Assembly: GCA_018694835.1 (NCBI GenBank)
Contig: JABHOG010000126.1
Coordinates: forward strand, 1,765-65,764
Reading direction: 5' to 3'
DNA from: Planctomycetota bacterium
GTDB taxonomy: Bacteria > Planctomycetota > UBA8108 > UBA1146
Length of the DNA: 64,000 nt
A model generated the notes under the pieces. It did no database searches. It saw only the letters and a program-made list of their open reading frames with translations, and was not told where the DNA came from. Positions 1 to 64,000 of this stretch are shown in pieces (the stretch's first letter is position 1; each line of letters starts with the position of its first letter). Made by a program: the position numbers and the translations under genes.

Positions 1-7
1 CTCTTGA

Positions 8-52
8 GTCGCTGGGGTGTTGCGGGTCGCTGGGGTGTTGCGGGTCGCTGGT
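8..52. repeat. 18-bp tandem direct repeat, ~2.5 copies (unit gtcgctggggtgttgcgg)
   Basis: Direct reading of the first 60 nt; the unit recurs at 8-25, 26-43 and partially at 44-52. Confidence 0.6.
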
Positions 53-432
53 GGCAGGCGTGGGTGTTACGAAGGAGAGCCAGCAAGGCGCTGGGCGACC
101 TGTTCAGTTCTCCGGAGCGTCTCGCGGGAACCTCTCTCCAGCCGACCCATCGTGGCCGTTGTGACATCATCGACATCGAATCGAGTGGCGGGCAGGTCGA
201 TGCGATCACCTTTCAGATCCTCCGTCACCCGCGGCCCCATCCCTTTTCCCGGCAGTATCACCTGGTGGCAGAGCGCTGGCGGGTAGAACTGCCCAAGGGA
301 GCCCCGCAAAGAGCGGGATCGGTCAATCTGAGTCGCCTGAAAGATTCGCGAAGCGATGGAGAACCTCCCGGTTCCTTCCCTTGACGGGCCCCCTGTTTCT
401 CGGCGACTATCAGGATTCGAGACATCCTCGAG

Positions 433-1530
433 TTGAATCACCACAACTCCACTTCGCGTCGAGGGAAGTGGAATGAGAGGCACCGGATGGAACTGCTGAA
501 GGAATTGTGTGAAGCCTATGGAGCTCCAGGGTTCGAGGATCGAATTCGTGCCATCTTTCGCAGAGAGATCAAGGATCATGTCGATCGGATCGAAGTCGAT
601 GGCATCGGCAACTGTATCGCCATCAAGGAGGGTAAACCGGGATCGCCCAAGGTGATGCTGGCCGGGCACATGGATGAGATCGGATTTGTCGTCAAACACA
701 TCGACGACAAGGGCTTTATCCGCCTCTCCCCGCTGGGTGGTTTTGACCCGAAGACTCTCATCGCCAAGCGTGTGACCATCGTCACCAGCGGTGGTGAAGA
801 GATCACCGGAATGATCGGCTCGAAACCGATTCACATCATGACTCCCGAAGACCGCAAAAAGATGCCCACGGTGCCAGAACTGTTCGTCGATGTGAGTCTG
901 TCGGGCGAGGAAGCCAAGGCTCGGATCGAGATCGGAGATCCGGTCACTCTTCAGCAACAGTTTCAGGTCAGTGGCGACCGCTGCACTGGCAAGAGTCTCG
1001 ATAACCGTGTATCGATCTACACAATGATCGAAGCGGTGCGACGCTATTCCAATGAGAACGTCAGCGTCTATGCGGTGGCCACCACCCAGGAGGAGATCGG
1101 TCTACGGGGAGCGATGACCGCTTCACACAGAATCGAACCTGATTGTGGAGTTGCCATCGATGTCACCCTGGCCTGCGACACTCCAGGCGCCAGTGAGCAC
1201 GAGAAGATCTCGTCGCTCGGTGCTGGAGTTGCGATCAAGGTTCACGACTCGTCGAGCATCTCCAACCCGAAGATGGTCAGGGCGATGAGAGAGATTGCCC
1301 GCGAAAAGGAAATTCCGTTCCAGATGGAAATCCTGACGATGGGTGGGACCGACGCCGGAGGTATTCAGCGTGGAGGCAGTGCGGTACCTGCGATCACCCT
1401 GTCGGTTCCGTGTCGCTACGTCCATACCGTGGTCGAGACCATCGATGCTCGGGATCTGGAAGCGACGGTCGCCTTGCTGGCGGGATTCCTCGACAAGGCT
1501 CACCAGATCGATCTCAGTTACGACGGCTGA
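433..1530 (+). CDS. M42 family metallopeptidase (FrvX/CelM-like aminopeptidase/endoglucanase family)
   Basis: 365-aa ORF with M42 hallmarks (LAGHMDEIGFVV, two-domain layout, EEIGLRGA). Start may be the internal Met at ~487 (MELLKELCEAYG). Confidence 0.85.
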   Translation: MNHHNSTSRRGKWNERHRMELLKELCEAYGAPGFEDRIRAIFRREIKDHVDRIEVDGIGNCIAIKEGKPGSPKVMLAGHMDEIGFVVKHIDDKGFIRLSPLGGFDPKTLIAKRVTIVTSGGEEITGMIGSKPIHIMTPEDRKKMPTVPELFVDVSLSGEEAKARIEIGDPVTLQQQFQVSGDRCTGKSLDNRVSIYTMIEAVRRYSNENVSVYAVATTQEEIGLRGAMTASHRIEPDCGVAIDVTLACDTPGASEHEKISSLGAGVAIKVHDSSSISNPKMVRAMREIAREKEIPFQMEILTMGGTDAGGIQRGGSAVPAITLSVPCRYVHTVVETIDARDLEATVALLAGFLDKAHQIDLSYDG

Positions 1531-2117
1531 TCTGCAGTACTCTTCTCCCAGATGGTCAGACGGGTGTCGCCGTAGCGACGATTCTGTCGTGCCGTCAGAC
1601 CTGGCGGCGGCGTAGCCGTGGGCTCACGGGAGGGGTGCTCGATGGCGAGAATGCCTCCTGCTGCAAGCCATTCCCCCCCGGCCAGGTCGCTGGCCAGTTG
1701 CCACGGGATCGATCCGGGACGGGAATAATCTGGAAAAGGTGGGTCCAGTAAGATCACCTCGAATTCGCCATCCACCGGAGGGCGATCGGTCAGGCGATAG
1801 GCATCCATCTCCAGTACCTTGCACTGGGCAGGAATGCCGAGAGTCTCGAGATTTTTACGTAACATCGCCTGAACGGCGCGGTCCTTCTCGACATGAATTG
1901 CCTGACGAGCTCCGCGGGAGACCGCTTCAATTCCGAGGGCACCCGAACCAGCAAACACATCGAGTACCCGAGCCCCTGACAATTGTTGCTGGATGATGTT
2001 GAAGAGAGATTCCCTGACTCTGGTTCTCATCGGGCGGACGATGGACCCGGCAGGAACTTCGATTTTACGTCCGCGCAGGTGGCCGCCGGAGATTCGGATC
2101 GATCCAGGTCGGGGCAC
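1518..2117 (-). CDS. rsmD: 16S rRNA (guanine966-N2)-methyltransferase RsmD
   Basis: 199 aa; RsmD motifs (RGRKIEVP, VLDVFAGSGALGIEAVSRGA, ILLDPPF). Confidence 0.85.
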   Translation of the reverse strand: MPRPGSIRISGGHLRGRKIEVPAGSIVRPMRTRVRESLFNIIQQQLSGARVLDVFAGSGALGIEAVSRGARQAIHVEKDRAVQAMLRKNLETLGIPAQCKVLEMDAYRLTDRPPVDGEFEVILLDPPFPDYSRPGSIPWQLASDLAGGEWLAAGGILAIEHPSREPTATPPPGLTARQNRRYGDTRLTIWEKSTADQPS

Positions 2118-2135
2118 GTCAGTGGACCTGATCGC

Positions 2136-2606
2136 TCAGGAGACGAGGCGGTCGTCGGAGGCCGCGAGTCTCTGGGCCAGGATCCTGGCCATGTTGAGGA
2201 TCATCTTGTAGGCCACCATATTGCCATCTTTGAGAAGTTGCTGAAAAGGACCTGCGGGAATCTTCTTGAGGCGACCATCCTCGACGCACATCACCGTGGC
2301 ACTTCTCACATCGTGACTGATCAGGGACATCTCGCCGAAGAAGGAGAGTTCCTCCAGGCGGCCGAGCACTTCGTTACGATTGCCCGACTTGAGTACCTCG
2401 AAAGCTCCTGCCCCGATGATGTAGAAACCATCTCCTGCTGTGCCCTGGAGGACCACGGTGTCGCTCTTCTTTGCCACGATATCTTCAGAGATTCTCAGCA
2501 GGTCAGCAATTTCAGAGTGAGAGAGCCCTTCGAACAGGGGCACTTTCTGAAAGGATTCGACGTATTCGCTCAACTCTCCACTCCCTCGTCTGGGGCACTC
2601 CCTCAC
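2136..2606 (-). CDS. cyclic nucleotide-binding domain protein (stand-alone cNMP-binding/Crp-like effector domain)
   Basis: 156 aa; cNMP-binding fold signatures (FQKVPLFEGLS, FGEMSLI, RSATV). Confidence 0.7.
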   Translation of the reverse strand: MRECPRRGSGELSEYVESFQKVPLFEGLSHSEIADLLRISEDIVAKKSDTVVLQGTAGDGFYIIGAGAFEVLKSGNRNEVLGRLEELSFFGEMSLISHDVRSATVMCVEDGRLKKIPAGPFQQLLKDGNMVAYKMILNMARILAQRLAASDDRLVS

Positions 2607-2689
2607 GGATCATTCCGTGGGGAGCAGGCCTCCATGAAAGAACACCTTAGCGTTTCGGGGACTCCACTGCAATGTCAGCGCCAGGCAAC

Positions 2690-3760
2690 TCATTCACCGT
2701 CCTGGACCGCAGTGGCCGACTCCCACCAGGGAACCAGGTCCTCGGGCAGGGGTGCTTCAAAGTGCATCGATTGGTGACTGGAGGGGTGACGAAGGTGCAG
2801 TCTCCATGCGTGCAGGGCGTGACGCTGGAGTGGAGCATCGGGTGCCGCAGGGACCCAGCGAGAGAGGTCCAGTTTGGTTTCCCGGCCATAGTGAAAGTCG
2901 CAGAGGATCGGGTGGCCGATGGCTCGCAGGTGGACGCGAATTTGGTGGGTTCTGCCGGTCCTGGGGAAGCAGTGAAACCAGCAGATTCCCTTCATCGAAT
3001 CTTTGCCGATGGTGCGGATCTGCTTCCACGCCGTGTAAGATTCTCGCGCCCCCTGCTCATGTCTCACCACCCTTTTCCTCGGATCGGTCAGAGATCTCGC
3101 CAACGGGAGGTCGATCTCACCAGAAAGGGTGGTCGGGATTCCATGAGAGAGCGCAAGGTACTCCTTGGCGATCTCTCGATCATGAAACTGGCGTGCCAGT
3201 TCCTTGTGCGCAAGGTCGGTGCGAGCGATCACCATCACTCCAGAGGTTTCACGATCGAGGCGGTGTACGATTCCAGGTCTGCCCGCTTCTCCGACCGAGG
3301 ACAGTTGGTCGGAATGCCCCAGTAGCGCATTGACCAGGGTGGCTTCCGGCGGCGCGCCGGGCGCAGGGTGAACGATCATCCCCGCCTCCTTGGAGATCAC
3401 GATGATGTCGTCATCTTGATGGAGGACTTGTAACTGGTGATCTTCAGGGAGCGGAATCGGCGAAGGGATCGGTGGCGGATCGAAGGAGACACGATCGGTC
3501 AGTTGTATTCGATGAGAAGCGCGGCAACTGTTTCCGCAGATGGTGATTCGACCCTCGTCGATGAATCTTCGAAAGGCGGAGCGAGAGTGTTCGGGGACCT
3601 GACGACTGAGCCAGCGATCGAGCCGATCTCCCACATCTTCAGACTCGACCTGGAATTCACGTCGTTCGGGTCGAGCGGGGCCGGAAGGCCCCTCAGTCGC
3701 CGCCACTACCAGTGGCTGGTGCGGGTGGCCCCAGGTCCTCAACGGCCTCGGCCGGCTCAT
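2690..3760 (-). CDS. RluA-family 23S rRNA pseudouridine synthase (RluD-like)
   Basis: S4-like N-terminus (RLDRWLSRQ) and catalytic HRLDRETSGVMVIARTD motif. Annotated start overlaps the upstream gene by 68 nt, so the true start is probably an internal/alternative codon. Confidence 0.8.
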   Translation of the reverse strand: MSRPRPLRTWGHPHQPLVVAATEGPSGPARPERREFQVESEDVGDRLDRWLSRQVPEHSRSAFRRFIDEGRITICGNSCRASHRIQLTDRVSFDPPPIPSPIPLPEDHQLQVLHQDDDIIVISKEAGMIVHPAPGAPPEATLVNALLGHSDQLSSVGEAGRPGIVHRLDRETSGVMVIARTDLAHKELARQFHDREIAKEYLALSHGIPTTLSGEIDLPLARSLTDPRKRVVRHEQGARESYTAWKQIRTIGKDSMKGICWFHCFPRTGRTHQIRVHLRAIGHPILCDFHYGRETKLDLSRWVPAAPDAPLQRHALHAWRLHLRHPSSHQSMHFEAPLPEDLVPWWESATAVQDGE

Positions 3761-4463
3761 CCGGAACTACGGGGTCCGAAACCGGCGGCGCCGGCTCGTC
3801 GGTGGTGAGCGTCGGCTTGGCCGGCTCGTCGGTGGTGAGTGTCGGCTTGGCCGGCTCATCGGTGGTGAGTACTGGTTTGACCGACTCGTCAGTGGTAGTG
3901 GTGACCGCCGGAGTGGGCTCGAGAAGAATCGGTTCAGGAATCTCCGGGAGCACAAATCCGACACTGTTGTCACGAGAGGTGCTGAACTCCTGCAAGTAAC
4001 TATTGATCAGGAAATCATCCGGTAAACGGAGTTGGCTCTCTTGCAGCAAGGTGATGGCTTGCTGACGATCCTCATCGGTCTCCTGGTCCCACAGCCAGCG
4101 GGCCACTCGCCCGATCGCCAGACCCTCGATCGCTTGTCCTTCAACATCGTTGAGTAACCCGGGATAGGTTTGTCGCACTTGATCCGCTTCCCCGGTCAGC
4201 GTCGTGTCGATCTGGTTGTTCCAGGCCTGGAGTTGACGACCTTTTAGCGAGTCGAAAATTGTTGGAAGGGTGATCAGGCCGATGACGATAATCAATCCGA
4301 TGAAGATCGGAGTTGAATTGATCTTGGCTGCTTTGGCCACCTCGAGGGTGAGGTTTTCGATCTGAGTGTCGATCTGATCGGGATCCTCAGGTGTGGTGGG
4401 CTGCTGACTGTCTGGACGTGCTGGACCGGTTTTGGCCATCTGGATGTACTCTCCCTTTTTCAT
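3693..4463 (-). CDS. hypothetical membrane protein with Thr/Pro/Asp-rich C-terminal tandem repeats (KPTLTTDEPA x3-4)
   Basis: 256-aa ORF with one TM helix (IFIGLIIVIGLITLP). The C-terminal peptide repeats are encoded by the 30-bp DNA tandem repeat. No recognisable family. Confidence 0.5.
   Translation of the reverse strand: MKKGEYIQMAKTGPARPDSQQPTTPEDPDQIDTQIENLTLEVAKAAKINSTPIFIGLIIVIGLITLPTIFDSLKGRQLQAWNNQIDTTLTGEADQVRQTYPGLLNDVEGQAIEGLAIGRVARWLWDQETDEDRQQAITLLQESQLRLPDDFLINSYLQEFSTSRDNSVGFVLPEIPEPILLEPTPAVTTTTDESVKPVLTTDEPAKPTLTTDEPAKPTLTTDEPAPPVSDPVVPDEPAEAVEDLGPPAPATGSGGD
3791..3900. repeat. 30-bp tandem repeat, 3.7 copies (ccggctcgtcggtggtgagcgtcggcttgg), in-frame inside CDS 3693..4463
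   Basis: Read directly: copies at 3791-3820, 3821-3850, 3851-3880 and partial 3881-3900, with point variants. Confidence 0.85.
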
Positions 4464-4492
4464 TCAGTGCTGCACCTAGGCAGCGCTTAGGC

Positions 4493-4969
4493 TCAGGATT
4501 CTACACCAATTTTAACGATGAGGCGGGTGACATAATGTTGCCCTCTCTCATCGGGTGTCCTTTTGATCAGAACCTCTGCGTATTCGTCACCTTTGCGGTA
4601 ACGCAGTTGCTGTTCACCCAGGTCTTCGGTTCCGGAAATGTGTTCCCAGCCATGAATCGGCATCTGTTCCTTGTACCAGTTGGTCAACTCCATCACCGGT
4701 CGTTCTCCCCAGTAAATGACCTCAACGGTTCTCATGGGAAGGGGCGCATGCTGGAATTTCAGGTAGGACCAGGATTTCTCATCGAGCTCGAAACCGAGAG
4801 GAGCGGGGATGTCTGCAGGCTGGTGTTTGCTGACGATGGGTACAGCATCCTCGAAAGGGACCAGTCCCTGGCAGCCGATCATCGGCACCAGAAGCAGTAA
4901 CATGATTCCCAGCAGCGCGCTCATCGACACCGAATCGCGGTCATTCGATGGGTAGAAAATACTCTTCAT
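4493..4969 (-). CDS. hypothetical lipoprotein (signal peptide + lipobox)
   Basis: Start chosen at internal Met (MKSIFYPS...) at 4969, with GGAGG 6 nt upstream on the coding strand. Signal peptide ends in lipobox-like MIGC. The longer 201-aa ORF start lacks an RBS. Confidence 0.5.
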   Translation of the reverse strand: MKSIFYPSNDRDSVSMSALLGIMLLLLVPMIGCQGLVPFEDAVPIVSKHQPADIPAPLGFELDEKSWSYLKFQHAPLPMRTVEVIYWGERPVMELTNWYKEQMPIHGWEHISGTEDLGEQQLRYRKGDEYAEVLIKRTPDERGQHYVTRLIVKIGVES

Positions 4970-5125
4970 GTCGATCCTCCTGCCCGTATGGGGGGCTTCT
5001 CTGGCACTGACTATTCCACGCCGGTTGCCCTTTATGATCGGGATAGCATAATCCCCCCGTGTCCCGGAGGCGAGGGATCGACCGCAACTGCCGGGCATTA
5101 ATCCAGAGATGTTGGAGGAGGTCTG

Positions 5126-6445
5126 TTGTCACAGTGGGGGAAGCCGATTCCCGGCTCCATCCGAGGTGCGGTGGCGGAATTGGCTCGCCATCCCTGGAGG
5201 ACCGTCCTGATCTGTCAGGGGATTCTCTGGGCGGTTGCGCTGATGGTCGCCCCTGCGTCGATCCTCCAGGGGTCGAGGACCGCAGCGATGGAACGAGCGA
5301 GGGAACTGGGCACAGACCGGATCCAGGTCGAGGTGGAAGCGGGAGCCAGAGCCCTGCTCGAGGTGGAGGATCTGGAGTCGATTCGATCGGTGTTGGCGGA
5401 GAACTATCCGCAGGCGGTGGTCAGTGGCCAATCGGTGTCGGGTAACTCGGCGATTGAAGGGAAGGGGAAGGCCTACCTGGTCGCCTCCGATGAGGGAGAA
5501 ATCGCTGCCCGATCCCTCCTGTTGCTCGAGGGACGCTGGTTCAAAGAGGCCGCTGATCCGCCGGAAGTGGTACTGGAGCAACCCCTGGTGGCGGCACTTC
5601 CCGGGAGTGGAAGCGATTCACCGATCGGTCAGATTCTGTGGGCAGACCCCGCCAGTTCCAGTTACCGCAGGATCGGGCTCGGTGGCGAGATTCCCTCAAC
5701 CGCTCGTAGGTGGCTGGTGGTGGGAGTCATCCGATCGCCCGGAGAATCAAAGGTCAATCCTCTCGGCTTCGGAGAAGACCGTCGATTTTCGGGGATGATT
5801 GAGTCTGCTCTGCAGATGCTGGGGGTGGCCCCGGTGGAGGCGCCGTGGATGACCAGGGGAATGTCACTGCATGTCGATCGTGCAAGCTTGAAGGCGGCAC
5901 CGGTCGATTGGATGGTGGTCTCGGTCGATCCCAGTCGAGTGAACTCTGCCAGAGTGCTCGTCGAGGAGACCCTGATTCGCCGTGGCAAGGCGCCGCTTCT
6001 CTACGCCAATGCGGCCTGGTCAATCCTCGCAAGCCCCGAGCTGGATGGTTATCTGGTCCTGCACGATGTCTTTTTCGGGGTGACCGTGGGGATCGGCCTG
6101 CTGGTACTGATCAATCTGCTACTGCTGACCGGGCGCCGCCGCCGTGGTGAGGTGGGATTGCGTCGTGCCGAGGGGGCGACTCGTGCCGACATTTTCTGGC
6201 AGTTCCTTTGGGAGGGTGTGTTGATCTCGCTGGTCGGTGCCATCCTCGGAGTGGGGGTCGGGGTTCTGGTGGCCCACCTCCGTGCAGGACTGGATCCCTC
6301 GGCAGTGATGACTGCGACATTGCCGTGGAAAACAGCCATCGAAGCGGTCCTCATCGCCACCACTGGTGCAGCGATTGCCTGCGCGGCTCCCGCCTGGGCA
6401 GTGAGTGATGTGGATCCAGCTTTGCTGTTGAGGGAAGGTCGATGA
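5126..6445 (+). CDS. ABC transporter permease, FtsX/MacB-like (DUF214)
   Basis: 439 aa; N-terminal TM, large periplasmic domain, C-terminal 3-TM FtsX module (LLLTGRRRRGEVGLRRAEGATRADIFWQFLWEGVLISLVGA). Confidence 0.8.
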   Translation: MSQWGKPIPGSIRGAVAELARHPWRTVLICQGILWAVALMVAPASILQGSRTAAMERARELGTDRIQVEVEAGARALLEVEDLESIRSVLAENYPQAVVSGQSVSGNSAIEGKGKAYLVASDEGEIAARSLLLLEGRWFKEAADPPEVVLEQPLVAALPGSGSDSPIGQILWADPASSSYRRIGLGGEIPSTARRWLVVGVIRSPGESKVNPLGFGEDRRFSGMIESALQMLGVAPVEAPWMTRGMSLHVDRASLKAAPVDWMVVSVDPSRVNSARVLVEETLIRRGKAPLLYANAAWSILASPELDGYLVLHDVFFGVTVGIGLLVLINLLLLTGRRRRGEVGLRRAEGATRADIFWQFLWEGVLISLVGAILGVGVGVLVAHLRAGLDPSAVMTATLPWKTAIEAVLIATTGAAIACAAPAWAVSDVDPALLLREGR

Positions 6446-7713
6446 GGGGGTTGCCGGGAATTCTACGGAACTCACTGCTGTCGATCGTGCGCCATAGGAT
6501 GCGCTCCCTGCTGGTGGTCTCGACCTTTGCGCTGGGTCTGGCATCGGTGGTCGCCATCGTGGGCACCATCGAAGGGGGGCGACGGGCCATCTCCCACGAC
6601 CTTGAAGCGCTCGGTACCGATCTCGTGGCGCTGATCAATCCATTGAGGATGGGAAGCCTTGCCATCGGAGTGAAAACAGCGGGAAGACCGCTGGAGATGG
6701 AGGATGTCGCCTCGATCCAGCAGCAGTTCAAGGGGAGCACCGATTCGGTGTCGCCGATTCGCATCGACCTGGGTCTCTCCACCACCCAGCGCGGCACGAT
6801 GCGACACACCATCATCGCTACAATTCCCGAATTCGTCTCGGTACTGAGGCCGGGGATGCTGGCGGGGAGATTTCTCCAGCGACAGGATCGTTGGCCCACC
6901 GAGGATGGCGCTGAGATCCCTGCGGCCATCGACGAGGCGCTGGCGGAGATCCACTTTGGAGATCCAGTCGGGGCCATCGGGCAGAAGGTTCGTTGTATAC
7001 GAGATGGACGCGCATTCAATGCCAAGATCGTCGGGGTGGTGAAGGATCCGTTGCTTCTGCGACAGTACATGAGCGCCTTTGACTCCACCTCTAGTGCTCG
7101 GTCGATCCCGGCTCGTCGTCTGCAATTCCTCAATCTATATCTCCCCTGGCGTCCGGAAATCGATCAGCCTCAACTTCTGCTGATCGACGCGCCGGGGGTC
7201 GATGATGTCGATGAGATTGCCGCTCGTCTCGAAAAGATCATCGCCAGTGAAAAACTTGGGGTGTTCTTGCACGTTCAGAAGAGATGGACTTCGGTGGTTC
7301 TGGATATCATCGATCGCTTCAGCGGATTGGGGCACTTCATCTGGATCCTGGATCTGGTCGTGGTGCTGATCCTGACCGGCACCATCTCCTTGTTGGCGAT
7401 CGATGAGAGCCTCGAGGAGGTGGCCTTGCGACGAGCCGAAGGTGCGACGGTGATGGAAGTCATGCTGCCGGTGCTGCTGGAAGGTGTGTGGTTGTCGCTG
7501 GCGGCGATGGCTCCGGGGATTTATGTCGGCCAACTGATCCTACAATATGGAATCGAGCCGGTACTGGGGTGGTCTTCCTGGCTTCCTCCTCGGATGATTA
7601 TTGGGACCTGCATCGGGCTGATGACGACAGGACTCCTCGGTGCGATGCTGCCGGCATTGCGGGTTGCGAAACTCGATCCGGCGGCGGTTCTGGGAGGTCG
7701 TCGAGATCTCTGA
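6442..7713 (+). CDS. ABC transporter permease, FtsX/MacB-like (second permease)
   Basis: 423 aa; same architecture (LRRAEGATVMEV...), start overlaps the previous stop (ATGA), implying co-translation. Confidence 0.8.
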   Translation: MRGLPGILRNSLLSIVRHRMRSLLVVSTFALGLASVVAIVGTIEGGRRAISHDLEALGTDLVALINPLRMGSLAIGVKTAGRPLEMEDVASIQQQFKGSTDSVSPIRIDLGLSTTQRGTMRHTIIATIPEFVSVLRPGMLAGRFLQRQDRWPTEDGAEIPAAIDEALAEIHFGDPVGAIGQKVRCIRDGRAFNAKIVGVVKDPLLLRQYMSAFDSTSSARSIPARRLQFLNLYLPWRPEIDQPQLLLIDAPGVDDVDEIAARLEKIIASEKLGVFLHVQKRWTSVVLDIIDRFSGLGHFIWILDLVVVLILTGTISLLAIDESLEEVALRRAEGATVMEVMLPVLLEGVWLSLAAMAPGIYVGQLILQYGIEPVLGWSSWLPPRMIIGTCIGLMTTGLLGAMLPALRVAKLDPAAVLGGRRDL

Positions 7714-7809
7714 ACCGTGACACATTGAAGGTCCCTCGCAGGTGCATTGCGAAGTAGACCTTGCGCAGCAGACCTCGCGGAAACAACTTGCAGGGAGAGG
7801 GAGAACTCG

Positions 7810-8469
7810 ATGTTTGTCCAGATGGAACAGATCCGGAAGTGCTACGGCGAGGGGGACGGCATGATTGCCGCACTCGACGGTGTTGATCTGACCGTGGAGA
7901 AGGGCGAGTTCATCGCCATCGTGGGATCCTCCGGTAGTGGTAAGAGCACCCTGCTGCAAATTCTCGGCTGCCTCGATCACGCAGACTCTGGGACTTACCA
8001 ATTGGGTGGACGAGATGTTCAATCGCTCACCGGTGCGGAGATGGCACGCATCCGTAACGAGACCATCGGTTTCGTGTTCCAGTCCTTTCACCTGCTCGGC
8101 GACCGGGACGCACTGGAAAATGTTTCGTTGCCTCTGGAGTACCGTCGATCCGCGGCTCCTGAGGTCTCTCCCACTCAGGTGCTGGAGCGAGTCGGACTGG
8201 CCGATCGGATCACTCATCGGCCTTCTCAGTTGAGTGGTGGGGAACGTCAGCGTGTCGCCATCGCCCGCGCGCTGGTCAAGGAACCCGGTTTACTACTCTG
8301 TGATGAGCCGACCGGAAATCTGGATAGCGCCAGTGGCGATCAGGTGCTCTCGTTGCTGTCAGATCTTCGGGATGAACTGAACACGACACTGGTGCTGGTT
8401 ACCCACGACGTGGAGGTCGCAGCCAGGGCTGATCGGGTGTTGTCGATGAAGGATGGTCGGTGGTCATGA
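7810..8469 (+). CDS. ABC transporter ATP-binding protein (MacB/LolD-type)
   Basis: Walker A GSSGSGKST, signature LSGGERQRVAIARAL, Walker B LLLCDEPTGNLD. Start set at Met 7810, which has GGAGAG just upstream; the ORF track starts at 7747. Confidence 0.85.
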   Translation: MFVQMEQIRKCYGEGDGMIAALDGVDLTVEKGEFIAIVGSSGSGKSTLLQILGCLDHADSGTYQLGGRDVQSLTGAEMARIRNETIGFVFQSFHLLGDRDALENVSLPLEYRRSAAPEVSPTQVLERVGLADRITHRPSQLSGGERQRVAIARALVKEPGLLLCDEPTGNLDSASGDQVLSLLSDLRDELNTTLVLVTHDVEVAARADRVLSMKDGRWS

Positions 8470-9482
8470 TACGGCGCTGGATCTGGGGATTTGCCTTGCT
8501 GGTCTGGTTGGTGATCTGGCTCAACAGCCATTTCTCGACCGACGCCCGATCGGTGACCATCTACTGCTCGCATGATCGCAGTCACTCCCAGCAGATTCTC
8601 GATCGGTTCGAGAAGGAAACGGGAATCGTGGTCGACGCCGTATTCGATACCGAGGCGACCAAAACGGTCGGCCTGACCGAGAGGATTCGTAGCGAACAGA
8701 AGCGACCACGGTGCGATGTTCACTGGTCCAATGAGCCGTTGAGGGCGGTGCAACTGGCACAGGAGGGGCACTACGACACTCTCCCCGAGGGAGCGGGGCC
8801 GGGGATTGATTCTCGCTGGAGAGATGCGGGCAATCTCTGGTGCGGATTCGCCGCTCGTGCACGAGTTGTGGCGACCCATCCGGAGTCGTTGGCGAGTGCC
8901 GCGATTCCTCGTTCGGTCAAGGGGCTGATCGATCGGAGTCTTTCCGGAAAAGTGGTGATGGCTGACCCGAGGTTTGGAACCACCGGTAGCCATCTGGCGA
9001 TTCTGAGGGTCACTCTTGGAGCGCAAAGATATCGCGAGTTACTTCAGGGTTGGAAAGACAATCGAATACAGATCGCCTCGTCGAACTCGTCCAGCCGAGA
9101 TCGGGTGCTCTCAGGCGAAGCCTGGGTGGGACTCACCGATACCGACGATGTCGAGGTGGTGCGCCGAAGGGGAGCTTCGATCGGTGAGGGTTTCCTGGAG
9201 GAGGACGGGGTCATACTGCTGCCCAATGTGGTGGCCGTGGTGAAGGGGTGTCCGCACCCAGAAGAGGCCAATGAACTGGCACGGTGGTTACTTCGTGAGG
9301 AAGTGGAGGAGTGGTTGGCAAATTCTCCCAGTCGCCAGATTCCGCTGAGAACTGAAGTACCGGTGATGGCCAGTGGCCTGTCACTCTCTCGATTCGAACC
9401 GCTGGAAATCGATTGGAGTGAAGCCGCTGGGCAGCTCCATGAGGCGGTTCGAGAAGCGGAAAGGATCCTGTTGAACCCTTGA
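8460..9482 (+). CDS. ABC transporter periplasmic substrate-binding protein (Fe3+/AfuA-FbpA-like family)
   Basis: 340 aa; N-terminal anchor/signal; layout (IYCSHD..., ...VHWSNEP...) resembles iron(III)/thiamine-type binding proteins. Confidence 0.65.
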   Translation: MVMIRRWIWGFALLVWLVIWLNSHFSTDARSVTIYCSHDRSHSQQILDRFEKETGIVVDAVFDTEATKTVGLTERIRSEQKRPRCDVHWSNEPLRAVQLAQEGHYDTLPEGAGPGIDSRWRDAGNLWCGFAARARVVATHPESLASAAIPRSVKGLIDRSLSGKVVMADPRFGTTGSHLAILRVTLGAQRYRELLQGWKDNRIQIASSNSSSRDRVLSGEAWVGLTDTDDVEVVRRRGASIGEGFLEEDGVILLPNVVAVVKGCPHPEEANELARWLLREEVEEWLANSPSRQIPLRTEVPVMASGLSLSRFEPLEIDWSEAAGQLHEAVREAERILLNP

Positions 9483-10960
9483 AGAATCGTGCGGTCGGGA
9501 TGATCTTTCCGTTGCTTCCAGTGTTGATCGGTTTCTACATCCCGATCGTCATGGTCGCAATCGAGGATCAAGTCTTCTCTCCGGAGTCGGAGACTTCAAT
9601 CGTGGCAGCTGCCGATTTGCTAGTGGTGCTGTCGACCATCAGGATCGTGGCGATGGCTGCATTGCTTGCGACACTGATCGGACTCGTCGATGCCATTCTG
9701 CTGGCGGGAACACGTGGTCCGCTGCGAGGCTTCATCCTGATCCTGTTACTGTCCTCCTTCTTGATCCCTCCGGCAGCTCTGGCTTCTGCAGTTCAGGCTT
9801 GCGTCGGTGCCTCGACCTTGCGAGCGACAGTTCGCGATGAGTTCGGAGCGGTTCTGATGCTTTCCTTGCGCTGGGCACCGGTTGCGGCAGCGATATTACT
9901 GGCCGCGGTATCGATGTGGCCTCGTGCCGAGGAGAGAGCGCTGCGCTCACTGCCTCCCGGAGTGGCTCTGGTCGCTCGTCTGCGCGGATTACGACCGGCG
10001 GCGTTCAGGTGTGCCGGACTGCTCCTGTTGTTATTGTTGCCGGCCGCAGAGTTGCCCTCCTACGCAGGAGTTGAAACGGTCTCCCAGCGAATCCTCGCCC
10101 GCTTGACTGTCGGGGATGCGGCAGAAGGTTGGAGACTGGCGATGGTGATGATGACGCTGCTGGTCCCAGCGATTTACTTCCTCACCTCATCGGGCGACGA
10201 GCCTGCAAGGGCAGGCCACCTCAATCAAGTGCATGGATTACCGCGGTTACCGTGGGCAAATCGGTTCCTGTTTCTTCGGGTGTTGCCGGCGGTGGCACTG
10301 ATATTGGTACTGTTCTACACCGCCTGGCCTCGTGCCAGTGAAGTAGTGATTGCAGGGAAAGAGCTGGTCGATGCGGTGTCTTCAATCGGGCTAGAATTGC
10401 CTCGTGCGCTGCTGGCCTCGGTCGTGGCGATCTTGTGTGGCTGGCGACTGGCGGATGGGGGCCATCGCATCGGCCTGTTGTTGCTCTGCCTGCCGACGAT
10501 GTTGCCGGGAAGCCTGGGTGCCATCGCCGTGGCCAGAATCTATCGACCGTTTCTTCCATGGTGGCTCGATGATCTACCCTTCCTGCTGACCCTCACTCAA
10601 ATGTGCAAACTGGGTGCGCTCGCTGCAGCGGGTGGTTTCGTGGCGACCTGTGTCCTGCCTGCTTCGGAACGAGTGGCCGCACACTTGCTCTCGCCGACGG
10701 TGGCACGCTGGAGAATTCGCCTGCCGCGGGCGCTACCGGTGTTGATTCCGGCGGTTGGAATCGGTGTCGCCTTGGTACTGGGCGAGGTGGAGGCGACGTT
10801 ATTGCTCGCCCCGCCGGGCCATCCATCCACCGCCCTTGAACTTCATCAGATGATGCACTTTCGCAATGATGAGCAGGCGGCGAGGCTGGCGCTGGTGCTG
10901 GCGATGCTGGGCGCAACCCTGGCACTGATGGTCGGCCGTTGCTGGAAGAGGGGAGACTGA
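9479..10960 (+). CDS. ABC transporter permease (two-domain, FbpB-like)
   Basis: 493 aa, strongly hydrophobic with ~12 predicted TM helices. Start overlaps the binding-protein stop. Confidence 0.65.
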   Translation: MKNRAVGMIFPLLPVLIGFYIPIVMVAIEDQVFSPESETSIVAAADLLVVLSTIRIVAMAALLATLIGLVDAILLAGTRGPLRGFILILLLSSFLIPPAALASAVQACVGASTLRATVRDEFGAVLMLSLRWAPVAAAILLAAVSMWPRAEERALRSLPPGVALVARLRGLRPAAFRCAGLLLLLLLPAAELPSYAGVETVSQRILARLTVGDAAEGWRLAMVMMTLLVPAIYFLTSSGDEPARAGHLNQVHGLPRLPWANRFLFLRVLPAVALILVLFYTAWPRASEVVIAGKELVDAVSSIGLELPRALLASVVAILCGWRLADGGHRIGLLLLCLPTMLPGSLGAIAVARIYRPFLPWWLDDLPFLLTLTQMCKLGALAAAGGFVATCVLPASERVAAHLLSPTVARWRIRLPRALPVLIPAVGIGVALVLGEVEATLLLAPPGHPSTALELHQMMHFRNDEQAARLALVLAMLGATLALMVGRCWKRGD

Positions 10961-11586
10961 TGGCGCACCGAGAACTCGCGCTGGACCTGGATCAATGCGT
11001 GGTCACCCGCGGGATTGCGGTGATCGGGCCGGTGTCGTTGCAACTGGAGGTGGGGGAGCAACTGGCCCTGACCGGTCCCAATGGCGCCGGCAAGAGCAGT
11101 CTCTTGCTGGCGGTTGCAGGTCTGCTGCCGATCCAGTCAGGGACCCTGAGCATCGCCGGTCAGTCGATCGCCAGCGGTGCAGATGGTGCTGAACCGTGGC
11201 AACGAGGCATCGGATGGTTGGGGCAAGAGCGGGGACTGTGGCCACATCTGAGCATCGAGGCGCAATGTCGACTTGTCGGTGGAAAGAAGCGCGAACTTGA
11301 GCCACGGATCGCAGCCCTGGCAGAGCAACTGGCCATCTCCGATCGGCTCCATCGATTTCCTGCCCAGTTGTCTGGTGGAGAGGCACAGCGTGCTGAATTG
11401 CTCCGGGCAGTGATCATTCCCGGGCGGTTACTGCTCCTGGATGAGCCCTTCTCTGCACAGAACCAGGATGGGCGTCAACGGATGCAAGTCTTGCTCGATC
11501 TACTGTGTACCGAAGGCAGTTCGGTACTGATGGCTTCTCATGAAGTGCCGGAGGATTGGGCATCCTGCTCGATCGGATCGAACTAG
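10939..11586 (+). CDS. ABC transporter ATP-binding protein
   Basis: Walker A GPNGAGKSS, signature LSGGEAQRAELLRA, Walker B LLLLDEPFS. Confidence 0.8.
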   Translation: MLEEGRLMAHRELALDLDQCVVTRGIAVIGPVSLQLEVGEQLALTGPNGAGKSSLLLAVAGLLPIQSGTLSIAGQSIASGADGAEPWQRGIGWLGQERGLWPHLSIEAQCRLVGGKKRELEPRIAALAEQLAISDRLHRFPAQLSGGEAQRAELLRAVIIPGRLLLLDEPFSAQNQDGRQRMQVLLDLLCTEGSSVLMASHEVPEDWASCSIGSN

Positions 11587-11587
11587 A

Positions 11588-12334
11588 TCAGTCGCTGGGA
11601 TGGTCCGCTGATTTTTCGAATCGCCCATCGACCATGGCGAGCCTGCGGTCTGCCCGGGAGGCCAGGTCTGGATCGTGGGTCACGACCAGGATCGATGTGC
11701 CAAGATCCTCGTGCAACTGACGCAAGAGGGTGTGGATCTTCTCACTGGTGCTGGAGTCGAGATTTCCGGTGGGCTCATCGCAGAGCAATAGCCGCGGATT
11801 ATTGATGAGGGCCCTGGCGATCGCCACTCTCTGGCGTTCACCTCCGGAAAGAGTGCCAGGAGCTTGCTCTTCACGGCCGGCGAGTCCCACCGTTTCGAGC
11901 AAGGTGCGCGCTTTCGCTTCGATCTGCGGCTTGCGCTGCTTCCAATCGCTTTTCGGTGTTCCGACGATGGCCGGAAGCATGACATTTTCGAGCACGTCGA
12001 GATCGGACAGCAGGTGAAAGAACTGAAAGACGAAGCCGATGAACTGATTTCGAAGGCCACAGCGCTGCGGCTCGCTCAGTCCTGGGGATTGCCATGTTTG
12101 ACCACCGCTGCGATAGGTGATCTGTCCCGAGGACGGGGTGTCGAGCAGGCCGAGGCAGTGCAGCAAGGTGCTCTTCCCCACTCCGCTGAGGCCGACGATG
12201 GCCACCATCTCCGCCTCGTGAATGTCGAGATCGAGATGGCGAAGCACCTCGAGAGAGCGGTCCCCGGGAAGGGAGAACTCCCGGCACAGATCTCGGGCAC
12301 TGAGGACCGGTAGAGCTGGCTGGAGGTCATTCAT
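11588..12334 (-). CDS. lipoprotein-releasing system ATP-binding protein LolD-like
   Basis: GLSGVGKSTLLH, LSGGERQRVAIARAL, LLLCDEPTGNLD. Start set at internal Met (MNDLQP) at 12334, overlapping the upstream permease stop by 8 nt. Confidence 0.8.
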   Translation of the reverse strand: MNDLQPALPVLSARDLCREFSLPGDRSLEVLRHLDLDIHEAEMVAIVGLSGVGKSTLLHCLGLLDTPSSGQITYRSGGQTWQSPGLSEPQRCGLRNQFIGFVFQFFHLLSDLDVLENVMLPAIVGTPKSDWKQRKPQIEAKARTLLETVGLAGREEQAPGTLSGGERQRVAIARALINNPRLLLCDEPTGNLDSSTSEKIHTLLRQLHEDLGTSILVVTHDPDLASRADRRLAMVDGRFEKSADHPSD

Positions 12335-13802
12335 GATGCAGCGCCTTGATCGGATCTCTTCTTCCGGCCCACAGCGCCGGCAACAGGCTGCCGAAGAAAC
12401 CGAAGATGAGGGTTGGTGCACAGACCAGTACCATGTCTTGCCAGCGTAGGTGCGCAGGAATTTGTTCGAGGTAGTAGATGTCGGGTGGAAACAGCCTCAG
12501 TCCTGTGGCTCGGTAGATCGATTCATGGATCTCGTTGATGTTCTCTGTCAGTAACCAGCCGCCGAACAGGCCGATGGCTGCTCCGGTGATGCAGAGAAAC
12601 ATCCCCTGCTTCAACACCAGCCGGACGACTCCGCTACGAGTGGCGCCGAGTGCGCGTAGAACTCCGAGATCGCGGTTCTTCTCGATCACCAACAGCATCA
12701 GGATGAGAAAGATCATGGCGGCGGCGAAGGCGACGATCAGCAGCATCATCGCGGCGATGATGCGCTTTTCGATTTCGACTGCCTGGAGCAGATTTTCGCG
12801 CTGATTTTCCCAGGTCTTGATCTCCAGCGATCGCCATGGGATCGCATCTTCCTCGGTCGGGTCGAGATCCATTCTGCGGGAGATCTCCTGATGGATCTGG
12901 TCCTTGATCTGGGATGCCTGGGAGTAATCTGCCAATCGCAGGGAGATCCCCGTGATGCGCATGTCCTGTGCTTCTTCATCCCACAGGTCGAGGAGTTGCT
13001 GAAGTGCACGGATATCGGAGTAGGCCCAGCGCTGATCCTGCTCGTAGACCCCGGACTGGAAGGCACCAACCACGATGAACTTACCGATCCTGGGTTCGTA
13101 GGAGACTGGCGAGTAGGTCGAGAGTTGAACGATATCACCCAGGGCCACTCGTCCGCTGCGTAGCGCTTCGATTCCGACCACCAACCCCTGGGGGGGGGCT
13201 TCCTCAGCGAATCCCACGCCGGCATCGCCGCGCAAGTTCCATCGCAGCATCTGGCGGCGACGCTCGAGCGAGAATACATCCGCCACCCTCTGGGGATCTG
13301 GCGGTGGCCGATCTTCGGGGAGCATCCGGAACGGGTCTGCTTGTAGCTGTTCAATCTCATCGTCGCTGAGTAGGTAGAGATCGAAATCGGAGACCTCGGG
13401 TTCTGTCGATGGGTCGATGCCGCGCAGGATGCAGTAGTCGAGTACGGTGGACTTGTAGATGGCGAGGGTTTCGATGAAGGGGCTGGCAGCCTCGACTCCC
13501 TCCGTCTGGCGAGCGGCCTGCAGTAGCGGATCCTCTCCGACCAGCAAGCGCATGGCGCTCCCCTTCACCACCAGGTGCGAGAGGCTACCGCGGATGCGCT
13601 CCTTCATCTCGAGTTTGAAACCCTCCATCACCGCCAGCACCGAGATCAACGAGAAGACCCCGAGCGCGACCGCCACCGTTGCGGCCCACGGCGCCCAGCG
13701 TCGTTTCAAGTAGCGTCTTGAGAGAAAGGTCTGGTATTGCAATGGTCGACTCCAGGAACTCGGGATCCTCTTCGATCTACCCTCCGGAGCGGGGGTATGC
13801 AA
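12327..13802 (-). CDS. ABC transporter permease, LolC/LolE family (FtsX-like)
   Basis: 491 aa; N-terminal TM, large periplasmic domain, C-terminal FtsX 3-TM module (LGVLRALGATRSGVVRLVLKQG). Immediately upstream of LolD-like. Confidence 0.75.
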   Translation of the reverse strand: MHTPAPEGRSKRIPSSWSRPLQYQTFLSRRYLKRRWAPWAATVAVALGVFSLISVLAVMEGFKLEMKERIRGSLSHLVVKGSAMRLLVGEDPLLQAARQTEGVEAASPFIETLAIYKSTVLDYCILRGIDPSTEPEVSDFDLYLLSDDEIEQLQADPFRMLPEDRPPPDPQRVADVFSLERRRQMLRWNLRGDAGVGFAEEAPPQGLVVGIEALRSGRVALGDIVQLSTYSPVSYEPRIGKFIVVGAFQSGVYEQDQRWAYSDIRALQQLLDLWDEEAQDMRITGISLRLADYSQASQIKDQIHQEISRRMDLDPTEEDAIPWRSLEIKTWENQRENLLQAVEIEKRIIAAMMLLIVAFAAAMIFLILMLLVIEKNRDLGVLRALGATRSGVVRLVLKQGMFLCITGAAIGLFGGWLLTENINEIHESIYRATGLRLFPPDIYYLEQIPAHLRWQDMVLVCAPTLIFGFFGSLLPALWAGRRDPIKALHHE

Positions 13803-14143
13803 GGAGTGATCCGACCACTATTGAAATACACAAAGTCTTCTTGATAAAGGAGTTGGATGGCATTTGGTGGATTACTTTCTCACTCCAGAATCGCTACAGA
13901 GTGGAGCGCGTCCCGGGTAGTATACAGATGGTTCGCAAGGGGAATCCTGGGACCCGATGACATCGTTTGTCGGGGGCCCACGGTAAGAAAATTGATCCAA
14001 TCCTGGGGTAGAGACCCTCCTGGCCCCAGTGGGGATTCCGAATGCCGCCGCCACATCGGTGGCCCTGAGCCAGGAAACGCAGCCAGACCCTGTCATGGAG
14101 GCTGCCGGGAGCCAACTCTGAGTATGAAATCCGAGGTGCAAAA

Positions 14144-15232
14144 TTGAAGATTCGTCAGATTCCCGTCGATGGCTACGAAACCGTCGTGGTCGCAGAGGAC
14201 TCCGCATCCCAATTACACGCTCTCATCGCCATCCATGATACGACGCTGGGGCCGGCCCTCGGCGGATTGCGGATGTGGAATTATTCCAGCGAAGAAGAGG
14301 CACTCACCGATGTGCTGAGGCTCGCTCGCGGTATGACCTACAAGAGTGCTTGTGCCAATACCGGGCTCGGTGGCGGCAAGGCGGTCATTATTGGTGATCG
14401 AGAAACCGATCTTACCGAGGAGCGCTTTCGAGCGATGGGTCGATTCATCGAGACCCTCGAAGGTCGGTACATCACCGCAGAAGATGTGGGAATCGGCATC
14501 CGGGAACTGGAGTGGTTACGCGAGGAAACCAGGCATGTTACTGGACTTTCACGGGCTTCTGGTTCGAGCGGTAATCCCTCTCCCTTCACGGCACGTGGCG
14601 TGATCCGGGGTCTGTTCGCCTGTGCAGAGGAGCGTTTCGGAACCAGTCATCTCGATCGACTTCGTTATTCGGTTCAGGGACTGGGTCAGGTCGGTGGCGA
14701 TGTGGTTCGCTGCCTCTCGATGCTGGGTGCGACCGTGACTGTCTCGGACATCAACGACGAACGTTGCGAAGAGTATGCCGCTCTTCCGGGTGTCGAAGTG
14801 GTGCCTCTGGATGATATCTATTCGGTCGATTGTGACGTCTTCATGCCATGTGCACTGGGAGGTGTTCTCAATGACGACACGATCCCGTTACTGAAGGCAC
14901 AGGTCGTGGCAGGATGTGCTAATAACCAGCTGCTGAGAAGCGAACATGCGGATGCCCTGTATGCACGGGGAATTCTCTATGCCCCCGATTTCATCATCAA
15001 TGCGGGGGGAATCATCAATGTGTCGGTGGAAGTCAGGGAGCAGGGTTACAACGAGCGTACTGCAGTCCGCAAGATTGAAAACATCTACGACGGATTGCGT
15101 GAGGTTTTTGAAAAATCACGCCGTGAGAATCTGACTCCCGCAAAGGCCGCAGATCGTGTTGCAGAGTTCCGTCTTGAACAGGCGAGAAACCGCAACGGAC
15201 ATCATGTCGCAGATGGGGCTCCGAACTCCTGA
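14144..15232 (+). CDS. Glu/Leu/Phe/Val dehydrogenase family (leucine dehydrogenase-like)
   Basis: 362 aa; catalytic lysine motif KSACANTGLGGGKAVI, NAD-binding VQGLGQVGGDV. Confidence 0.85.
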   Translation: MKIRQIPVDGYETVVVAEDSASQLHALIAIHDTTLGPALGGLRMWNYSSEEEALTDVLRLARGMTYKSACANTGLGGGKAVIIGDRETDLTEERFRAMGRFIETLEGRYITAEDVGIGIRELEWLREETRHVTGLSRASGSSGNPSPFTARGVIRGLFACAEERFGTSHLDRLRYSVQGLGQVGGDVVRCLSMLGATVTVSDINDERCEEYAALPGVEVVPLDDIYSVDCDVFMPCALGGVLNDDTIPLLKAQVVAGCANNQLLRSEHADALYARGILYAPDFIINAGGIINVSVEVREQGYNERTAVRKIENIYDGLREVFEKSRRENLTPAKAADRVAEFRLEQARNRNGHHVADGAPNS

Positions 15233-15606
15233 TGGCCATTTCTGGGCCTGCTGGACAACGATTGCCATCGCGCAGTCGGATTCGGGCCAAGGTGGATTTT
15301 CAACGAGTGTTTGCTCGAGGGAAGCGCCGAAGGACTGATCATCTACAGGCTGTGATCCATCCCACTGGGGCAGAGTGGTCACGCATCGGACTTGCGGTCA
15401 GTCGTAAGGTCGGAAACGCAGTGGTCCGAAATAGACTCAAGCGACGTCTTCGGGAAATCTTTCGTATTCATCGAGACCAGGCTCCCGAGATGCGAGACAT
15501 CATCTTCATCCCACGTCCCGGCTGTGCTGCCATCTCCTATCAGGATCTGACGAAGGAGGCGCGGCAGTTGATCGGGATCTCGGTACAGGATCGAGTTCGT
15601 GGATGA
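15232..15606 (+). CDS. rnpA: ribonuclease P protein component
   Basis: 124 aa, basic, RnpA motifs (RVGLAVSRKVGNAVVRNRLKRRLRE). Start ATG overlaps the dehydrogenase stop (TGATG). Confidence 0.85.
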   Translation: MAISGPAGQRLPSRSRIRAKVDFQRVFARGKRRRTDHLQAVIHPTGAEWSRIGLAVSRKVGNAVVRNRLKRRLREIFRIHRDQAPEMRDIIFIPRPGCAAISYQDLTKEARQLIGISVQDRVRG

Positions 15607-15896
15607 GCGAACCGATGGGAGACGATTCCCTTCGTCAGCGACTCAGCGATGGCATCGGCGTGCGCTTTCTTCAGGGCTGCATCCGGATCTACCAGCGCGG
15701 CATCTCTCCGTGGCTTCCGCCGATGTGCCGTTTCCAACCGAGTTGTAGTGAATTCGGTATCGAGGCACTGCAACGACACGGTGCCTGGCGGGGCATCTAC
15801 TTGACCACTGCCCGACTGCTGCGCTGCAATCCCTTCAGCAGGGGCGGTCATGATCCGGTTCCGGGGTGTCCACACGATTCGCCGCCTACCGATTGA
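15603..15896 (+). CDS. yidD: membrane protein insertion efficiency factor YidD
   Basis: YidD signature (IRIYQRGISPW...CRFQPSCSEF...RCNPF). Confidence 0.85.
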   Translation: MSEPMGDDSLRQRLSDGIGVRFLQGCIRIYQRGISPWLPPMCRFQPSCSEFGIEALQRHGAWRGIYLTTARLLRCNPFSRGGHDPVPGCPHDSPPTD

Positions 15897-15969
15897 TGGG
15901 GACTGACAGCGCGTCGGGGCCATCTGCTGGTGGCCATCTACTGTTGCAGGATACTTTATAAAGTGTAAA

Positions 15970-16287
15970 GTGCATCTCTGGCAGGGATCCCTGGCGCCAC
16001 AGGGGGCTGGTGGACGGGGAGTATTGACCTTGGTGGAGGCACTCGTGGGGAAAATCCCACCCAAACTTTTCAAGATCGGCGAGGTGATGGCGCACACAGG
16101 CATCTCACGCCAAACGATTCACGACTACACTGTAGGGGGCTTCATCGATGAAGATGCCCGTACTCCTGCGGGGCACCGATTGTATGGTGGCTGGGTGTTC
16201 GAGAGACTGGATCGGATCCGACAGCTGCAGCAAGAGGGGCATTCCCTCAAGACCATCAAGACGATGATTGATGAGGAAACGATCTGA
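15970..16287 (+). CDS. MerR-family HTH transcriptional regulator
   Basis: MerR-type HTH (KLFKIGEVMAHTGISRQTIHDY) followed by a short helical region; start position uncertain. Confidence 0.55.
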   Translation: MHLWQGSLAPQGAGGRGVLTLVEALVGKIPPKLFKIGEVMAHTGISRQTIHDYTVGGFIDEDARTPAGHRLYGGWVFERLDRIRQLQQEGHSLKTIKTMIDEETI

Positions 16288-16374
16288 CCTGATTCGAGTC
16301 TTTCCACGCTCGACACCGAAGATGCCATATACCCGCTTCAGTGGATCCCATTCCGGGGAACTAGCGAAAGGAAC

Positions 16375-16764
16375 ATGACGATGAACCACCAGCCCGCCGC
16401 GTCACAGCGGTTACTCCAAGCGCTCCAGGATCAGGCCGAAATCTACGAGCAACTGCTGGAACGATGCGACGACCCCACGATTCTCCCCGAAGAACTGGCT
16501 CAATTGGCCGAAGACTCGCAGCAGAAAGCCCATCAGATCGGCGAACAGGTCACCGATGTGGTCGCTTCGTGGTGTGAGATTTCCGCAGGACTGGAGCCAG
16601 CAATCCGCAAGGAAATTATCGCCGCTCGATCGAAGGTTCACGATTTCATCTATCAGATCCTCGACCGCCACCAATCGCTCCTCGGGAAGTTCGAAACTGG
16701 TGGCGGCGGTGCGCTGCGTCAGGAGTCCGATCTGCTGCAGAAAGAGTCGATAGAGGTGTCCTGA
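16375..16764 (+). CDS. hypothetical acidic helical protein
   Basis: 129-aa ORF with high-GC codon bias and AGGAAC upstream of the ATG; no recognisable family. Confidence 0.4.
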   Translation: MTMNHQPAASQRLLQALQDQAEIYEQLLERCDDPTILPEELAQLAEDSQQKAHQIGEQVTDVVASWCEISAGLEPAIRKEIIAARSKVHDFIYQILDRHQSLLGKFETGGGGALRQESDLLQKESIEVS

Positions 16765-16880
16765 GGTCGGGGCTATACCCCACCTCCTGTGATATGATCC
16801 GCAGGTGATACGGTCAAATCGTCTGGAGAAATCTGCGCTCAATTGCGGTGCTACCGCAGGGCCAGTAGAGGAGCGCTGAA

Positions 16881-19751
16881 ATGTCAGATGAGGATTCTCT
16901 CTGGGACTCGATGGGTAAGGTCGGATTCAAGAGTGCCGCGACCAACTCGGCGGAAGCGGAAGATCTGTCAAGGATCCCCGATCGTGGTGATCTCCACCAG
17001 CATCCCTATGCTTCATTTCTGCATAGTCTGCAAAAGCCTGGGCGATACACCGGTGGTGAACTCCACTCGGTCAAAAAGGTCGATGCACACCTCTCCTTCT
17101 TGCTAGCCTTTCCGGATGTCTACGAGATCGGCATGAGCCATCTGGGTTTCAAGATCCTCTACACGCATCTCAATTCTCTCGATGGTGTCAGAGCTGAGCG
17201 AGTTTATGCGCCGTGGATCGACTGCGAGAAGGAACTGGTTGAACGCGAGGTTCCCCTGGTCAGCATCGAATCCTGGCAGCCGATGTCTGAATTCGATGTG
17301 GTGGGCTTCTCATTGCAGTACGAACTCACATTCACCAATGTGTTGACGATGTTGGACCTCGGAGGACTTCCGATTCGCTCCGAAGATCGTGATGACGATT
17401 GTCCTCTGGTGATGGCGGGAGGGCCTGTCGCATTTCAGCCGGAGCCGATGAGCCCCTTCATCGATGCGTTCCTGATCGGAGATGGTGAGGGATTTTTCCA
17501 TTCGGTGGTCAAGCGGTGGAGTCAGTTGAAGAAAGAGGGAGTGCCCCGGCGCGAAAGACTCATCGAAATCAGTCAGCTAGATGGAGTCTATGTTCCATCT
17601 CTCTACAGTACCAAGGTTGAGCCGATGACCGGTGTCACGGTGGTCGATGCGCCACTCGATGAGCGGGTCCCGAAGAGCGTGAGCAGGGCGCATGTCGCGG
17701 ATCTGGGAGAATATCCCTTTCCAAGTGCTTCACCGGTTCCGAATACCGAGGTGGTTTTCGATCGTGCCAGTATCGAGGTGGCCAGAGGATGTACCGAGGG
17801 GTGTCGCTTTTGCCAGGCAGGAATGATCTATCGACCGGTCAGAGAGCGATCTCCCGAGGAGATCGTGAAGACGGTCAGGGATTCGGTTCGCTGTGGTGGC
17901 TTCGATGAGGTGTCACTGACCAGCCTTTCCACCGCAGATTACAGCGCCATCGAACCGCTGGTGAAAAAGGTGATGCCCGAATTGCGGGAGAAGAACATCT
18001 CCCTCTCGGTGTCGTCTTTGCGCGCTTACGGCCTGACCGATGCCATGCTCGATGAGATGGCCACAGTCAGAAATACGTCGCTGACCTTTGCCCCGGAAGC
18101 GGGAACTCAGCGGATGCGAGATGTGGTCAACAAGAACATCACCGAGGAAGACATCGCAAAGAGCGCGCATCGGATCTTTTCTCGTGGCTGGCGGAAGATG
18201 AAACTGTATTTCATGATCGGCCTCCCTTCCGAGGAGGAGGAGGATGTGCATGGAATTGCAGACACCGGCAAGCGGATGCTTGCCATCGCACGCGAGTACC
18301 TGCCCAAGGGAAGAGCGGGAGTGACCGTTTCGGTATCGAGTCATGTGCCCAAGCCTTTCACTCCATTCCAGTGGGCTGCGATGGACGACATTCCTGAGAT
18401 CGAACGCAAGCACACCCTGTTGAGAAAGTTGACTCGTGAGCCGGGCATGGTCTTGAGATGGCATGATCCTACTACCAGCCACATCGAAGGATTTCTCAGT
18501 CGAGGAGATCGGGTCATCGCCGAGGCGGTGGAACTGGCGTGGCGCAAGGGGTGTCGCTTTGATGGGTGGTCCGATCGACTCCGGTTCGACCTGTGGATGG
18601 AAGCGATCGAGGAACTAGAAATCGATCGCTACCGTTATTTGGGGACGATTCCGGTCGATGCACGTCTTCCCTGGGATCACATCGATTGTGGTGTCGAGCA
18701 AGATTTTCTCAAACGAGAGTACCGTCGCTCGCTGAAGGACCGTACCTCACACCCGTGCGGCAAGCCGGGTAAGCGACTGACCCACTACAACAACTTTGAA
18801 GAGGCGAGTGAGGACAAGAGAAGACTGGTTTGCTACGACTGCGGAATCGCCTGTGACCTGGGCCAGATGAAATCTGAACGGATCGACTTCCTCGACCATC
18901 TCGATGCGCACAAGGACGAGACCACGGTTTCTTCACAGCGTGATGCCGATCTGGAATCGGTCCGTGCAGCGTCAAAACTGCGTCACGAGTCGCGGGTGAA
19001 TCCGAACCAGCCACCAGTGCGCGAGGAACTGGATCGACCCAGCTACTCCTACAGGGTCCGATACGCAAAGGTCGGCTGTTCTCGTTTCATGGGTCATCTG
19101 GATCTGAACCGGATGCTACCGAGAGCGGTGCGGAGAGCTGGATATTCCCCTGCCTACTCGCAGGGTTTTCATCCGATTCCACAGATGTCGTTTGGACCGC
19201 CACTTCGGCTCGGCATGGCGGGGTTGTGTGAAGTGATGGATCTACGCCTGCAGGAGCAGGTGGATCCGAAGGTGCTGGCCGATGCACTTTCCCAACAGCT
19301 CCCCCATGGATTCGAGATCCGTTCAGTGCATTCCATCGGAGCGGCTGCACCAAAACTGTCCGCGGTCAGCAACTGGGCCGACTTCCTCATCCTCGTCTCG
19401 CAAGAGGCTGCATCTGCAGTGACTGCTGAACAATTGGTGGAGTTCTTGAATCCACACGAGATCAAGGTCGAGCGATTCAGCAAGAAGGGCAAGCGTAGAA
19501 TTGTCGACATCCGTCCCGGAGTGGCCTCGCTGGAATGGATCGATGAGGTTCCCGAGGACGCCACAGAATTACTCGAGGTGCGAGATGATGAACGGTTGCT
19601 TCAGATGAGGATCTGCCTGCAGGGAGATCACCAGTTGAAGCCGGAAGAAGTGTTGACGATGATCTTCGAGGGAGTAGTGCCGGAAGGTACCCAGGTGATC
19701 CGAAGGAGGTTGCTGCCCGCTCCAACGGTAGAACTGGTCCCCGCCCGTTGA
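16881..19751 (+). CDS. radical SAM protein fused to a DUF2344 domain (TIGR03960 + TIGR03936-like fusion)
   Basis: 956 aa; B12-binding-like N-terminal region, radical SAM motif ARGCTEGCRFCQAG, C-terminal DUF2344-like region. Clear coding signal throughout. Confidence 0.8.
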   Translation: MSDEDSLWDSMGKVGFKSAATNSAEAEDLSRIPDRGDLHQHPYASFLHSLQKPGRYTGGELHSVKKVDAHLSFLLAFPDVYEIGMSHLGFKILYTHLNSLDGVRAERVYAPWIDCEKELVEREVPLVSIESWQPMSEFDVVGFSLQYELTFTNVLTMLDLGGLPIRSEDRDDDCPLVMAGGPVAFQPEPMSPFIDAFLIGDGEGFFHSVVKRWSQLKKEGVPRRERLIEISQLDGVYVPSLYSTKVEPMTGVTVVDAPLDERVPKSVSRAHVADLGEYPFPSASPVPNTEVVFDRASIEVARGCTEGCRFCQAGMIYRPVRERSPEEIVKTVRDSVRCGGFDEVSLTSLSTADYSAIEPLVKKVMPELREKNISLSVSSLRAYGLTDAMLDEMATVRNTSLTFAPEAGTQRMRDVVNKNITEEDIAKSAHRIFSRGWRKMKLYFMIGLPSEEEEDVHGIADTGKRMLAIAREYLPKGRAGVTVSVSSHVPKPFTPFQWAAMDDIPEIERKHTLLRKLTREPGMVLRWHDPTTSHIEGFLSRGDRVIAEAVELAWRKGCRFDGWSDRLRFDLWMEAIEELEIDRYRYLGTIPVDARLPWDHIDCGVEQDFLKREYRRSLKDRTSHPCGKPGKRLTHYNNFEEASEDKRRLVCYDCGIACDLGQMKSERIDFLDHLDAHKDETTVSSQRDADLESVRAASKLRHESRVNPNQPPVREELDRPSYSYRVRYAKVGCSRFMGHLDLNRMLPRAVRRAGYSPAYSQGFHPIPQMSFGPPLRLGMAGLCEVMDLRLQEQVDPKVLADALSQQLPHGFEIRSVHSIGAAAPKLSAVSNWADFLILVSQEAASAVTAEQLVEFLNPHEIKVERFSKKGKRRIVDIRPGVASLEWIDEVPEDATELLEVRDDERLLQMRICLQGDHQLKPEEVLTMIFEGVVPEGTQVIRRRLLPAPTVELVPAR

Positions 19752-19781
19752 TGGGATCGGTGCAGGACCCGTTTGATCGGG

Positions 19782-20015
19782 TTATGTTCCGTCTTCCCCG
19801 ATCGCCTCGACGGGGCACTCTTCCTTGGCTTGCTCGCTCAACTCGATCTCTTCAGGAGTCGCGGGCTGCTTGAAGACATAGGAATAGCCCTCGTCCTCAT
19901 TGGCCCTGAAGTTATCGGGAGCAGTGGTGCGACAGAGGTCGCAATCGATGCACTCCTCGTCGACATACCATTTTCCAGGCACGTTGCTTTCAACTCTGTT
20001 TGCTGGGTCTGCCAT
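19782..20015 (-). CDS. 4Fe-4S ferredoxin
   Basis: 77 aa; CIDCDLC...CP cluster motif; convergent with the radical SAM gene. Confidence 0.7.
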   Translation of the reverse strand: MADPANRVESNVPGKWYVDEECIDCDLCRTTAPDNFRANEDEGYSYVFKQPATPEEIELSEQAKEECPVEAIGEDGT

Positions 20016-20258
20016 CGAAGTTCTCCAAGAAATGTTCAGTTTTCTAATTCAGAGGATACCTGCTGGCCCTCTCCAGTGAACCCGTACCACTGTGAGGATA
20101 GGATTTCTGAGATTTCTCCGCAAGGGAACCGCTGGGCAGGTTTTGTGGCCACGGGCTGCAGGAGCGGATATTCTCCCGGTTGGCGGCGTTTCGCCGTGAC
20201 CTCCCGTTTCCCTCCGATCGGGGGGGGAGACTGAGAAATTGGAGGGAAAGGAGCCCCA

Positions 20259-21089
20259 TTGAAGGTCGTCATCGCACATAGCCCCGATTCAGACGATGCT
20301 TTCATGCACTTTGCCATCGGTGAAGGCAAGGTCGATACCGGTGAGTATCAGTTCGACCACATGATGGCAGATATCGAAACGCTCAATCGCCATGCGGTCG
20401 AAGGTAGACACGAAGTGACCGCCATTTCGATTCATGCCTACGCCCATCTGTCGGATCAGTATGCATTGCTGAATCATGGAGCGAGCATGGGAGAGGGATA
20501 CGGCCCGCTGCTGATCACCAAGGAGCCACGGACCCGTGAAGACCTGTCAGATCAAGTCATCGCTGTTCCTGGAGAGTGGACCAGTGCCGCTCTGGCACTC
20601 AAGCTGTGGATGCCAGAAGCGAAAACGGAAGTGGTTCCCTTCGATGAGATCATGCAACGAATCGACTCGGGAGAGTTCGAGGCTGGTGTGATCATTCACG
20701 AGGGTCAGGTGACCTACGAAGATGAGGGATATCACTCTGTAGTGGATTTCGGTGAATGGTGGGCTCGGACTCAGGATGGGCTTCCGCTTCCTCTGGGAGG
20801 GAATGCCATCCGCAGAGATCTGGGGGAGACACACATCCGAGAGATCTCAAGGATTTTGCGCGAGAGCATCGCATATGCTCTGGAGCATCGTGAAGAAGCA
20901 CTCCAGTATGCCGAGCAATACAATCGAGGTCTTACGCGCGAGCAGACCGATCAATTCGTCGGTATGTACGTCAATCAGAGAACCCTGGACTACGGTGAGG
21001 ATGGCCGCGAAGCGGTGTGCCGATTCCTCCGGATGGGTGCCGGCAGTGGAGCAGTACCGGAAGTGGCTGAACCTGAGTTCATCGTCTGA
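20259..21089 (+). CDS. menaquinone (futalosine pathway) biosynthesis protein, MqnA/MqnD family
   Basis: 276 aa; PBP-like fold signatures resembling MqnD (VVIAHSPDSDDAFMHFAI). TTG start with GGAGGGAAAGGAG RBS upstream. Confidence 0.65.
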   Translation: MKVVIAHSPDSDDAFMHFAIGEGKVDTGEYQFDHMMADIETLNRHAVEGRHEVTAISIHAYAHLSDQYALLNHGASMGEGYGPLLITKEPRTREDLSDQVIAVPGEWTSAALALKLWMPEAKTEVVPFDEIMQRIDSGEFEAGVIIHEGQVTYEDEGYHSVVDFGEWWARTQDGLPLPLGGNAIRRDLGETHIREISRILRESIAYALEHREEALQYAEQYNRGLTREQTDQFVGMYVNQRTLDYGEDGREAVCRFLRMGAGSGAVPEVAEPEFIV

Positions 21090-21121
21090 TTCCTGGTCGC
21101 TTCCGGCACATCCCCTTCAGG

Positions 21122-22513
21122 GTGGAGGAGGACCTTCTGATGTCGATGGGTGAGGACCCAGCAGAAGAGTGGCGAGATGTCTCTGGCTGGGCGGGCACTT
21201 GCCATGCCCGCTGCAAGGTCATCCGCTGTCAAGGAGTCGAGGAGAGCCGCACCCTTCTGCGGGAGGACGGCCCCTGGTTGCCTCGGGGCGGCGGGTGCTC
21301 CTACGGCGATGCTGCGATTCTTGATCAGGGGCGATTGTTGCAATTGAAGCCCCCCAGCGGTGACCAGATCCTGTCCGCTGTTCCAACGCCAACCGATCTG
21401 GAATCACCAAGCGTATCGGTTTCTGCTGCAGTAACCCTGCGCCAACTACTCCCACTGCTCAATCGCCAGGGGCTCACTCTGCCGGTGGTCCCAGGGGTCC
21501 TCGATGCCACGGTGGGAGGGATGCTTGCAGCCGATGTCCACGGCAAGAATCACCTGAGCAGGGGGTCGATCGGGGATGTCACCGTTGCTCTCCAAGTACT
21601 GCTTCCCTCTGGCGAAGTGATCGACTGTGATCGAGATCGAGAGCCAGAGATCTTTCGTGGGACCATCGGTGGCATGGGTTTGACGGGAGTGATTCTCGAG
21701 GCCCGATTGGCAGTGATTCCTCTGCTGGCAGACAGGGTCGAGGTGCAGGTTCTGGCCACGAAAAATCTGCAGGAGTCCCTCGCGCAACTCGATCGACTCG
21801 CCGCTAGTGAAGAGCATGTAGCGGCCTGGATCGACCCGACCGCCAGGGGCAGCGAGTTTGGTCGAGGGATCGTGGTTGGGGGAACGGTGGTCGCGACCGA
21901 TCGGGTCGTTCGATCGAACCGTTCGAGTTGGGATCTTCCCAGGGGGAACAGTTTTCCCGCTGGATTCTCCTGGGCTCTGTCTCCGATCGGAATCCGCTGT
22001 CATAACGCCGTGCGCCACGCCTTGGCAAGAATCGGTCGTCGGCAGAGAAGCTGGGAACTGGAGCGGCTGCTGTTCCCGCTCGAACGCTGGCGCGACTGGA
22101 AGAAGATCTACCAGCCAGATGGATTCCACCAGCACCAGTCGCTCATTCCCGAAGATCACTGCTCTGGAACGATCCGCGAACTGCTCGAACTCTCGAACCG
22201 TGGACGGTGCCCCTCGACGTTGGTCGTGATCAAGAAGATGAGAAAAGGTGCGGGGGGACTGTCTTTTGGTGCCGAAGGGATGACCCTCTCGATGGATTTC
22301 AAAGCCACCGCTGGAGTGAAGGAGATCTTGCACCACTGTGATTCGCTGGTTGCAGATGTGGGCGGTCGAGTCTATCTCGCCAAGGATTCGACTCTCACAC
22401 CGGAGTTGTTGCGAAGGATGTATCCGCAAGTGGATCAGTTTCTCAGTTTGAGAAATCGCATCGATCCCGATCGGAAACTGAATTCAGATCTTTCCAGAAG
22501 ACTGGAGATCTAA
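21122..22513 (+). CDS. FAD-binding oxidoreductase (PCMH-type FAD-binding domain)
   Basis: 463 aa; FAD-binding-4-like N-terminus (GGGCSYGDAAI), long C-terminal substrate domain. Confidence 0.65.
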   Translation: MEEDLLMSMGEDPAEEWRDVSGWAGTCHARCKVIRCQGVEESRTLLREDGPWLPRGGGCSYGDAAILDQGRLLQLKPPSGDQILSAVPTPTDLESPSVSVSAAVTLRQLLPLLNRQGLTLPVVPGVLDATVGGMLAADVHGKNHLSRGSIGDVTVALQVLLPSGEVIDCDRDREPEIFRGTIGGMGLTGVILEARLAVIPLLADRVEVQVLATKNLQESLAQLDRLAASEEHVAAWIDPTARGSEFGRGIVVGGTVVATDRVVRSNRSSWDLPRGNSFPAGFSWALSPIGIRCHNAVRHALARIGRRQRSWELERLLFPLERWRDWKKIYQPDGFHQHQSLIPEDHCSGTIRELLELSNRGRCPSTLVVIKKMRKGAGGLSFGAEGMTLSMDFKATAGVKEILHHCDSLVADVGGRVYLAKDSTLTPELLRRMYPQVDQFLSLRNRIDPDRKLNSDLSRRLEI

Positions 22514-22617
22514 CTCTGGTCGATCTGTTTTGACTCCAGGTAGAGAGCCCATGGAGTGGTCAATTTAAAACAGGTGCCGTTTCCTCTGCTTTTCGACCGA
22601 CACATCCCCGGAATGAT

Positions 22618-23469
22618 TCAGAACTGGTACTCGACACCAAGTTCGATCACTTCAATCGAGAAGTCGAGATCGATGGGCCTTCCATCGGCAACTCTGGACA
22701 ACTCGATGTTGTGCGATCGAACTCCAGCAAAGAGGCTCCAGTCAGGGTCAGGATCCCAGCCGAGTCGAATCGAGCCATCGATGCATTCGGCGTCGTAGTC
22801 GGTGATTTTCGCCAGGGGAAGAAAGGTAAAGATCCCTTCAAGATCCCATGTAGCGGCAATCTTGATCGATGATTGGATGCCGAGAACCGGTGCCGGTGCC
22901 AACTCATCGAACTCGGCAAATACCGACGGGTCGCTGGTCGATTTAAATTGGAGCCGAATCCCGGTCAGATCGAGGCCAGCGAGTAGCCGAGCATCGAGAG
23001 TTCCTTCTTCTCCCCGGGCAGATGCGGAGAGGGGAAAGGCCATCAGCAAGCGTACACTGCTCAGTTCGATCTCGGAGCCGTAGATGTCTGCCGGGAGATC
23101 GGCGCCGACGATGGCGCCGGAGAAGAAACCTGTCGACGCACTGGATGCACCGATGCTGTCGACCAGGAAGCGCAAGGGTCCATGATCGAGCTGGATTCGC
23201 ATCCCTGCTGAGAGTGAAGATTCCGATAGATCTTGTTGCTCGAGGTGGACCTGACTGGAGGTTGTGCCACTGACAGTGGTCATTTTTCCTTCAGGAGCAG
23301 TTCTCGCGGCGGAAACCGTAGCGGTGACATCCAATCGCTGCTGGAACTTTTCGGAGATGGAGCAGCCACAAGTGCAGCTCAGCAGGAGCATCCATCCGAG
23401 GAGGGGCAGCCGGGACTCGGGAGAGACCAGCGAAGAAACTGTCGGTGTTGATTTCTGACTGACTACCAT
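22618..23469 (-). CDS. hypothetical outer-membrane beta-barrel protein
   Basis: Signal peptide, alternating amphipathic strands, C-terminal aromatic residue (…YQF). Confidence 0.5.
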   Translation of the reverse strand: MVVSQKSTPTVSSLVSPESRLPLLGWMLLLSCTCGCSISEKFQQRLDVTATVSAARTAPEGKMTTVSGTTSSQVHLEQQDLSESSLSAGMRIQLDHGPLRFLVDSIGASSASTGFFSGAIVGADLPADIYGSEIELSSVRLLMAFPLSASARGEEGTLDARLLAGLDLTGIRLQFKSTSDPSVFAEFDELAPAPVLGIQSSIKIAATWDLEGIFTFLPLAKITDYDAECIDGSIRLGWDPDPDWSLFAGVRSHNIELSRVADGRPIDLDFSIEVIELGVEYQF

Positions 23470-23619
23470 GCTCTTTCCATCCTCTTCAATCTCCTGTTCG
23501 GGATCGATTGTGCCTGTTTGTGGAGACTCCGCAACTCATGCCCCCGAGGTGGTCCTGGGGACTCGTGGAGGCTAGGATGGGGTGAGGCGGATGCGAGTAC
23601 CAGAGAGAGGTGAGAATTC

Positions 23620-26600
23620 GTGAAATTTTGGTATTCGAGAAGTTCTGGACGCCATGCCAGCAGTATCGCTCGATGGGCGATCCTGCTTCTTCTTGCCGGC
23701 CCTCTTCATGCATTGGCGGGGGAGGCGCTGGAGGAGGAGATTCCAGCAGCGCTACTGGAGCAGTTCGAGAATGAAGTCCGGCCGCTGCTGGTACAGAGAT
23801 GTTATTCCTGCCACAGTTCCGAGGCGAAGGAACTGAAGAGCGATCTGAGGCTCGATTTCCGCGACGGAGTTCTTACTGGAGGAGATCGGGGTCCCGCAGT
23901 GAATCCCGGGGACCCGGCGGGCAGTCTATTACTGCGAGCGGTCAATGGAACCGAGCCGGGGCTCACGATGCCCCCGGGTGAGACTCTCTCCACCCTGGAG
24001 ATCCAGTCGCTAGCGCAGTGGATCCGCACCGGGGCCAGTGATCCCAGAGATGAACCGATATCCCCGAATCGTCGATCCCCAGCAGGGCGAAAGCCGGTCG
24101 AGATCGAGAAGTCCCGGTCGCACTGGGCTTTCCTGCCGGTGGCAGACCCGGCACCGCCAGAGGTGCAGGCGATCGAGCGGGTGAGGGATCCCATCGATGC
24201 ATTCATCCTCGCGGAGTTGGAACGAAATGATCTCACCATGGCACCCGAGGCGAGCCTCCCGGTGCTGGCCCAGCGGGCGCACCAGTTGCTCACTGGACTT
24301 CCCTTGCCCTGGCCCCGCCTGAAGCAATTGGTGGAGTCCGAGGATCCGCTAGCTTTCGATCAGTTCATCGATGAGTTACTGGCGTCCGATGGATTTGGAG
24401 AGAGGTGGGCCAGGTCATGGTTGGACCTGGTGCGCTATGCCGATTCCAACGGTCTCGATGAAAACCTCGCCTTCGGAGAGGCGTGGCGCTATCGAGATTA
24501 CGTGATCCGGTCCTTCAATGAGGATAAACCCTTCGATGAGTTCTTGGTCGAGCAGATCGCCGGGGACTTGCTTCCCCAGACGGCGGATCAACAGGCGTGG
24601 AGAGATCAGCGTCTCGCTACCGGATTCTTGGTTCTGGGTCCAAAGATGCTGGCCGAACAGGACGAGGCGAAGTTGGCCATCGATGTGGTGGATGAGCAAC
24701 TGGATGTCACCGCCCGGACCTTCCTGGGAATGACCGTAGGCTGTGCTCGCTGTCATGATCACAAGTTTGATCCGATTCCGGCCAAGGATTATTACGCCAT
24801 GGCAGGGATCTTTCGATCGACCAGCACCATGGAGAGCTTGAAAACCGTCGCCAAGTGGCGTGAGATCTCGCTGGAAACAGTGGCAGAGGCGCAGAGTAGA
24901 AAACTCTGGGAAACTGAGCGAGCCAGCATTGCCAAGAATGTTGAGAGCGCAAAGAAGGAACTGCGGGAAGTCCTCGAGGGAGGTCTCTCCGGGGGAGTCG
25001 GCAAGCATCTTCTGGCGGCGCTGGATGCGATGCAGGAAATCGCCATCGCAGGAGTGACAGAGACGCACTCCACCTCACTCGGGGAGAACCGTTCGAACTA
25101 CGGGACCGATCAGATACCGGTACTTCACTCGGCGAAGGGCGGACTCCAGCAAGCGACCTGGGAATTGCAGGTCCCGACAGCGGGTGAGTGGAACCTCGAT
25201 GTTCGGTATGCGGCGCTGGAGAAGCGCCCGATGCGTCTACTGGTGAACGGGGAGCAGATCTCGAAGGATGCACTCGCCTCCGTCACTGGTGGTTGGACCA
25301 CCAACGATCTGCGCTGGGAAACTCAGGCGACACTGGACCTCGATGCGGGCCTGGTAACGATCCGACTCGAGAGACCGGGTGCTGTTCCTCATCTGGATCG
25401 AGTCCGGCTGGTTCCCGCCAAAGGGTGGCCGAACACCGTGGATCCGATCATCGTTTCCGGATGGGTCGATTTCCTGACAAGACCGACGATCGAGGAGGAT
25501 CCTCTCTGGGGATCCTGGGTCCGGTGGATGCATCTGGGGAGCGAAGATCGACCACAGAACCCGCAGCAGGTCGCCCACTGGTGGGCCAATACCGTCGCCG
25601 ACCCGCGGATCGATAAGTTGCCTGCAGAGGTGAAGGCCATCCTCTCAGAGGCTACTCCCAAGGATCATCCGGGGATCGCAGCGGTCTTCCAGAAGGTGGT
25701 CGAGGCGACGGTAGTCACCGAAGATGGGACAGTGGTTCAAACGCCATCGGTCTCCCAGCAGTTGCACTCGACGGTCGGCCCCTGGTTCGAGCCGTTATTG
25801 CAGGCAGAAAACGCAGCTCCCGAAGAACTTCGTGTACCAGTCGAGCAGATGGTGGCGGCGCTTGCGAAGAAAGATGAGTCGATGCCCCCCGCTGCGGTGA
25901 TGGCACTCGGTGTCCAGGACGGAAAGGTCGCCGACCTTCCGATTCATATTCGCGGTAGCCATCTTCGATTGGCCAAGGATGCGGTGCCGCGTGGTGCTCT
26001 TCAGATCACCGACCACCTGGTTCCCCCGATGCAGGCAGAAGATGGGAAGAGTGGGCGGCTGGAGCTGGCACGCTGGATGGCAGATGAGCGGCACCCCTTG
26101 ACCTCGCGGGTGGCGGTCAATCGAATCTGGTTGGAACTGTTTGGTGAAGCACTGGTCTCGACTCCGTCCAACTTCGGTTTCAGTGGTGATCTACCCAGTC
26201 ATCCAGAACTTCTGGATCGACTCGCTCACGACTTCGTCGCCGATGGCTGGTCGACGAAAAAGACGATCCGAAGAATCCTCAAGACTTCCACCTGGAGGCA
26301 ACAGGTCATCGAAAATCCGAGGGCGACATTGATCGATCCGGAAAACCGACTCTTGTGGAGCCAGAATCGCCAACGCCTGCGTGCAGAAGCAGTGCGCGAT
26401 TCAGTGCTGGCCGTGAGTCAGGGTCTCGACCGCGAGATGGGCGGCACCTTGTTGATGACCAAAAATCGCGGATATGTGACCAATGACCAGTCGAACAATA
26501 CGGCTCGCTACGATCTTCCTCGTCGATCCATCTATCTGCCGGTGATTCGCAATGCGATGTATGAGCTGTTCAGCGCCTTCGATTACAATGATCCTTCGAC

Positions 26601-26934
26601 ACCGATCTCGAAGCGTTACTCGACCGTGGTGGCTCACCAGGCGCTGTTCTTTCTCAACTCGCCGATGGTGTTGGATGCTGCGCTGGCGATAGCCAATCAG
26701 GTCCTCGAATTGAAGTTGACCGAGGTCGACCAAGTTCAGGAGATGCATCGCAGAATCCTGTGTCGCGAAGCCACCGAAGCAGAGGTAGAGCGTGCGATCT
26801 TGTTCGTGAAGCGAGTGGAGCAGTCGATCCTCACGATGCCTGAAGAAGATCGACCGGGTGATCCGTACCAGTCTGCGTGTCAGGCGTTTTGTCAGGCGTT
26901 ACTGGCGACCAGCGAGTTTCTGTATCTTGATTGA
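23620..26934 (+). CDS. PSCyt1/PSCyt2(DUF1549)/PSD1(DUF1553) planctomycete cytochrome-domain protein
   Basis: 1104 aa; signal peptide, CxxCH heme motif (RCYSCHS) in the N-terminal PSCyt domain, DUF1549/DUF1553-like remainder. Confidence 0.85.
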   Translation: MKFWYSRSSGRHASSIARWAILLLLAGPLHALAGEALEEEIPAALLEQFENEVRPLLVQRCYSCHSSEAKELKSDLRLDFRDGVLTGGDRGPAVNPGDPAGSLLLRAVNGTEPGLTMPPGETLSTLEIQSLAQWIRTGASDPRDEPISPNRRSPAGRKPVEIEKSRSHWAFLPVADPAPPEVQAIERVRDPIDAFILAELERNDLTMAPEASLPVLAQRAHQLLTGLPLPWPRLKQLVESEDPLAFDQFIDELLASDGFGERWARSWLDLVRYADSNGLDENLAFGEAWRYRDYVIRSFNEDKPFDEFLVEQIAGDLLPQTADQQAWRDQRLATGFLVLGPKMLAEQDEAKLAIDVVDEQLDVTARTFLGMTVGCARCHDHKFDPIPAKDYYAMAGIFRSTSTMESLKTVAKWREISLETVAEAQSRKLWETERASIAKNVESAKKELREVLEGGLSGGVGKHLLAALDAMQEIAIAGVTETHSTSLGENRSNYGTDQIPVLHSAKGGLQQATWELQVPTAGEWNLDVRYAALEKRPMRLLVNGEQISKDALASVTGGWTTNDLRWETQATLDLDAGLVTIRLERPGAVPHLDRVRLVPAKGWPNTVDPIIVSGWVDFLTRPTIEEDPLWGSWVRWMHLGSEDRPQNPQQVAHWWANTVADPRIDKLPAEVKAILSEATPKDHPGIAAVFQKVVEATVVTEDGTVVQTPSVSQQLHSTVGPWFEPLLQAENAAPEELRVPVEQMVAALAKKDESMPPAAVMALGVQDGKVADLPIHIRGSHLRLAKDAVPRGALQITDHLVPPMQAEDGKSGRLELARWMADERHPLTSRVAVNRIWLELFGEALVSTPSNFGFSGDLPSHPELLDRLAHDFVADGWSTKKTIRRILKTSTWRQQVIENPRATLIDPENRLLWSQNRQRLRAEAVRDSVLAVSQGLDREMGGTLLMTKNRGYVTNDQSNNTARYDLPRRSIYLPVIRNAMYELFSAFDYNDPSTPISKRYSTVVAHQALFFLNSPMVLDAALAIANQVLELKLTEVDQVQEMHRRILCREATEAEVERAILFVKRVEQSILTMPEEDRPGDPYQSACQAFCQALLATSEFLYLD

Positions 26935-26978
26935 AGGTCTTGGTCGGGTTCGAGGCCCGTGGAGACTGAGGAGTTGAA

Positions 26979-28382
26979 GTGAATATTGATCCGATGAGTG
27001 CTATCTCGCGCAGGAAAATGCTCAAGGGCTGTTGCGCCGGATTTGGTGCACTGGCTCTCGATGGGTTGCTTGGATCATCTCCGGCATTCGCAGGAATCCC
27101 CGGAGGGCCGCATTTTGCTCCGCGGGCAAAGCGGGTCATCTTCCTCTTCATGCACGGTGGCCCGTCACAGGTCGATACCTTCGATTACAAGCCGAGATTG
27201 ATCCAGGATGACGGCAAGCCGCTGCCGTACCCACTCCCTCGAGTGACCTTTGCCGATCCGAAGCAATATGGCGGAGTGATGAGATCTCCCTGGGAGTTCA
27301 AGCAATACGGTGAGTCGGGGCAGTGGGTCAGTGATCTGTTCCCCCACGTCGCGGGAATGGTCGATGACATCTGCTTCGTCAAGAGTATGCACGGCACCAA
27401 TGACGCTCATGGTGGAGCATTACTTGCCCTCCACACCGGAAGCGACACCTTCGTCAGGCCGAGCATGGGTTCGTGGGTGCTCTACGGACTGGGTGAGGAG
27501 AACTCGGACCTGCCAGGATTTATCACCATCTGTCCGACGCTGGGGCATGGGGGAGTCAACAACTGGTCGAGCGCATTCTTGCCGGCTCGATACCAGGGAA
27601 CTCCGATCGGGCATGCCGGAGTCAAGGCGAGAAATGCAACGATTCATCACCTGAAGAACAGCCACTGGAATGAAGGACTGCAGCAGATGCAGCTGGAACT
27701 TCTCAACCAGATCAATCTCGAGCATCTCGGAGATCGAGCCACCGACGATTCGCTCGATGCTCGGATTCGATCCTTTGAGGTGGCGTTCCAGATGCAAACC
27801 GAGGCTCCAGAGGTGATGGATCTCGCAGGCGAGACGGCGACCACCATGGAGATGTATGGCATCGACGAACCGAAAACTGACAACTTCGGGCGTCAGTGCC
27901 TGATGGCTCGACGTTTCGCAGAGGCGGGAGTTCGTTTCATTCAGTGCACTCATTCCTACAAGTGGGATCAGCACAGCAATCTCAAGGGAGGCCATTCCAA
28001 CAATGCGCTCGAGGTCGACAAGCCGATTGCCGGACTGTTGAAGGATCTCAAGACGCGGGGATTACTGGAGGACACGCTGGTGATCTGGGGCGGGGAGTTT
28101 GGCCGGACACCGACAGCTCAGGATGGAAACGGAAGAGACCACAATCCGCATGGGTTCACGATATGGATGGCCGGTGGAGGCGTCAGAGGGGGTATGTCCT
28201 ATGGCGAGACGGACGACTACGGTTATCACTCGGTGGTCGATAAGGTGCACGTCAATGATCTTCACGCGACGATCTTGCACCTGCTGGGGATTGACCACGA
28301 GAAACTGACCTACCGCCATGCGGGGCGTGATTTCCGCCTCACCGATGTCGCAGGAAACGTGGTCAAAAAAATTATCGCCTGA
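26979..28382 (+). CDS. DUF1501 domain protein (sulfatase/alkaline-phosphatase-like, TAT-secreted)
   Basis: 467 aa; TAT signal (SRRKMLKGC...ALA), DUF1501 hallmarks; adjacent to the DUF1553 gene. Confidence 0.85.
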   Translation: MNIDPMSAISRRKMLKGCCAGFGALALDGLLGSSPAFAGIPGGPHFAPRAKRVIFLFMHGGPSQVDTFDYKPRLIQDDGKPLPYPLPRVTFADPKQYGGVMRSPWEFKQYGESGQWVSDLFPHVAGMVDDICFVKSMHGTNDAHGGALLALHTGSDTFVRPSMGSWVLYGLGEENSDLPGFITICPTLGHGGVNNWSSAFLPARYQGTPIGHAGVKARNATIHHLKNSHWNEGLQQMQLELLNQINLEHLGDRATDDSLDARIRSFEVAFQMQTEAPEVMDLAGETATTMEMYGIDEPKTDNFGRQCLMARRFAEAGVRFIQCTHSYKWDQHSNLKGGHSNNALEVDKPIAGLLKDLKTRGLLEDTLVIWGGEFGRTPTAQDGNGRDHNPHGFTIWMAGGGVRGGMSYGETDDYGYHSVVDKVHVNDLHATILHLLGIDHEKLTYRHAGRDFRLTDVAGNVVKKIIA

Positions 28383-28441
28383 GACCGGTCAGGTCACAGG
28401 CGACAATTGATACTGAACTCAAAGATCCGATCAGTGCTGGA

Positions 28442-29095
28442 TTACCAGTTGATTCCGGTCATCACTGAAAACACGGACCGGTCCGAGATCCCATCGTATG
28501 TAGAGATCCTGTAATCCAGTCCGAAGTGAGCGTTGTCTCCAAGGTGTAGTAATGCTCCACCGTGAAAGTAAACGCCCGTTTCATCTGCTTTGATGCCGGC
28601 AACGGGAGGGATTCCGTACTCGTCGACACTGATCATCGAAACTCCACCTCCACCGATCAAGGACAACGGTGTGAATGGGAGTTCTGCAGTGATCCGGCCT
28701 CCGGCGAAGAACTCGGAGTCGCGAACCTTTCCGAGGACGCCGTCATTTTCGGTGGCCTGGATGTATGCCACTTCAGGAGCGATGTACCACGCACTTTTGC
28801 GTGCACTCACCCAGAGGCCGTAACCATCGACATCGTTGAGATTCGATGGATTCTCTTCAAGGTCGTATGTGCCATAGATGAGACTCGTTTGGCCGGTGTA
28901 GGGCTTTGGGTTTGGCTGCTCTACCCCGGAAAAGGGCGAAGTAGCATCGGGGCGAAAGCGAACCCAGTCATCATTGCCGGCGCAGCCGGCAAGTAGGACC
29001 AGGGACAGCAGGGGAAGCGCAAGGGCTCTGAGACTCCACACTTTTGGTCTCCAATTCAATTGGCTCCAGTTGATTGGGCTCAACATCGGGATCAC
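28442..29095 (-). CDS. hypothetical outer-membrane beta-barrel lipoprotein
   Basis: Signal peptide with LAGC lipobox, Gly/aromatic-rich beta-strand pattern, C-terminal Trp. Confidence 0.5.
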   Translation of the reverse strand: MIPMLSPINWSQLNWRPKVWSLRALALPLLSLVLLAGCAGNDDWVRFRPDATSPFSGVEQPNPKPYTGQTSLIYGTYDLEENPSNLNDVDGYGLWVSARKSAWYIAPEVAYIQATENDGVLGKVRDSEFFAGGRITAELPFTPLSLIGGGGVSMISVDEYGIPPVAGIKADETGVYFHGGALLHLGDNAHFGLDYRISTYDGISDRSVFSVMTGINW

Positions 29096-29771
29096 ACCTT
29101 TCCTGGTTCCCGGTCATTCCGGGAATCCCTTCTGGTCGCACGCCAAGCCTCGGCTGAATCGACTCGGAGGGGCTCCGACTGACCATCACCGACTCCTGAA
29201 CAGAAACGACCCGGATGGGGAAGGCGGGATTCTAGACCGCAGGAGAAGCAGCGGCAAGTGACCCTCGAATGCTCTTGTGACGGCGATCGGCCCGGTGCCA
29301 GGGCCGATGGCCGGAAAGAAGAGAGAAGTGGGCTTTTCTTGACTCCGAACGGCCATCTCGTAGGATCCAGGCTTCCAGGTATGTCCATACTGGTGATCCT
29401 GTCCCAGAGTCGCCTGTTCGACAGAGCCTGCCCGGATCCGGTGATCATGATTGCCGGGCTCGAAATGGAAGGTTTGGTCCTGGAAAGTTGATTGGAAGCT
29501 TGAGGGCAGACGCGCGGGGTTCGCCTGGAACTGAGGCGGCGCGGCAGCCCTGGCGAGAGTTCTCGGAGGAGACGAAGCGTTTGGATCGGAAAGAAATTGT
29601 GGAGACCTGCTTGCTCAGGTCTGGCAATGTTCAGGATCTCGATTCAACATTTGCTCCTCAAAATCACTGACCAAGGTTGGTACCCAGAAGGTATCGGACC
29701 GATAACGGACCCGGCCCGGCGTGGCGGGTCAGTCTGCGGATCCTTGAGGGACCCGACAGGAGAGGTGACGC

Positions 29772-31466
29772 ATGAAGAAGAAGGTCGGAGAAATCCTTCT
29801 GGAGAAGGGTTGGGTTACCGACGAGCAGGTCAAGAAGGCGCTCGGCTACTCCAAGGCAGAAAACTGCAAGATTGGAGAAGCACTTGTGAATCTGGAGATC
29901 TGTTCTCAGGAACAAGTTTCCCGGGCTCTCGCAATCCACTTCCAACTGCCCTTTGCCAATCTTGGCAAGCACATCATCCCACAGGAAATCATCGATTCTG
30001 TGCCCAAGGAGGTCGCACTCGAACACAAGATCGTCCCGGTGGCGCGAAAAGGTCGCACCCTGGTGATCGCCATGGGCGACCCCCTCGATTTCTTTACCAT
30101 CGATAACCTACGTTTCATCCTCTCGACCGAGGTCGACTGCGCGCTGGCGACTCCTGCCGCGGTGGAGGAGGCACTGGACGATTACTACCGCCTTGCCGGT
30201 GGGTACGACTCGGTCCTGGGTGCCGACGCTGGGTCGGATGACGATCTCGAGTTCGGTCGTGGTGAGTTTGCCGGAGACGATGGGGATGCCAATGAGGCTC
30301 CGGTCATCAAACTGGTGCATATGATCATCGCAGACGCGCTCAAGGCCTCCGCCTCGGATATCCACATCGAGCCGATGGAGTCGGAACTCCGGGTGAGATA
30401 CCGGATCGACGGCGTTTGCAAGGTGATGGAATCGCCGCCGAAGAAGTTACAGGGCCCTGTGATCTCGCGATTGAAGATCATGTCGAGAATGGACATGGCC
30501 GAAAAACGGCGTCCTCAGGACGGCAGGATCAAGATCAAGATCCAGGGAAGAGAGATCGACCTTCGTGTTTCGATCATTCCCAGCGTCCACGGCGAGAGCG
30601 TGGTGATGAGGATTCTCGACAAGGACGCAGGACTGGTGGACCTGGAGAAACTCGGGTTCCACGAATCCGATCTCGCCCGTTTCAATCGGATCATCAAGCG
30701 CCCCAATGGAATCTTCCTGGTCACCGGCCCGACCGGTTCTGGAAAGACTACCACTCTGTACTCGGCACTGATGGATCTGAACCGTCCTGACGTCAAGATC
30801 ATCACCGCAGAGCACCCGATCGAATACAACCTGACCGGGATCAACCAGGCAGAAGTGAAGCACGAGATCGGACTCGACTTCTCAAGGATTCTTCGAGCGA
30901 TGATGCGTCAGGCACCCAACATCATCCTGGTCGGTGAGATTCGTGACCGGGAGACGGCGGACACCGCCATCCAGGCGGCGCTGACAGGTCACCTGGTCTT
31001 CTCGACTCTGCACACCAACGATGCGCCTTCCGCACTGACTCGATTGATCGATATGGGCGTGAAGCCATTCCTGGTCGCATCTGCGGTTCTCGCCATCATG
31101 GGGCAGAGACTGATCCGGGTGCTGTGCAAGGAGTGCAAGGAGGCTTACGAGCCGACCGAGACCGAACTAAGGATGGTGGGATTGAGTAGCTCAGAAATTG
31201 CGGATCAAACCCTGTACCGTCCGGTCGGTTGTCCCAAGTGCTCCAATGGATACAAGGGTCGTTGTGGAATCTATGAATTGCTGGAGATGTCTTCTGAACT
31301 CAGAGACATGACTTTCAACAAGACTCCGTCGAAGGACCTTCGCAACAAGGCGAGAAGTGAGGGAATGGTTTCCCTTCAGGAGGATGCCGTGAGGAAACTC
31401 CTGTCGGGGATTACTACCATCGAGGAAATCTTGAGGGTGACGCACTCTTCGGAGTTCTCGAGCTAA
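29772..31466 (+). CDS. type II secretion/type IV pilus assembly ATPase, GspE/PilB family (copy 1)
   Basis: 564 aa; N-terminal GSPII_E N domain, Walker A GPTGSGKTTT, Asp box, His box, tetracysteine motif CKEC...CPKC. GGAGAGG RBS. Confidence 0.9.
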   Translation: MKKKVGEILLEKGWVTDEQVKKALGYSKAENCKIGEALVNLEICSQEQVSRALAIHFQLPFANLGKHIIPQEIIDSVPKEVALEHKIVPVARKGRTLVIAMGDPLDFFTIDNLRFILSTEVDCALATPAAVEEALDDYYRLAGGYDSVLGADAGSDDDLEFGRGEFAGDDGDANEAPVIKLVHMIIADALKASASDIHIEPMESELRVRYRIDGVCKVMESPPKKLQGPVISRLKIMSRMDMAEKRRPQDGRIKIKIQGREIDLRVSIIPSVHGESVVMRILDKDAGLVDLEKLGFHESDLARFNRIIKRPNGIFLVTGPTGSGKTTTLYSALMDLNRPDVKIITAEHPIEYNLTGINQAEVKHEIGLDFSRILRAMMRQAPNIILVGEIRDRETADTAIQAALTGHLVFSTLHTNDAPSALTRLIDMGVKPFLVASAVLAIMGQRLIRVLCKECKEAYEPTETELRMVGLSSSEIADQTLYRPVGCPKCSNGYKGRCGIYELLEMSSELRDMTFNKTPSKDLRNKARSEGMVSLQEDAVRKLLSGITTIEEILRVTHSSEFSS

Positions 31467-31518
31467 TCTGAACACTTGAACCGGTACCGCCCCGGATTTG
31501 CCGGCGGTGAGGTGGAAC

Positions 31519-33228
31519 ATGGCACTGGCCGGAGAACCGATAGGTCAAATCCTCAAGGGGATGGGCCTCATCACCGAACTCGACATCCAGGAGGCACTGC
31601 AGGAGCAGAAGTCGAAGGGCGGCGCCCTCGGCCGAATTCTCTCCGACAAGGGCTTGGTTACCGATTCTGACCTCCGGGTGGCGATTGCCAAGCAAGCGGG
31701 AATGGATCCGATTGATCTCGATGAGGTGATCGTGACATCTGACCTGCTGGATCTGGTTCCCGCTCACGTGGCCGAGACCTATCAGGTGGTCCCGGTAGAG
31801 TTCGATGGCAAGGTGCTCACTCTGGCACTGGCGGACCCGCAAAACATCAGCGCTCTCGATGACATGAAGTTCATGCTCAATGTCGAGGTCAAGGGCGCAC
31901 TCAGCGATCCTGAATCGGTCGAGCGTGCGATGAAGAAGTACTATTCTGATCGCACGGAATCGATGGAGAGTTTGCTGGGTTCGATGGACCAGGGCGACAT
32001 CGAGGTGCTCGACGACAGCCGTCACGACATGATGGACATGGATCAACTGGAGCAGGATGTCAATGCCGCCCCGGTGGTGAAACTACTCAACATGGTGCTG
32101 CTGTCCGCCATCAAGGACCGTGCATCGGATATTCACCTCGAACCCTTCGAGAAGGAATTCAAGATCCGCTACCGGGTGGACGGCGTGCTCTACGAGATGA
32201 TGCCTCCCCCGATTCAACTGGCCAGGGCCGTAATTTCGAGGGTCAAGGTGATGGCAAATCTCGATATCGCCGAGACCCGTCTACCACAGGATGGCAGGAT
32301 CGAACTCAACATCTCAGGACGTCCGGTCGACCTTCGTGTCTCCACCTTGCCGACGATGTACGGCGAGTCGGTGGTGATGCGTGTGCTGGACCGAGGTCAG
32401 GTTTCCCTCGACCTGGAAAATATTGGTTTGCGTCAGAAAGACCTCGATCTGCTGAGGAAACTGATCATCAAACCAAATGGGATCATCCTGGTGACGGGGC
32501 CGACCGGTTCTGGAAAAACAACTACGCTCTACTCGTGCCTCAATGAGGCCAATGACCCGACGACCAAGATCATCACCACCGAGGACCCGGTCGAATACAA
32601 CATCGATGGTATCGTCCAGATTCCGATCAACGAAGAAATTGGAGTCACCTACGCGGCTTGTCTGCGAGCGATCCTGCGACAGGACCCGGATAAGATCCTG
32701 GTCGGTGAGATTCGAGACCTCGAGACCGCGCAGATCGCAGTAGAAGCGAGTCTCACCGGTCACATCGTGTTCTCCACCCTGCACACCAACGATGCCCCTT
32801 CTTCGATGATTCGACTGGTCGACCTGGGGATCGAAGCGTTCCTGCTCACGGCTACCGTCGAGGCGGTGGTGGCGCAGCGATTGGTGAGAAGGGTCTGTTT
32901 GGAGTGCAAGGTCGAGTACGAACCGACCGACGAGATGCTGATGGAACTGGAATTGACCCAGTCCGATGTCCAGGGCCGTACCTTCTTCTACGGAAAAGGG
33001 TGCAGGGAATGCAATAATTCCGGCTACAAGGGTCGGGTCGCTCTGTTCGAAATCATGCAGATGTCAGACCGGTTACGAGATGTGATCATGACCGGTGCGA
33101 GTACCCAGGAAGTCCAGAAACTGGCACGTGAAGAGGGGATGAAGACCCTCCGGGATGCCGGTTTGATCCACATATATGACGGAGTCACCACCATCGAGGA
33201 GGTGGTCAAGGAGACCATCGTCTCCTAG
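31519..33228 (+). CDS. type II secretion/type IV pilus assembly ATPase, GspE/PilB family (copy 2)
   Basis: Same architecture (GPTGSGKTTT, CLECK...CREC). Start set at Met 31519 with GAGGTG RBS; the ORF track starts at 31498. Confidence 0.9.
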   Translation: MALAGEPIGQILKGMGLITELDIQEALQEQKSKGGALGRILSDKGLVTDSDLRVAIAKQAGMDPIDLDEVIVTSDLLDLVPAHVAETYQVVPVEFDGKVLTLALADPQNISALDDMKFMLNVEVKGALSDPESVERAMKKYYSDRTESMESLLGSMDQGDIEVLDDSRHDMMDMDQLEQDVNAAPVVKLLNMVLLSAIKDRASDIHLEPFEKEFKIRYRVDGVLYEMMPPPIQLARAVISRVKVMANLDIAETRLPQDGRIELNISGRPVDLRVSTLPTMYGESVVMRVLDRGQVSLDLENIGLRQKDLDLLRKLIIKPNGIILVTGPTGSGKTTTLYSCLNEANDPTTKIITTEDPVEYNIDGIVQIPINEEIGVTYAACLRAILRQDPDKILVGEIRDLETAQIAVEASLTGHIVFSTLHTNDAPSSMIRLVDLGIEAFLLTATVEAVVAQRLVRRVCLECKVEYEPTDEMLMELELTQSDVQGRTFFYGKGCRECNNSGYKGRVALFEIMQMSDRLRDVIMTGASTQEVQKLAREEGMKTLRDAGLIHIYDGVTTIEEVVKETIVS

Positions 33229-33293
33229 AGGATTATCCCCTAAGATGTGAAAGCGAGGCTCAAGGATGAGCCTCACCAGAAGGAGCAGCACAG

Positions 33294-34529
33294 ATGGCGG
33301 TTTTCGAATACGAAGCAGTCGGCCCAGGAGGGCAGAAGAAGCGTAGTACTATCGAGGCGGGTAATCAGCAGGAGGCTATCAAGCAACTGCGGTCCCGTGG
33401 CTTGAAGCCAACGAAAATTCGCGAGAACAAGGGTGGGCCCAAGGCTGCACAGGGAAAAAAGAAGAGGAAACTGAACCTCAATCCATTCGGAGGCAGAGTC
33501 TCACAGGCAGAACTGGTGCAGTTCACTCAGCAGCTCGCCACCCTTCAGGACGCAGGCCTTCCGATCGTTCGTTCTCTCAAGATTCTTGCCGACCAGATGA
33601 CTCCAAGTACTTTTCAGGACCAACTGAACAAGGTGACCGAAGATGTAGAGGGTGGTGCGACCTTCTCGGAAGCGCTGGAAAAGTTCCCGAAGACTTTTAA
33701 TCACCTGTTCGTTGCAATGGTCAAGGCCGGTGAAATCGGTGGAGTTCTCGATACCATCTTGCAGCGATTGTCCGACTTCCAGGAAAAGTCGATGAAGTTG
33801 CGGAAGAAGGTACAGGGAGCGATGGTGTATCCGATTGCGGTGATCTGCGTCGCCTGTTTGATCCTCGGATTCATCATGACCAAAGTGATCCCGCAGTTTC
33901 AAAAGATGTTCGCCGACATGGGGACGGCACTCCCGGCCCCTACTCAGATGCTACTGGGATTCGCAAATGCTGTTCAGAGTTACTGGTATCTCGCTCCTTT
34001 GGTGGTTTTCTTTGGGTACGCTGCCCTCAAGGGGCTCGCCAACACGAATGCCGGGGAGTTGATGATCGACAAGTCCAAACTCCATGCTCCCGTCTTCGGG
34101 CAAATCGTCAGGAAGTCGACGATTTCCCGTTTCTGCCGCACACTGGGAACTCTGATCTCCTCCGGGGTGCCGATTCTTGAAGCACTCGATATCGTCAAGA
34201 CTGCGGTGGGGAACAGGGTCATCTCTGACGCCATCGAAGAGGTCTGTGGCTCAATTCGAGAGGGAGAAACCATCGCAGAGCCGCTCGGTGCCTCAGGGGT
34301 GTTCGATCCACTGCTGGTCAACATGATCGACATCGGTGAGGAAACCGGAGAACTGGACAAGATGCTCAACAAAATCTCCGACAATTACGATCTCGATGTA
34401 GACGTTCTGGTGGAGTCGCTGTCGAGTCTGCTCGAACCATTGTTGATCGTTGGCATGGGAGGGGCGGTCGGCTTCATCGTCGTGGCTCTGTTCATGCCCC
34501 TGCTTTCGATCATCCAGACTGTTGGATAG
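33294..34529 (+). CDS. type II secretion system F-family inner-membrane platform protein (GspF/PilC)
   Basis: 411 aa; typical N-terminus (MAVFEYEAV...) and duplicated T2SSF domains. Confidence 0.9.
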   Translation: MAVFEYEAVGPGGQKKRSTIEAGNQQEAIKQLRSRGLKPTKIRENKGGPKAAQGKKKRKLNLNPFGGRVSQAELVQFTQQLATLQDAGLPIVRSLKILADQMTPSTFQDQLNKVTEDVEGGATFSEALEKFPKTFNHLFVAMVKAGEIGGVLDTILQRLSDFQEKSMKLRKKVQGAMVYPIAVICVACLILGFIMTKVIPQFQKMFADMGTALPAPTQMLLGFANAVQSYWYLAPLVVFFGYAALKGLANTNAGELMIDKSKLHAPVFGQIVRKSTISRFCRTLGTLISSGVPILEALDIVKTAVGNRVISDAIEEVCGSIREGETIAEPLGASGVFDPLLVNMIDIGEETGELDKMLNKISDNYDLDVDVLVESLSSLLEPLLIVGMGGAVGFIVVALFMPLLSIIQTVG

Positions 34530-34571
34530 AACGGATCGAAGCATCCTGACCGCACTTGTAGATAATATCGA

Positions 34572-34614
34572 GTCCGTGAAGGGGAAGATTCCTTCCCCTT
34601 CACGGACTTTTTCC
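34572..34614 (+). terminator. rho-independent terminator (16-bp perfect stem, 4-nt loop, TTTTT tail) after gspF-like gene
   Basis: gtccgtgaaggggaag-attc-cttccccttcacggac followed by tttttcc, read directly. Confidence 0.7.
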
Positions 34615-34618
34615 AATC

Positions 34619-36967
34619 TTGAGAGGGCACCCTTTGAGATCCTCGATTGATCAGAAGTGGCTCGATTCATTCCGAGTCTGGAGCCATGGACCCGAATACC
34701 ATGCGTCCTCGTTGGCGGATATCGCTGATACCTTGGGTCTGAAGAGCAAGGACCACCCTCGCCTGAAAGAGTTACTGGAAGACCTGGAAGAGCAGGGAGA
34801 AACGGTTCACCTGCTCGCTCGAGGCTGGTTTGTGCCTCGTCGAGAGAGGTGGTTGGTCGGAACCCTCACGGTGACTCGACGTGGTTTCGGTTTTGTTCGA
34901 CCGCTGGTCGAGGATCCACAAGGTGACGTGTTCATCCCAGCGCGGCGACTCAAAGATGCTCATCACGGGGATCGAGTGCTCGCCGGGATCTCTCAGCCGG
35001 GTCGTGGTCGTCCTGGTTCAGCCCAGGAAGGCCGTAGCGGCAAGGTTCTCGAAGTCCTGGTCCGTAGCCCGAGAGTCATTCCCGGACAGTACTGGAAGCA
35101 ACGAGATGGCGGTGGAATGGTGCAACCGATGCGCCATGACAGTCTCCGCCAGATCTGGATCGACCCCGGCCATAGAAATGGTGCCGATGACGGAGATCGA
35201 GTTCTGGCTCGACTGAGAAACGGCCCCCCAGTCGATGGCATGCCACCAGGAGAAGTGGTTTGTCAGTGGGCTCCGGAGGGGACCTGGCGTGCTGATTTGC
35301 AGGTGGTTTGTGCAGAGCATCAGCTGCGTGAGGAGTTTCCACCACAAGTACTTCAGCAGGCGGATGGATTTCCCGAGCAGATCTCTGAGGATGAGATCGA
35401 CAGGCGTACCGATCTCCGAGCGATTCCGTTTGTCACCATCGATCCGGAGGACGCCAAGGATTTCGATGATGCGATTGCTCTGGTCGAGCAAGCCGATGGT
35501 CGAGTCTTGCTCGGAGTGGCGATTGCAGATGTCAGTCACTATGTCACGTCTGGAGATCCGATCGATGGCGAGGCCATCCTTCGTAGCACCAGCGTCTACA
35601 TCCCGGGAAAGACCATCCCGATGCTTCCGGAGCGACTGAGCAATGGATTGTGTTCCCTGAGGCCGGGAGAAGATCGACTCGCCAAGGTGGTCTGGATCGA
35701 GGTCGGAGACGAAGGACAGATCCAGGACGCGTTCGTCGAGAGGGCAGTCATCCGCAGTGCCCAGAGATTCTCTTATCAACAGGTACAACAAATCATCGAC
35801 GGGGAAGTTGAATCGACTCGTATCACCACCGAAACGATCGTTGCGATGCTGCACCAACTCTCCGGAGTTCGTACGAAACTGAGGGGTCGTAGGATGCGTT
35901 CTGGCTGCATCGATCTCGATCTGGCCGAGATGAAGTTGATTCTGGATGACGAGGGTGAGGTGATCGGGGTCGAGGCGAAGGAACGACTCGAGGCCCACAA
36001 ATTGGTCGAGGAGTGCATGCTCATCGCCAATGAGGCGGTCGCCACCATCGCTACCGAGAGAGAGATTCCGATCCTTCGTCGGGTCCATGCACCTCCAGAG
36101 GAAGAGGACCTCGAGAAGTTTGCCCGACTGTGTCGGGTACTCGCTCCAGCAGTGACGGTAAGAGGGATCGATGACCTTCCCGCAGTGATCGACGAGGTCC
36201 GTGGAACTGCAGCGGCTCCGGTGGTCTCCTTTGCCTTGCTCAAGACCTTGAGCCGGGCCGAGTACAGTCCCAGACGTGAGTCACACTTTGCCCTGAGGAA
36301 AGAGGAGTACTGTCACTTCACGTCGCCGATCCGCAGATATCCCGATCTTCAGGTCCATCGCGCACTGGATCGCCATCTTTTCTCGGGTGGGGGTCCAGTG
36401 ATGGAATCGGACTCCGCTTCCCTGCTGGAACTGGCGGAATCTTGCAGCACTCGTGAAAGAATTGCCGAGAAAGCTGAGCGCGACATGTCCCGATTGCGGG
36501 CGATCTCTTGGCTGCGCCATCGGGTAGGGGAGCGGTTCACAGGGATCGTCACCTCGGTGAGAGAGCAGGGATTTCATGTACGACTCGATGGTGTCCTCAT
36601 CGATGGCTTCGTCCATGTTTCCAAGCTTCAGGATGACCACTATCATTTCAACGAAACTCAGTTCGCGCTGAGGGGTGCCAATGCCGGGAACATGATTCGC
36701 CTTGGAGATCCGGTCGAGGTCGAACTGGAATCGGTAGATCCGCTCCATCGAGATATCGATCTGAGGTACTGTCACACCAGAACGGGAGCTCGGAGAGGTC
36801 GAGGTTCTGGCGGAGTCCCCGCCACCCGATTGAAAGAAGGTCGGCCCCAACGCCCTCGGGAAGAAGAGCATGGCTCGAGGAAGCCTCGCCGAGGAGCGAC
36901 TCGGCACGGTCGATCAGGGAAGAAAAAAGGTGGCCCCGGAAAGGGTCGCCGGAGGACCCACGGATGA
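34619..36967 (+). CDS. rnr: ribonuclease R
   Basis: 782 aa; N-terminal HTH/cold-shock region, RNB catalytic domain (FVTIDPEDAKDFDDAIAL), S1 domain, basic C-terminal tail. TTG start. Confidence 0.85.
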   Translation: MRGHPLRSSIDQKWLDSFRVWSHGPEYHASSLADIADTLGLKSKDHPRLKELLEDLEEQGETVHLLARGWFVPRRERWLVGTLTVTRRGFGFVRPLVEDPQGDVFIPARRLKDAHHGDRVLAGISQPGRGRPGSAQEGRSGKVLEVLVRSPRVIPGQYWKQRDGGGMVQPMRHDSLRQIWIDPGHRNGADDGDRVLARLRNGPPVDGMPPGEVVCQWAPEGTWRADLQVVCAEHQLREEFPPQVLQQADGFPEQISEDEIDRRTDLRAIPFVTIDPEDAKDFDDAIALVEQADGRVLLGVAIADVSHYVTSGDPIDGEAILRSTSVYIPGKTIPMLPERLSNGLCSLRPGEDRLAKVVWIEVGDEGQIQDAFVERAVIRSAQRFSYQQVQQIIDGEVESTRITTETIVAMLHQLSGVRTKLRGRRMRSGCIDLDLAEMKLILDDEGEVIGVEAKERLEAHKLVEECMLIANEAVATIATEREIPILRRVHAPPEEEDLEKFARLCRVLAPAVTVRGIDDLPAVIDEVRGTAAAPVVSFALLKTLSRAEYSPRRESHFALRKEEYCHFTSPIRRYPDLQVHRALDRHLFSGGGPVMESDSASLLELAESCSTRERIAEKAERDMSRLRAISWLRHRVGERFTGIVTSVREQGFHVRLDGVLIDGFVHVSKLQDDHYHFNETQFALRGANAGNMIRLGDPVEVELESVDPLHRDIDLRYCHTRTGARRGRGSGGVPATRLKEGRPQRPREEEHGSRKPRRGATRHGRSGKKKGGPGKGRRRTHG

Positions 36968-37407
36968 GCGCTGAGAACTACCAGATATGGACCGATGGAG
37001 CCTGTCGGGGGAATCCCGGACCGGGGGGATGGGCCTATATCGTGCGTGCTGGAGATGGATCCGAGGAAGTCTGTTACGATCACCACCGTTCCACCACCAA
37101 CAACCGGATGGAACTGACTGCCGCTCTGGAAGCGTTACGCTCATTACCGGACGGGTCGGAAGCGACCTTGTTCAGCGATTCGCAGTACGTGGTCAAGGGA
37201 ATGAGCGAATGGGTGAAAGGCTGGCAACGCAGGAACTGGCGAAAGTCTGACGGCAAGCCGGTCCTCAATGATGATATCTGGAAGCAGCTGATACAGGCTG
37301 CAGTGGGAAGAACGATCCGCTGGAGTTGGGTCGAAGGCCACGCGGGCCATGAAGAAAACGAAAGATGTGATGCGCTCGCTAATCGAGCCATCGATGAGGC
37401 GTCTTGA
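36964..37407 (+). CDS. rnhA: ribonuclease HI
   Basis: 147 aa; WTDGACRGNPGPGGWAY...MELTAALEAL...VEGHAGHEENERCDALA. Confidence 0.9.
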   Translation: MSAENYQIWTDGACRGNPGPGGWAYIVRAGDGSEEVCYDHHRSTTNNRMELTAALEALRSLPDGSEATLFSDSQYVVKGMSEWVKGWQRRNWRKSDGKPVLNDDIWKQLIQAAVGRTIRWSWVEGHAGHEENERCDALANRAIDEAS

Positions 37408-37428
37408 CCGAATTGAGAGGAAAATAAG

Positions 37429-38112
37429 ATGAGAGCAATTCAATGGACCGTTGCTGCGGCAGCGGTATTGACAGTAGGAATGGCGGCAACTGCGATGGTG
37501 GAAGATCTCACGGCGATTCCACCTGCAGCGAAGGACCTCCATGCGATGCTGTCCCGGTCCAAGGTCACCCTTGAGCAAGCGGTGAAAAAGGTGACCGACC
37601 TGACCGGTGGGCTGGCTCAGTCGGCAGAACTCCGCACCGGTTCTGCGAACCCGTTGTACGAGGTCATTTCCGTGAGCACCGATAAGGTCGAACGCGTCAT
37701 GATCTCGGGGAGTGGCGAGGTGGTCGAAAGGGTGCAGATCCCTCGCTTTCCGGGAATCCCCACCGATGGAGAGATGCAGATCAATGAGTCGGGACTGCAC
37801 TTCATCGATCTGGAAGTGGGAACCGGTGAGTCTCCTCCCGATTCCACCAGTACGGTCAAAGTGCACTACTCCGGTTATCTCACCGATGGAACGATGTTTG
37901 ACAGCAGCGTGGATCGAGGTGTACCGGCCGAGTTCCCGCTCAATCGAGTGATCAGTGGTTGGACCGAAGGGGTCGGATCGATGAAGGTGGGCGGAAAGAG
38001 GAAATTGATCATTCCATCCTCCATGGGCTACGGAATGCAGGGTCGTCCGCCGAAGATACCTGGTGGAGCTACGCTGGTTTTTGACGTGGAATTGATCGAG
38101 ATCGTCCAGTAG
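37429..38112 (+). CDS. FKBP-type peptidyl-prolyl cis-trans isomerase (secreted)
   Basis: Signal peptide; FKBP domain (VKVHYSGYLTDGTMFDSS...LIIPSSMGYG...GATLVFDVELIEI). Confidence 0.85.
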   Translation: MRAIQWTVAAAAVLTVGMAATAMVEDLTAIPPAAKDLHAMLSRSKVTLEQAVKKVTDLTGGLAQSAELRTGSANPLYEVISVSTDKVERVMISGSGEVVERVQIPRFPGIPTDGEMQINESGLHFIDLEVGTGESPPDSTSTVKVHYSGYLTDGTMFDSSVDRGVPAEFPLNRVISGWTEGVGSMKVGGKRKLIIPSSMGYGMQGRPPKIPGGATLVFDVELIEIVQ

Positions 38113-38304
38113 TCCGATAATGAGGAGGATCAAGCGATGTGCTGGGGCCTCCTCCCCATCGTATTCTTTGGAAGACGGGTATCGTACCCTTCGAGTGTCG
38201 TTGCGAGATCATGGCTGTGGACCTAGAATCTTCGGTCCGGTGCTGTTGTTTGTACTTCATTGTGAAGATTAGGTTTGAAACCAACCGAGAGGTAGGTCCG
38301 AGAG

Positions 38305-40188
38305 ATGTCGACCGGCTTCTTCAAGCGTAACGAACGGGTCGTGATGACCCTTCTGTTGCTGCTGATTGCCCCAACCTTTGCTGCGACTGGTCTGATCAGT
38401 TGGTGGGCCAGAGACGCCTCTGCCACCGCTTCGTATGAGATCAACGGTGAGACTGTAACCACCCAGGATTTCAGCGAAAAGCGCCGAGAACTGTCAAAAA
38501 CTCTGTGGCTGAATAATGTCCGGAGATTTGGCTGGTGGGGCGCAAGAGCAGATCGGTACCGCCAAGCGACGGTAGACGATGTGCTCAAACAACTGGTCTT
38601 CGAAGATGAGATCACTCGGATGGGTATTGAACCCAGTGATCAGAGTAAGGACCTGGAAGTTCGCGAAGCGGTCCTCGATGTGACCACCTGGTATCGAGTC
38701 ATGGAGAATGCTGGCTGGACCGGGACTTATCAGGAGCGATATCCCGACTACATCAGTCAACGATCTCTGGCTCGGCTCGATCTATCGACCTACGGTGCCG
38801 CACTGAGCGATCCAAACTTCAACATCCAGATGTCAAAGAAGGAATTCGAGGAAACCGTAATCTCGAGCCTGCGGGTGCAAGAACTGGTCAGGTCCGTCGT
38901 CGAAGCCGCAGTGGTGACGGAGAAGGAAGCCTTCGAGGAGTTCTCATCGCAGAATGAGCGTCGAGTTCTCGAGTTGATTCAGGTATCGCAGGACACCTTC
39001 CTGGAAGAGGCGAGCGAGCAGGTCACTCCGGAGGATGTGGAAGCGACCTACAACGATAATCCTGAGCAGTTTGTGCTGGAAAATCGCCTCGGAATCGAAG
39101 TGGCACGGATCGACCGACCTCGCCTGCAGGCGGTCATCGAATTCGAACCCACTGCCGAAGAGGTCGAGGCTCGATATGAGGCGGACAAGGACACCCTGTG
39201 GCGGGTTCGTCGGCCGGAAGGCTACGTTCCGCCAGAAGACGCGTTACCCGAGGATGACTATCGACCACTCACCGAAATCATCGAGAGAGTGATCCGAGTG
39301 CTGTCGCGTGAGCATGCTCAGAAGGAGGAGGCGAGAATCCTCCAGGAGGCTCTCGACCAGCTCAAGGCGATGAAGGAACTCGGAGAGTCGGTTCCGATGG
39401 AGCAAGCGTTTCCCGAGGGGATCGACTTCGTCGAAGTCCGCACGATCGAGCCATTCATCCAGAGGGAAGTCTACGAGCTCGAGGATGATATCAAGAATCC
39501 AGCAGCGTTTGCCAGTTTATTCCTCAAGGAGCGCGCTTCTCCCGGGACAGTAAAGCCTGGAGATTTGTGCGAGACGATTGCAGCCAATGGTCAGGGGAAC
39601 TTCATCTTCAGGGTGGTCGAAATGCTTCCCAAGCGCACCATGACTTATGATGAGGCGCTTCCCGATGCGCTCAAGGCGACTGAGGAATCGAAAGCCAAGG
39701 AACTGATGGCGGAAGCGATCGGCCAATCACTGGAGCGAGTGCAGAGTGGCGAAGAGACCCTCGAAGATTTCGCCCAGGAAAACAACTACACCATTCATGA
39801 GATGGATCCAGTCTCTCGCAGCCAGTCCTTCAATCTGAAGATTGATAACAAGGTGCTGTTGGCTCGAACAGAAGTCATCGCAGAAGCCTTTGATATTCTT
39901 GAAGAGGGTTCAGTCGCTGGACCGATCACGAATGTGACAGATTCTGCAGGCTATGTCATTCGCCTCAAGAGTATCGAGGCCCCGGACATGGAGTTGTTTA
40001 ACTCGCTGAGAACCAGTACCGAGACGAGATTGCTCAGCGCCAAGAAGCAGGCATTGTTGGACGCCTTTGAGGCCAACCTGATGGCTGCTGCAGACATTCG
40101 GGTGTACCAGAGCGATGGCCCTGCACAGCTTCGCAGCGACCTGATCGAGGAAGCGGCGCAGGACCCCGAGGGTTCGGCGACTCCCTGA
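38305..40188 (+). CDS. PpiD/SurA-like periplasmic chaperone (SurA N-terminal domain protein, membrane-anchored)
   Basis: 627 aa; N-terminal TM anchor and SurA_N-like region. No clear parvulin catalytic motif seen, so assignment is tentative. Confidence 0.5.
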   Translation: MSTGFFKRNERVVMTLLLLLIAPTFAATGLISWWARDASATASYEINGETVTTQDFSEKRRELSKTLWLNNVRRFGWWGARADRYRQATVDDVLKQLVFEDEITRMGIEPSDQSKDLEVREAVLDVTTWYRVMENAGWTGTYQERYPDYISQRSLARLDLSTYGAALSDPNFNIQMSKKEFEETVISSLRVQELVRSVVEAAVVTEKEAFEEFSSQNERRVLELIQVSQDTFLEEASEQVTPEDVEATYNDNPEQFVLENRLGIEVARIDRPRLQAVIEFEPTAEEVEARYEADKDTLWRVRRPEGYVPPEDALPEDDYRPLTEIIERVIRVLSREHAQKEEARILQEALDQLKAMKELGESVPMEQAFPEGIDFVEVRTIEPFIQREVYELEDDIKNPAAFASLFLKERASPGTVKPGDLCETIAANGQGNFIFRVVEMLPKRTMTYDEALPDALKATEESKAKELMAEAIGQSLERVQSGEETLEDFAQENNYTIHEMDPVSRSQSFNLKIDNKVLLARTEVIAEAFDILEEGSVAGPITNVTDSAGYVIRLKSIEAPDMELFNSLRTSTETRLLSAKKQALLDAFEANLMAAADIRVYQSDGPAQLRSDLIEEAAQDPEGSATP

Positions 40189-40218
40189 TCCAGTTTGAAC
40201 TGATCGTAGAATATTCCA

Positions 40219-40260
40219 GGGCCGTGTCCGTCTCCGAATAGTGGAGAGGAGACACGGCCC
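40219..40260. terminator. bidirectional hairpin terminator between convergent PpiD-like and rpiB genes
   Basis: gggccgtgtc...gacacggccc: 10-bp GC-rich inverted repeat in a 156-bp convergent intergenic region. Confidence 0.5.
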
Positions 40261-40343
40261 TGGTTGCATCTAATCGCAACTTCCACTCTGCCCGGCTGTT
40301 TCTGGCATGCCAGGCTTCCCCCTGCGCGAAACAGGGTGAGTGC

Positions 40344-40790
40344 TCAGGCCTCGCCAATCACCTGGTCGATCTTGTCGACCCGTGCCATGTGCCGACCCGC
40401 CTCAAATGGAGTGTCTAGAAATTTCGCGAGTAATTGCCCGATCGTCTCGGCTCCCACCACCCTCTCGCCGAAGCAGGCGATATTGGCATCGTTGTGAGCG
40501 CGAGACATCTCGGCAGTGAAGGGATCGGTGATCACGGCGGCTCGGGCTCCTCGATACCGGTTGGCAGTCATCGCCATGCCCTGGCCCGTACCGCAAACCA
40601 GTACTCCCATCTCCGATTCCGAGGAAGTGACAGACTGCGCTATCTGATGAGCGATGTCGGGGTAATCGGCTTTTTCCGAGTCTCCTTCAGGGCCCAGTTC
40701 CTGCACTTCCCAACCTCTCTCACGCAGAAGTCGCACTGCTTCCTTACGTCCAGCGATTCCGGCGTGATCTGATCCCAGGATGACTTTCAT
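40344..40790 (-). CDS. rpiB: ribose-5-phosphate isomerase B
   Basis: 148 aa; RpiB/LacAB signatures (KVILGSDHAG, LVCGTGQGMAMTANR). Confidence 0.9.
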   Translation of the reverse strand: MKVILGSDHAGIAGRKEAVRLLRERGWEVQELGPEGDSEKADYPDIAHQIAQSVTSSESEMGVLVCGTGQGMAMTANRYRGARAAVITDPFTAEMSRAHNDANIACFGERVVGAETIGQLLAKFLDTPFEAGRHMARVDKIDQVIGEA

Positions 40791-41932
40791 TTGGAGATGA
40801 TCCTTTCTATCCAGTGAAGGTTAACGGCTTGTTCGATCTCTTCGGCGCAGCGGCGATATACTTCGAGGCCGCCTCCGATGGGGTCGCTGACTCCAGTTTC
40901 ATGAATGAGATGTACACGCTCTCTGGCCTCCGGGAAGTGACTTCGAACCACATCTCTATGGGAGTGGGCGAGGGCGATGATCAGATCGGCTTTCTCGACC
41001 GCTTCTGCGGAGAGTTGTTGGGAGTAGTGATTCTCGATGGAGAGTCCCATGTGGATCATCGTTTGTCTGGCGTGCTCGGTGGCCGAGCCGCCATTCGATG
41101 CAATCCCCACGCTCTCGACCTGATATCCTCGAGAACCCAGAGCATCGATGGAGCAGCCCAACTTGGTGGCGAGCAGATTCTTGCAGATCGCCTCTGCCAT
41201 CGGACTGCGGCAGGTATTCCCGGTACAGACAAAGAGAATCTTACGAGTGGATTTCAGGGTGTGCTCGATCTGTTCCGAGGAGATTTGACCGGTTCTCAGT
41301 AATTCAAACTGTGAACCGCCAAGGAGTCGCAACACTGTGGAGGCCTCACCTCCCGAGGCGGGTCCGGAGTCGATGCCGACAGTCGCATGCTCACCGATGG
41401 CCGTGACTGCAGCGGGCAGGGTGGTCGCCGGATCTTCTCCACTTCGATTTGCACTGCTGGCCAGCAATGGGCCGGTTCTATCGATCAATGCTCGCGCAAC
41501 CGGGTGAGAGGGCAGGCGGACACCGAGTCCTTGTTCTCCCACCGGAAAGATGATGGTCAGCGGACCGGGCCAGAATGCATCCATCAGGCGTTGTGCTGTC
41601 TCTCCGGGCCGCCGCATCCAGTCTTCGAGTTGTGCTGGGTCAGAGATGTGGAGAGTGAACGGCTGAGGATAATCGCGCTGCTTGGCAATTCTGAGCTTGT
41701 CTACCGCCGCCCCGGAGCGAGCGATGGCTCCGATTCCATAGACGCTTTCAGTGGGGAAGATCACCAGTCCATCTGGCGCCACCGATTGGGCTGCGCGTTG
41801 AATCGCATTCCCATCGGGGTGCTGGCCATCGATGGGGATGATTTGAATCGACAAGTTCGACTCCAACCTGAGGCGTGAGGTGATCTGGCCGATACATTCA
41901 GCGGATCGGTGACCGTCGTGCCATGGTGCCAC
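40787..41932 (-). CDS. fusion protein: L-threonylcarbamoyladenylate synthase (TsaC/YrdC/Sua5 domain) + low-molecular-weight protein phosphatase (LMW-PTP) domain
   Basis: N-terminal YrdC-like region (VIFPTESVYGIGA). C-terminal LMW-PTP P-loop (ILFVCTGNTCRSPMAEA) and DP motif. Confidence 0.8.
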   Translation of the reverse strand: MAPWHDGHRSAECIGQITSRLRLESNLSIQIIPIDGQHPDGNAIQRAAQSVAPDGLVIFPTESVYGIGAIARSGAAVDKLRIAKQRDYPQPFTLHISDPAQLEDWMRRPGETAQRLMDAFWPGPLTIIFPVGEQGLGVRLPSHPVARALIDRTGPLLASSANRSGEDPATTLPAAVTAIGEHATVGIDSGPASGGEASTVLRLLGGSQFELLRTGQISSEQIEHTLKSTRKILFVCTGNTCRSPMAEAICKNLLATKLGCSIDALGSRGYQVESVGIASNGGSATEHARQTMIHMGLSIENHYSQQLSAEAVEKADLIIALAHSHRDVVRSHFPEARERVHLIHETGVSDPIGGGLEVYRRCAEEIEQAVNLHWIERIISK

Positions 41933-41947
41933 CCACCAGGAGCGGGG

Positions 41948-42829
41948 TCAAACGCTGGCGTGATAGGAGGATCGAACCAGAGGAGCCGATTCGACCCGGA
42001 TGAATCCGGACTCCCGGGCAAACTGACCCAACTCCTTGAACTGGTCCGGGGTCCAGTAGTACTTCACCGGGATATGACGATCGGATGGGGCCAGATACTG
42101 GCCCAGATTCAGCCTTCGGACCCCGGCTTCGTAGAGGTCCAGGATCGTTTCCCGTACCTCATGCTCCTGCTCTCCCAGTCCAAGAATCAGGCTCGACTTG
42201 ATCCGATCACCACCGATTCGATCCGCTGCTTCCCGCAGCAGCGAGACGGAATGATCGTAATTCGATCCGGGCCTGGCCGCTGGGTAGAGCCTTCGGACCG
42301 TCTCCACGTTGTGGGAAAAAATCGTCGGATCTGCTGCGAGAACGATTTCCAGCGCCCCTTGTGGGTCGGGACGGAAATCGGGCACCAGCACCTCGGTGGT
42401 GGTCTTCGGTGAGAGTTTTCTGAGTTCTTCGAGAGCCAGGGCGAACTGTCGTGCACCTCCATCCGGGAGGTCGTCACGGTCGACACTGGTGATCACCACA
42501 TGTTTCAGTTCCAGTCGAGCGGCCGCTTCGGCCAGTTGCGCCGGCTCGTCAGGGTCGACCGGGGAAGGAAGTCCCTTGCTCACCGCACAGAAACCGCACT
42601 TCCGGGTACACACCTCACCGAGGATCAGAAAGGTAGCGGTTCCCATCTGCCAGCACTCGTAGATGTTCGGGCAGTGGGCTTCCTGACAGACGGTGTGAAG
42701 CCCCCCCCGATCCATCAGTTCGCCGACTTTTTGAAGGGAACCGTCCTTGGGTACATTGACGCGGATCCATGGAGGTCTGGGTAATGGCGTTTTCTTGCTC
42801 TGCTGAGGGGAGGAGTGGGTGTTGCTCAT
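41948..42829 (-). CDS. lipA: lipoyl synthase
   Basis: CQEAHCPNIYEC and CTRKCGFC radical-SAM/auxiliary cluster motifs. Confidence 0.9.
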   Translation of the reverse strand: MSNTHSSPQQSKKTPLPRPPWIRVNVPKDGSLQKVGELMDRGGLHTVCQEAHCPNIYECWQMGTATFLILGEVCTRKCGFCAVSKGLPSPVDPDEPAQLAEAAARLELKHVVITSVDRDDLPDGGARQFALALEELRKLSPKTTTEVLVPDFRPDPQGALEIVLAADPTIFSHNVETVRRLYPAARPGSNYDHSVSLLREAADRIGGDRIKSSLILGLGEQEHEVRETILDLYEAGVRRLNLGQYLAPSDRHIPVKYYWTPDQFKELGQFARESGFIRVESAPLVRSSYHASV

Positions 42830-43512
42830 CTGCGGGCCTCTCTGTCAAAGAAGTCGAGCAACCGATCCGCCAGGAGCGCTTCTACTTCTTCACGGTGGGG
42901 TAGTGTCTTCAATTCTCGTTCGATGGAAGTGACCGGGCAACTGCGAATCCCACAGGGAACGATCCACTCGAAAGGAGTTAAATCTCCCGAATGGCACAGC
43001 GCCAGGCCGTGGCCGGTGACCCAACTACGAACGCTGAGGCCGATCGATGCGATCTTGCGATCCTCGACCCACACTCCGGTGTGTTGGGCATCGCGGCGAG
43101 CGCGGATACCCCACTTCTCGAGGGTCTCGATAACTGCCGTCTCCAGCCCACGCAGCAATCGATGGAGGTCGCGCATCGATGGTGGTAACTGGAGGATCGG
43201 ATAGGCGAGGATCTGTCCAGGGCCGTGGTAGGTGGCCTCACCTCCACGGTCCACCACTTCGATCTCCAGGCCGCGCTCTTTCAGGGTCGATTCAGAGATG
43301 AGCAGTGCATCCAGGTTGCTCTTGCTGCCGAGGGTCACCACCGGAGAAGGCTCGAACAGGAGCAGAGATTCATGGCAGTCGCTTCGAGACTCGCCAATCC
43401 CTTGCTGGAGCTGGAGCATTTGCTGATGAGTGGTGGTGAAGGGGACAGCACCGAGGTGCTGCACCGTCACTGACGGCAGCCGGGTGACCAGTGAAGACCT
43501 GCTGGGCATCAC
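42826..43512 (-). CDS. lipB: lipoyl(octanoyl) transferase
   Basis: 228 aa; LipB motifs (VDRGGEATYHGPGQ...). Confidence 0.85.
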   Translation of the reverse strand: MMPSRSSLVTRLPSVTVQHLGAVPFTTTHQQMLQLQQGIGESRSDCHESLLLFEPSPVVTLGSKSNLDALLISESTLKERGLEIEVVDRGGEATYHGPGQILAYPILQLPPSMRDLHRLLRGLETAVIETLEKWGIRARRDAQHTGVWVEDRKIASIGLSVRSWVTGHGLALCHSGDLTPFEWIVPCGIRSCPVTSIERELKTLPHREEVEALLADRLLDFFDREARR

Positions 43513-45218
43513 TACACCACGGAATAAGCCTCGAACGATTCGAGGTTCTTCTTCACCTGTGCCATGAATTGATCGGCGAGAGCGCCATCGACGAGTCGGT
43601 GGTCATAGGAGAGGCACAAGTAGGTCATATCGCGGATTGCGATCTTGTCCCCATCGACCACCACGGGGCGTTTTTCAATCCCACCGATGCCAAGAATCGC
43701 CACCTGAGGTTGATTGATGATGGGGATACCAAAGAGGCCGCCGAATTGACCGGGATTGGTGATGGTGAAGGTGCCTCCGGCGACTTCGTCCGGCAGTAAC
43801 TGTTTCTTTCTGGCACGGTTGGCCAGGTCCGAGACAGATTTCTGGATGCCAGGAATCGACAGGTCCTGCACTCCCTTGATGACTGGAACGATCAGGCCAT
43901 GTTCGAGCGCCACTGCGATGCCGATGTTGACCGAATGATGGACCAGGATGTCGTCGCCATCGATGGAAGCATTGACATGGGGGAAGATACGAAGTGCATC
44001 GCTACATGCCTTGAGGAAGAAGGGCATGTAGGTGAGCTTGGTTCCATTGGCTGCCAGGAACTGGTCCTTCTTGCTCGCACGGATCGAAACGATCTGGGTC
44101 ATGTCCGCCTCGAAGACGGAGTGCACATGAGCAGAGGTTCGTTTGGAATCGATCATGTGTTCGGCGATCTTGCGCCGCATCACGGACATCTTCTCGACCG
44201 TTACACCGCTTCGATCGGAAGGATCAGAGGTGGTGGGCACCGCCGAGCGGGTGATCGCTGCAGAAGTGGCGGCTGGGGCTGCTACCGGACTCGTTGGAGG
44301 GGCGGCAGCAGGTCTGGCGATGAATCCTAGGATGTCATTCTTGGTCACCCGGCCACCGGCTCCGGTTCCAGCGATCACCGATAGATCGGTGATCCGATGC
44401 TCTCGTGCGATCTTTCGTACCAGAGGAGAGGATCGAACCGCCCGTGGATCGCTGTTGGCGGGGCGCGCTGCAGCGGCGGCCACCTCGACATGGGGCTGGG
44501 GGGGCACTGGAGCGGCAGGCGCAGGAGGTGGAGACGCAGGTGGTAGAGACGCAGGAGCAGCGGGAGCGCTCTCGGCGGCAGGAGCAGCGGTCGTGCCGCC
44601 GACTCCCGAGCCGATCCTCGCCACCACGGTGTTGACCTCGACGGTGGTGCCTTCGGCTACCAAGATCTCCGCCAGCACACCATTCGCTGGAGCGGGAACC
44701 TCGGCATCTACCTTGTCGGTGGAGATCTCGAACAGGGGTTCATCCCTTTCGATCGACTCTCCCGCTTTCTTGAACCAGCGGGTCAGGGTTCCCTCAGCGA
44801 TCGACTCACCCATCTGTGGCATCGGGACATCGATCAGATCGCCACTCGACACTGCTGTGGACGGGGTGGCGGCCTCCGCTACCACGGGAACCTCGACGGG
44901 ATCTGCTGCAGCCACTTCGATCGGATTCGCTGCTGGAGTGCTGGAGACTGTGGTGTCGGCGGGCGCCTGAGCGGTGCCGCTGCCGTCGCCGAGAAGGGCG
45001 ACCACTGTGTTGACTTCGACGGTGGTGCCTTCGGCGACCAGCACCTGCTCGAGAATCCCATCTGAGGGCGCTGGGACCTCTGCGTCGACCTTGTCGGTGG
45101 AGATCTCGAAGAGCGGTTCATCTCGAACGACGGTGTCTCCTGGTTTCTTGAACCAGCGGGTCAGAGTCCCCTCGGCGATGGATTCACCCATCTGAGGCAT
45201 CTTGACTTCTGTTGCCAT
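43512..45218 (-). CDS. 2-oxoacid dehydrogenase E2 component (dihydrolipoamide acyltransferase) with two lipoyl domains
   Basis: Two near-identical lipoyl domains (MPQMGESIAEGTLTRWFKK...EISTDKVDAEVPAP), E3-binding domain, catalytic DHRLVDGA. Start set at Met 45218 (MATEV) with AGGAGG upstream. Confidence 0.9.
   Translation of the reverse strand: MATEVKMPQMGESIAEGTLTRWFKKPGDTVVRDEPLFEISTDKVDAEVPAPSDGILEQVLVAEGTTVEVNTVVALLGDGSGTAQAPADTTVSSTPAANPIEVAAADPVEVPVVAEAATPSTAVSSGDLIDVPMPQMGESIAEGTLTRWFKKAGESIERDEPLFEISTDKVDAEVPAPANGVLAEILVAEGTTVEVNTVVARIGSGVGGTTAAPAAESAPAAPASLPPASPPPAPAAPVPPQPHVEVAAAAARPANSDPRAVRSSPLVRKIAREHRITDLSVIAGTGAGGRVTKNDILGFIARPAAAPPTSPVAAPAATSAAITRSAVPTTSDPSDRSGVTVEKMSVMRRKIAEHMIDSKRTSAHVHSVFEADMTQIVSIRASKKDQFLAANGTKLTYMPFFLKACSDALRIFPHVNASIDGDDILVHHSVNIGIAVALEHGLIVPVIKGVQDLSIPGIQKSVSDLANRARKKQLLPDEVAGGTFTITNPGQFGGLFGIPIINQPQVAILGIGGIEKRPVVVDGDKIAIRDMTYLCLSYDHRLVDGALADQFMAQVKKNLESFEAYSVV
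44622..45200. repeat. intragenic ~200-bp duplication (two copies ~44622-44822 and ~45001-45200) encoding the two lipoyl domains of E2
   Basis: DNA of the two lipoyl-domain segments aligns at roughly 85% identity when read side by side. Confidence 0.7.
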
Positions 45219-45520
45219 GGCGGTATTTCCTCCTGCAGAGGGAGCGTGGCCCCACGCCACGGAATTGAGAAGTCTACACGGGAAGGGCGGCTCGATGAAG
45301 TGAACCCGGGGTCAGGTCAGACCCCCAGTGGCGAGACAGTGGCTTTAATCGGCAATTAGGCGCCTTTCAGCCCCATCGAAATCGTCGTGAGTGTGCCCTG
45401 CTCTGCGTCTCGAGAGACCGTGGCGCGTTGGAAAGTCGGTGGCCCCTCCTCCCCCGAGGCCGGTCCCTCATCCTCGTGAGTCGAAGCCATCCAGCCGAAG
45501 TCACCGGTGAGCAGCAGTGG

Positions 45521-46498
45521 TTACCAGCTTGTGAGGGAACGAATCGAATCGAGGATGTCACCCTCGCCCGGGAGCGATGCGTTCTCCAGCGAGGCGGCAT
45601 AGGGGATGGGGACATCGAGGGCGGCGAGTCTTCGCACCGGCGCATCGAGGTCCTCGAAGCAATGTTCGGAGATTCGCGCGGAGATCTCCGCGCCGGCGCC
45701 ACCGGTCAGGTTGTCCTCGTGAACGATGAGAACCTTCCCTGTATGGCGGACGGTTTGATAGATCGCATCGAGATCAAGAGGGCACAGGGAGCGAAGGTCG
45801 AGCACTTCGCATTCGAGCCCTTCACTGGCTGCGGATTCTGCCGCCGCCAGGCAACGATGCAGCATCGCTCCCCAACTGATGATGGAGAGTGAATCCCCTT
45901 CTCGTCGGAGAGCGGCGACCCCTGGGCGAACCGGGGCGATCCCTTCATCGAGTTCTCCCTTGAGCGTGCGATAGAGTGATTTCTGCTCGAGGAAGATCAC
46001 CGGATCGGGATCTTCGATGGCTCCCAGTAACATCGAGTAGGCATCGGAGACGGTGGCTGGAACGACCACCTTCAACCCCGGAGTGTTGAGAAATGTGGAC
46101 TCCACCATCTGGCTATGGAAGGGCCCCGCATGGACGCCTCCTCCCGATGGTCCTCGAACCACGATCGGTACCTGTTGTCCCCAGCGGAAGTGGCAAGTGG
46201 CAGCAAAATTGGTCAACTGGTTGTAGGCACAGGAGATGAAATCGATGAATTGCATCTCCACGACCGGGCGTAATCCCGCCATTCCGGCTCCGATGGCCGC
46301 TCCCACCAGGCCCGTCTCGACGATGGGCGTATCGATGACCCGGTCCGGCCCGAATCGTTCCAGGAAGCCCTGGGTCAACTTGAAGGCGCCACCGTAGGCG
46401 GCGATGTCTTCCCCGAGCAACACGACTCGAGGGTCGTCCTCAAGGGAGTGTGCCAGCGCACGTTTCACTGCTTCGAGGTAGGTGACTTGCTCCGACAA
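45521..46498 (-). CDS. 2-oxoacid dehydrogenase E1 component beta subunit (stand-alone; no adjacent alpha subunit)
   Basis: 325 aa; transketolase-like beta signatures (IDTPIVETGLVGAAIGAGMAGLRPVVEMQFIDF). Confidence 0.85.
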   Translation of the reverse strand: MSEQVTYLEAVKRALAHSLEDDPRVVLLGEDIAAYGGAFKLTQGFLERFGPDRVIDTPIVETGLVGAAIGAGMAGLRPVVEMQFIDFISCAYNQLTNFAATCHFRWGQQVPIVVRGPSGGGVHAGPFHSQMVESTFLNTPGLKVVVPATVSDAYSMLLGAIEDPDPVIFLEQKSLYRTLKGELDEGIAPVRPGVAALRREGDSLSIISWGAMLHRCLAAAESAASEGLECEVLDLRSLCPLDLDAIYQTVRHTGKVLIVHEDNLTGGAGAEISARISEHCFEDLDAPVRRLAALDVPIPYAASLENASLPGEGDILDSIRSLTSW

Positions 46499-46510
46499 GG
46501 GTGCCCCTTC

Positions 46511-47926
46511 CTACATGTGGATGGCGCCGCCGACCAACCCGTGTGCCGCCTCCATCATTCCCTCACCGAGGGTTGGATGGGGGTGAATCACGTGGGCCAG
46601 ATCTTCAGCGGTACCTTCGAGACCGAGGATTGCGCAGCCTTCACTGATCAGGTCAGTGGCGTGGGGGCCGATGATGTGGACTCCGAGGATCTCACCGTAT
46701 TTTGCATCTGCGACGATCTTGAAGAATCCGGGTATTCCTTTGCCGATGATTCCCGCTTTACCCAGCGCCGCGAGTGGAAACTTCGACACCCTGGTGTCGT
46801 GTCCCGCTTCCTTGGCGGCTTGCTCGGTCAGGCCAACACTGGCCACCTCGGGGTGACAGTATGTAGCATTGGGAACGCGGTCATTCCGGATGGGCTGGGT
46901 GTGCATGCCGTGGATACTTTCGACGGCGATGACTCCCTCTGCACTGGCGACATGTGCCAGCTGGGCAGTACCGAGGACGATATCTCCGATGGCGTAGATG
47001 TGCGGGCGGCTGGTGCTCTGGTTCGGTTGTACCGGAATGAAACCGCGGTCGGTCTTGATTCCCACCTGGTCCAGTTTCAGCGAATCGGTCACCGGTTTCC
47101 TGCCGACAGCACACAGTAACAGATCGGCTTCAATCGTCTCTTCCTTGCCGTCCGCTGATTTGAGGAGGATCTGGACCCCTGAATCGGTCGGTGTGGCCTT
47201 CTCCAGTCGAGTCGATACACGGCTCTCGATGCCACGTTTCTTGAAGGCACGCATCAACTCTTCAGAGCACTCCTGATCTTCGACAGGTAACAGACGATCC
47301 AGCATCTCGACCAGGATCACCTCGCTGCCGAAGGATCGCAGGATGGATGCAAATTCAGAGCCGACGGCACCCGCTCCGAGAACGACCACCTTGGACGGGA
47401 CATGGTCCAGTCTCAACGCCTCGTCACTGGTGATGATGTAGGGGCTGGAAAAATCGAGGAAGCCAGGTTTTGTAGGGACCGATCCGGTCGCGATGATGAT
47501 GTGCTTGGCCTCGATCAACTTCTCGGTCGTTTCGTCGGTCACGACACGGATGGTATTGAGCCCATCGAGTCGACCGGTGCCGTGGACAGTGGTGATTCCA
47601 TTCTTCTTCAGCAGGAACTGCACGCCCTTGGCGTTCTTGGTCACCACCCTTTTCTGGAATGACAGGACTGCCGGGACATCGACCTCTGCTTGTGGAATCT
47701 TGATTCCGAAGTAGGAACTCTCCCTGGCGGTGTCGAGGACATGTGCACTCTGAAGGAGTGCCTTGGTCGGAATGCAACCACGGTGCAAGCAGGTGCCGCC
47801 TGGAAGCGGATCCTTCTCGACCAGTACCGTGTTGAGCCCGAGCTGGCCAGCCCGGATGGCAGCCACATATCCACCGGGGCCGCCCCCGATGATGGCTACA
47901 TCGAAACTGCCGATCTTTTCGACCAT
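46511..47926 (-). CDS. lpdA: dihydrolipoyl dehydrogenase (E3)
   Basis: FAD motif GGGPGGYVAAIRAGQLG, redox-active disulfide GGTCLHRGCIPTK, C-terminal HPHPTLGE. Confidence 0.9.
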   Translation of the reverse strand: MVEKIGSFDVAIIGGGPGGYVAAIRAGQLGLNTVLVEKDPLPGGTCLHRGCIPTKALLQSAHVLDTARESSYFGIKIPQAEVDVPAVLSFQKRVVTKNAKGVQFLLKKNGITTVHGTGRLDGLNTIRVVTDETTEKLIEAKHIIIATGSVPTKPGFLDFSSPYIITSDEALRLDHVPSKVVVLGAGAVGSEFASILRSFGSEVILVEMLDRLLPVEDQECSEELMRAFKKRGIESRVSTRLEKATPTDSGVQILLKSADGKEETIEADLLLCAVGRKPVTDSLKLDQVGIKTDRGFIPVQPNQSTSRPHIYAIGDIVLGTAQLAHVASAEGVIAVESIHGMHTQPIRNDRVPNATYCHPEVASVGLTEQAAKEAGHDTRVSKFPLAALGKAGIIGKGIPGFFKIVADAKYGEILGVHIIGPHATDLISEGCAILGLEGTAEDLAHVIHPHPTLGEGMMEAAHGLVGGAIHM

Positions 47927-48203
47927 CTTTCGATTTCCCTTCTCAAGTATCTAGTGAGGCCGTCATCCAGTCAGAGGAGACGGGGAGTCCTCCAATGGGC
48001 TTCACTCAGCGCCTTTGGATTCGAGGGTACAGAGAAAGACGATACACGGAGAACCCCTTGGCCATCCAGCGAAGCGGGAAACCTGCGGTCTCGTTGAATG
48101 AAGTGCTTCTCCCCCCTAGAATGAGCACAATAGGCACCATTACTGGTTCTCGAAGCTCCCAGAACTCGTCCTCGCAGATGGGTTCCACCAGGTCAGGATC
48201 CAC

Positions 48204-50366
48204 ATGTCCACTCAGAGCCCCCAGTCCGCTAACCCGCGAGGCCGTCCGCGTAAGAACCGCGAAGAGCAGCCCAGAATCGAGGGTCTCGAGGTTCGGGAGT
48301 TGCTGGCGATGTATCGGAACATGTTCCTCAGCCGAGAGATGGATGATGAAGAGATTCGGCTCAAGGGAAAGGGGCAGATCTTCTTCCAGATCAACAGCTG
48401 TGGCCATGAGGCGATCAACACCGCACTTGGCATGGTACTGGAAGCGGGCAAGGATTGGTTTTTCCCCTACTACCGTGATCGAGCCTTGATGCTTCAACTG
48501 GGGCTGACTCCGGTGGAGATGCTGAAGACTGCCACAGCGGCGCGGGACGAGCCCGCGGGTGCCGGACGTCAGATGCCTTCCCACTGGGGCAGCGAGCGAC
48601 TGCAAGTGGTCAATCAATCCTCCTGCACAGGAAGCCAGTGTCTCCATGCGGTCGGTTGTGCTGAAGCCTTTATGAAAGGTCATCGCAAGGAGGAACTCCG
48701 CGATCAAATTCGAAACTGGAGCGACGGAGAGGTCGCTTTTGTTTCGGTCGGGGATGGCACCACCAGCGAGGGTGAATTCTGGGAAGCGCTGAGCACGGCG
48801 TGTACTCTCGATTTGCCGGTCTTGTTCGTGGTCGAGGACAACGGATATGCCATCAGTGTTCCAGTGGAAGTCAATACACCGGGAGGGTCCATCTCCAAAC
48901 TGGTGTTGGGGTTCCCTGGGCTCGATGTCCACGAGGTCGATGGTTGTGATCCGGTGGCTTGCCACACCCTGCTCAAAGATGTTGTTTCCGATATGCGTAA
49001 TGGCAATGGCCCGGCGTTGGTCCACGCTCATGTCGTGCGTCCGTATAGCCACAGTCTCTCCGATGACGAGAGCGCATACCGTTCCGCGAAAGAGCTCGAG
49101 GCGGACGCTCTGAAGGATCCATTGACCACTTTTCCGCTGTTCCTGAAGGAGCGAGGGATTGCCACGGAAGAGCAGCTAGAGGAGATCCGGAACCAGGTGA
49201 AGCAAGAGGTCCGAATCGCTTCTGATATTGCTGTGAGTTCACCCCAGGCACACCCCGACACCATTTTGGAACATGTATATTCGGAGGATGTGGATCCGAC
49301 CGGAGCCGACTTCGATACCGAGCCGGCACCTCTGGCTCAGGCGCAGCCCACAACGATGGTCGATCTGATCAATTCGGCGATGCGCGATGAGATGCGCAGA
49401 GATCCGAGGATTCATGTCTTCGGTGAAGACGTTGCCGATGCCAGTCGTTCCGAGGTGCTTGCCGATGTGAAGGGCAAAGGCGGCGTGTTCAAGGCGACCG
49501 CCGGGCTGCAAAGAGAGTTCGGTGATGATCGCGTTTACAACTCGCCACTGGCAGAAGCCAATATCGTGGGACGTGCCATCGGCATGGCGGTTCGTGGATT
49601 GAAGCCGGTGGTCGAGATTCAGTTCCTCGATTATATCTGGCCGGCATTCCATCAGATCCGCTCGGAGCTTGCCCTGTTGCGCTGGCGATCCGCCGGCGTG
49701 GATCGCTGCCCGGTCGTCATCCGGGTCGCTAGCGGTGGCTACCTTCGAGGCGGTGCGATTTACCACAGCCAATCTGCCGAGACGATGTTTACTCATATTC
49801 CTGGATTACGCGTCGTGATGCCCAGTAATGCTCAAGATGCCAATGGATTGCTACGAACTGCGATCCGTTGCGACGATCCGGTGATCTTCCTCGAGCACAA
49901 ACACCTCTACCGTCAGACCCACAACAAGAGTGTCGATCCTGGGCCCGATTACATGATCCCGTTCGGGAAAGCGGCTCGGGTGAGGGAAGGGAAAGACCTG
50001 ACGATCCTCACCTATGGAGCGCTGGTCCATCGATGCTCTACGGCAGCGAAGACGCTGGCCCAGGAGGGGATCGAGGCGGAAATCCTCGATCTGAGAAGCC
50101 TCGCTCCCTACGACTGGGAAGCGATACGGGAGTCGGTGATGCGAACCAATCGGGTGCTCATCGCTCATGAGGAGACCCTTTCCTGGGGCTATGGCGCCGA
50201 AATCGCCGCCAGGATTCAGGACGAGTTGTTTGACCACCTGGACGCTCCCGTCAGAAGAGTGGCTGCGATGGACTGTTTTGTCGCCTATGCACCGCAATTG
50301 GAGGAAAAAATCCTCCCTCAGCCAGAGAAGGTGGCCAACGCAGCGAGAAATCTGGCATTGTATTGA
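48204..50366 (+). CDS. 2-oxoacid dehydrogenase E1 component, fused alpha-beta subunits
   Basis: 720 aa; N-terminal TPP-binding alpha part ([15 protein letters not shown]...[12 protein letters not shown]) and C-terminal beta part ([30 protein letters not shown]). Confidence 0.85.
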
Positions 50367-50423
50367 TGGAGAGTCTGTAGGAACCCTTCGCAGCAGATCT
50401 CCGTTGTAGTCGGTGGGGAATCG

Positions 50424-52526
50424 ATGCATCGATTCCAGAACGTCGGAAACCAGAGCCGAGGAGTATTCTTGAGATCTCAGAATCACAATGATCCGTCCCC
50501 CGAAGACGGGGAAATCGACCCGTCGGAGAAGAGCGCCTGGAGCCAACGACCCTGGGTCTGGTTCCTCATCATGTTGATGATCGTGGTAGTGATGGTCCAG
50601 ATGGCCGGTCCAGGAGCGATCGGAAATTCACGAGAGGTTCCCGCGTCAGAGCTGCTCAAGCAGGCGAGCCGGAGCAACATTCAGAAACTCGAAGAGGTCG
50701 AACTGGATGTATTTGTCGCCACTCTGAAAGCACCCATCGAAGTTGAAGTGATAGAGTTCACGGGGAAAAGTCTGGTCGAGACGAAGAGTTTGCGATCCAA
50801 CATTCCTCCGGCCCTCAAGGAAAATATCTTTCTGGTCATCACCGCCGCTCAGGGAGAGGTGGTCTTCCTGTCCACCTCTGCTCCTGCATGGCAAGTGATC
50901 GTTGGAGGGCTACTCCCCATCATTATCCTGGTCGGATTCTTCTGGTGGATGAGTAACCGCGTTCGCCGTCAGATGGGTGGCCCCGGAATTTTCGGGAAGT
51001 TTGCCAGCAATCAGGCGAAGCGATTCGAGAAGGATGAGCATTCCGTCTCCTTCGAGGACGTCGCTGGCCTGAAGAATGTCAAAAAAGAACTGTCAGAGAT
51101 CGTCGAGTTCCTCCGGGAACCAGAGCGGTTCACCAAACTGGGTGCAAAGATCCCCAAGGGTGTTCTGCTGGTAGGACCTCCGGGCACAGGTAAGACGCTT
51201 CTGGCGCGAGCCGTGGCCGGCGAAGCAGAAGTGCCCTTCTTTTCCATCTCAGGCTCAGAATTCATCGAGTTGTTTGTCGGTGTCGGAGCTTCCAGGGTTC
51301 GAGAACTGTTCGAAGAGGCCAAGCGGAGCGCACCCTGCATCATCTTCATCGATGAGATCGATGCGGTCGGAAGGTCGAGAGGAGCAGGTCTGGGCGGGGG
51401 CCATGACGAGAGAGAGCAAACCCTCAATCAGATCCTGTCGGAGATGGACGGTTTCGAGTCGAATCAGGCCGTAATCGTACTCGCGGCGACCAATCGACCG
51501 GATGTCCTCGATGCTGCTCTGGTCCGACCGGGACGATTCGATCGGCAGGTAGTAGTCGAAAGGCCGCAGAAAGATGGCCGCCGTGCGATCCTCAAGGTGC
51601 ACAGCAAGGATATGCCCCTCGACAAAAACGTCGACATGGAACTGCTGGCACGAGGAACGATTGGATTCTCCGGAGCAGATCTTGAAAATCTCGCCAACGA
51701 AGCGGCATTGATGGCCGCGCGTCGGGGCCACAATACGATCACCCAGGGTGACTTCGATCGGGCCAAGGACAAGATCCAGCTCGGAACCCTACGTGATGAA
51801 GCGATGAGTGATCGTGAGAAGGAACTGACGGCCTATCATGAAGCGGGACATGCTTTGGTGGCACTGTTGCAACCGGAGACCGATCCGGTTCACTCGGTGA
51901 CCATCGTTCCTCGCGGTAGAGCACTCGGGGTCACCCAGCAATTGCCCAGAGAAGAGATTCATAATTACTCTCGCACATATCTGCGCAACAGAATCGCCAT
52001 CTTGCTGGGAGGTCGAGCAGCAGAGGACCTTGTTTTTCAGGAGTTCACCACCGGCGCACAGAATGATCTGGAGCAGGCTACTAACCTGGCAGAACGAATG
52101 ATCTGTCAGTGGGGAATGAGTGAGAAGATGGGTCCAGTTTCCTTCAAGCGGAGCGAGGAGCATGTCTTCCTCGGTCGTGAGTTGGGGGATTCGAGTGGTA
52201 TCAGTGAGCACACTGCGATGCTCATCGACGAAGAGATCCGAGCGATGCTCGACGACGGTTATCAGCGAGCGATGAAGATCCTTGGAGAGTCACGAGAGCA
52301 ACTCGAGTTATTGACGAGAGAATTACTGGAGAAGGAAGTTCTCAATGATCGAGAGATCTACGATCTGATGGGGATCGCGGTCCCACCGGAACTGGCCGAG
52401 ATGATCCAAGATTCGGGAGAGCCTCCAGCCTCGAGAACAGCGCCAGAAAAAAAGGTAGATGCGGCAGAGGATCCAAAATTGCCCAAGGAGATGGATCCTG
52501 GAATGTTGGGCCTGGAGGGCTCCTGA
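50424..52526 (+). CDS. ftsH: ATP-dependent zinc metalloprotease FtsH
   Basis: 700 aa; two TM helices, AAA module ([18 protein letters not shown], second region of homology), HEAGHAL zinc motif. Confidence 0.9.
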
Positions 52527-52618
52527 GCCTCCTTTGAGCCTGCTCGATCGGGAAACTCGTCAAATCGTCGATCGCCATCGCGGATGGTTGCACCTGCCAT
52601 CGAGCAGGGGCAGCATCC

Positions 52619-54358
52619 GTGCGGGGGAACGGCCAAATGAGCGAACGGCTCTACCAAAAATTCCATCCACAGGAACAGTACTCGGAACTCCTGGGAGGGG
52701 TCGGCGGCGATGATCGTCTCGACCAGTTGGACCTGCTGGCGCAGCAGGACAGTGGTGATCCACATTATGCCGGTCGATTACTGATTCACTCCGATCAGCA
52801 AGGCAAGGTTTTTGACATCTCGACCACCTCACTCGAGGAACTCATCGATCGAGCACGTGCCCCAGCAGGCGACCAATGGACGACGATTCTCCCGGGAGGA
52901 TTGAGATCTCTGGTGGAGCAGTTTGCCCATCTCGCCCGGTTGCTGGTATTTCTCGCGGAACAGGGTGTGGTGCTATACGTGATTCCACCATCGGCGCTGG
53001 TACTGGGTAGCGATGGAAGACTTCGTGTGAGGAATGATCGAATCGTAGTCGATCTGGATGCCAGCATCGATGAGATGGCCTGTAGGGTTGCCCCTGAGAT
53101 CCTTCTTTCAAGAGATCCCATCCCCTTCGAGGAGAACCAGATCGTCTATGCACTGGCGGTCTTGGTCCACGAGTGTGCCCATGGCTCTCCACCGTGGTCT
53201 GGCAGGACCGCTGCGGAAGTCGCCGATCGACTTCTGTCGAGAGACCCGGGTTATTTCATTTCCGACCGGGTCAGCGATCCTCCGGGTTTGAGTGGGTTAC
53301 TGAGAGACGCACATTCTCCAGATCCACAACTTCGTCCCGCCACCCTTCGAGGTTTTGCCAGCATGCTCGATGCGGTTCGAGATGGAGCGCGACCCCGCTC
53401 ACGCCGCAATAGTTCTGTCGAGGAGGGGCGGCTCAGTAGACGATGGGGCCGATACTTCGGGATGATCGTTCTGTTGATTCTGGCGGTCTGGCTGGGACGG
53501 TCGAGCGTAGAAGGTCCAGCCACCGCGGATCTGATTCGCAGCCTCTCCTCGGCGATGCTGGCACGACCGCTTCCGAGCCATGCGGAGGATGTTCCCGTGC
53601 ATTCGTTAGGGCAAACGCTGCTCGATCTGTACGGAGAAGAGGCATCTTCCTTGCGCAGCGATCCGGCTGTTCAGCGTCAGTTGGCGTGGGTAGCCATCCG
53701 TGCAGGAAAGCCGCGAGCGGCGCGGCTTGCCGCTAGATTTGCCTTTCAGAGCGATCCGTCCCGTCCGGGTCCATGGACAACACTGGGAATCGCCGCCCTC
53801 GAAATGGGGGACCTGGGGGGGCTTGTAGAGCTTCAACGGAGCATCGAATTGGAACCTCTCGATCGATTTGATCGCTGGAGTCGAGGTGCTGCTCAGATGT
53901 ATCTCCTGCGCTATTCATCCGCTGCGAGAACTTTCTCAGAGATCGCTGAGCAGGATCCCGAGGATGCGGATGCCTGGTTTCATCTGGCTCTTGCGCGATT
54001 GCGCAGTGAAGACATCTACGGAGCTGCCGATGCGCTGGCTACGTCACGTCGCATTCGCCCCTTCGATGGTTGGAGCGATTGGCTCGCCGCAGAGATCTAT
54101 CATGCCAGGGGTATGGATGAAGAGGCACTCCAGCTGCTGGAGGAAGCCACTGCCCGCTTTTCGTCATCTGCGGGATTAGCGTTGCGCATCGGGGCCTTGT
54201 GGGGTCGCCTGGGAGATCCGGTGCGAGGTCGGGATTGGATTCGTCGGGCAGATGCTCAGCGAATGACCGCTCCCAGGAGAGAGTGGCGAGCCGGAGGTCG
54301 ATTTGTCGAGCCGGGGCGAGATCACCTGATGCTGGGACCACCTGCGCCTCCTGAATAG
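52619..54358 (+). CDS. membrane-anchored protein-kinase-like (apparently catalytically dead) domain + TPR-repeat protein
   Basis: N-terminal region resembles a kinase C-lobe (RVAPEIL, VYALAVLVHECAHGSPPW) but lacks VAIK Lys, HRD Asp and DFG. Followed by a TM helix (YFGMIVLLILAVWLG) and TPR-like repeats. Confidence 0.55.
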   Translation: MRGNGQMSERLYQKFHPQEQYSELLGGVGGDDRLDQLDLLAQQDSGDPHYAGRLLIHSDQQGKVFDISTTSLEELIDRARAPAGDQWTTILPGGLRSLVEQFAHLARLLVFLAEQGVVLYVIPPSALVLGSDGRLRVRNDRIVVDLDASIDEMACRVAPEILLSRDPIPFEENQIVYALAVLVHECAHGSPPWSGRTAAEVADRLLSRDPGYFISDRVSDPPGLSGLLRDAHSPDPQLRPATLRGFASMLDAVRDGARPRSRRNSSVEEGRLSRRWGRYFGMIVLLILAVWLGRSSVEGPATADLIRSLSSAMLARPLPSHAEDVPVHSLGQTLLDLYGEEASSLRSDPAVQRQLAWVAIRAGKPRAARLAARFAFQSDPSRPGPWTTLGIAALEMGDLGGLVELQRSIELEPLDRFDRWSRGAAQMYLLRYSSAARTFSEIAEQDPEDADAWFHLALARLRSEDIYGAADALATSRRIRPFDGWSDWLAAEIYHARGMDEEALQLLEEATARFSSSAGLALRIGALWGRLGDPVRGRDWIRRADAQRMTAPRREWRAGGRFVEPGRDHLMLGPPAPPE

Positions 54359-55733
54359 AAGATGGGATTGAATAACAGCCCACTCACTCCGTCATCCCTC
54401 TCGAGTGAATGATCGTGGCGATTCAGCTGCGGGAAACACTCGAGAAAGGAGTCGGAAATGTCGAATCGCTCTCTACTGGTGATGGCACTGCTGGTGTCAC
54501 CGATGATCCTGGCAGCTACAAAAGTCGAGGCTGTCTCGCCCCGCAAGTTGCGATGTGTCTCGGCCACCGCGCGTCAATCGGTCAGGGCTTGTTCCCTTCA
54601 TGACCATTCGCACAACATCTTGCCGGGCATCGTTTACTCCAGACGGGGTGGAGGCTGTTTCCGAACCTTATCGAACGGAATGACGCAGGTCTGGAGAGCA
54701 GCGTCCTCGCATATCGAATACCGGAAGGTATGCAGTCCGGATCGATTTCGTACGGTGACCCGCTTTCGCACCGTCTTTCGCTGTGGAGTCCCTTCTCGAA
54801 GGTCATACCAGCAACGGATCCGGATCCCGGGAAGGGCCCGCAGGGTCTCTCACCGGGTCCATGTCCCCGGTGCCTGGGTTTTCCAGAAGCCCGATTGTGG
54901 CCTCTCTGGTGTCGGTCCCTTTCACTAGAGTCCCTCCCTTTGCCCCCGGGGCCGACGGAACCCACCGTCGGCCCCGGATCTTTTCTTTCCACACCTTGAC
55001 CTGTGGCTGACCACCCCCCATATTCCTGCCAGCCCAAGATCTGGACCCATCCCTCTGGCTCTGGCTGATAAAGTTGATTCGAGAATCGTGAGAGTGTGTT
55101 TCTCCACCTGCCATCTCCACCCGCTCTGAGAGTTCCAACACTCCTCTCTGATAAAATTGAGAAGTCTCTATCGGTTCGAGTCCGCAACTGGAGTCCAACA
55201 CTGGAGTCGGCGGCGATCGGTCAGAGGTTTCAGATCAGTGGCTTGAATACGCGGTTTCCCAGGGGGGAAATCGATTCGGGAACTCGGCTCCAGAATCCGC
55301 CTGTGCACTGAAGCAGGGAATGGGGGAATCGGCGGGTGTGGGGCGTGGATCAGGGACCGATCGTGGCGGAGGCGGGACGCGCCTTTTGCCCGAAGATGGA
55401 TGACCAGGCTGGGGAGCCTGGACGGGGACGCCCCTCTGTGGGGCGAGGGGATCCGATCGAGGAGCCGTGCCAGGTACGGCGACTTGAAGACGGGAGCGTG
55501 GGGGGAAGAGAGAGAGCGGTCTTGCACCGCTGATCGCAGGATCCGTTCCTGCTGGATCCATCTCCAACTACCACCGCCTGCTGGATCGAAGAAAGCCCTG
55601 TCCACTCCCGGTATGTCTCCGCCTGTTTTCCTGATCGCTCCCACCTCTCAACATCACGCACATCGGCCTGCTCGTCCCTACGCACTTCCTGGGCAGGTTT
55701 CCCAACGTCCTAGCGACATTCATACCCAAGCTT

Positions 55734-55770
55734 CTCCTCGCCGAGTAGGGACGGCGAGGAGCTTTTCTCC
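55734..55770 (+). terminator. strong hairpin (10-bp perfect GC stem, 8-nt loop) followed by CTTTTCT; terminator/attenuator-like element in the leader of the giant regulator gene
   Basis: ctcctcgccg-agtaggga-cggcgaggag-cttttctccc, read directly. Confidence 0.4.
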
Positions 55771-55897
55771 CAGCCGGGGGCGATTTTCACCGTTACTTTT
55801 CTTTACGGGAGAGGCCCCGCCCGATACCCTATCCGTCAGGATTTGTTACGGTCGTATGGGGGTGCTGAGAAGGCGCCGATTCGAGGAGGTGGGTTCG

Positions 55898-58800
55898 ATG
55901 GACGGAGAGAGCCAAGTGGTCGAATCGAGCGGAGAAGCGCTGGAAGAGACCCCTCGCCAGCAAGCGTTGACTCGGCTTCGTGAGTGGATCCAGATCGGAC
56001 TCGATCCCGACCCCGAAACTCCTCGCAAGGGCGCCACCAACTGTTCTTTGTCGCTGATCGGTGGTGCCAGCGGGATCGGCAAGACTCACCTGATCGCTCA
56101 GGCGCTCTCGGAGTCCTCCGCAGCAACAGGACCGATACTCAGTTGTCGGGTTCATTGCCACGAGCGTCAGGGGATCCCATTTCTTCCGGTGCTTCGTCTG
56201 GTCAAGGATCTCATCATCGAACATGGCGAGACGAGAGGGCTGTGGCGGCGCTACGCCCATGTCCTGGTGCGGGTCTTTCCCGAGCTGCAACAGGAGGTCA
56301 AAGGTGTCGTCGACCAGGAGCCTCTGGCGGGAACTCGCGGCCGGATCCAGTTCCACCAGGCTTTGACGGGGATTCTCTGGGAACTGGCGAAGGATCGGAC
56401 TCTTGTCCTGGTCCTCCATGACCTGCACCGGAGTGACCCAGGGACCATCGAGTTTGTCGAATACCTGGCCAGAAATTCGGCTCTCTCCAGGGAGCCTGCC
56501 CAGGGGGCAGGAAACCCGGCTGGAGGCGAGGGTGACCGGGACTGGAAGCAGATCCGTGCGAGGGAGGGGCGCGCCGGGGAGTTCGCCAGTTCCATCGTCG
56601 AGCCGGATCAGGACACCACCTTCCCAGCGGAACAGGTTCAGGGACGTCTTCTCATCGTAGGAGATCATTGTTCCGATAGTTTCGCCGCTAGCGCTCCAGA
56701 ACTGCAGCGGTTGGCGAGTCAGCCCTTCTGTCGAACCATCGATCTCCCCTCCTGGACCGGGTCAGAAGTCTCGGATCTGGTGAATCAACAACTCGGGAGC
56801 GAACCCCCTGAGGAACTGGCCAAGACCATCGCCGAAGGTTGCGATGGCAATCCAATGCTGGTGCTGGAGATGTGCCGGTTGCTTGAGGAAGGTGGCGTGG
56901 CTTCGCCGCTCGAGGCGGAGAGTGTAGAAGCCCTACTCGAGAGTGCTCGAGGGGGTGATCTGACACAACTAGTGGTCGAGCGCAGAGTGGCAGCTCTCCC
57001 GCCATTGGAGCGACGAGTGCTGGAGCAATTGGCCATGTTACGAAGACCGGTTCAATCTTCATTTTTGGTTCGGTGTTGCGGAGTCTCTCAGGAGCGCCTC
57101 GAAGGAGCGTTGGAGCCACTGATCCAGCGAGGATTCGTCGATCGTCATGAATCGAGAGGCAAGGTTCGGTTCCACATCAGCCATGAGATTCACATGCGAG
57201 GAATCCGTTCAGCGATTCGACCCGAAGCGGCAAGGAATCTGCAAAAAGAACTGGGGATGACTCTCAGCGAGGATGTACGAAGCCGGGATCCGGTTCGAGC
57301 CTACGAAGTGCACGAGTTACTGGCCGCTGGAAATGAACCGAAACTGGCCATCCCGTACGGGATCATCGCCATGAGTTACTTTGCCGATGCCTACGCCGAG
57401 CCTCTGGCGATTCGCATCGGAAAAAAGATGCTCGAACTGCTCGAGGGCGATGCCGATCCCAAGTTACGCGTTGAGATTCTCGGTCGACTGGCTCGTCTTG
57501 AGGTCGAGGTCGGTCAACTGGAGTCGGGTAAGTTGCATCTCAAATTGCTACTGGAAGATCCCGACCTGACTCCAGAGGAACGAGTGGAGTCACGATTCTA
57601 CCTTGCCGAGATCTACCACCAACTGGGAGAGCCGTTGAAGGGGATCCGAGGCCTCAACCGGATCAGTTCCTCCGATCTGGACACTGCAGGAGCAATTGCG
57701 CTGCCGAAACTGACGATCTTGCGAGCTCGTCTACGACTGCAACGACGAGATATCAAGAGGGCGATGAGCCATTGCTTGCAGGCACAAAAGCAGATCTCGG
57801 GGATCGATCAGCATGAGGGAGTGGAGAAGCTGCAATGTCAGGTGCTGGAAGTCCTGGCGGAAACCCATCTCGCCAGAGGCGACTCTGCTGCCGCACTCAA
57901 CACTTATCAGCGGCTACTCGATCAGGTGGAAAGAGACGAGGATCCGGTGGCACTCGGATCGGTCCTTCGAATCATCGGGAGAGTCTATTACGAGCGAGGG
58001 AAACACTTCCGCGCCGCCAGGTACCTGTTCCGAGCGCTGGAAGTGGTCGACCGATCTCAGGATGTCAGGGCTCTCGCTGCGACCTTCGAATTACTGGGTA
58101 AGGTCTACAGGAACAGCGGCGATTTCTCACGAAGCCTCGAGCATTTCCGTCGCTCTCTGACCTTGCGGGAGCGGATCGGTGACAGCCATCAGATTTCTCC
58201 GACTCTCAACTCCATCGGAAGCCTCCACGCTCATTCGGGCGATTACGATCGGGCGATTCGTTTCTTCAAGCGTAGTATCTCCAATAGCGAGAAGTTTGGC
58301 AGTACCGAGGGAATCGTTCGTTCCTTCCTGCACCTGGGCTGGGCATGGTTTGCGCTGGGAGAACGAAAGCAGGTCGAGAATCTGGCTCGTCAGATCCTCA
58401 TTCTCACCCAGGAGTTTGAACTGCCGAAGCACCAGCCGGAAGGCCATCGCTTGCTGGGGAACCTGGCACTTCTGCGCAGGGACTGGAAACTCGCCGATCG
58501 CGAACTGAAGAAGGCGCTCGACCTGAGCCAGAAGCAAGGACTCGATCGAGTGGTGGCAGCCAGCCTCTTTGATCGCGCTCAGTTGGGGATCGAGAGAGAA
58601 GAGTACGAGGAGTCTCTCAAGCTTGTCAGCCGAGGGTTGCTCACCGCCGAATCGCTTCAATCGGTACCACTGATTGTCCGTGGACTGCTACTCAAGGGGT
58701 CGATCAGTTTGCAGCGAAATGAGGAGGGGCAAGAGAAGGCACTCGAGAATTACGAGAAAGCACTTCAAATGATCAGCGGAGATTCGCTGTTGCCTCTTCA

Positions 58801-60253
58801 GTGGCAGATCCACTACGCCCTCGCCAGGGTTCAGCAGAGTTCCCATGACTTCGAAGGCGCATGCGTTTTCTACGACCGAGCAGCCGCCATCATCGAACGG
58901 ATCTCACAGAGGCTGCCCGAGGATATGAGGGTCGTCTATCTCAATGATCGCAGACGCAAGAACTTCTTCGCCGACCTCCAACGCTTCAGGAGGGAATCCG
59001 ATTCTCTCCCTCCAGCGATCGGTCCGGGACCGGTGGTTTTCTCCGACCTCGATCAGGGCGGGGGCGGCGGTCACGGAGCAAATAACGGCTCCGACCTGCT
59101 AGTGGCCGCGGTGAATGCGGCGACCAGACTGGGGAAGAGAATCGAACTCCGCACCTTCCTCGAAGGGGTACTCGATGAATCGAGGAAGATTGCACCGAGT
59201 CCTCGAGGCTTCATCGCAGCGCTCAGGAAACGCCGTTGGCAGAGCCTGGCAGATATCGACATGGGACCGACAGAGGATTGGCTTCCACAGCAACAAGTTC
59301 TTGGCGCCCTTGCGCAAGAGTGTCTCGATCGAGGCGTGGCGATTCGCAGTGGAACCGCAGCCTGGGAGTCGTGGATACACAACCACCCACAGGAGTCCTC
59401 GGTGAGAGGCCGAAGCCTGCTGGCGATCCCCTTCTGTGCAGAAGGGGTCCTTTCTATTGCTCTGGTTCTGGAGCGCCCGACCGCTGGGAATCCGTTCCAG
59501 GAACAGGATGTCGCCGAGGTGATTCGATTGCTCTCGATGGTCAAGGGCCAGATGAGGGCGCTGGCCGAGAATGCTCAGTTACTCGAGTACCAGGAGAGTG
59601 AGATCGGATCGTTGGCCGCACTGGATGTGGACCTCGAGCAGTTCCTCGATCGCCATCATCGTGACAAGCAGCCGCTGGGATTTCTCGAGATGAGTTTTCC
59701 TGGTCTCGACATCCTCTTGAAAGAGCGTCAGGACGAGACCTTTGTCGAACGGCTACTTCAGATGCTGGAACCAAACTCCGGGGTCTACCACACCGGTGGA
59801 GATCATCTGGTCTGTGCACTGATCGGGCCGGGAGAAGATGACCTGCGCCAGCGCAGTCGTGACCTTCAGCACGTATTCCATGATCTTCGTCAGGAGTTTG
59901 GATTACCGATGGAAGTCGCCATCCACATCTTGCCGAGATGGTATCCAGTTGGATCGAAAGAGGTGGCTGAACTCAGCAGTGGTAGAGCGGACCTGTTTCG
60001 ATCCGCGCAAAAACCAGATCTCGATCAGGAGGTTGCCAGGCTGACTTCAGGAGAGTTGACCCTGCGAGAGGCCAAGGCCGCCCTCGAGCGTCGATATATC
60101 ATCGCAGAGTTATTTCGCTCCGGAGGGAATATCACCCGGGCTGCTGAGGCACTGGGGATTCATCGTCCTCAACTATCGAACCTGCTCAAGCGCCATGAAA
60201 TCCGCAAGGAAGATTTTGAAGGGGACTCTGGAAAGAAAACCAGTTCCTCCTGA
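55898..60253 (+). CDS. giant multidomain regulator: STAND/AAA_16-type P-loop ATPase + extended TPR arrays + GAF domain + GGDEF-like segment + C-terminal Fis-type (HTH_8) DNA-binding domain
   Basis: Start set at Met 55898 with GAGGAGGTG RBS 6 nt upstream; the first 166 codons of the 1617-aa track ORF are low-complexity and look non-coding. Walker A LIGGASGIGKTHL with STAND-like continuation, many TPR-like repeats, GAF-like block (SLLAIPFCAEGVLSIALVLERP), GGDEF-like VYHTGGDHLVCALIG. C-terminal HTH REAKAALERRYIIAELFRSGGNITRAAEALGIHRPQLSNLLKRH. Confidence 0.75.
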   Translation: MDGESQVVESSGEALEETPRQQALTRLREWIQIGLDPDPETPRKGATNCSLSLIGGASGIGKTHLIAQALSESSAATGPILSCRVHCHERQGIPFLPVLRLVKDLIIEHGETRGLWRRYAHVLVRVFPELQQEVKGVVDQEPLAGTRGRIQFHQALTGILWELAKDRTLVLVLHDLHRSDPGTIEFVEYLARNSALSREPAQGAGNPAGGEGDRDWKQIRAREGRAGEFASSIVEPDQDTTFPAEQVQGRLLIVGDHCSDSFAASAPELQRLASQPFCRTIDLPSWTGSEVSDLVNQQLGSEPPEELAKTIAEGCDGNPMLVLEMCRLLEEGGVASPLEAESVEALLESARGGDLTQLVVERRVAALPPLERRVLEQLAMLRRPVQSSFLVRCCGVSQERLEGALEPLIQRGFVDRHESRGKVRFHISHEIHMRGIRSAIRPEAARNLQKELGMTLSEDVRSRDPVRAYEVHELLAAGNEPKLAIPYGIIAMSYFADAYAEPLAIRIGKKMLELLEGDADPKLRVEILGRLARLEVEVGQLESGKLHLKLLLEDPDLTPEERVESRFYLAEIYHQLGEPLKGIRGLNRISSSDLDTAGAIALPKLTILRARLRLQRRDIKRAMSHCLQAQKQISGIDQHEGVEKLQCQVLEVLAETHLARGDSAAALNTYQRLLDQVERDEDPVALGSVLRIIGRVYYERGKHFRAARYLFRALEVVDRSQDVRALAATFELLGKVYRNSGDFSRSLEHFRRSLTLRERIGDSHQISPTLNSIGSLHAHSGDYDRAIRFFKRSISNSEKFGSTEGIVRSFLHLGWAWFALGERKQVENLARQILILTQEFELPKHQPEGHRLLGNLALLRRDWKLADRELKKALDLSQKQGLDRVVAASLFDRAQLGIEREEYEESLKLVSRGLLTAESLQSVPLIVRGLLLKGSISLQRNEEGQEKALENYEKALQMISGDSLLPLQWQIHYALARVQQSSHDFEGACVFYDRAAAIIERISQRLPEDMRVVYLNDRRRKNFFADLQRFRRESDSLPPAIGPGPVVFSDLDQGGGGGHGANNGSDLLVAAVNAATRLGKRIELRTFLEGVLDESRKIAPSPRGFIAALRKRRWQSLADIDMGPTEDWLPQQQVLGALAQECLDRGVAIRSGTAAWESWIHNHPQESSVRGRSLLAIPFCAEGVLSIALVLERPTAGNPFQEQDVAEVIRLLSMVKGQMRALAENAQLLEYQESEIGSLAALDVDLEQFLDRHHRDKQPLGFLEMSFPGLDILLKERQDETFVERLLQMLEPNSGVYHTGGDHLVCALIGPGEDDLRQRSRDLQHVFHDLRQEFGLPMEVAIHILPRWYPVGSKEVAELSSGRADLFRSAQKPDLDQEVARLTSGELTLREAKAALERRYIIAELFRSGGNITRAAEALGIHRPQLSNLLKRHEIRKEDFEGDSGKKTSSS

Positions 60254-60281
60254 GTTCTGTGGGGATCACCTGCCAAAGAAA

Positions 60282-60314
60282 GTGGGCCTCGACGCCGGCT
60301 GCGTCGAGGCCCAC
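60282..60314. terminator. bidirectional terminator hairpin (14-bp perfect stem) between convergent regulator and histone-fold genes
   Basis: gtgggcctcgacgc-cggct-gcgtcgaggcccac, flanked by aaagaaa/tgttctg. Confidence 0.6.
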
Positions 60315-60342
60315 TGTTCTGACAAGATCGAGATCTCGTCAA

Positions 60343-60528
60343 TTAGCAGATGAAGTCGTGGGAGCGAACGGTCTTGCGCCCGTTTTGGCTGGCACGTTTC
60401 GCCGCCTGTTCGATGGCCTGGTGCAGAATCTCGTTGAGTCCGTCGAGGGCATCGCCACCGACATTGACATCGTGCTCCTTGAGTGCAGCCTTCGCTTTAC
60501 TTCCGACGAGCAGCATTTCCTTGGACAT
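60343..60528 (-). CDS. bacterial histone-fold protein (DUF1931 / Bd0055 HBb-like singlet histone)
   Basis: 61 aa: MSKEMLLVGSKAKAALKEHDVNVGGDALDGLNEILHQAIEQAAKRASQNGRKTVRSHDFIC. It follows the LVV(T/G)SK.K..LKE...N.....D.L...I.Q....A......GRKTV...D pattern of Bdellovibrio Bd0055-type histones. AAAGGGGA RBS 5 nt upstream of the ATG. Confidence 0.75.
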   Translation of the reverse strand: MSKEMLLVGSKAKAALKEHDVNVGGDALDGLNEILHQAIEQAAKRASQNGRKTVRSHDFIC

Positions 60529-60817
60529 TTAATCCCCTTTCTGAACCCGACTCGAATTCCGAAGAATCGGCCAGGCATGTGATTCCGGTAGAACCTGGTA
60601 CTTTGCTGGCTCGACGGATATCCGCACGATCCTGCCAGCGCCTTGCATATCTGCCCTCCTTTGGCATGAAGCCCGCCGCGGTGCGGGCAAGGAGTGCAGA
60701 ACTCAACTATCGGAGGATAGCCATGGATGGGCTGGGTGTAAAAGGAGTAATTTCCCCTGGGAGCCCCGAATTCTACGGGTATCCGCCGTTTGTCGGTATC
60801 ACCCTGGAATTGAGAAT

Positions 60818-60849
60818 CGCCTCGAGCTCTCAATTGGAAGCTCGAGGCG
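60818..60849 (-). terminator. hairpin terminator (11-bp perfect stem) downstream of the HADH/ECH gene
   Basis: cgcctcgagct-ctcaattgga-agctcgaggcg, ~35 nt after the stop of the 60883..62928 minus-strand gene. Confidence 0.5.
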
Positions 60850-60882
60850 GAGTTGTAACTTATTCTTTCACAGTTGCTTAGG

Positions 60883-62928
60883 TTAAGCGTGGACGAATTT
60901 CGCTGGAGTCCTGGGACCATTTTCGAGGAAGTTGGAGACGCCAATCCTCATGTCCTGGGTACCACAAACTTCCCCGAAATATCGGGCCTCCAGGGCGATT
61001 CCATCTCTCAGTGGCAAGCGACATCCTTCGACGATCGCCTTCTGAAGCACGGCATCGACGCTACGACTCAGGTGTCCGAGGTCCACTTCAGGTAAGGAAT
61101 CGGGGGTCTCCATCGGACCGCGCTGGATCGAAGGTAAGGTGGCTTCTCCAGCAAGATGAGCACGGATCAGCGCAACCGCACAGTCGCGTAGGGCTCGCGG
61201 ATCTCCCACCACCTCCTGCTGGATCAATCCGATCGCCAGAGCTTCTGCAGAGGAGACAGGGCGGCCGGTACGCATCAGTTCGGCAGCCTTCTCGACACCG
61301 ACCCAGCGCGGCAACCTCTGAGTTCCCCCGGCCCCGGGAATGATGCCGAGATTGACCTCGGGTTGTCCCACCAGGATGCGCTGATTCGCCCGCGCGATTC
61401 GAGCATTGCAGGCCATGGCGATCTCATTACCGCCGCCGAAGGCCAGGCCATTGAGTGCACAGACCACCGGCTTGGGGCAGTCCTCGATCGCCTGGATCGA
61501 CTTCTGGGAGCCTCGAGATGTGGCTTCCCCCATCGCCGGAGATTCGATCTTTGCGAGAAAGGGAACATCTGCGCCCGAAACGAAGGCCTTGATCCCGAAT
61601 CCCGAAAGCACGACACCCACGACATCATCGTCAGCAGCGATGTCGACAAAGTGCTTCTCGATCTGATCAAAAGCGGAGTTGTTCAGGGCGTTGAGTTGCT
61701 TTGGGCGGCGAATCAAGACGTGGGCGATACCATCGACGTCCTGACGCAGAACCGTTGAGATCTGGAAAGGGTGCCCCGACTTGGCCTGTTTAGAGATGCA
61801 AGCGGGCACCGGAAACTCAGCATGAACTGCAGAGTATTGCTGGACCAGTTCCAGTGCAGACTCGACCCCGATCGAGTTCATCAGGCGAAAGGGAGCTTTC
61901 ATGTCGAGTGCCATCTCGACTGCCATATCCATGTCTTCGATCGAGGAGATGCCACTGTCTACGATTTCTCCGACAATCCCAAAGAAGGATCCGAGGAGAG
62001 CATCTCGCACCTGCTGGAAAGTTTCTTCTGGAACCTCGATCTTCTCCCCACGGCCCGGGACATCCCAGGAGGTCTCGTCGGCGACTGCTCGGCGCAAGAT
62101 CTCAGGAGTGTGGTACCAGCGATGGATCTTCTCGTTGTAGTGATCGAGGCCCACCGCAGTGATCGGGTTCCCCCCTGTGAGGTTCATCGCAGTGAAGGGC
62201 CCTACCGTGTATCCCAGCACGTCACAGGCCACCTGGTCGATCTCTTTGCTGCTGGCGATACCCTGTTCTGCCAGTAGTGCGGAGGCGAGGAACATACCCT
62301 CGAAGACCGGATCGAGAGCGTAGCCGTAGCGACTGCCCACGCAAATCGGGATCTTACCGATGGCTTCGTAGAATCCCATCATGTCGTGAGCCAGTGCGCG
62401 CGAGGTGTCGGCGCCCGGTACGATTTCGACTATCGGATTCCGTTCCGCCGGGAAGAAGTAATGGACCACCATCGTACGGTTGCGACTCTCGATGCCCGCG
62501 AAGATGACCTCGGGCTCCAGGTGTGATGAGTTGGAACAGAGCACCGCATGGTCTGGTACCAGGTCGACCACCTGAGAGAAGATTCGCCCTTTCAGATCCT
62601 TGTCCTCGGTGGCCGCTTCGACCACCAGGTCACAGCCCTTGAGCTGGTCGTAATCACTGGTGAAGAGGACATTCTCCTTCATCGCCTGGCCCTGCTCGGT
62701 ACCAAAGGCTCTCGCTTCAATGCCTTTGTCGATCTTTCGGTCCAGTTTCTTTCGGCCCTTCTCAAGTGCGACAGCATCGATGTCGACGACGACGATGGGA
62801 GCTCCGAGCGGTGTGAAAACCTTGGAGAAGTGGAGCGCGATATCTGGGCCGATCTGGCCGGAACCGATGACTCCGATGCGGGTCACAGGACGGCCCTGAA
62901 TCTGGATACTCAAATTGTCAGTGGTCAT
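60883..62928 (-). CDS. bifunctional 3-hydroxyacyl-CoA dehydrogenase / enoyl-CoA hydratase (HADH N-terminal, crotonase C-terminal)
   Basis: 681 aa; N-terminal NAD-binding GVIGSGQIGPDIA plus HADH C-domain, C-terminal crotonase fold (...VVLSGFGIKAFVSGADV...). Domain order is inverted relative to FadB. Confidence 0.85.
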   Translation of the reverse strand: MTTDNLSIQIQGRPVTRIGVIGSGQIGPDIALHFSKVFTPLGAPIVVVDIDAVALEKGRKKLDRKIDKGIEARAFGTEQGQAMKENVLFTSDYDQLKGCDLVVEAATEDKDLKGRIFSQVVDLVPDHAVLCSNSSHLEPEVIFAGIESRNRTMVVHYFFPAERNPIVEIVPGADTSRALAHDMMGFYEAIGKIPICVGSRYGYALDPVFEGMFLASALLAEQGIASSKEIDQVACDVLGYTVGPFTAMNLTGGNPITAVGLDHYNEKIHRWYHTPEILRRAVADETSWDVPGRGEKIEVPEETFQQVRDALLGSFFGIVGEIVDSGISSIEDMDMAVEMALDMKAPFRLMNSIGVESALELVQQYSAVHAEFPVPACISKQAKSGHPFQISTVLRQDVDGIAHVLIRRPKQLNALNNSAFDQIEKHFVDIAADDDVVGVVLSGFGIKAFVSGADVPFLAKIESPAMGEATSRGSQKSIQAIEDCPKPVVCALNGLAFGGGNEIAMACNARIARANQRILVGQPEVNLGIIPGAGGTQRLPRWVGVEKAAELMRTGRPVSSAEALAIGLIQQEVVGDPRALRDCAVALIRAHLAGEATLPSIQRGPMETPDSLPEVDLGHLSRSVDAVLQKAIVEGCRLPLRDGIALEARYFGEVCGTQDMRIGVSNFLENGPRTPAKFVHA

Positions 62929-62994
62929 GAATCTCCTTCAATGTGGGATCAACCGAACCGGGATTGTAATGCGGGTGCAGTCCGTGGGCACACC

Positions 62995-63741
62995 CTACGC
63001 CGGATTTTTCTCGGCGATGACGAAGAGGATTCGACCGAATAGAGCCGGCGTGGAGAGGTGCAAGCGGCAGTGCTCCTGGTATCGATCCCGCTGACTTCGG
63101 GCCTTTTTGCCCAGTCCACGCATCCACATCGTCCCGGCGAGCAGAGGCACCAGAGGTGCAAAGATGAGGGATGAGGTCCGGAGGTGATTGGTTGCCAGCG
63201 ATCGAATCTGTCCACCATTGTGGTGGATGTAGTACTGGAAATGCTGAACTCCGAGGCAATTGACATGCTGGAGCCCGCTGACCTTTTTTGGATCGAAGGG
63301 TCGTCGTGCTCCGTCAGTGGTTCCATGCAAGAGATAGTGCATCCTCGATCCCAGCCCCTGGATGTTCGGTGTGCTGAAGATGGCACGGCCGCCCGGTTTC
63401 AGAACCCTGAAGATCTCGGAGAAGTAATTCTGATGGTGCTCGATATGCTCGGCGACCTCGATGGAAATGGTGCAATCGATGCTTTGATCGGGAAGCGGGA
63501 TCGATTCGTTGAGATTGCAGCCGTGATAGGGCACATCTTCCACCTGGAAGTCGAACTGAGGAAGATCGCAGGCGGTCAGATTCTGGCAGCCGTACTCCCG
63601 CATCTTGGCACAGAAAAACCCTGATCCTGCTCCGACATCCAGGATGCTGGCGCTCTTATCAGCGGGCAGCAACGGCAATAGCTTTTCATAGATGTCTGGC
63701 TGAAAGGTATTCCCCTTCAACTCACTGGAGTGCGTGACCAC
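62995..63741 (-). CDS. class I SAM-dependent methyltransferase
   Basis: 248 aa; motif I ILDVGAGSGFF, post-I acidic residue, motif LKPGGRAIFSTPN. Confidence 0.8.
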   Translation of the reverse strand: MVTHSSELKGNTFQPDIYEKLLPLLPADKSASILDVGAGSGFFCAKMREYGCQNLTACDLPQFDFQVEDVPYHGCNLNESIPLPDQSIDCTISIEVAEHIEHHQNYFSEIFRVLKPGGRAIFSTPNIQGLGSRMHYLLHGTTDGARRPFDPKKVSGLQHVNCLGVQHFQYYIHHNGGQIRSLATNHLRTSSLIFAPLVPLLAGTMWMRGLGKKARSQRDRYQEHCRLHLSTPALFGRILFVIAEKNPA

Positions 63742-63792
63742 CTTTACCTCATTTCCTGGTTCATTGCGGGTACTGGATCGGTGTTCTTCCGA

Positions 63793-64000
63793 TCAACGTA
63801 GTCGATCCCTCAGCCACTGTCCGATGTCGTTCACTTCATCTGGGTGGAGAGAATGAGCGGCGGGGTAAGTCTTCCACTCCAGTGGCCAGCCGGCTTGTTC
63901 TACCTGTCTGGCAGAAGATTCTCCCAGCGTCAGCGGAACCACCGGATCCCACTGGCCATGGCAGCACAGAAGGGGTGTCGAACCGGCCCCCTCGCCACCA
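63793..64000 (-). CDS. alpha/beta hydrolase, phospholipase/carboxylesterase family (C-terminal fragment; gene continues beyond window)
   Basis: Manual reverse translation gives ...LLCCHGQWDPVVPLTLGESSARQVEQAGWPLEWKTYPAAHSLHPDEVNDIGQWLRDRLR*, matching the C-terminal catalytic-His region of carboxylesterases (…LLCHG.DDPVVP…YPGMGHS…WL). Confidence 0.6.
   Translation of the reverse strand, partial: GGEGAGSTPLLCCHGQWDPVVPLTLGESSARQVEQAGWPLEWKTYPAAHSLHPDEVNDIGQWLRDRLR

Follow-up and report, generated by a model that had tools for sequence, protein, structure and literature searches.

A planctomycete protein best read as a MalT-like STAND regulator with a GAF-degenerate GGDEF unit and a Fis-type output domain

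The gene at 55898..60253 (+) of the window, by which we mean the whole 64,000-nucleotide stretch of planctomycete DNA analysed here, encodes 1451 aa plus a stop codon in one unbroken frame. Its product is best read as a real STAND-class transcription regulator that integrates signals in the cytoplasm: a MalT-like switch in which a unit of a GAF domain and a degenerate GGDEF domain (dGGDEF) would relay signals to a dimeric helix-turn-helix (HTH). We hold this reading as a whole with moderate confidence. The underlying domain order, namely STAND NTPase, TPR array, GAF, GGDEF-like segment and Fis-type HTH, had been proposed in a preliminary description of the sequence and was recovered here in full.

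The longest ORF around the gene spans 55400-60253 (+), and the ATG at 55898 is likely the true start. A Shine-Dalgarno sequence (GAGGAGG) was found 8 nt 5' of this ATG, and its Met is also where the alignment begins for each of the 27 full-length homologues (1436-1564 aa). Moreover, the part of the frame before this ATG, 55400-55897, runs across a promoter block and a structured RNA, both of which are kept at the nucleotide level. Neither an internal stop codon nor a frameshift was found in the regulator ORF. The single frame of about 1450 aa described before was thus confirmed, and the split by a frameshift that could have overturned it was not realised. No TM segment was found in the protein.

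STAND proteins are signal-transduction ATPases with numerous domains, and MalT is the best-known switch of this kind. The N-terminal ATPase had been assigned to the MalT class of AAA_16/STAND NTPases, and the Pfam search agreed: PF13191 matched residues 49-195 (56042..56482, +) with an E-value of 3.3e-12, and Walker A was intact. This motif reads GASGIGKT (residues 56-63), with G61 and K62 invariant in the family; the motif GGASGIGKTH quoted earlier was located at residues 55-64. The Walker B variant, LVLVLHDLHRSD at residues 169-180, shows the pattern hhhhHD compared to the usual hhhhD[DE]. D175 of this motif is invariant, while H174 is conserved in at least 90%, being Asn once, and lines up with the first of the two adjacent Asp residues of the protein P0036, which reads LILVIDD. 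Judged from these residues, the AAA_16 domain likely binds nucleotide, and its unusual Walker B suggests that hydrolysis may be weak. The H-for-D change could mean that the STAND switch no longer cycles.

Two further segments, a helical GxP one with GNPM/L at residues 317-320 and a winged-helix-like one at residues 361-430, were tentatively assigned to the NOD module (56648..57187, +) from weak Pfam matches, conservation and collinearity with P0036. The weak matches were to NB-ARC (residues 302-329) and MarR_2 (residues 367-421), and those behind the winged-helix assignment had E-values of 4e-4 to 6e-3. In the family alignment, G317 is invariant and N318, P319 and L320 are nearly so. A MalT-like TPR sensor array then occupies approximately residues 470-1030 (57305..58987, +), as seen from Pfam and PDB TPR matches. 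TPR_12 was matched with an E-value of 4.7e-24 and TPR_MalT (PF17874) with 49.7 bits, over its cutoff of 45 bits, which bears out the TPR repeats that had been reported after the NTPase.

This layout is shared with the MalT/LAL activators: both have AAA_16 at the N-terminus, a MalT-like TPR sensor after it and a DNA-binding domain at the C-terminus, and the putative helical GxP segment of the regulator would be a further common feature. The obvious model for how the regulator works is their switch, in which ligand and ATP drive oligomerisation. However, the regulator exceeds MalT by about 550 residues, its HTH is Fis-type (HTH_8) instead of LuxR-type, its sensor and HTH are separated by a GAF domain and a dead GGDEF, and its Walker B has hhhhHD in place of hhhhDD. 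The LuxR-type HTH (GerE/PF00196) had no match in the regulator and 23 family members.

The GAF domain lies at approximately residues 1076-1228 (59123..59581, +). Pfam GAF had no match in the window protein taken alone and was found in 17 of 23 family members, with a best E-value of 2.7e-9. An AlphaFold (AF2) model of residues 1062-1451 had a pLDDT of 84.6, and Foldseek matched it to the GAF domains 3ci6, 3p01 and 3eea as well as to GAF-GGDEF proteins. The closest matches were Dcsbis (4zmu, E 2.4e-8), PelD and a phytochrome-linked cyclase, and the PelD structures 4etx, 4euv, 4eu0 and 4dn0 were aligned over 315-333 columns. The GAF-like block noted earlier thus stands, through its homologues and a confident model.

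The next segment (approximately residues 1236-1365; 59603..59992, +) had been called GGDEF-like, and the motif quoted for it, YHTGGDHLV, was located at residues 1297-1305. Pfam GGDEF had no match in the window protein and 23 family members. A domain-only AF2 model had a pLDDT of 84.3, its top 50 Foldseek PDB matches were all canonical GGDEF domains, and a family profile searched against 1.8 billion sequences recovered genuine PF00990 proteins (E 4.5e-9 to 1e-3). By model and profile, what separates GAF from HTH is a genuine, though degenerate, homologue of GGDEF domains. These matches to genuine GAF and GGDEF domains also answer the concern that the two calls were low-complexity artefacts.

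This domain has neither an A-site nor an RxxD I-site. In the motif alignment, the metal-binding beta-1 Asp (DxD element) is replaced by Ser, the guanine contacts are gone (Leu at the Asn position and Lys at the Asp position), and the GH..GD segment is absent. The GGDEF glutamate is lost, giving GGDHL in the window protein and GGDRY, AADHL, GNDTL, DADRF and WGSPV as family variants; the most distant clade has lost the GGD motif and reads WG[SN]P[VL]. The loop that bears RxxD in canonical domains, five residues before the GGDEF motif, is deleted, appearing as a gap in the family alignment. Given the loss of the catalytic Asp and of the glutamate, the guanine contacts and the I-site, the domain would be expected neither to act as a cyclase nor to bind c-di-GMP in the canonical way. 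The domain is also the least conserved structured part of the regulator, with an identity of 0.24 in distant homologues. The GGDEF fold and homology proposed before are therefore real, while the c-di-GMP-related role attached to them was not supported.

The best structural matches of the C-terminal model, PelD of P. aeruginosa and Dcsbis (PA2771), are GAF-GGDEF tandems, and PelD resembles the regulator in joining GAF to a catalytically dead GGDEF. PelD is membrane-anchored, retains the RxxD I-site for c-di-GMP and has no HTH, while Dcsbis carries GAF and an active GGDEF and is an active cyclase; in the regulator, by contrast, A-site and I-site are both gone and an HTH follows. The likeness to PelD, a c-di-GMP receptor, would fit a PelD-like receptor of a nucleotide second messenger, whose dGGDEF binds c-di-GMP, GTP or another nucleotide and so gates DNA binding. 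Inside the 36-95% identity clade, D1302, G1269 and P1268 are fully or almost fully conserved, which means that a non-canonical ligand pocket could exist in the domain; positions 1263 and 1271 are repeatedly acidic in the closer clade, and together these residues could form a metal or nucleotide pocket. However, the I-site that PelD uses is deleted, the guanine-contact Asn/Asp and the metal-binding Asp are absent, and GGD is not kept in the most distant clade of this poorly conserved domain. We consider such a receptor unlikely.

PucR-type regulators, such as MabR of M. tuberculosis and BAD_0249 of B. adolescentis, consist of a sensor, a GGDEF-fold domain without A- or I-site and a C-terminal HTH, and they assemble as dimers and tetramers (PMC11617747). 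The regulator shows the same arrangement, with its A-/I-site-free GGDEF fold directly before the HTH. The PucR family is defined by PF17853 (GGDEF_2) and PF13556 (HTH_30) (PMC11617747). In our family GGDEF_2 had no match, and HTH_30 was weak in 18 of 23 members (E 0.0014-0.009; 16-18 bits against a 27-bit cutoff), whereas HTH_8 was significant. Furthermore, canonical GGDEF domains and not PucR-family structures filled the top 50 matches of the dGGDEF fold, and PucR proteins, at about 400-550 aa, have no NTPase, TPR or GAF.

The C-terminal HTH_8 named in the preliminary description was recovered by Pfam (PF02954, E 2.3e-8) at residues 1396-1432 (60083..60193, +), and its PDB matches were the DNA-binding domains of NtrX, FleQ and ZraR, and also Fis. 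This domain is the best-conserved part of the protein, with an identity of 0.93 in close homologues and 0.69 in distant ones, and 20 residues of its recognition region are invariant. As had been remarked, the regulator has no sigma-54 AAA+ module: PF00158 (Sigma54_activat) had no Pfam match, the motifs GAF[ST]GA and ESELFG were not found, and the N-terminal ATPase is AAA_16. Fis itself carries HTH_8 but no sigma-54 module, and so do REC-HTH_8 regulators such as RegA/PrrA.

The proteins P0036 and P0044 (kinase-AAA_16-TPR-GAF-Sigma54_activat-HTH_8) have the same AAA_16-TPR-GAF...HTH_8 backbone and are collinear with the regulator from the NTPase via the TPR array to GAF and again in HTH_8 (22% identity, about 1050 columns). 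They differ by an N-terminal Ser/Thr kinase and by a sigma-54 AAA+ module in place of dGGDEF. One of the two is named 'Nif-specific regulatory protein' by JGI. Given this collinearity, the position of PF00158 between GAF and HTH_8 in both proteins, and an HTH_8 typical of NtrC-family proteins, the regulator might be a decayed enhancer-binding protein from such an ancestor, still acting at sigma-54 promoters, for instance via a partner AAA+ protein. This is very improbable: every sigma-54 hallmark (PF00158, GAFTGA, ESELFG) is absent, the interval from GAF to HTH has the fold of GGDEF domains and is no AAA+ remnant, and the conserved promoter block looks sigma-70-like and not of the GG-N10-GC sigma-54 type.

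This promoter block (55790..55851, +) is kept in 23 loci with protein identities of 47-95%. It holds a putative -35 element TTTACG (55802-55807), a variable spacer of 17 nt and a putative -10 element TACCCT (55825-55830). We infer a sigma-70-type promoter from the conservation pattern, a consensus scan having made no call there. Two 19-bp dyads CCGT-N11-ACGG (55790-55808 and 55833-55851), 43 bp apart, overlap the putative -35 element and the putative start site, and two of the three matches to this dyad in the whole window lie inside the block. Across loci, 50 of 197 matches to CGT-N11-ACG fell in the 3% of locus sequence immediately upstream of the regulator, with related loci counted as independent. 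In the six most distant loci, the sequence upstream of the regulator yielded no dyads. The two dyads are candidate autoregulatory operators, and the regulator is probably autoregulated.

These sites bear on whether the protein acts in transcription at all. It could instead be a scaffold, in which TPR and STAND NTPase assemble a complex and the HTH is vestigial; TPR repeats form the bulk of the protein, and the sources annotate the family only as TPR protein. But the strongest conservation lies in HTH_8, invariant residues extend across its recognition region, and dyad sites are conserved on the regulator's own promoter. We judge a scaffold improbable.

The upstream interval had been described as a 1.5-kb leader. 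It is not a leader, as it contains a 156-aa ORF (54458-54928), a terminator, an sRNA gene and the promoter. The intrinsic-terminator-like hairpin (54946..54977, +), with a stem of 13 pairs, 12 of them GC, and then a T-rich tail, closes an upstream unit of FtsH, a TPR protein and the 156-aa ORF. The neighbour gene (52619-54358), formerly called kinase-like, had TPR matches only, with no kinase domain in Pfam even at E 10. The conserved sRNA gene (55663..55771, +; about 109 nt, 108 bits in the window) forms two covarying hairpins whose loops, UCCCUAC and GUAGGGA, are complementary; the second hairpin is an intrinsic terminator. It had no match in Rfam and is a previously uncatalogued small structured RNA. 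The regulator lies directly downstream of it at nearly every locus.

The search for the same domain order in other planctomycete genomes was successful: the family was found in 38 species-level genomes, all metagenome-assembled and uncultured and nearly all labelled Planctomycetota, where the regulator is single-copy with conserved synteny and stable housekeeping neighbours (FtsH, FadB-like). Database names for its members are "tetratricopeptide repeat protein" or "hypothetical" only, and full-text literature searches gave nothing specific and no published description of the full architecture. The earlier statement that this is not a described regulator class therefore holds for the full domain combination, while the parts have precedents in PelD, Dcsbis, PucR/MabR and Fis. 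Avs proteins likewise pair a STAND NTPase with a TPR sensor, and a role in anti-phage defence could be considered. This is extremely improbable, because PADLOC matched only generic TPR and HTH with no defence-system signature, a nuclease or other killing effector is absent, and the gene is vertically conserved in a stable neighbourhood.

In the favoured MalT-like reading, AAA_16, together with the putative helical and winged-helix segments, would bind ATP or ADP as a slow on/off switch. By analogy with MalT, the TPR array of about 560 residues would keep the NTPase off until a ligand or partner protein binds, and nucleotide exchange and self-association would come next. The GAF domain, whose fold is seen in the model, may sense a second small molecule or contribute a dimer interface. 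By analogy with PucR/MabR, dGGDEF would serve as a structural dimerisation or lever module that sets the geometry of two HTH_8 domains. The HTH_8 dimer would bind dyad sites, the two CCGT-N11-ACGG sites on its own promoter being the best candidates, and may thereby regulate its own gene, with either sign, while the adjacent sRNA may be a partner in its regulon.

The regulator is encoded at 55898-60253 on the + strand, in a frame whose longest ORF spans 55400-60253 (+). A GAGGAGG ribosome-binding site was found 8 nt 5' of the ATG at 55898, and this Met is also where the alignment starts for each of the 27 full-length homologues (1436-1564 aa, 36-95% identity). The in-frame stretch 55400-55897 contains a structured RNA gene and a promoter block, both conserved at the nucleotide level. 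ATG 55898 is therefore the better start, and an N-terminal extension to ATG 55400 was ruled out, since the homologues begin at 55898 and the upstream DNA is occupied by the RNA gene and the promoter. The product has 1451 aa and no internal stops. Thus the ORF of the preliminary description is real and intact, and its possible splitting by a frameshift, which was raised there, is not the case.

The proposed order of STAND (signal-transduction ATPases with numerous domains) NTPase, TPR, GAF, GGDEF-like segment and Fis-type HTH also proved right. AAA_16 (residues 49-195, E 3.3e-12), TPR and HTH_8 (residues 1396-1432, E 2.3e-8) were found directly by Pfam, GAF through matches in the family, and GGDEF through model and profile searches. 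The TPR region is long (TPR_12, E 4.7e-24), and TPR_MalT scored 49.7 bits against a cutoff of 45 bits. In MalT and the other LAL proteins, a STAND NTPase and a TPR-like sensor precede the C-terminal HTH, which is the output, and the TPR_MalT match is consistent with this design.

The Walker A motif of the NTPase is GASGIGKT, in which G61 and K62 are invariant across the family. The Walker B motif reads LVLVLHDLHRSD; its D175 never varies in the family, and H174 rarely does. P0036, a related protein, has LILVIDD at this place, and His of the regulator sits at the first Asp of the usual DD pair, a replacement that suggests weak hydrolysis. Residues 317-320 form a conserved GNP[LM] motif, with a weak NB-ARC match, and residues 367-421 weakly matched a MarR-like winged helix; the two would be compatible with the helical and winged-helix segments of a STAND module. 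In addition, a conserved RDWKxIRxREGRxGEFAS motif (residues 213-230, window 56534-56587; W216, I219 and R222 invariant) lies in a low-complexity insertion that follows Walker B and is variable elsewhere; the motif was not seen in the P0036 alignment. No TM segment was found in the regulator.

Pfam detected no GAF domain in the whole regulator or in the isolated segment, and nothing relevant in the isolated GGDEF-like segment; the assignment of both domains needed homologues, profiles and structure prediction. Pfam GAF matched 17 of 23 family members (best E 2.7e-9), and precomputed PF01590 or PF13185 annotation exists for several distant homologues. For residues 1062-1451, AlphaFold with 23 family sequences as input gave a confident model (pLDDT 84.6, pTM 0.69), which matched the solved GAF domains 3ci6, 3p01 and 3eea as well as multi-domain GAF proteins. 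Its best PDB matches were GAF-GGDEF proteins, namely Dcsbis (4zmu, E 2.4e-8), PelD (4etx, 4euv, and 4dn0) and a phytochrome-linked cyclase (6et7 and 5llw). A separate model of residues 1226-1386 (pLDDT 84.3) showed the order alpha-beta-alpha-alpha-beta-beta-alpha-beta-alpha of a GGDEF domain, and its top 50 Foldseek matches were all GGDEF domains (best E 4.1e-5, TM up to 0.66). When a profile of the segment was searched against 1.84 billion representative proteins, its own family came first, followed by proteins 200-750 aa in length with E values from 4.5e-9 to 1e-3; the seven of these that were scanned were all bona fide PF00990 proteins (E 1e-33 to 1e-74). Against the solved GGDEF domains of DosC, 3ezu, 3icl and DgcB, the profile aligned in register at sub-threshold scores. 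A class III adenylate cyclase, considered from the sequence pattern, was rejected, as the top fold and profile matches were all GGDEF.

These results indicated that the segment (about residues 1236-1365) is a genuine GGDEF homologue, and the alignment with true GGDEF domains showed that its functional sites are lost. The metal-binding Asp of the DxD element is replaced by Ser, the guanine-reading Asn and Asp and the GH..GD segment are missing, GGDHL stands in place of GGDEF, and the deletion of a loop has removed the RxxD inhibitory site. The motif is itself variable within the family, with GGDRY, AADHL, GNDTL and DADRF among its forms. The most distant clade has WG[SN]P[VL] there and keeps an EPxTGxY start, which resembles the canonical DxLTGL. 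The domain is the least conserved structured part of the regulator, and in distant homologues its identity to the window protein is 0.24, compared to 0.69 for the HTH. Given the lost sites and this low conservation, neither cyclase activity nor c-di-GMP binding in the manner of PelD, which shares the arrangement of GAF and degenerate GGDEF, would be expected, and the c-di-GMP-related module suspected in the preliminary description was not supported, its A-site residues and RxxD loop being gone. As D1302, G1269, and P1268 vary little or not at all in the clade of 36-95% identity, the domain may still possess a non-canonical pocket; a nucleotide receptor of this kind is conceivable, though we consider it unlikely.

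Sigma54_activat gave no Pfam match in the regulator, and the GAFTGA and ESELFG motifs are absent, which bears out what had been read from the sequence. A sigma-54 AAA+ remnant between GAF and HTH was ruled out by the fold of this interval, which is GGDEF. P0036 and P0044, from other lineages and of about 1770 aa, consist of Ser/Thr kinase, AAA_16, TPR, GAF, Sigma54_activat and HTH_8. P0036 is collinear with the window protein from the NTPase to the GAF domain and again in the HTH; thus the two share a backbone, with a sigma-54 AAA+ module where the regulator has the dead GGDEF. This comparison suggests that the two modules were exchanged on one AAA_16-TPR-GAF-HTH_8 backbone. That the regulator acts as a sigma-54-linked activator, as such relatives might lead one to propose, is very improbable with a GGDEF fold and no AAA+ remnant in the interval. 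HTH_8 without a sigma-54 module also occurs in Fis and in REC-HTH_8 regulators, e.g., RegA/PrrA. The conservation of the HTH speaks against another alternative, a scaffold whose HTH is vestigial, and we regard this reading as improbable.

The regulator family comprised about 28 clusters in a collection of 5.8 billion proteins, all from Planctomycetota MAGs and all named "tetratricopeptide repeat protein" or "hypothetical." In the 1.84-billion-protein library, only about ten 50%-identity clusters carried the degenerate GGDEF-type domain, including three truncated products, and a second homologue search with the C-terminal alignment returned one fragment only. The search of other planctomycete genomes that had been proposed, scanning one genome per GTDB species, yielded 38 loci, all in MAGs; nearly all are labeled Planctomycetota and two carry other phylum labels. 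These MAGs came from marine, groundwater and other samples, and two Planctomycetota-labeled ones with the locus were assembled to 7.9-9.2 Mb. The closest relatives of the window are the isolates UWMA-0276, bin110s and UBA1146-type MAGs (94-96% protein identity). The family is single-copy in at least 38 species-level genomes.

The order FtsH (50424-52526), 579-aa TPR protein (52619-54358, +), 156-aa ORF (54458-54928, +) and terminator (54946-54977) upstream of the regulator is kept in homologous loci. The 579-aa protein, formerly described as a kinase-like neighbor, gave no Pfam kinase match even at E 10 and has C-terminal Pfam TPR matches. By eye its N-terminal part, for which Pfam gave no match even at E 10, resembles a kinase C-lobe that lacks the HRD and DFG motifs. 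The protein, conserved as a neighbor of FtsH in most loci, may be a membrane protein of a pseudokinase-TPR type. The 156-aa ORF has a signal-peptide-like N-terminus and no Pfam family; it is conserved in related loci at 31-94% identity, and is followed by the terminator-like structure, a strong 13-bp GC-rich hairpin. A match to a sigma-70-like promoter occurs at 54996-55024; between this match and the structured RNA gene, about 640 nt of DNA show little conservation. The supposed 1.5-kb leader is therefore not a leader, as it holds the 156-aa ORF, the terminator, the RNA gene and the promoter block. About 90 nt past the stop codon of the regulator and convergent with it, a 61-aa histone-fold protein of the DUF1931 type (60343-60528, -) was matched by phmmer in the PDB to 9qt0 (E 2.2e-10) and to the Bdellovibrio histone-like protein 8fvx/8cmp (E 2e-4). 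It occurs 3' of the regulator in 29 of the 38 loci of the genome scan (70-98% identity), directly after it in most. A role of the regulator as a STAND-type defense protein is scarcely credible, since PADLOC returned generic TPR and HTH matches only and the synteny also speaks against it.

BLAST against the fetched homologous loci revealed two conserved non-coding blocks between the terminator and the regulator. Block 2 (55790-55851, +), which is promoter-like, is conserved in 23 loci with an invariant TTTACG, a free spacer of 17 nt and TA[CGT]CCT (TAGTAT in locus L026); in the window it reads TTTACG-N17-TACCCT. We infer that these elements are the -35 and -10 of a sigma-70-type promoter, whose start site would lie near 55837, and the thresholds of a consensus promoter scanner were not reached by this block. 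Two 19-bp dyads of the form CCGT-N11-ACGG, 43 bp apart at 55790-55808 and 55833-55851, overlap the -35 element and the putative start site. They account for two of the three matches to this pattern in the 64-kb window, where about one was expected. Over 36 loci, 50 of 197 matches to CGT-N11-ACG fell within 450 nt upstream of the regulator, i.e., in 3% of the sequence (binomial p about 3e-31, with related loci counted as independent). In loci of middle distance, whose intergenic DNA is no longer alignable, CGTA-N9-TACG-type dyads still lie upstream of the regulator (7 of 10 matches), in some loci as pairs 91-100 bp apart, and the six most distant loci showed no such dyads there. Because of this conservation and enrichment and the very high conservation of the HTH, the dyads may reasonably be taken as candidate operators for autoregulation.

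Block 1 is a small RNA (sRNA) gene of about 109 nt with two hairpins (55663-55771, +). In an alignment of 22 sequences, standard pairing reached 97.1% compared to 41-54% with slid partners, double (compensatory) changes occurred in 13 of 25 pairs, none of 500 shuffles reached the observed scores, and RNAalifold independently gave the same two helices. The folding energy of the single sequence was not unusual (z -0.92); the support for the structure is covariation. The loops UCCCUAC and GUAGGGA are complementary in 22 of 22 sequences; the complementarity is upheld by two independent compensatory changes, one in L035 (CCCUGC/GCAGGG) and one in L009 (CCCUAU/AUAGGG). The conserved single strand between the hairpins contains ...UCC...UUCAGACCCAA..., and hairpin 2 is followed by a T-run and was called as a terminator. 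No match was found in Rfam 15. A target search with the conserved single strand gave one complementary match in the window, no more than chance.

A covariance model found exactly one sRNA copy per locus, always on the regulator strand: one in the 64-kb window and one each in L004-L027, L029, L030, L033-L037, L039, L041, and L043-L060. Among regulator-selected loci with enough upstream sequence, 33 of 34 carried it. A pattern scan of metagenome contigs for the sRNA alone gave 18 true instances. Twelve contigs extended far enough for the linkage to be judged, and 10 of them had the regulator on the same strand, at most 1.6-2.3 kb 3' of the sRNA; the exceptions were two identical-type contigs of one lineage. 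The two genes are also linked in the most distant clade (27-32% protein identity), in whose loci neither FtsH nor the FadB-like or histone-like gene is found near the pair. The sRNA lies 1.9-2.9 kb upstream of the regulator match in these loci, with an opposite-strand gene between them in L004. A cis-acting leader or riboswitch of the regulator was ruled out by this arrangement, and the sRNA is therefore an independent gene. No sigma-54 promoter or shared operator motif common to all clades was found upstream of it. One clade has a TTGCCAC element before the sRNA, present three times in L020 and L023 (about 5700-5757; TTTTGCCACAG x3) at intervals of about 11 nt in L023 and a little more in L020. 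The GG-to-GC spacing is one base off the sigma-54 consensus; the repeats are possibly a clade-specific promoter or operator.

We hypothesize that the sRNA and the regulator are functionally paired. In its strongest form, the two genes would be a conserved regulatory unit across much of Planctomycetota, comparable to LuxO-Qrr and GcvA-GcvB. The regulator would found a new class of STAND transcription factors, its repurposed GGDEF would sense a non-canonical ligand or transmit the switch to the HTH, and the kissing-loop sRNA would be its main target and post-transcriptional output. We regard this extended proposal as speculative, with a limited chance of being correct.

The reading we favor, and hold to be fairly probable, is a MalT-like STAND switch that regulates transcription through a GAF-GGDEF relay to the Fis-type HTH. 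Signals would be received by the TPR sensor, possibly also by GAF, and the NTPase would control self-association. The GAF-GGDEF unit would serve as a dimeric relay, as in Dcsbis-type cyclases and with the GGDEF-like domains of PucR proteins, and the HTH dimer would bind dyad sites, including those at its own promoter. The defining C-terminal module of PucR-type regulators is a GGDEF-fold domain without A- and I-site motifs directly before the HTH, shown structurally for M. tuberculosis MabR (PMC11617747). The regulator family matches no PucR signature beyond a sub-threshold HTH_30. A literature search for the architecture and for planctomycete sRNAs returned nothing specific. The full domain combination thus appears undescribed, in agreement with the preliminary description, though every junction has an analogue.

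The family would extend MalT-type STAND regulators to a Fis-type output and provide a second, independent case, after PucR, in which a GGDEF fold has been put to non-catalytic use ahead of an HTH. Annotation should not list its members among the c-di-GMP enzymes or receptors. The linked sRNA, with its complementary loops and no Rfam family, and the candidate operator raise the interest somewhat beyond the protein and offer handles for experiments. Planctomycetota have almost no characterized transcription regulators, and this one, single-copy in at least 38 species-level genomes and with a strongly constrained DNA-binding helix, is probably important in marine and groundwater members of the phylum.

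What the first reader, a model, noticed from the sequence alone, without database searches (positions are those of the whole stretch)
60343..60528. Bacterial histone-fold (HBb/Bd0055-like, DUF1931) protein
The 61-aa product aligns position-for-position with the histone-fold nucleoid protein recently described in Bdellovibrio: LLVGSKAKAALKEH...LNEILHQAIEQAAKRASQNGRKTVRSHDF versus LVVTSKVKKLIKEK...LSKAIEQLCLKAVESAKADGRKTV. It has its own promoter region (a 354-bp gap upstream), a good RBS, and a strong convergent terminator. Bacterial histones are a very recent discovery and are uncharacterised in Planctomycetota. Its position next to a giant DNA-binding regulator is notable.
Basis: partly seen in the sequence, partly recalled or inferred. 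Interest (0 to 1): 0.7.

Follow-up and report, generated by a model that had tools for sequence, protein, structure and literature searches.

The report
HLp-type bacterial histone in a planctomycete

Summary
The ORF at 60343-60528 (minus strand, 61 aa) is real and under strong purifying selection. 77% of substitutions against relatives fall at third codon positions.

AlphaFold gives a confident (pLDDT 90) histone fold with a four-residue alpha3 helix. The closest solved structure is HLp of Leptospira perolatii, a tetrameric face-to-face (FtF) histone that wraps about 60 bp:
- HLp: 48-49% identity, TM 0.86-0.94, profile E 8e-15.
- Bd0055/HBb: 32-33% identity, profile E 2e-7.
- True DUF1931 proteins: no match, and no Pfam model reaches significance.

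The FtF signature R-xxx-N-x-R-x-T-xxxx-D is intact and invariant in the 26 aligned homologues. HBb lacks the first R and the N. No multimer prediction was available, so the tetramer is inferred.

The family occurs at 440 loci in species-representative genomes of several phyla. Three papers (2023-2025) already list Planctomycetota histones, none tested experimentally.

This marine clade is tail-less, and all but its deepest member end in a C-terminal Cys.

New here: the 354-bp upstream "gap" holds a conserved promoter-like box and a ~185-nt covariation-supported structured leader with no Rfam match. The strong terminator is conserved. Adjacency to the AAA_16-TPR-HTH_8 regulator is convergent and lineage-specific.

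Verdict: new member of a known kind, moderate interest.

The parts
60343..60528 (-). Histone gene (61 aa plus stop): an alpha3-truncated, face-to-face (HLp-type) bacterial histone. This copy is tail-less and ends in Cys61.
   Evidence: ORF. Purifying selection. AF2 model with pLDDT 90.1. Foldseek best hits 9qt1/9qt0 (HLp) with TM 0.86-0.94 and rmsd 0.9-1.0 A. PDB sequence and profile searches. Residue mapping.
60533..60540 (-). Shine-Dalgarno sequence AAAGGGGA, 4 nt upstream of the ATG.
   Evidence: Read from the sequence. The purine block (GAAAGGGGA, GGAAGGAGA or GGAAAGGAA) is conserved in all 18 aligned relatives.
60529..60713 (-). Conserved structured 5' leader of about 185 nt between the promoter-like box and the ATG. 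It has at least three covariation-supported hairpin domains, an invariant CAUGCC, and a pyrimidine element (CUCCUU) that can pair either with an internal AAGGAG or with the Shine-Dalgarno sequence.
   Evidence: Alignments A2 and A3. RNAalifold. Pair counts: 87.7% of cells paired against 35-55% when slid, 17 pairs with double-sided change against 3-9 when slid, and 0 of 500 shuffles reaching the observed covariation. The covariance model R1 hits the window once, at 60526-60713 with 132.9 bits. No Rfam family matches.
60714..60742 (-). Promoter-like site TTTACA-17-TATCCT. The second hexamer lies inside the box GGCTATCCT, which is found in L001-L022 (GGATATCCT in L023 and L024).
   Evidence: Consensus scan. 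Box positions at fixed spacing to CATGCC (50-55 nt) and to the ATG. Alignment. No transcription start was determined.
60271..60315 (-). Strong intrinsic terminator (15-bp stem, 5-nt loop, UUUCUUU tail), shared with the converging regulator gene.
   Evidence: z = -6.8. Nearly all of the 21 relatives examined carry an analogous long G+C-rich hairpin, usually with a U-run, downstream of the histone stop codon. The hairpin sequences differ between lineages.

Best explanation
The gene encodes a small nucleoid-associated protein of the alpha3-truncated histone family, in the face-to-face (FtF) subfamily whose solved bacterial representative is HLp of Leptospira perolatii.

Proposed mechanism:
- Two chains form the classical head-to-tail histone-fold dimer through their crossed alpha2 helices.
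- Two dimers then associate through both ends (C-terminal alpha2, loop L2 and the one-turn alpha3) into a closed tetramer. The contacts use R45, N49, R51 and F59.
- Double-stranded DNA binds without sequence specificity along the rim. The predicted contacts are the S10-K11 'paired ends of helices', K13 and K17 on alpha1, G25 in loop L1, and K52-T53 in loop L2.
- About 60 bp wraps around each tetramer.

The gene is a stand-alone unit. It has a conserved promoter-like box, a long structured leader, a strong ribosome-binding site and a strong terminator. That layout fits an abundantly expressed, dosage-controlled architectural protein.

Shown here: gene reality, the fold, subfamily-level similarity, the signature residues and the conserved flanking signals.
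Inferred: tetramer formation, DNA binding and wrapping, abundance, and any regulatory role of the leader.
For: Fold:
- AF2 mean pLDDT is 90.1, with alpha1 at 9-17, alpha2 at 25-48 (24 residues) and alpha3 at 57-60 (4 residues).

Nearest structures:
- HLp 9qt1/9qt0: TM 0.86-0.94, rmsd 0.9-1.0 A, 48-49% identity.
- HBb: 32% identity.
- Archaeal FtF HTkC: 32-34% identity.
- Nucleosomal histones: TM <=0.67.

Sequence ranking:
- Single sequence: HLp E 2.2e-10, HBb 2e-4.
- Family profile: HLp 7.6e-15, HBb 1.7e-7, HTkC 3.4e-7, HMfA 0.08.

FtF signature:
- The five most conserved FtF profile positions are R48, N52, R54, T56 and D61 (PMC11390915).
- They correspond with identical spacing to R45, N49, R51, T53 and D58. 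All five are invariant in the 26 aligned homologues.
- HLp R49, N53 and R55 are the tetramer-interface residues conserved among bacterial FtF histones (PMC12701072). HBb has S and D at the first two.

DNA contacts:
- Six of the nine HLp DNA-contact residues are identical in the query: S14, K15, K17, K21, G29 and T57 correspond to S10, K11, K13, K17, G25 and T53.

Distribution:
- The phyla found match the published bacterial FtF range of Planctomycetota, Bdellovibrionota and Myxococcota, plus Acidobacteriota and Krumholzibacteriota.

Signals:
-.
Against: - No multimer prediction or experiment was possible, so the tetramer rests on five conserved residues and on 48% identity to one solved protein.
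- Two HLp interface residues differ (S52 to Q48, T61 to H57). The chain also has two extra C-terminal residues (I60, C61) at what would be the dimer-dimer contact.
- This copy lacks the basic N-terminal tail said to be common in bacterial FtF histones. It is nearly neutral (pI 7.95, charge +0.8), so its DNA affinity may be lower than that of tailed relatives. By my count, the HLp fold alone is only about +2.
- No curated profile (Pfam, NCBIfam) reaches its threshold.
- There are no expression data. The rest of the genome could not be inspected for HU or other nucleoid proteins.
Confidence: 0.7

Rival explanations
1. It is a Bd0055/HBb-type 'bacterial dimer' histone. It would stay dimeric and either bend DNA or coat it end-on, without wrapping.
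For: - The monomer fold is almost equally superposable on HBb (TM 0.83-0.86, rmsd 1.3-1.4 A).
- Sequence similarity to HBb is significant (E 2e-4, 1.7e-7).
- Bacterial dimer histones are also reported in Planctomycetota (PMC11390915).
- The tetramer was not tested here. The two extra C-terminal residues could disturb the interface.
Against: - It is far closer to HLp than to HBb: about eight orders of magnitude in profile E-value and 48% against 33% identity.
- It has R45 and N49. The published discriminator is that bacterial dimers lack these two residues, and HBb has S and D there.
- Both residues are invariant across the 26 aligned homologues.
Confidence: 0.17
2. It is a histone-fold protein whose main role is not general chromatin architecture. 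It could be a protein-protein adaptor or a locus-specific co-regulator, possibly working with the adjacent AAA_16-TPR-HTH_8 regulator.
For: - The fadB-like / histone / regulator arrangement is kept across this planctomycete lineage even where the regulator has diverged to 36-46% identity.
- The protein is nearly neutral and tail-less.
- Some histone folds act outside DNA binding (discussion in PMC10627809).
Against: - The two genes converge on a shared terminator, so they are not co-transcribed.
- The adjacency is absent in Bdellovibrionota, Myxococcota, Acidobacteriota and Krumholzibacteriota, which carry 64-75% identical histones.
- The DNA-contact residues of HLp are conserved.
- The same family is a major nucleoid protein in Leptospira (PMC10627809).
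Confidence: 0.08
3. It is a DUF1931-family histone-like protein (Aq_328 / TTHA type) that does not bind DNA.
For: NCBI names HLp and at least one close homologue (P0084) 'DUF1931 domain-containing protein'.
Against: - PF09123 gives no hit for the protein. Only 2 of 26 relatives reach E>=0.19.
- 1r4v and 1wwi do not appear in the profile search at E<=1.
- The protein is a 61-aa singlet, whereas DUF1931 proteins are pseudodimers lacking the DNA-binding residues, and they form a separate sequence cluster (PMC12701072).
Confidence: 0.02
4. It is a spurious short ORF, and the conservation belongs to a non-coding element.
For: It is very short (61 codons) and has no curated profile hit.
Against: - 77% of substitutions fall at third codon positions.
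- There are 929 protein homologues and 440 genome loci.
- The fold prediction is confident and matches solved histones.
Confidence: 0.01

Closest known systems
HLp, the face-to-face (FtF) histone of Leptospira perolatii (PDB 9QT0/9QT1/9QT2; Hu et al. 2025, PMC12701072), and its L. interrogans orthologue LA_2458
   Same: - Best sequence and structure match: 48-49% identity, TM 0.86-0.94, rmsd about 1 A.
- Same alpha3-truncated fold with a one-turn alpha3.
- Same tetramer residues R, N and R, and the same RD clamp.
- Same S-K motif and alpha1 lysines that contact DNA.
- Similar length (61 against 63 aa).
   Different: - No N-terminal tail. Leptospira histones always have one (PMC11390915).
- Two extra C-terminal residues ending in Cys.
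- Interface positions S52 and T61 are replaced by Q and H.
- DNA-contact positions A13, T27 and T56 are replaced by G, V and K.
- Different gene neighbourhood: no SMC, MAP or DUF350 genes.
- Tetramer formation and DNA wrapping are untested here.
HBb / Bd0055, the 'bacterial dimer' histone of Bdellovibrio bacteriovorus (PDB 8CMP, 8FVX, 9EZZ)
   Same: - Same alpha3-truncated histone fold (TM 0.83-0.86).
- Same RKTV loop and RD clamp.
- Same S-K motif.
- Similar size.
   Different: - Only 32-33% identical.
- HBb has S and D where this protein has the FtF interface residues R45 and N49.
- HBb is dimeric and bends or coats DNA, whereas this protein is predicted to be tetrameric.
HTkC of Thermococcus kodakarensis (PDB 9F2C), and archaeal FtF histones in general
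   Same: - Same subfamily signature R-xxx-N-x-R-x-T-xxxx-D.
- Same truncated alpha3.
- Tail-less, as most archaeal FtF histones are.
   Different: - 32-34% identity.
- In the published cluster maps it falls in a separate (archaeal) sequence cluster.
DUF1931 (PF09123) pseudodimeric histone-fold proteins, e.g. Aquifex Aq_328 (1R4V) and Thermus (1WWI)
   Same: They share a distant histone-fold ancestry, and the database label is sometimes applied to this family.
   Different: - No significant profile or sequence match.
- DUF1931 proteins are doublets without DNA-binding residues, whereas this protein is a singlet that has them.

Membership tests
alpha3-truncated prokaryotic histones (Schwab et al. 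2024) | Three-helix histone fold (helix-loop-long helix-loop-helix) | tested here: met
   The AF2 model has pLDDT 90.1 with helices at 9-17, 25-48 and 57-60. All top Foldseek PDB hits are histones.
alpha3-truncated prokaryotic histones (Schwab et al. 2024) | alpha3 helix of only 3-4 residues, and alpha2 shorter than in nucleosomal histones | tested here: met
   alpha3 is residues 57-60 (4 residues) and alpha2 is 24 residues. The model superposes at rmsd about 1 A on HLp, whose alpha2 is one turn shorter than that of HMfB. HMfB was not measured here.
alpha3-truncated prokaryotic histones (Schwab et al. 2024) | RxTxxxxD motif / RD clamp structuring loop L2 | tested here: met
   R51-K-T53-V-R-S-H-D58 is present and invariant in the 26 aligned homologues.
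Face-to-face (FtF) histones | Conserved dimer-dimer interface residues R48 and N52 (profile numbering), equal to HLp R49 and N53 | tested here: met
R45 and N49 are present with the same spacing to R51, T53 and D58. Both are invariant in alignment A1.
Face-to-face (FtF) histones | Sequence clusters with bacterial FtF histones and not with bacterial dimers or nucleosomal histones | tested here: met
   Profile search against the PDB: HLp 7.6e-15, HBb 1.7e-7, HTkC 3.4e-7, HMfA 0.08. A full CLANS map was not made.
Face-to-face (FtF) histones | Conserved solvent-exposed lysine on alpha1 (profile K16) | tested here: met
   K13 is invariant. K11 and K17 are also conserved.
Face-to-face (FtF) histones | Homotetramer (torus) predicted with a confident interface, or observed | not testable with these tools
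   Only monomer prediction is offered, so no multimer model or experiment exists. This is the defining feature of the category and it remains inferred.
Face-to-face (FtF) histones | Non-specific binding of double-stranded DNA, with about 60 bp wrapped per tetramer | not testable with these tools
   This is known only for HLp (PMC12701072). Six of the nine HLp contact residues are identical here.
Bacterial dimer histones (HBb/Bd0055 type) | High sequence relatedness to HBb (the category is defined by sequence clustering) | tested here: not met
   Identity is 32-33%. The E-values are 6-8 orders of magnitude weaker than for HLp.
Bacterial dimer histones (HBb/Bd0055 type) | Lacks the FtF interface residues R48 and N52 | tested here: not met
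   The query has R45 and N49, where HBb has S and D.
DUF1931 (PF09123) pseudodimeric histone-fold proteins | Significant match to the PF09123 profile | tested here: not met
   No hit at E<=10 for the query. Only 2 of 26 relatives match, at E>=0.19. 1r4v and 1wwi are absent from the profile search.
DUF1931 (PF09123) pseudodimeric histone-fold proteins | Two histone folds in one chain, without the DNA-binding signature residues | tested here: not met
   It is a 61-aa singlet carrying the S-K, RKT and RD-clamp residues.
Archaeal nucleosomal histones (HMf/HTk; NCBIfam NF043032, Pfam PF00808) | Profile score above the curated cut-off, and a full-length alpha3 for four-helix-bundle tetramerisation | tested here: not met
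   NF043032 scores 24.5 bits against a cut-off of 50. PF00808 scores 12.9 bits against 21.4. alpha3 has only 4 residues. TM to HMfA/HMfB is 0.59-0.64.

The most novel reading that the evidence does not exclude
The ~185-nt conserved, covariation-supported leader in front of this histone gene would be a previously undescribed cis-regulatory RNA that sets histone dosage after transcription. One possible mechanism is a switch of its CUCCUU element between an internal AAGGAG partner and the Shine-Dalgarno sequence. The trigger could be binding of the histone itself (autoregulation), temperature, or another factor. That would be the first regulatory RNA known for any bacterial histone gene. A related reading is that this tail-less, Cys-terminated FtF variant is the principal chromatin protein of a widespread marine planctomycete lineage.
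Probability: 0.2. Interest if true: 0.6.

Novelty: new member of a known kind. Interest (0 to 1): 0.38.

Why it matters
Bacterial histones were shown to be real chromatin proteins only in 2023-2025, and only two have been studied in depth: HBb (a dimer that bends DNA) and HLp (a tetramer that wraps it). This gene shows what a correct subfamily call looks like for one of the many uncultured carriers. It also corrects a tempting mislabel (Bd0055-like, DUF1931).

It defines a compact, tail-less, near-neutral subclade ending in Cys, in abundant marine Planctomycetota. That subclade would be a natural minimal construct for testing whether the fold alone, without a basic tail, is enough for tetramer formation and DNA wrapping.

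The conserved structured leader and promoter-like box are the first hints of how such a gene might be controlled.

None of this overturns current knowledge. Planctomycete histones are already catalogued, and the organism is uncultured, so the value is incremental.

Tried and rejected
1. Curated profiles. Pfam gave only E 0.14 for CBFD_NFYB_HMF and nothing for DUF1931. NCBIfam archaea_histone scored below its cut-off. None of the 26 family members reaches any Pfam model. Profile-based membership therefore could not be used, and DUF1931 was rejected.

2. Rfam. There was no family at E<=1 on the leader strand, and no gathering-level hit anywhere in the 64 kb. There are no tRNAs either.

3. HU or a histone paralogue in the window. 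tblastn found no second histone. The one weak HU-like hit (22009-22080, E 0.04) lies inside a 463-aa enzyme ORF and was rejected as chance.

4. The leader in other lineages. The covariance model R1 hit only the close marine clade (the window, L006 partially, L011, L020 and L023). It found nothing in L025-L083, so it is not a general feature of histone genes.

5. Shine-Dalgarno sequestration. The column-wise helix 22-25/192-195 is 93% paired with two covarying pairs. Per-sequence duplex energies, however, favour pairing of the same 5' element with an internal purine stretch (-9.6 against -6.9 kcal/mol). The window's own minimum-energy fold uses that internal pairing and leaves the Shine-Dalgarno sequence free. 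The internal helix scored only 45% by columns, because of a register shift in the alignment. Sequestration is therefore left as a possibility and not claimed.

6. Thermodynamic support. The leader's single-sequence fold gives z = -1.46, which is not significant. The support for structure is comparative only.

7. Upstream ORF. A conserved uORF starting at the invariant CATGCC was considered and rejected. By eye, the frame runs long in the window but stops after 9 codons in L007 (sequences).

8. Functional link to the regulator. Synteny was checked in 80 loci and is lineage-restricted and convergent.

9. Multimer modelling. It is not possible with the tools offered.

Full report
**1. The observation**

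The window has an ATG-initiated ORF on the minus strand at 60343-60528.
- The preceding same-strand gene ends at 60883, which leaves the stated 354-bp gap.
- AAAGGGGA lies 4 nt before the ATG.
- A 15-bp G+C-rich hairpin with a U-rich tail sits at 60281-60315, between the converging stop codons. It folds with z = -6.8 against shuffles.

The gene is not a chance ORF.
- 929 homologues are found at E<=1e-3.
- The identical protein is indexed in 124 blocks of the public assembly collection, including the NCBI MAG GCA_018703235.1.
- Of 471 nucleotide differences between the window's core codons and 15 relatives, 363 lie at third codon positions.

**2. What the protein is**

Curated profile libraries do not recognise it.
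- Pfam gives only CBFD_NFYB_HMF at E 0.14 and nothing for DUF1931.
- NCBIfam archaea_histone scores 24.5 bits against a cut-off of 50.
- None of the 26 aligned family members reaches any Pfam model.

Solved structures do recognise it.
- phmmer against the PDB gives HLp of Leptospira perolatii (9QT0) at E 2.2e-10 and Bd0055/HBb at 2e-4.
- A profile of 26 homologues ranks HLp at 7.6e-15, HBb at 1.7e-7, the archaeal FtF histone HTkC at 3.4e-7, and HMfA at 0.08. The DUF1931 structures do not appear.
- AlphaFold2 with that alignment gives mean pLDDT 90.1, with alpha1 at 9-17, alpha2 at 25-48 and a four-residue alpha3 at 57-60.
- Foldseek places HLp first (TM 0.86-0.94, rmsd 0.9-1.0 A, 48-49% identity), then HBb (32%) and HTkC (32-34%). 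Nucleosomal and eukaryotic histones follow at TM <=0.67.

This is the 'alpha3-truncated' histone fold defined by Schwab et al. 2024 (PMC11390915).

**3. Which subfamily**

The literature separates face-to-face (FtF) histones from 'bacterial dimer' histones.
- FtF histones form closed tetramers and include HTkC and HLp.
- Bacterial dimer histones are the HBb/Bd0055 type. [quoted passage not shown]
- The strongest conserved FtF profile positions are R48, N52, R54, T56 and D61.
- In HLp the tetramer interface uses R49, S52, N53, R55, T61 and F63. [quoted passage not shown]

An explicit alignment shows the following.
- The query has KRASQNGRKTVRSHDF, HLp has KRTESNKRTTVRPTDF, and HBb has ESAKADGRKTVMARDI.
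- The query therefore carries R45, N49, R51, T53 and D58 with exactly the FtF spacing. HBb has S and D at the first two positions.
- All five residues are invariant in the 26 homologues.
- Six of HLp's nine DNA-contact residues are identical in the query.

I therefore file the protein as an FtF (HLp-type) bacterial histone, and not as Bd0055-like or DUF1931. The defining property of the category, the tetramer itself, could not be tested because only monomer prediction is available. It remains an inference.

**4. Family and distribution**

- A scan of one genome per species found 440 loci encoding relatives. The best 80 come from MAGs labelled Planctomycetota, Bdellovibrionota, Myxococcota, Acidobacteriota, Krumholzibacteriota, Elusimicrobiota and others.
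- An exhaustive HMMER search of 1.84 billion cluster representatives found 926 at E<=1e-3 and 128 at E<=1e-10.
- JGI already labels several members 'histone H3/H4', and NCBI labels one 'DUF1931 domain-containing protein'.

Three papers already record histones in Planctomycetota:
- Hocher et al. 2023: "phylogenetic persistence ... in the Planctomycetota", without expression data.
- Schwab et al. 2024: both FtF and bacterial-dimer types occur in that phylum.
- Hu et al. 2025.

A literature search found no experimental work on a planctomycete histone. The finding is thus a new member of a known kind.

**5. What is particular to this copy**

- The marine planctomycete clade containing the window (loci L004-L025) has no basic N-terminal tail. 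The true starts are MSK, MSNQR, MSDR or MADQ. L004-L024 end in xC (IC, VC or TC), and L025 ends NCN.
- Most other lineages carry 15-37-residue MAKKK-type tails and end in hydrophobic residues.
- The window protein is therefore almost neutral (pI 7.95, +0.8), against pI 10.4 for a tailed homologue.
- By my count, the HLp fold alone is only about +2, so neutrality does not argue strongly against DNA binding.
- Residues 60-61 would lie at the predicted dimer-dimer contact. Their effect is unknown.

**6. Flanking signals**

The 354-bp 'gap' is not featureless.
- In L001-L024 a box GGCTATCCT (GGATATCCT in L023 and L024) lies at fixed spacing from an invariant CATGCC and from the ATG. The box contains the -10-like hexamer of the only promoter-like site found.
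- The ~185 nt between the box and the ATG align across 18 loci. RNAalifold finds hairpins with compensatory changes.
- For a 33-pair structure, 87.7% of cells pair, against 35-55% when partners are slid by 1-3 columns. Seventeen pairs show changes on both sides, against 3-9 in the slid controls. No shuffle out of 500 reaches the observed covariation.
- The sequences fall into only about eight sub-lineages, so the number of independent events is modest. The window's single-sequence fold is also not thermodynamically exceptional (z = -1.46).
- A covariance model finds the element once in the window (60526-60713, minus strand) and only in this clade.
- Rfam has no match.
- A 5' CUCCUU element can pair with the Shine-Dalgarno sequence (93% paired by columns, with covariation). 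Per sequence it pairs better with an internal AAGGAG-like stretch. I therefore report a structured leader with a possible, unproven switch.

Downstream, nearly all of the 21 relatives examined carry a long G+C-rich hairpin, usually followed by a U-run. The hairpin sequences differ between lineages. The gene looks like a self-contained unit built for high expression, but no expression data were available.

**7. Neighbours**

- The convergent downstream gene (called start 55898, end 60253, 1451 aa) has AAA_16, MalT-like TPR and a C-terminal Fis-type HTH_8.
- The upstream gene is a FadB-like 3-hydroxyacyl-CoA dehydrogenase / enoyl-CoA hydratase.
- The trio is conserved within this planctomycete lineage even where the regulator is only 36-46% identical. 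It is absent from every other phylum's histone locus.
- The histone and regulator genes share a terminator and are not co-transcribed.

I treat the adjacency as lineage synteny. A functional link cannot be excluded but is not supported.

**8. Verdict**

It is a histone fold, but in the wrong subfamily, with the wrong Pfam label, and already catalogued in the phylum.
- Best explanation: an HLp-type FtF histone acting as a nucleoid-associated, DNA-wrapping tetramer (confidence 0.7).
- Main rival: an HBb-like dimer (0.17).
- The most novel element is the conserved structured leader, which deserves experimental follow-up.
- Interest is moderate.

Noticed in passing
window 60526-60742 (minus strand); also L004-L024 upstream of the histone gene: The upstream 'gap' contains a conserved promoter-like box (GGCTATCCT) and a ~185-nt leader. 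The leader has at least three covariation-supported hairpin domains, an invariant CAUGCC, and a pyrimidine element able to pair with either an internal AAGGAG or the Shine-Dalgarno sequence. It has no Rfam match, occurs once in the window, and is found only in this marine clade.
   Followed up: yes
Homologues P0019, P0047, P0051, P0055, P0064, P0075, P0084, P0095, P0103 and P0113; loci L027-L081: Most relatives outside the window's clade carry 15-37-residue Lys/Ala/Thr-rich N-terminal tails (MAKKK...). The window's clade (L004-L025) is tail-less, and L004-L024 end in a conserved C-terminal Cys (IC, VC or TC), at what would be the tetramer interface.
   Followed up: partly
Proteins P0121-P0127, P0130, P0131 and P0133: The highest-scoring cluster representatives are 118-132-aa tandem doublets of this same alpha3/FtF-like fold, with both halves keeping NGRKT(V/I)R. 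The main text of the 2024 classification paper mentions doublets only in its reference list, so FtF-type pseudodimers may be undescribed.
   Followed up: no
Proteins P0171 (650 aa), P0222 (515 aa) and P0175 (3900 aa, 14 matched stretches): Long proteins match this histone profile. In P0171 the match is at the extreme C-terminus and in P0222 near it. P0171 has an N-terminal region that looks like a sigma-factor or HTH domain. These could be real fusions or assembly and gene-calling artefacts.
   Followed up: no
L009 (QNYK01000090.1, titled 'MAG: Bacillota bacterium isolate MAG 7'): This contig carries the planctomycete fadB-like / histone / regulator arrangement, at 95%, 81% and 73% protein identity to the window. 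The 'Bacillota' label is probably a binning or labelling error.
   Followed up: no
window 60321-60340 (minus strand): A second, smaller hairpin (UUGACGAGAUCUCGAUCUUGUCA) lies directly after the histone stop codon, ahead of the main terminator. A similar UUGACAG...CUGUCAA hairpin is present in L007 and L010.
   Followed up: no
window 60854-60882 (minus strand); columns 37-65 of alignment A2: Around the stop codon of the fadB-like gene, relatives show an A/T-rich inverted repeat (TAAGT...ACTTA or CATAA...TTATG) whose arms appear to co-vary. In the window's own sequence the pairing is weak.
   Followed up: no
window 55400-60253 (plus strand): The mechanical ORF for the regulator is 1617 aa starting at 55400, but gene callers in three assemblies start it at 55898 (1451 aa) or nearby (1465 aa). 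The first ~166 codons are Pro/Arg/Ser-rich and probably not translated. The domains are AAA_16, MalT-like TPR and a C-terminal HTH_8.
   Followed up: partly
window 1-64000: No tRNA gene and no Rfam family at gathering threshold were found anywhere in the 64-kb window.
   Followed up: yes
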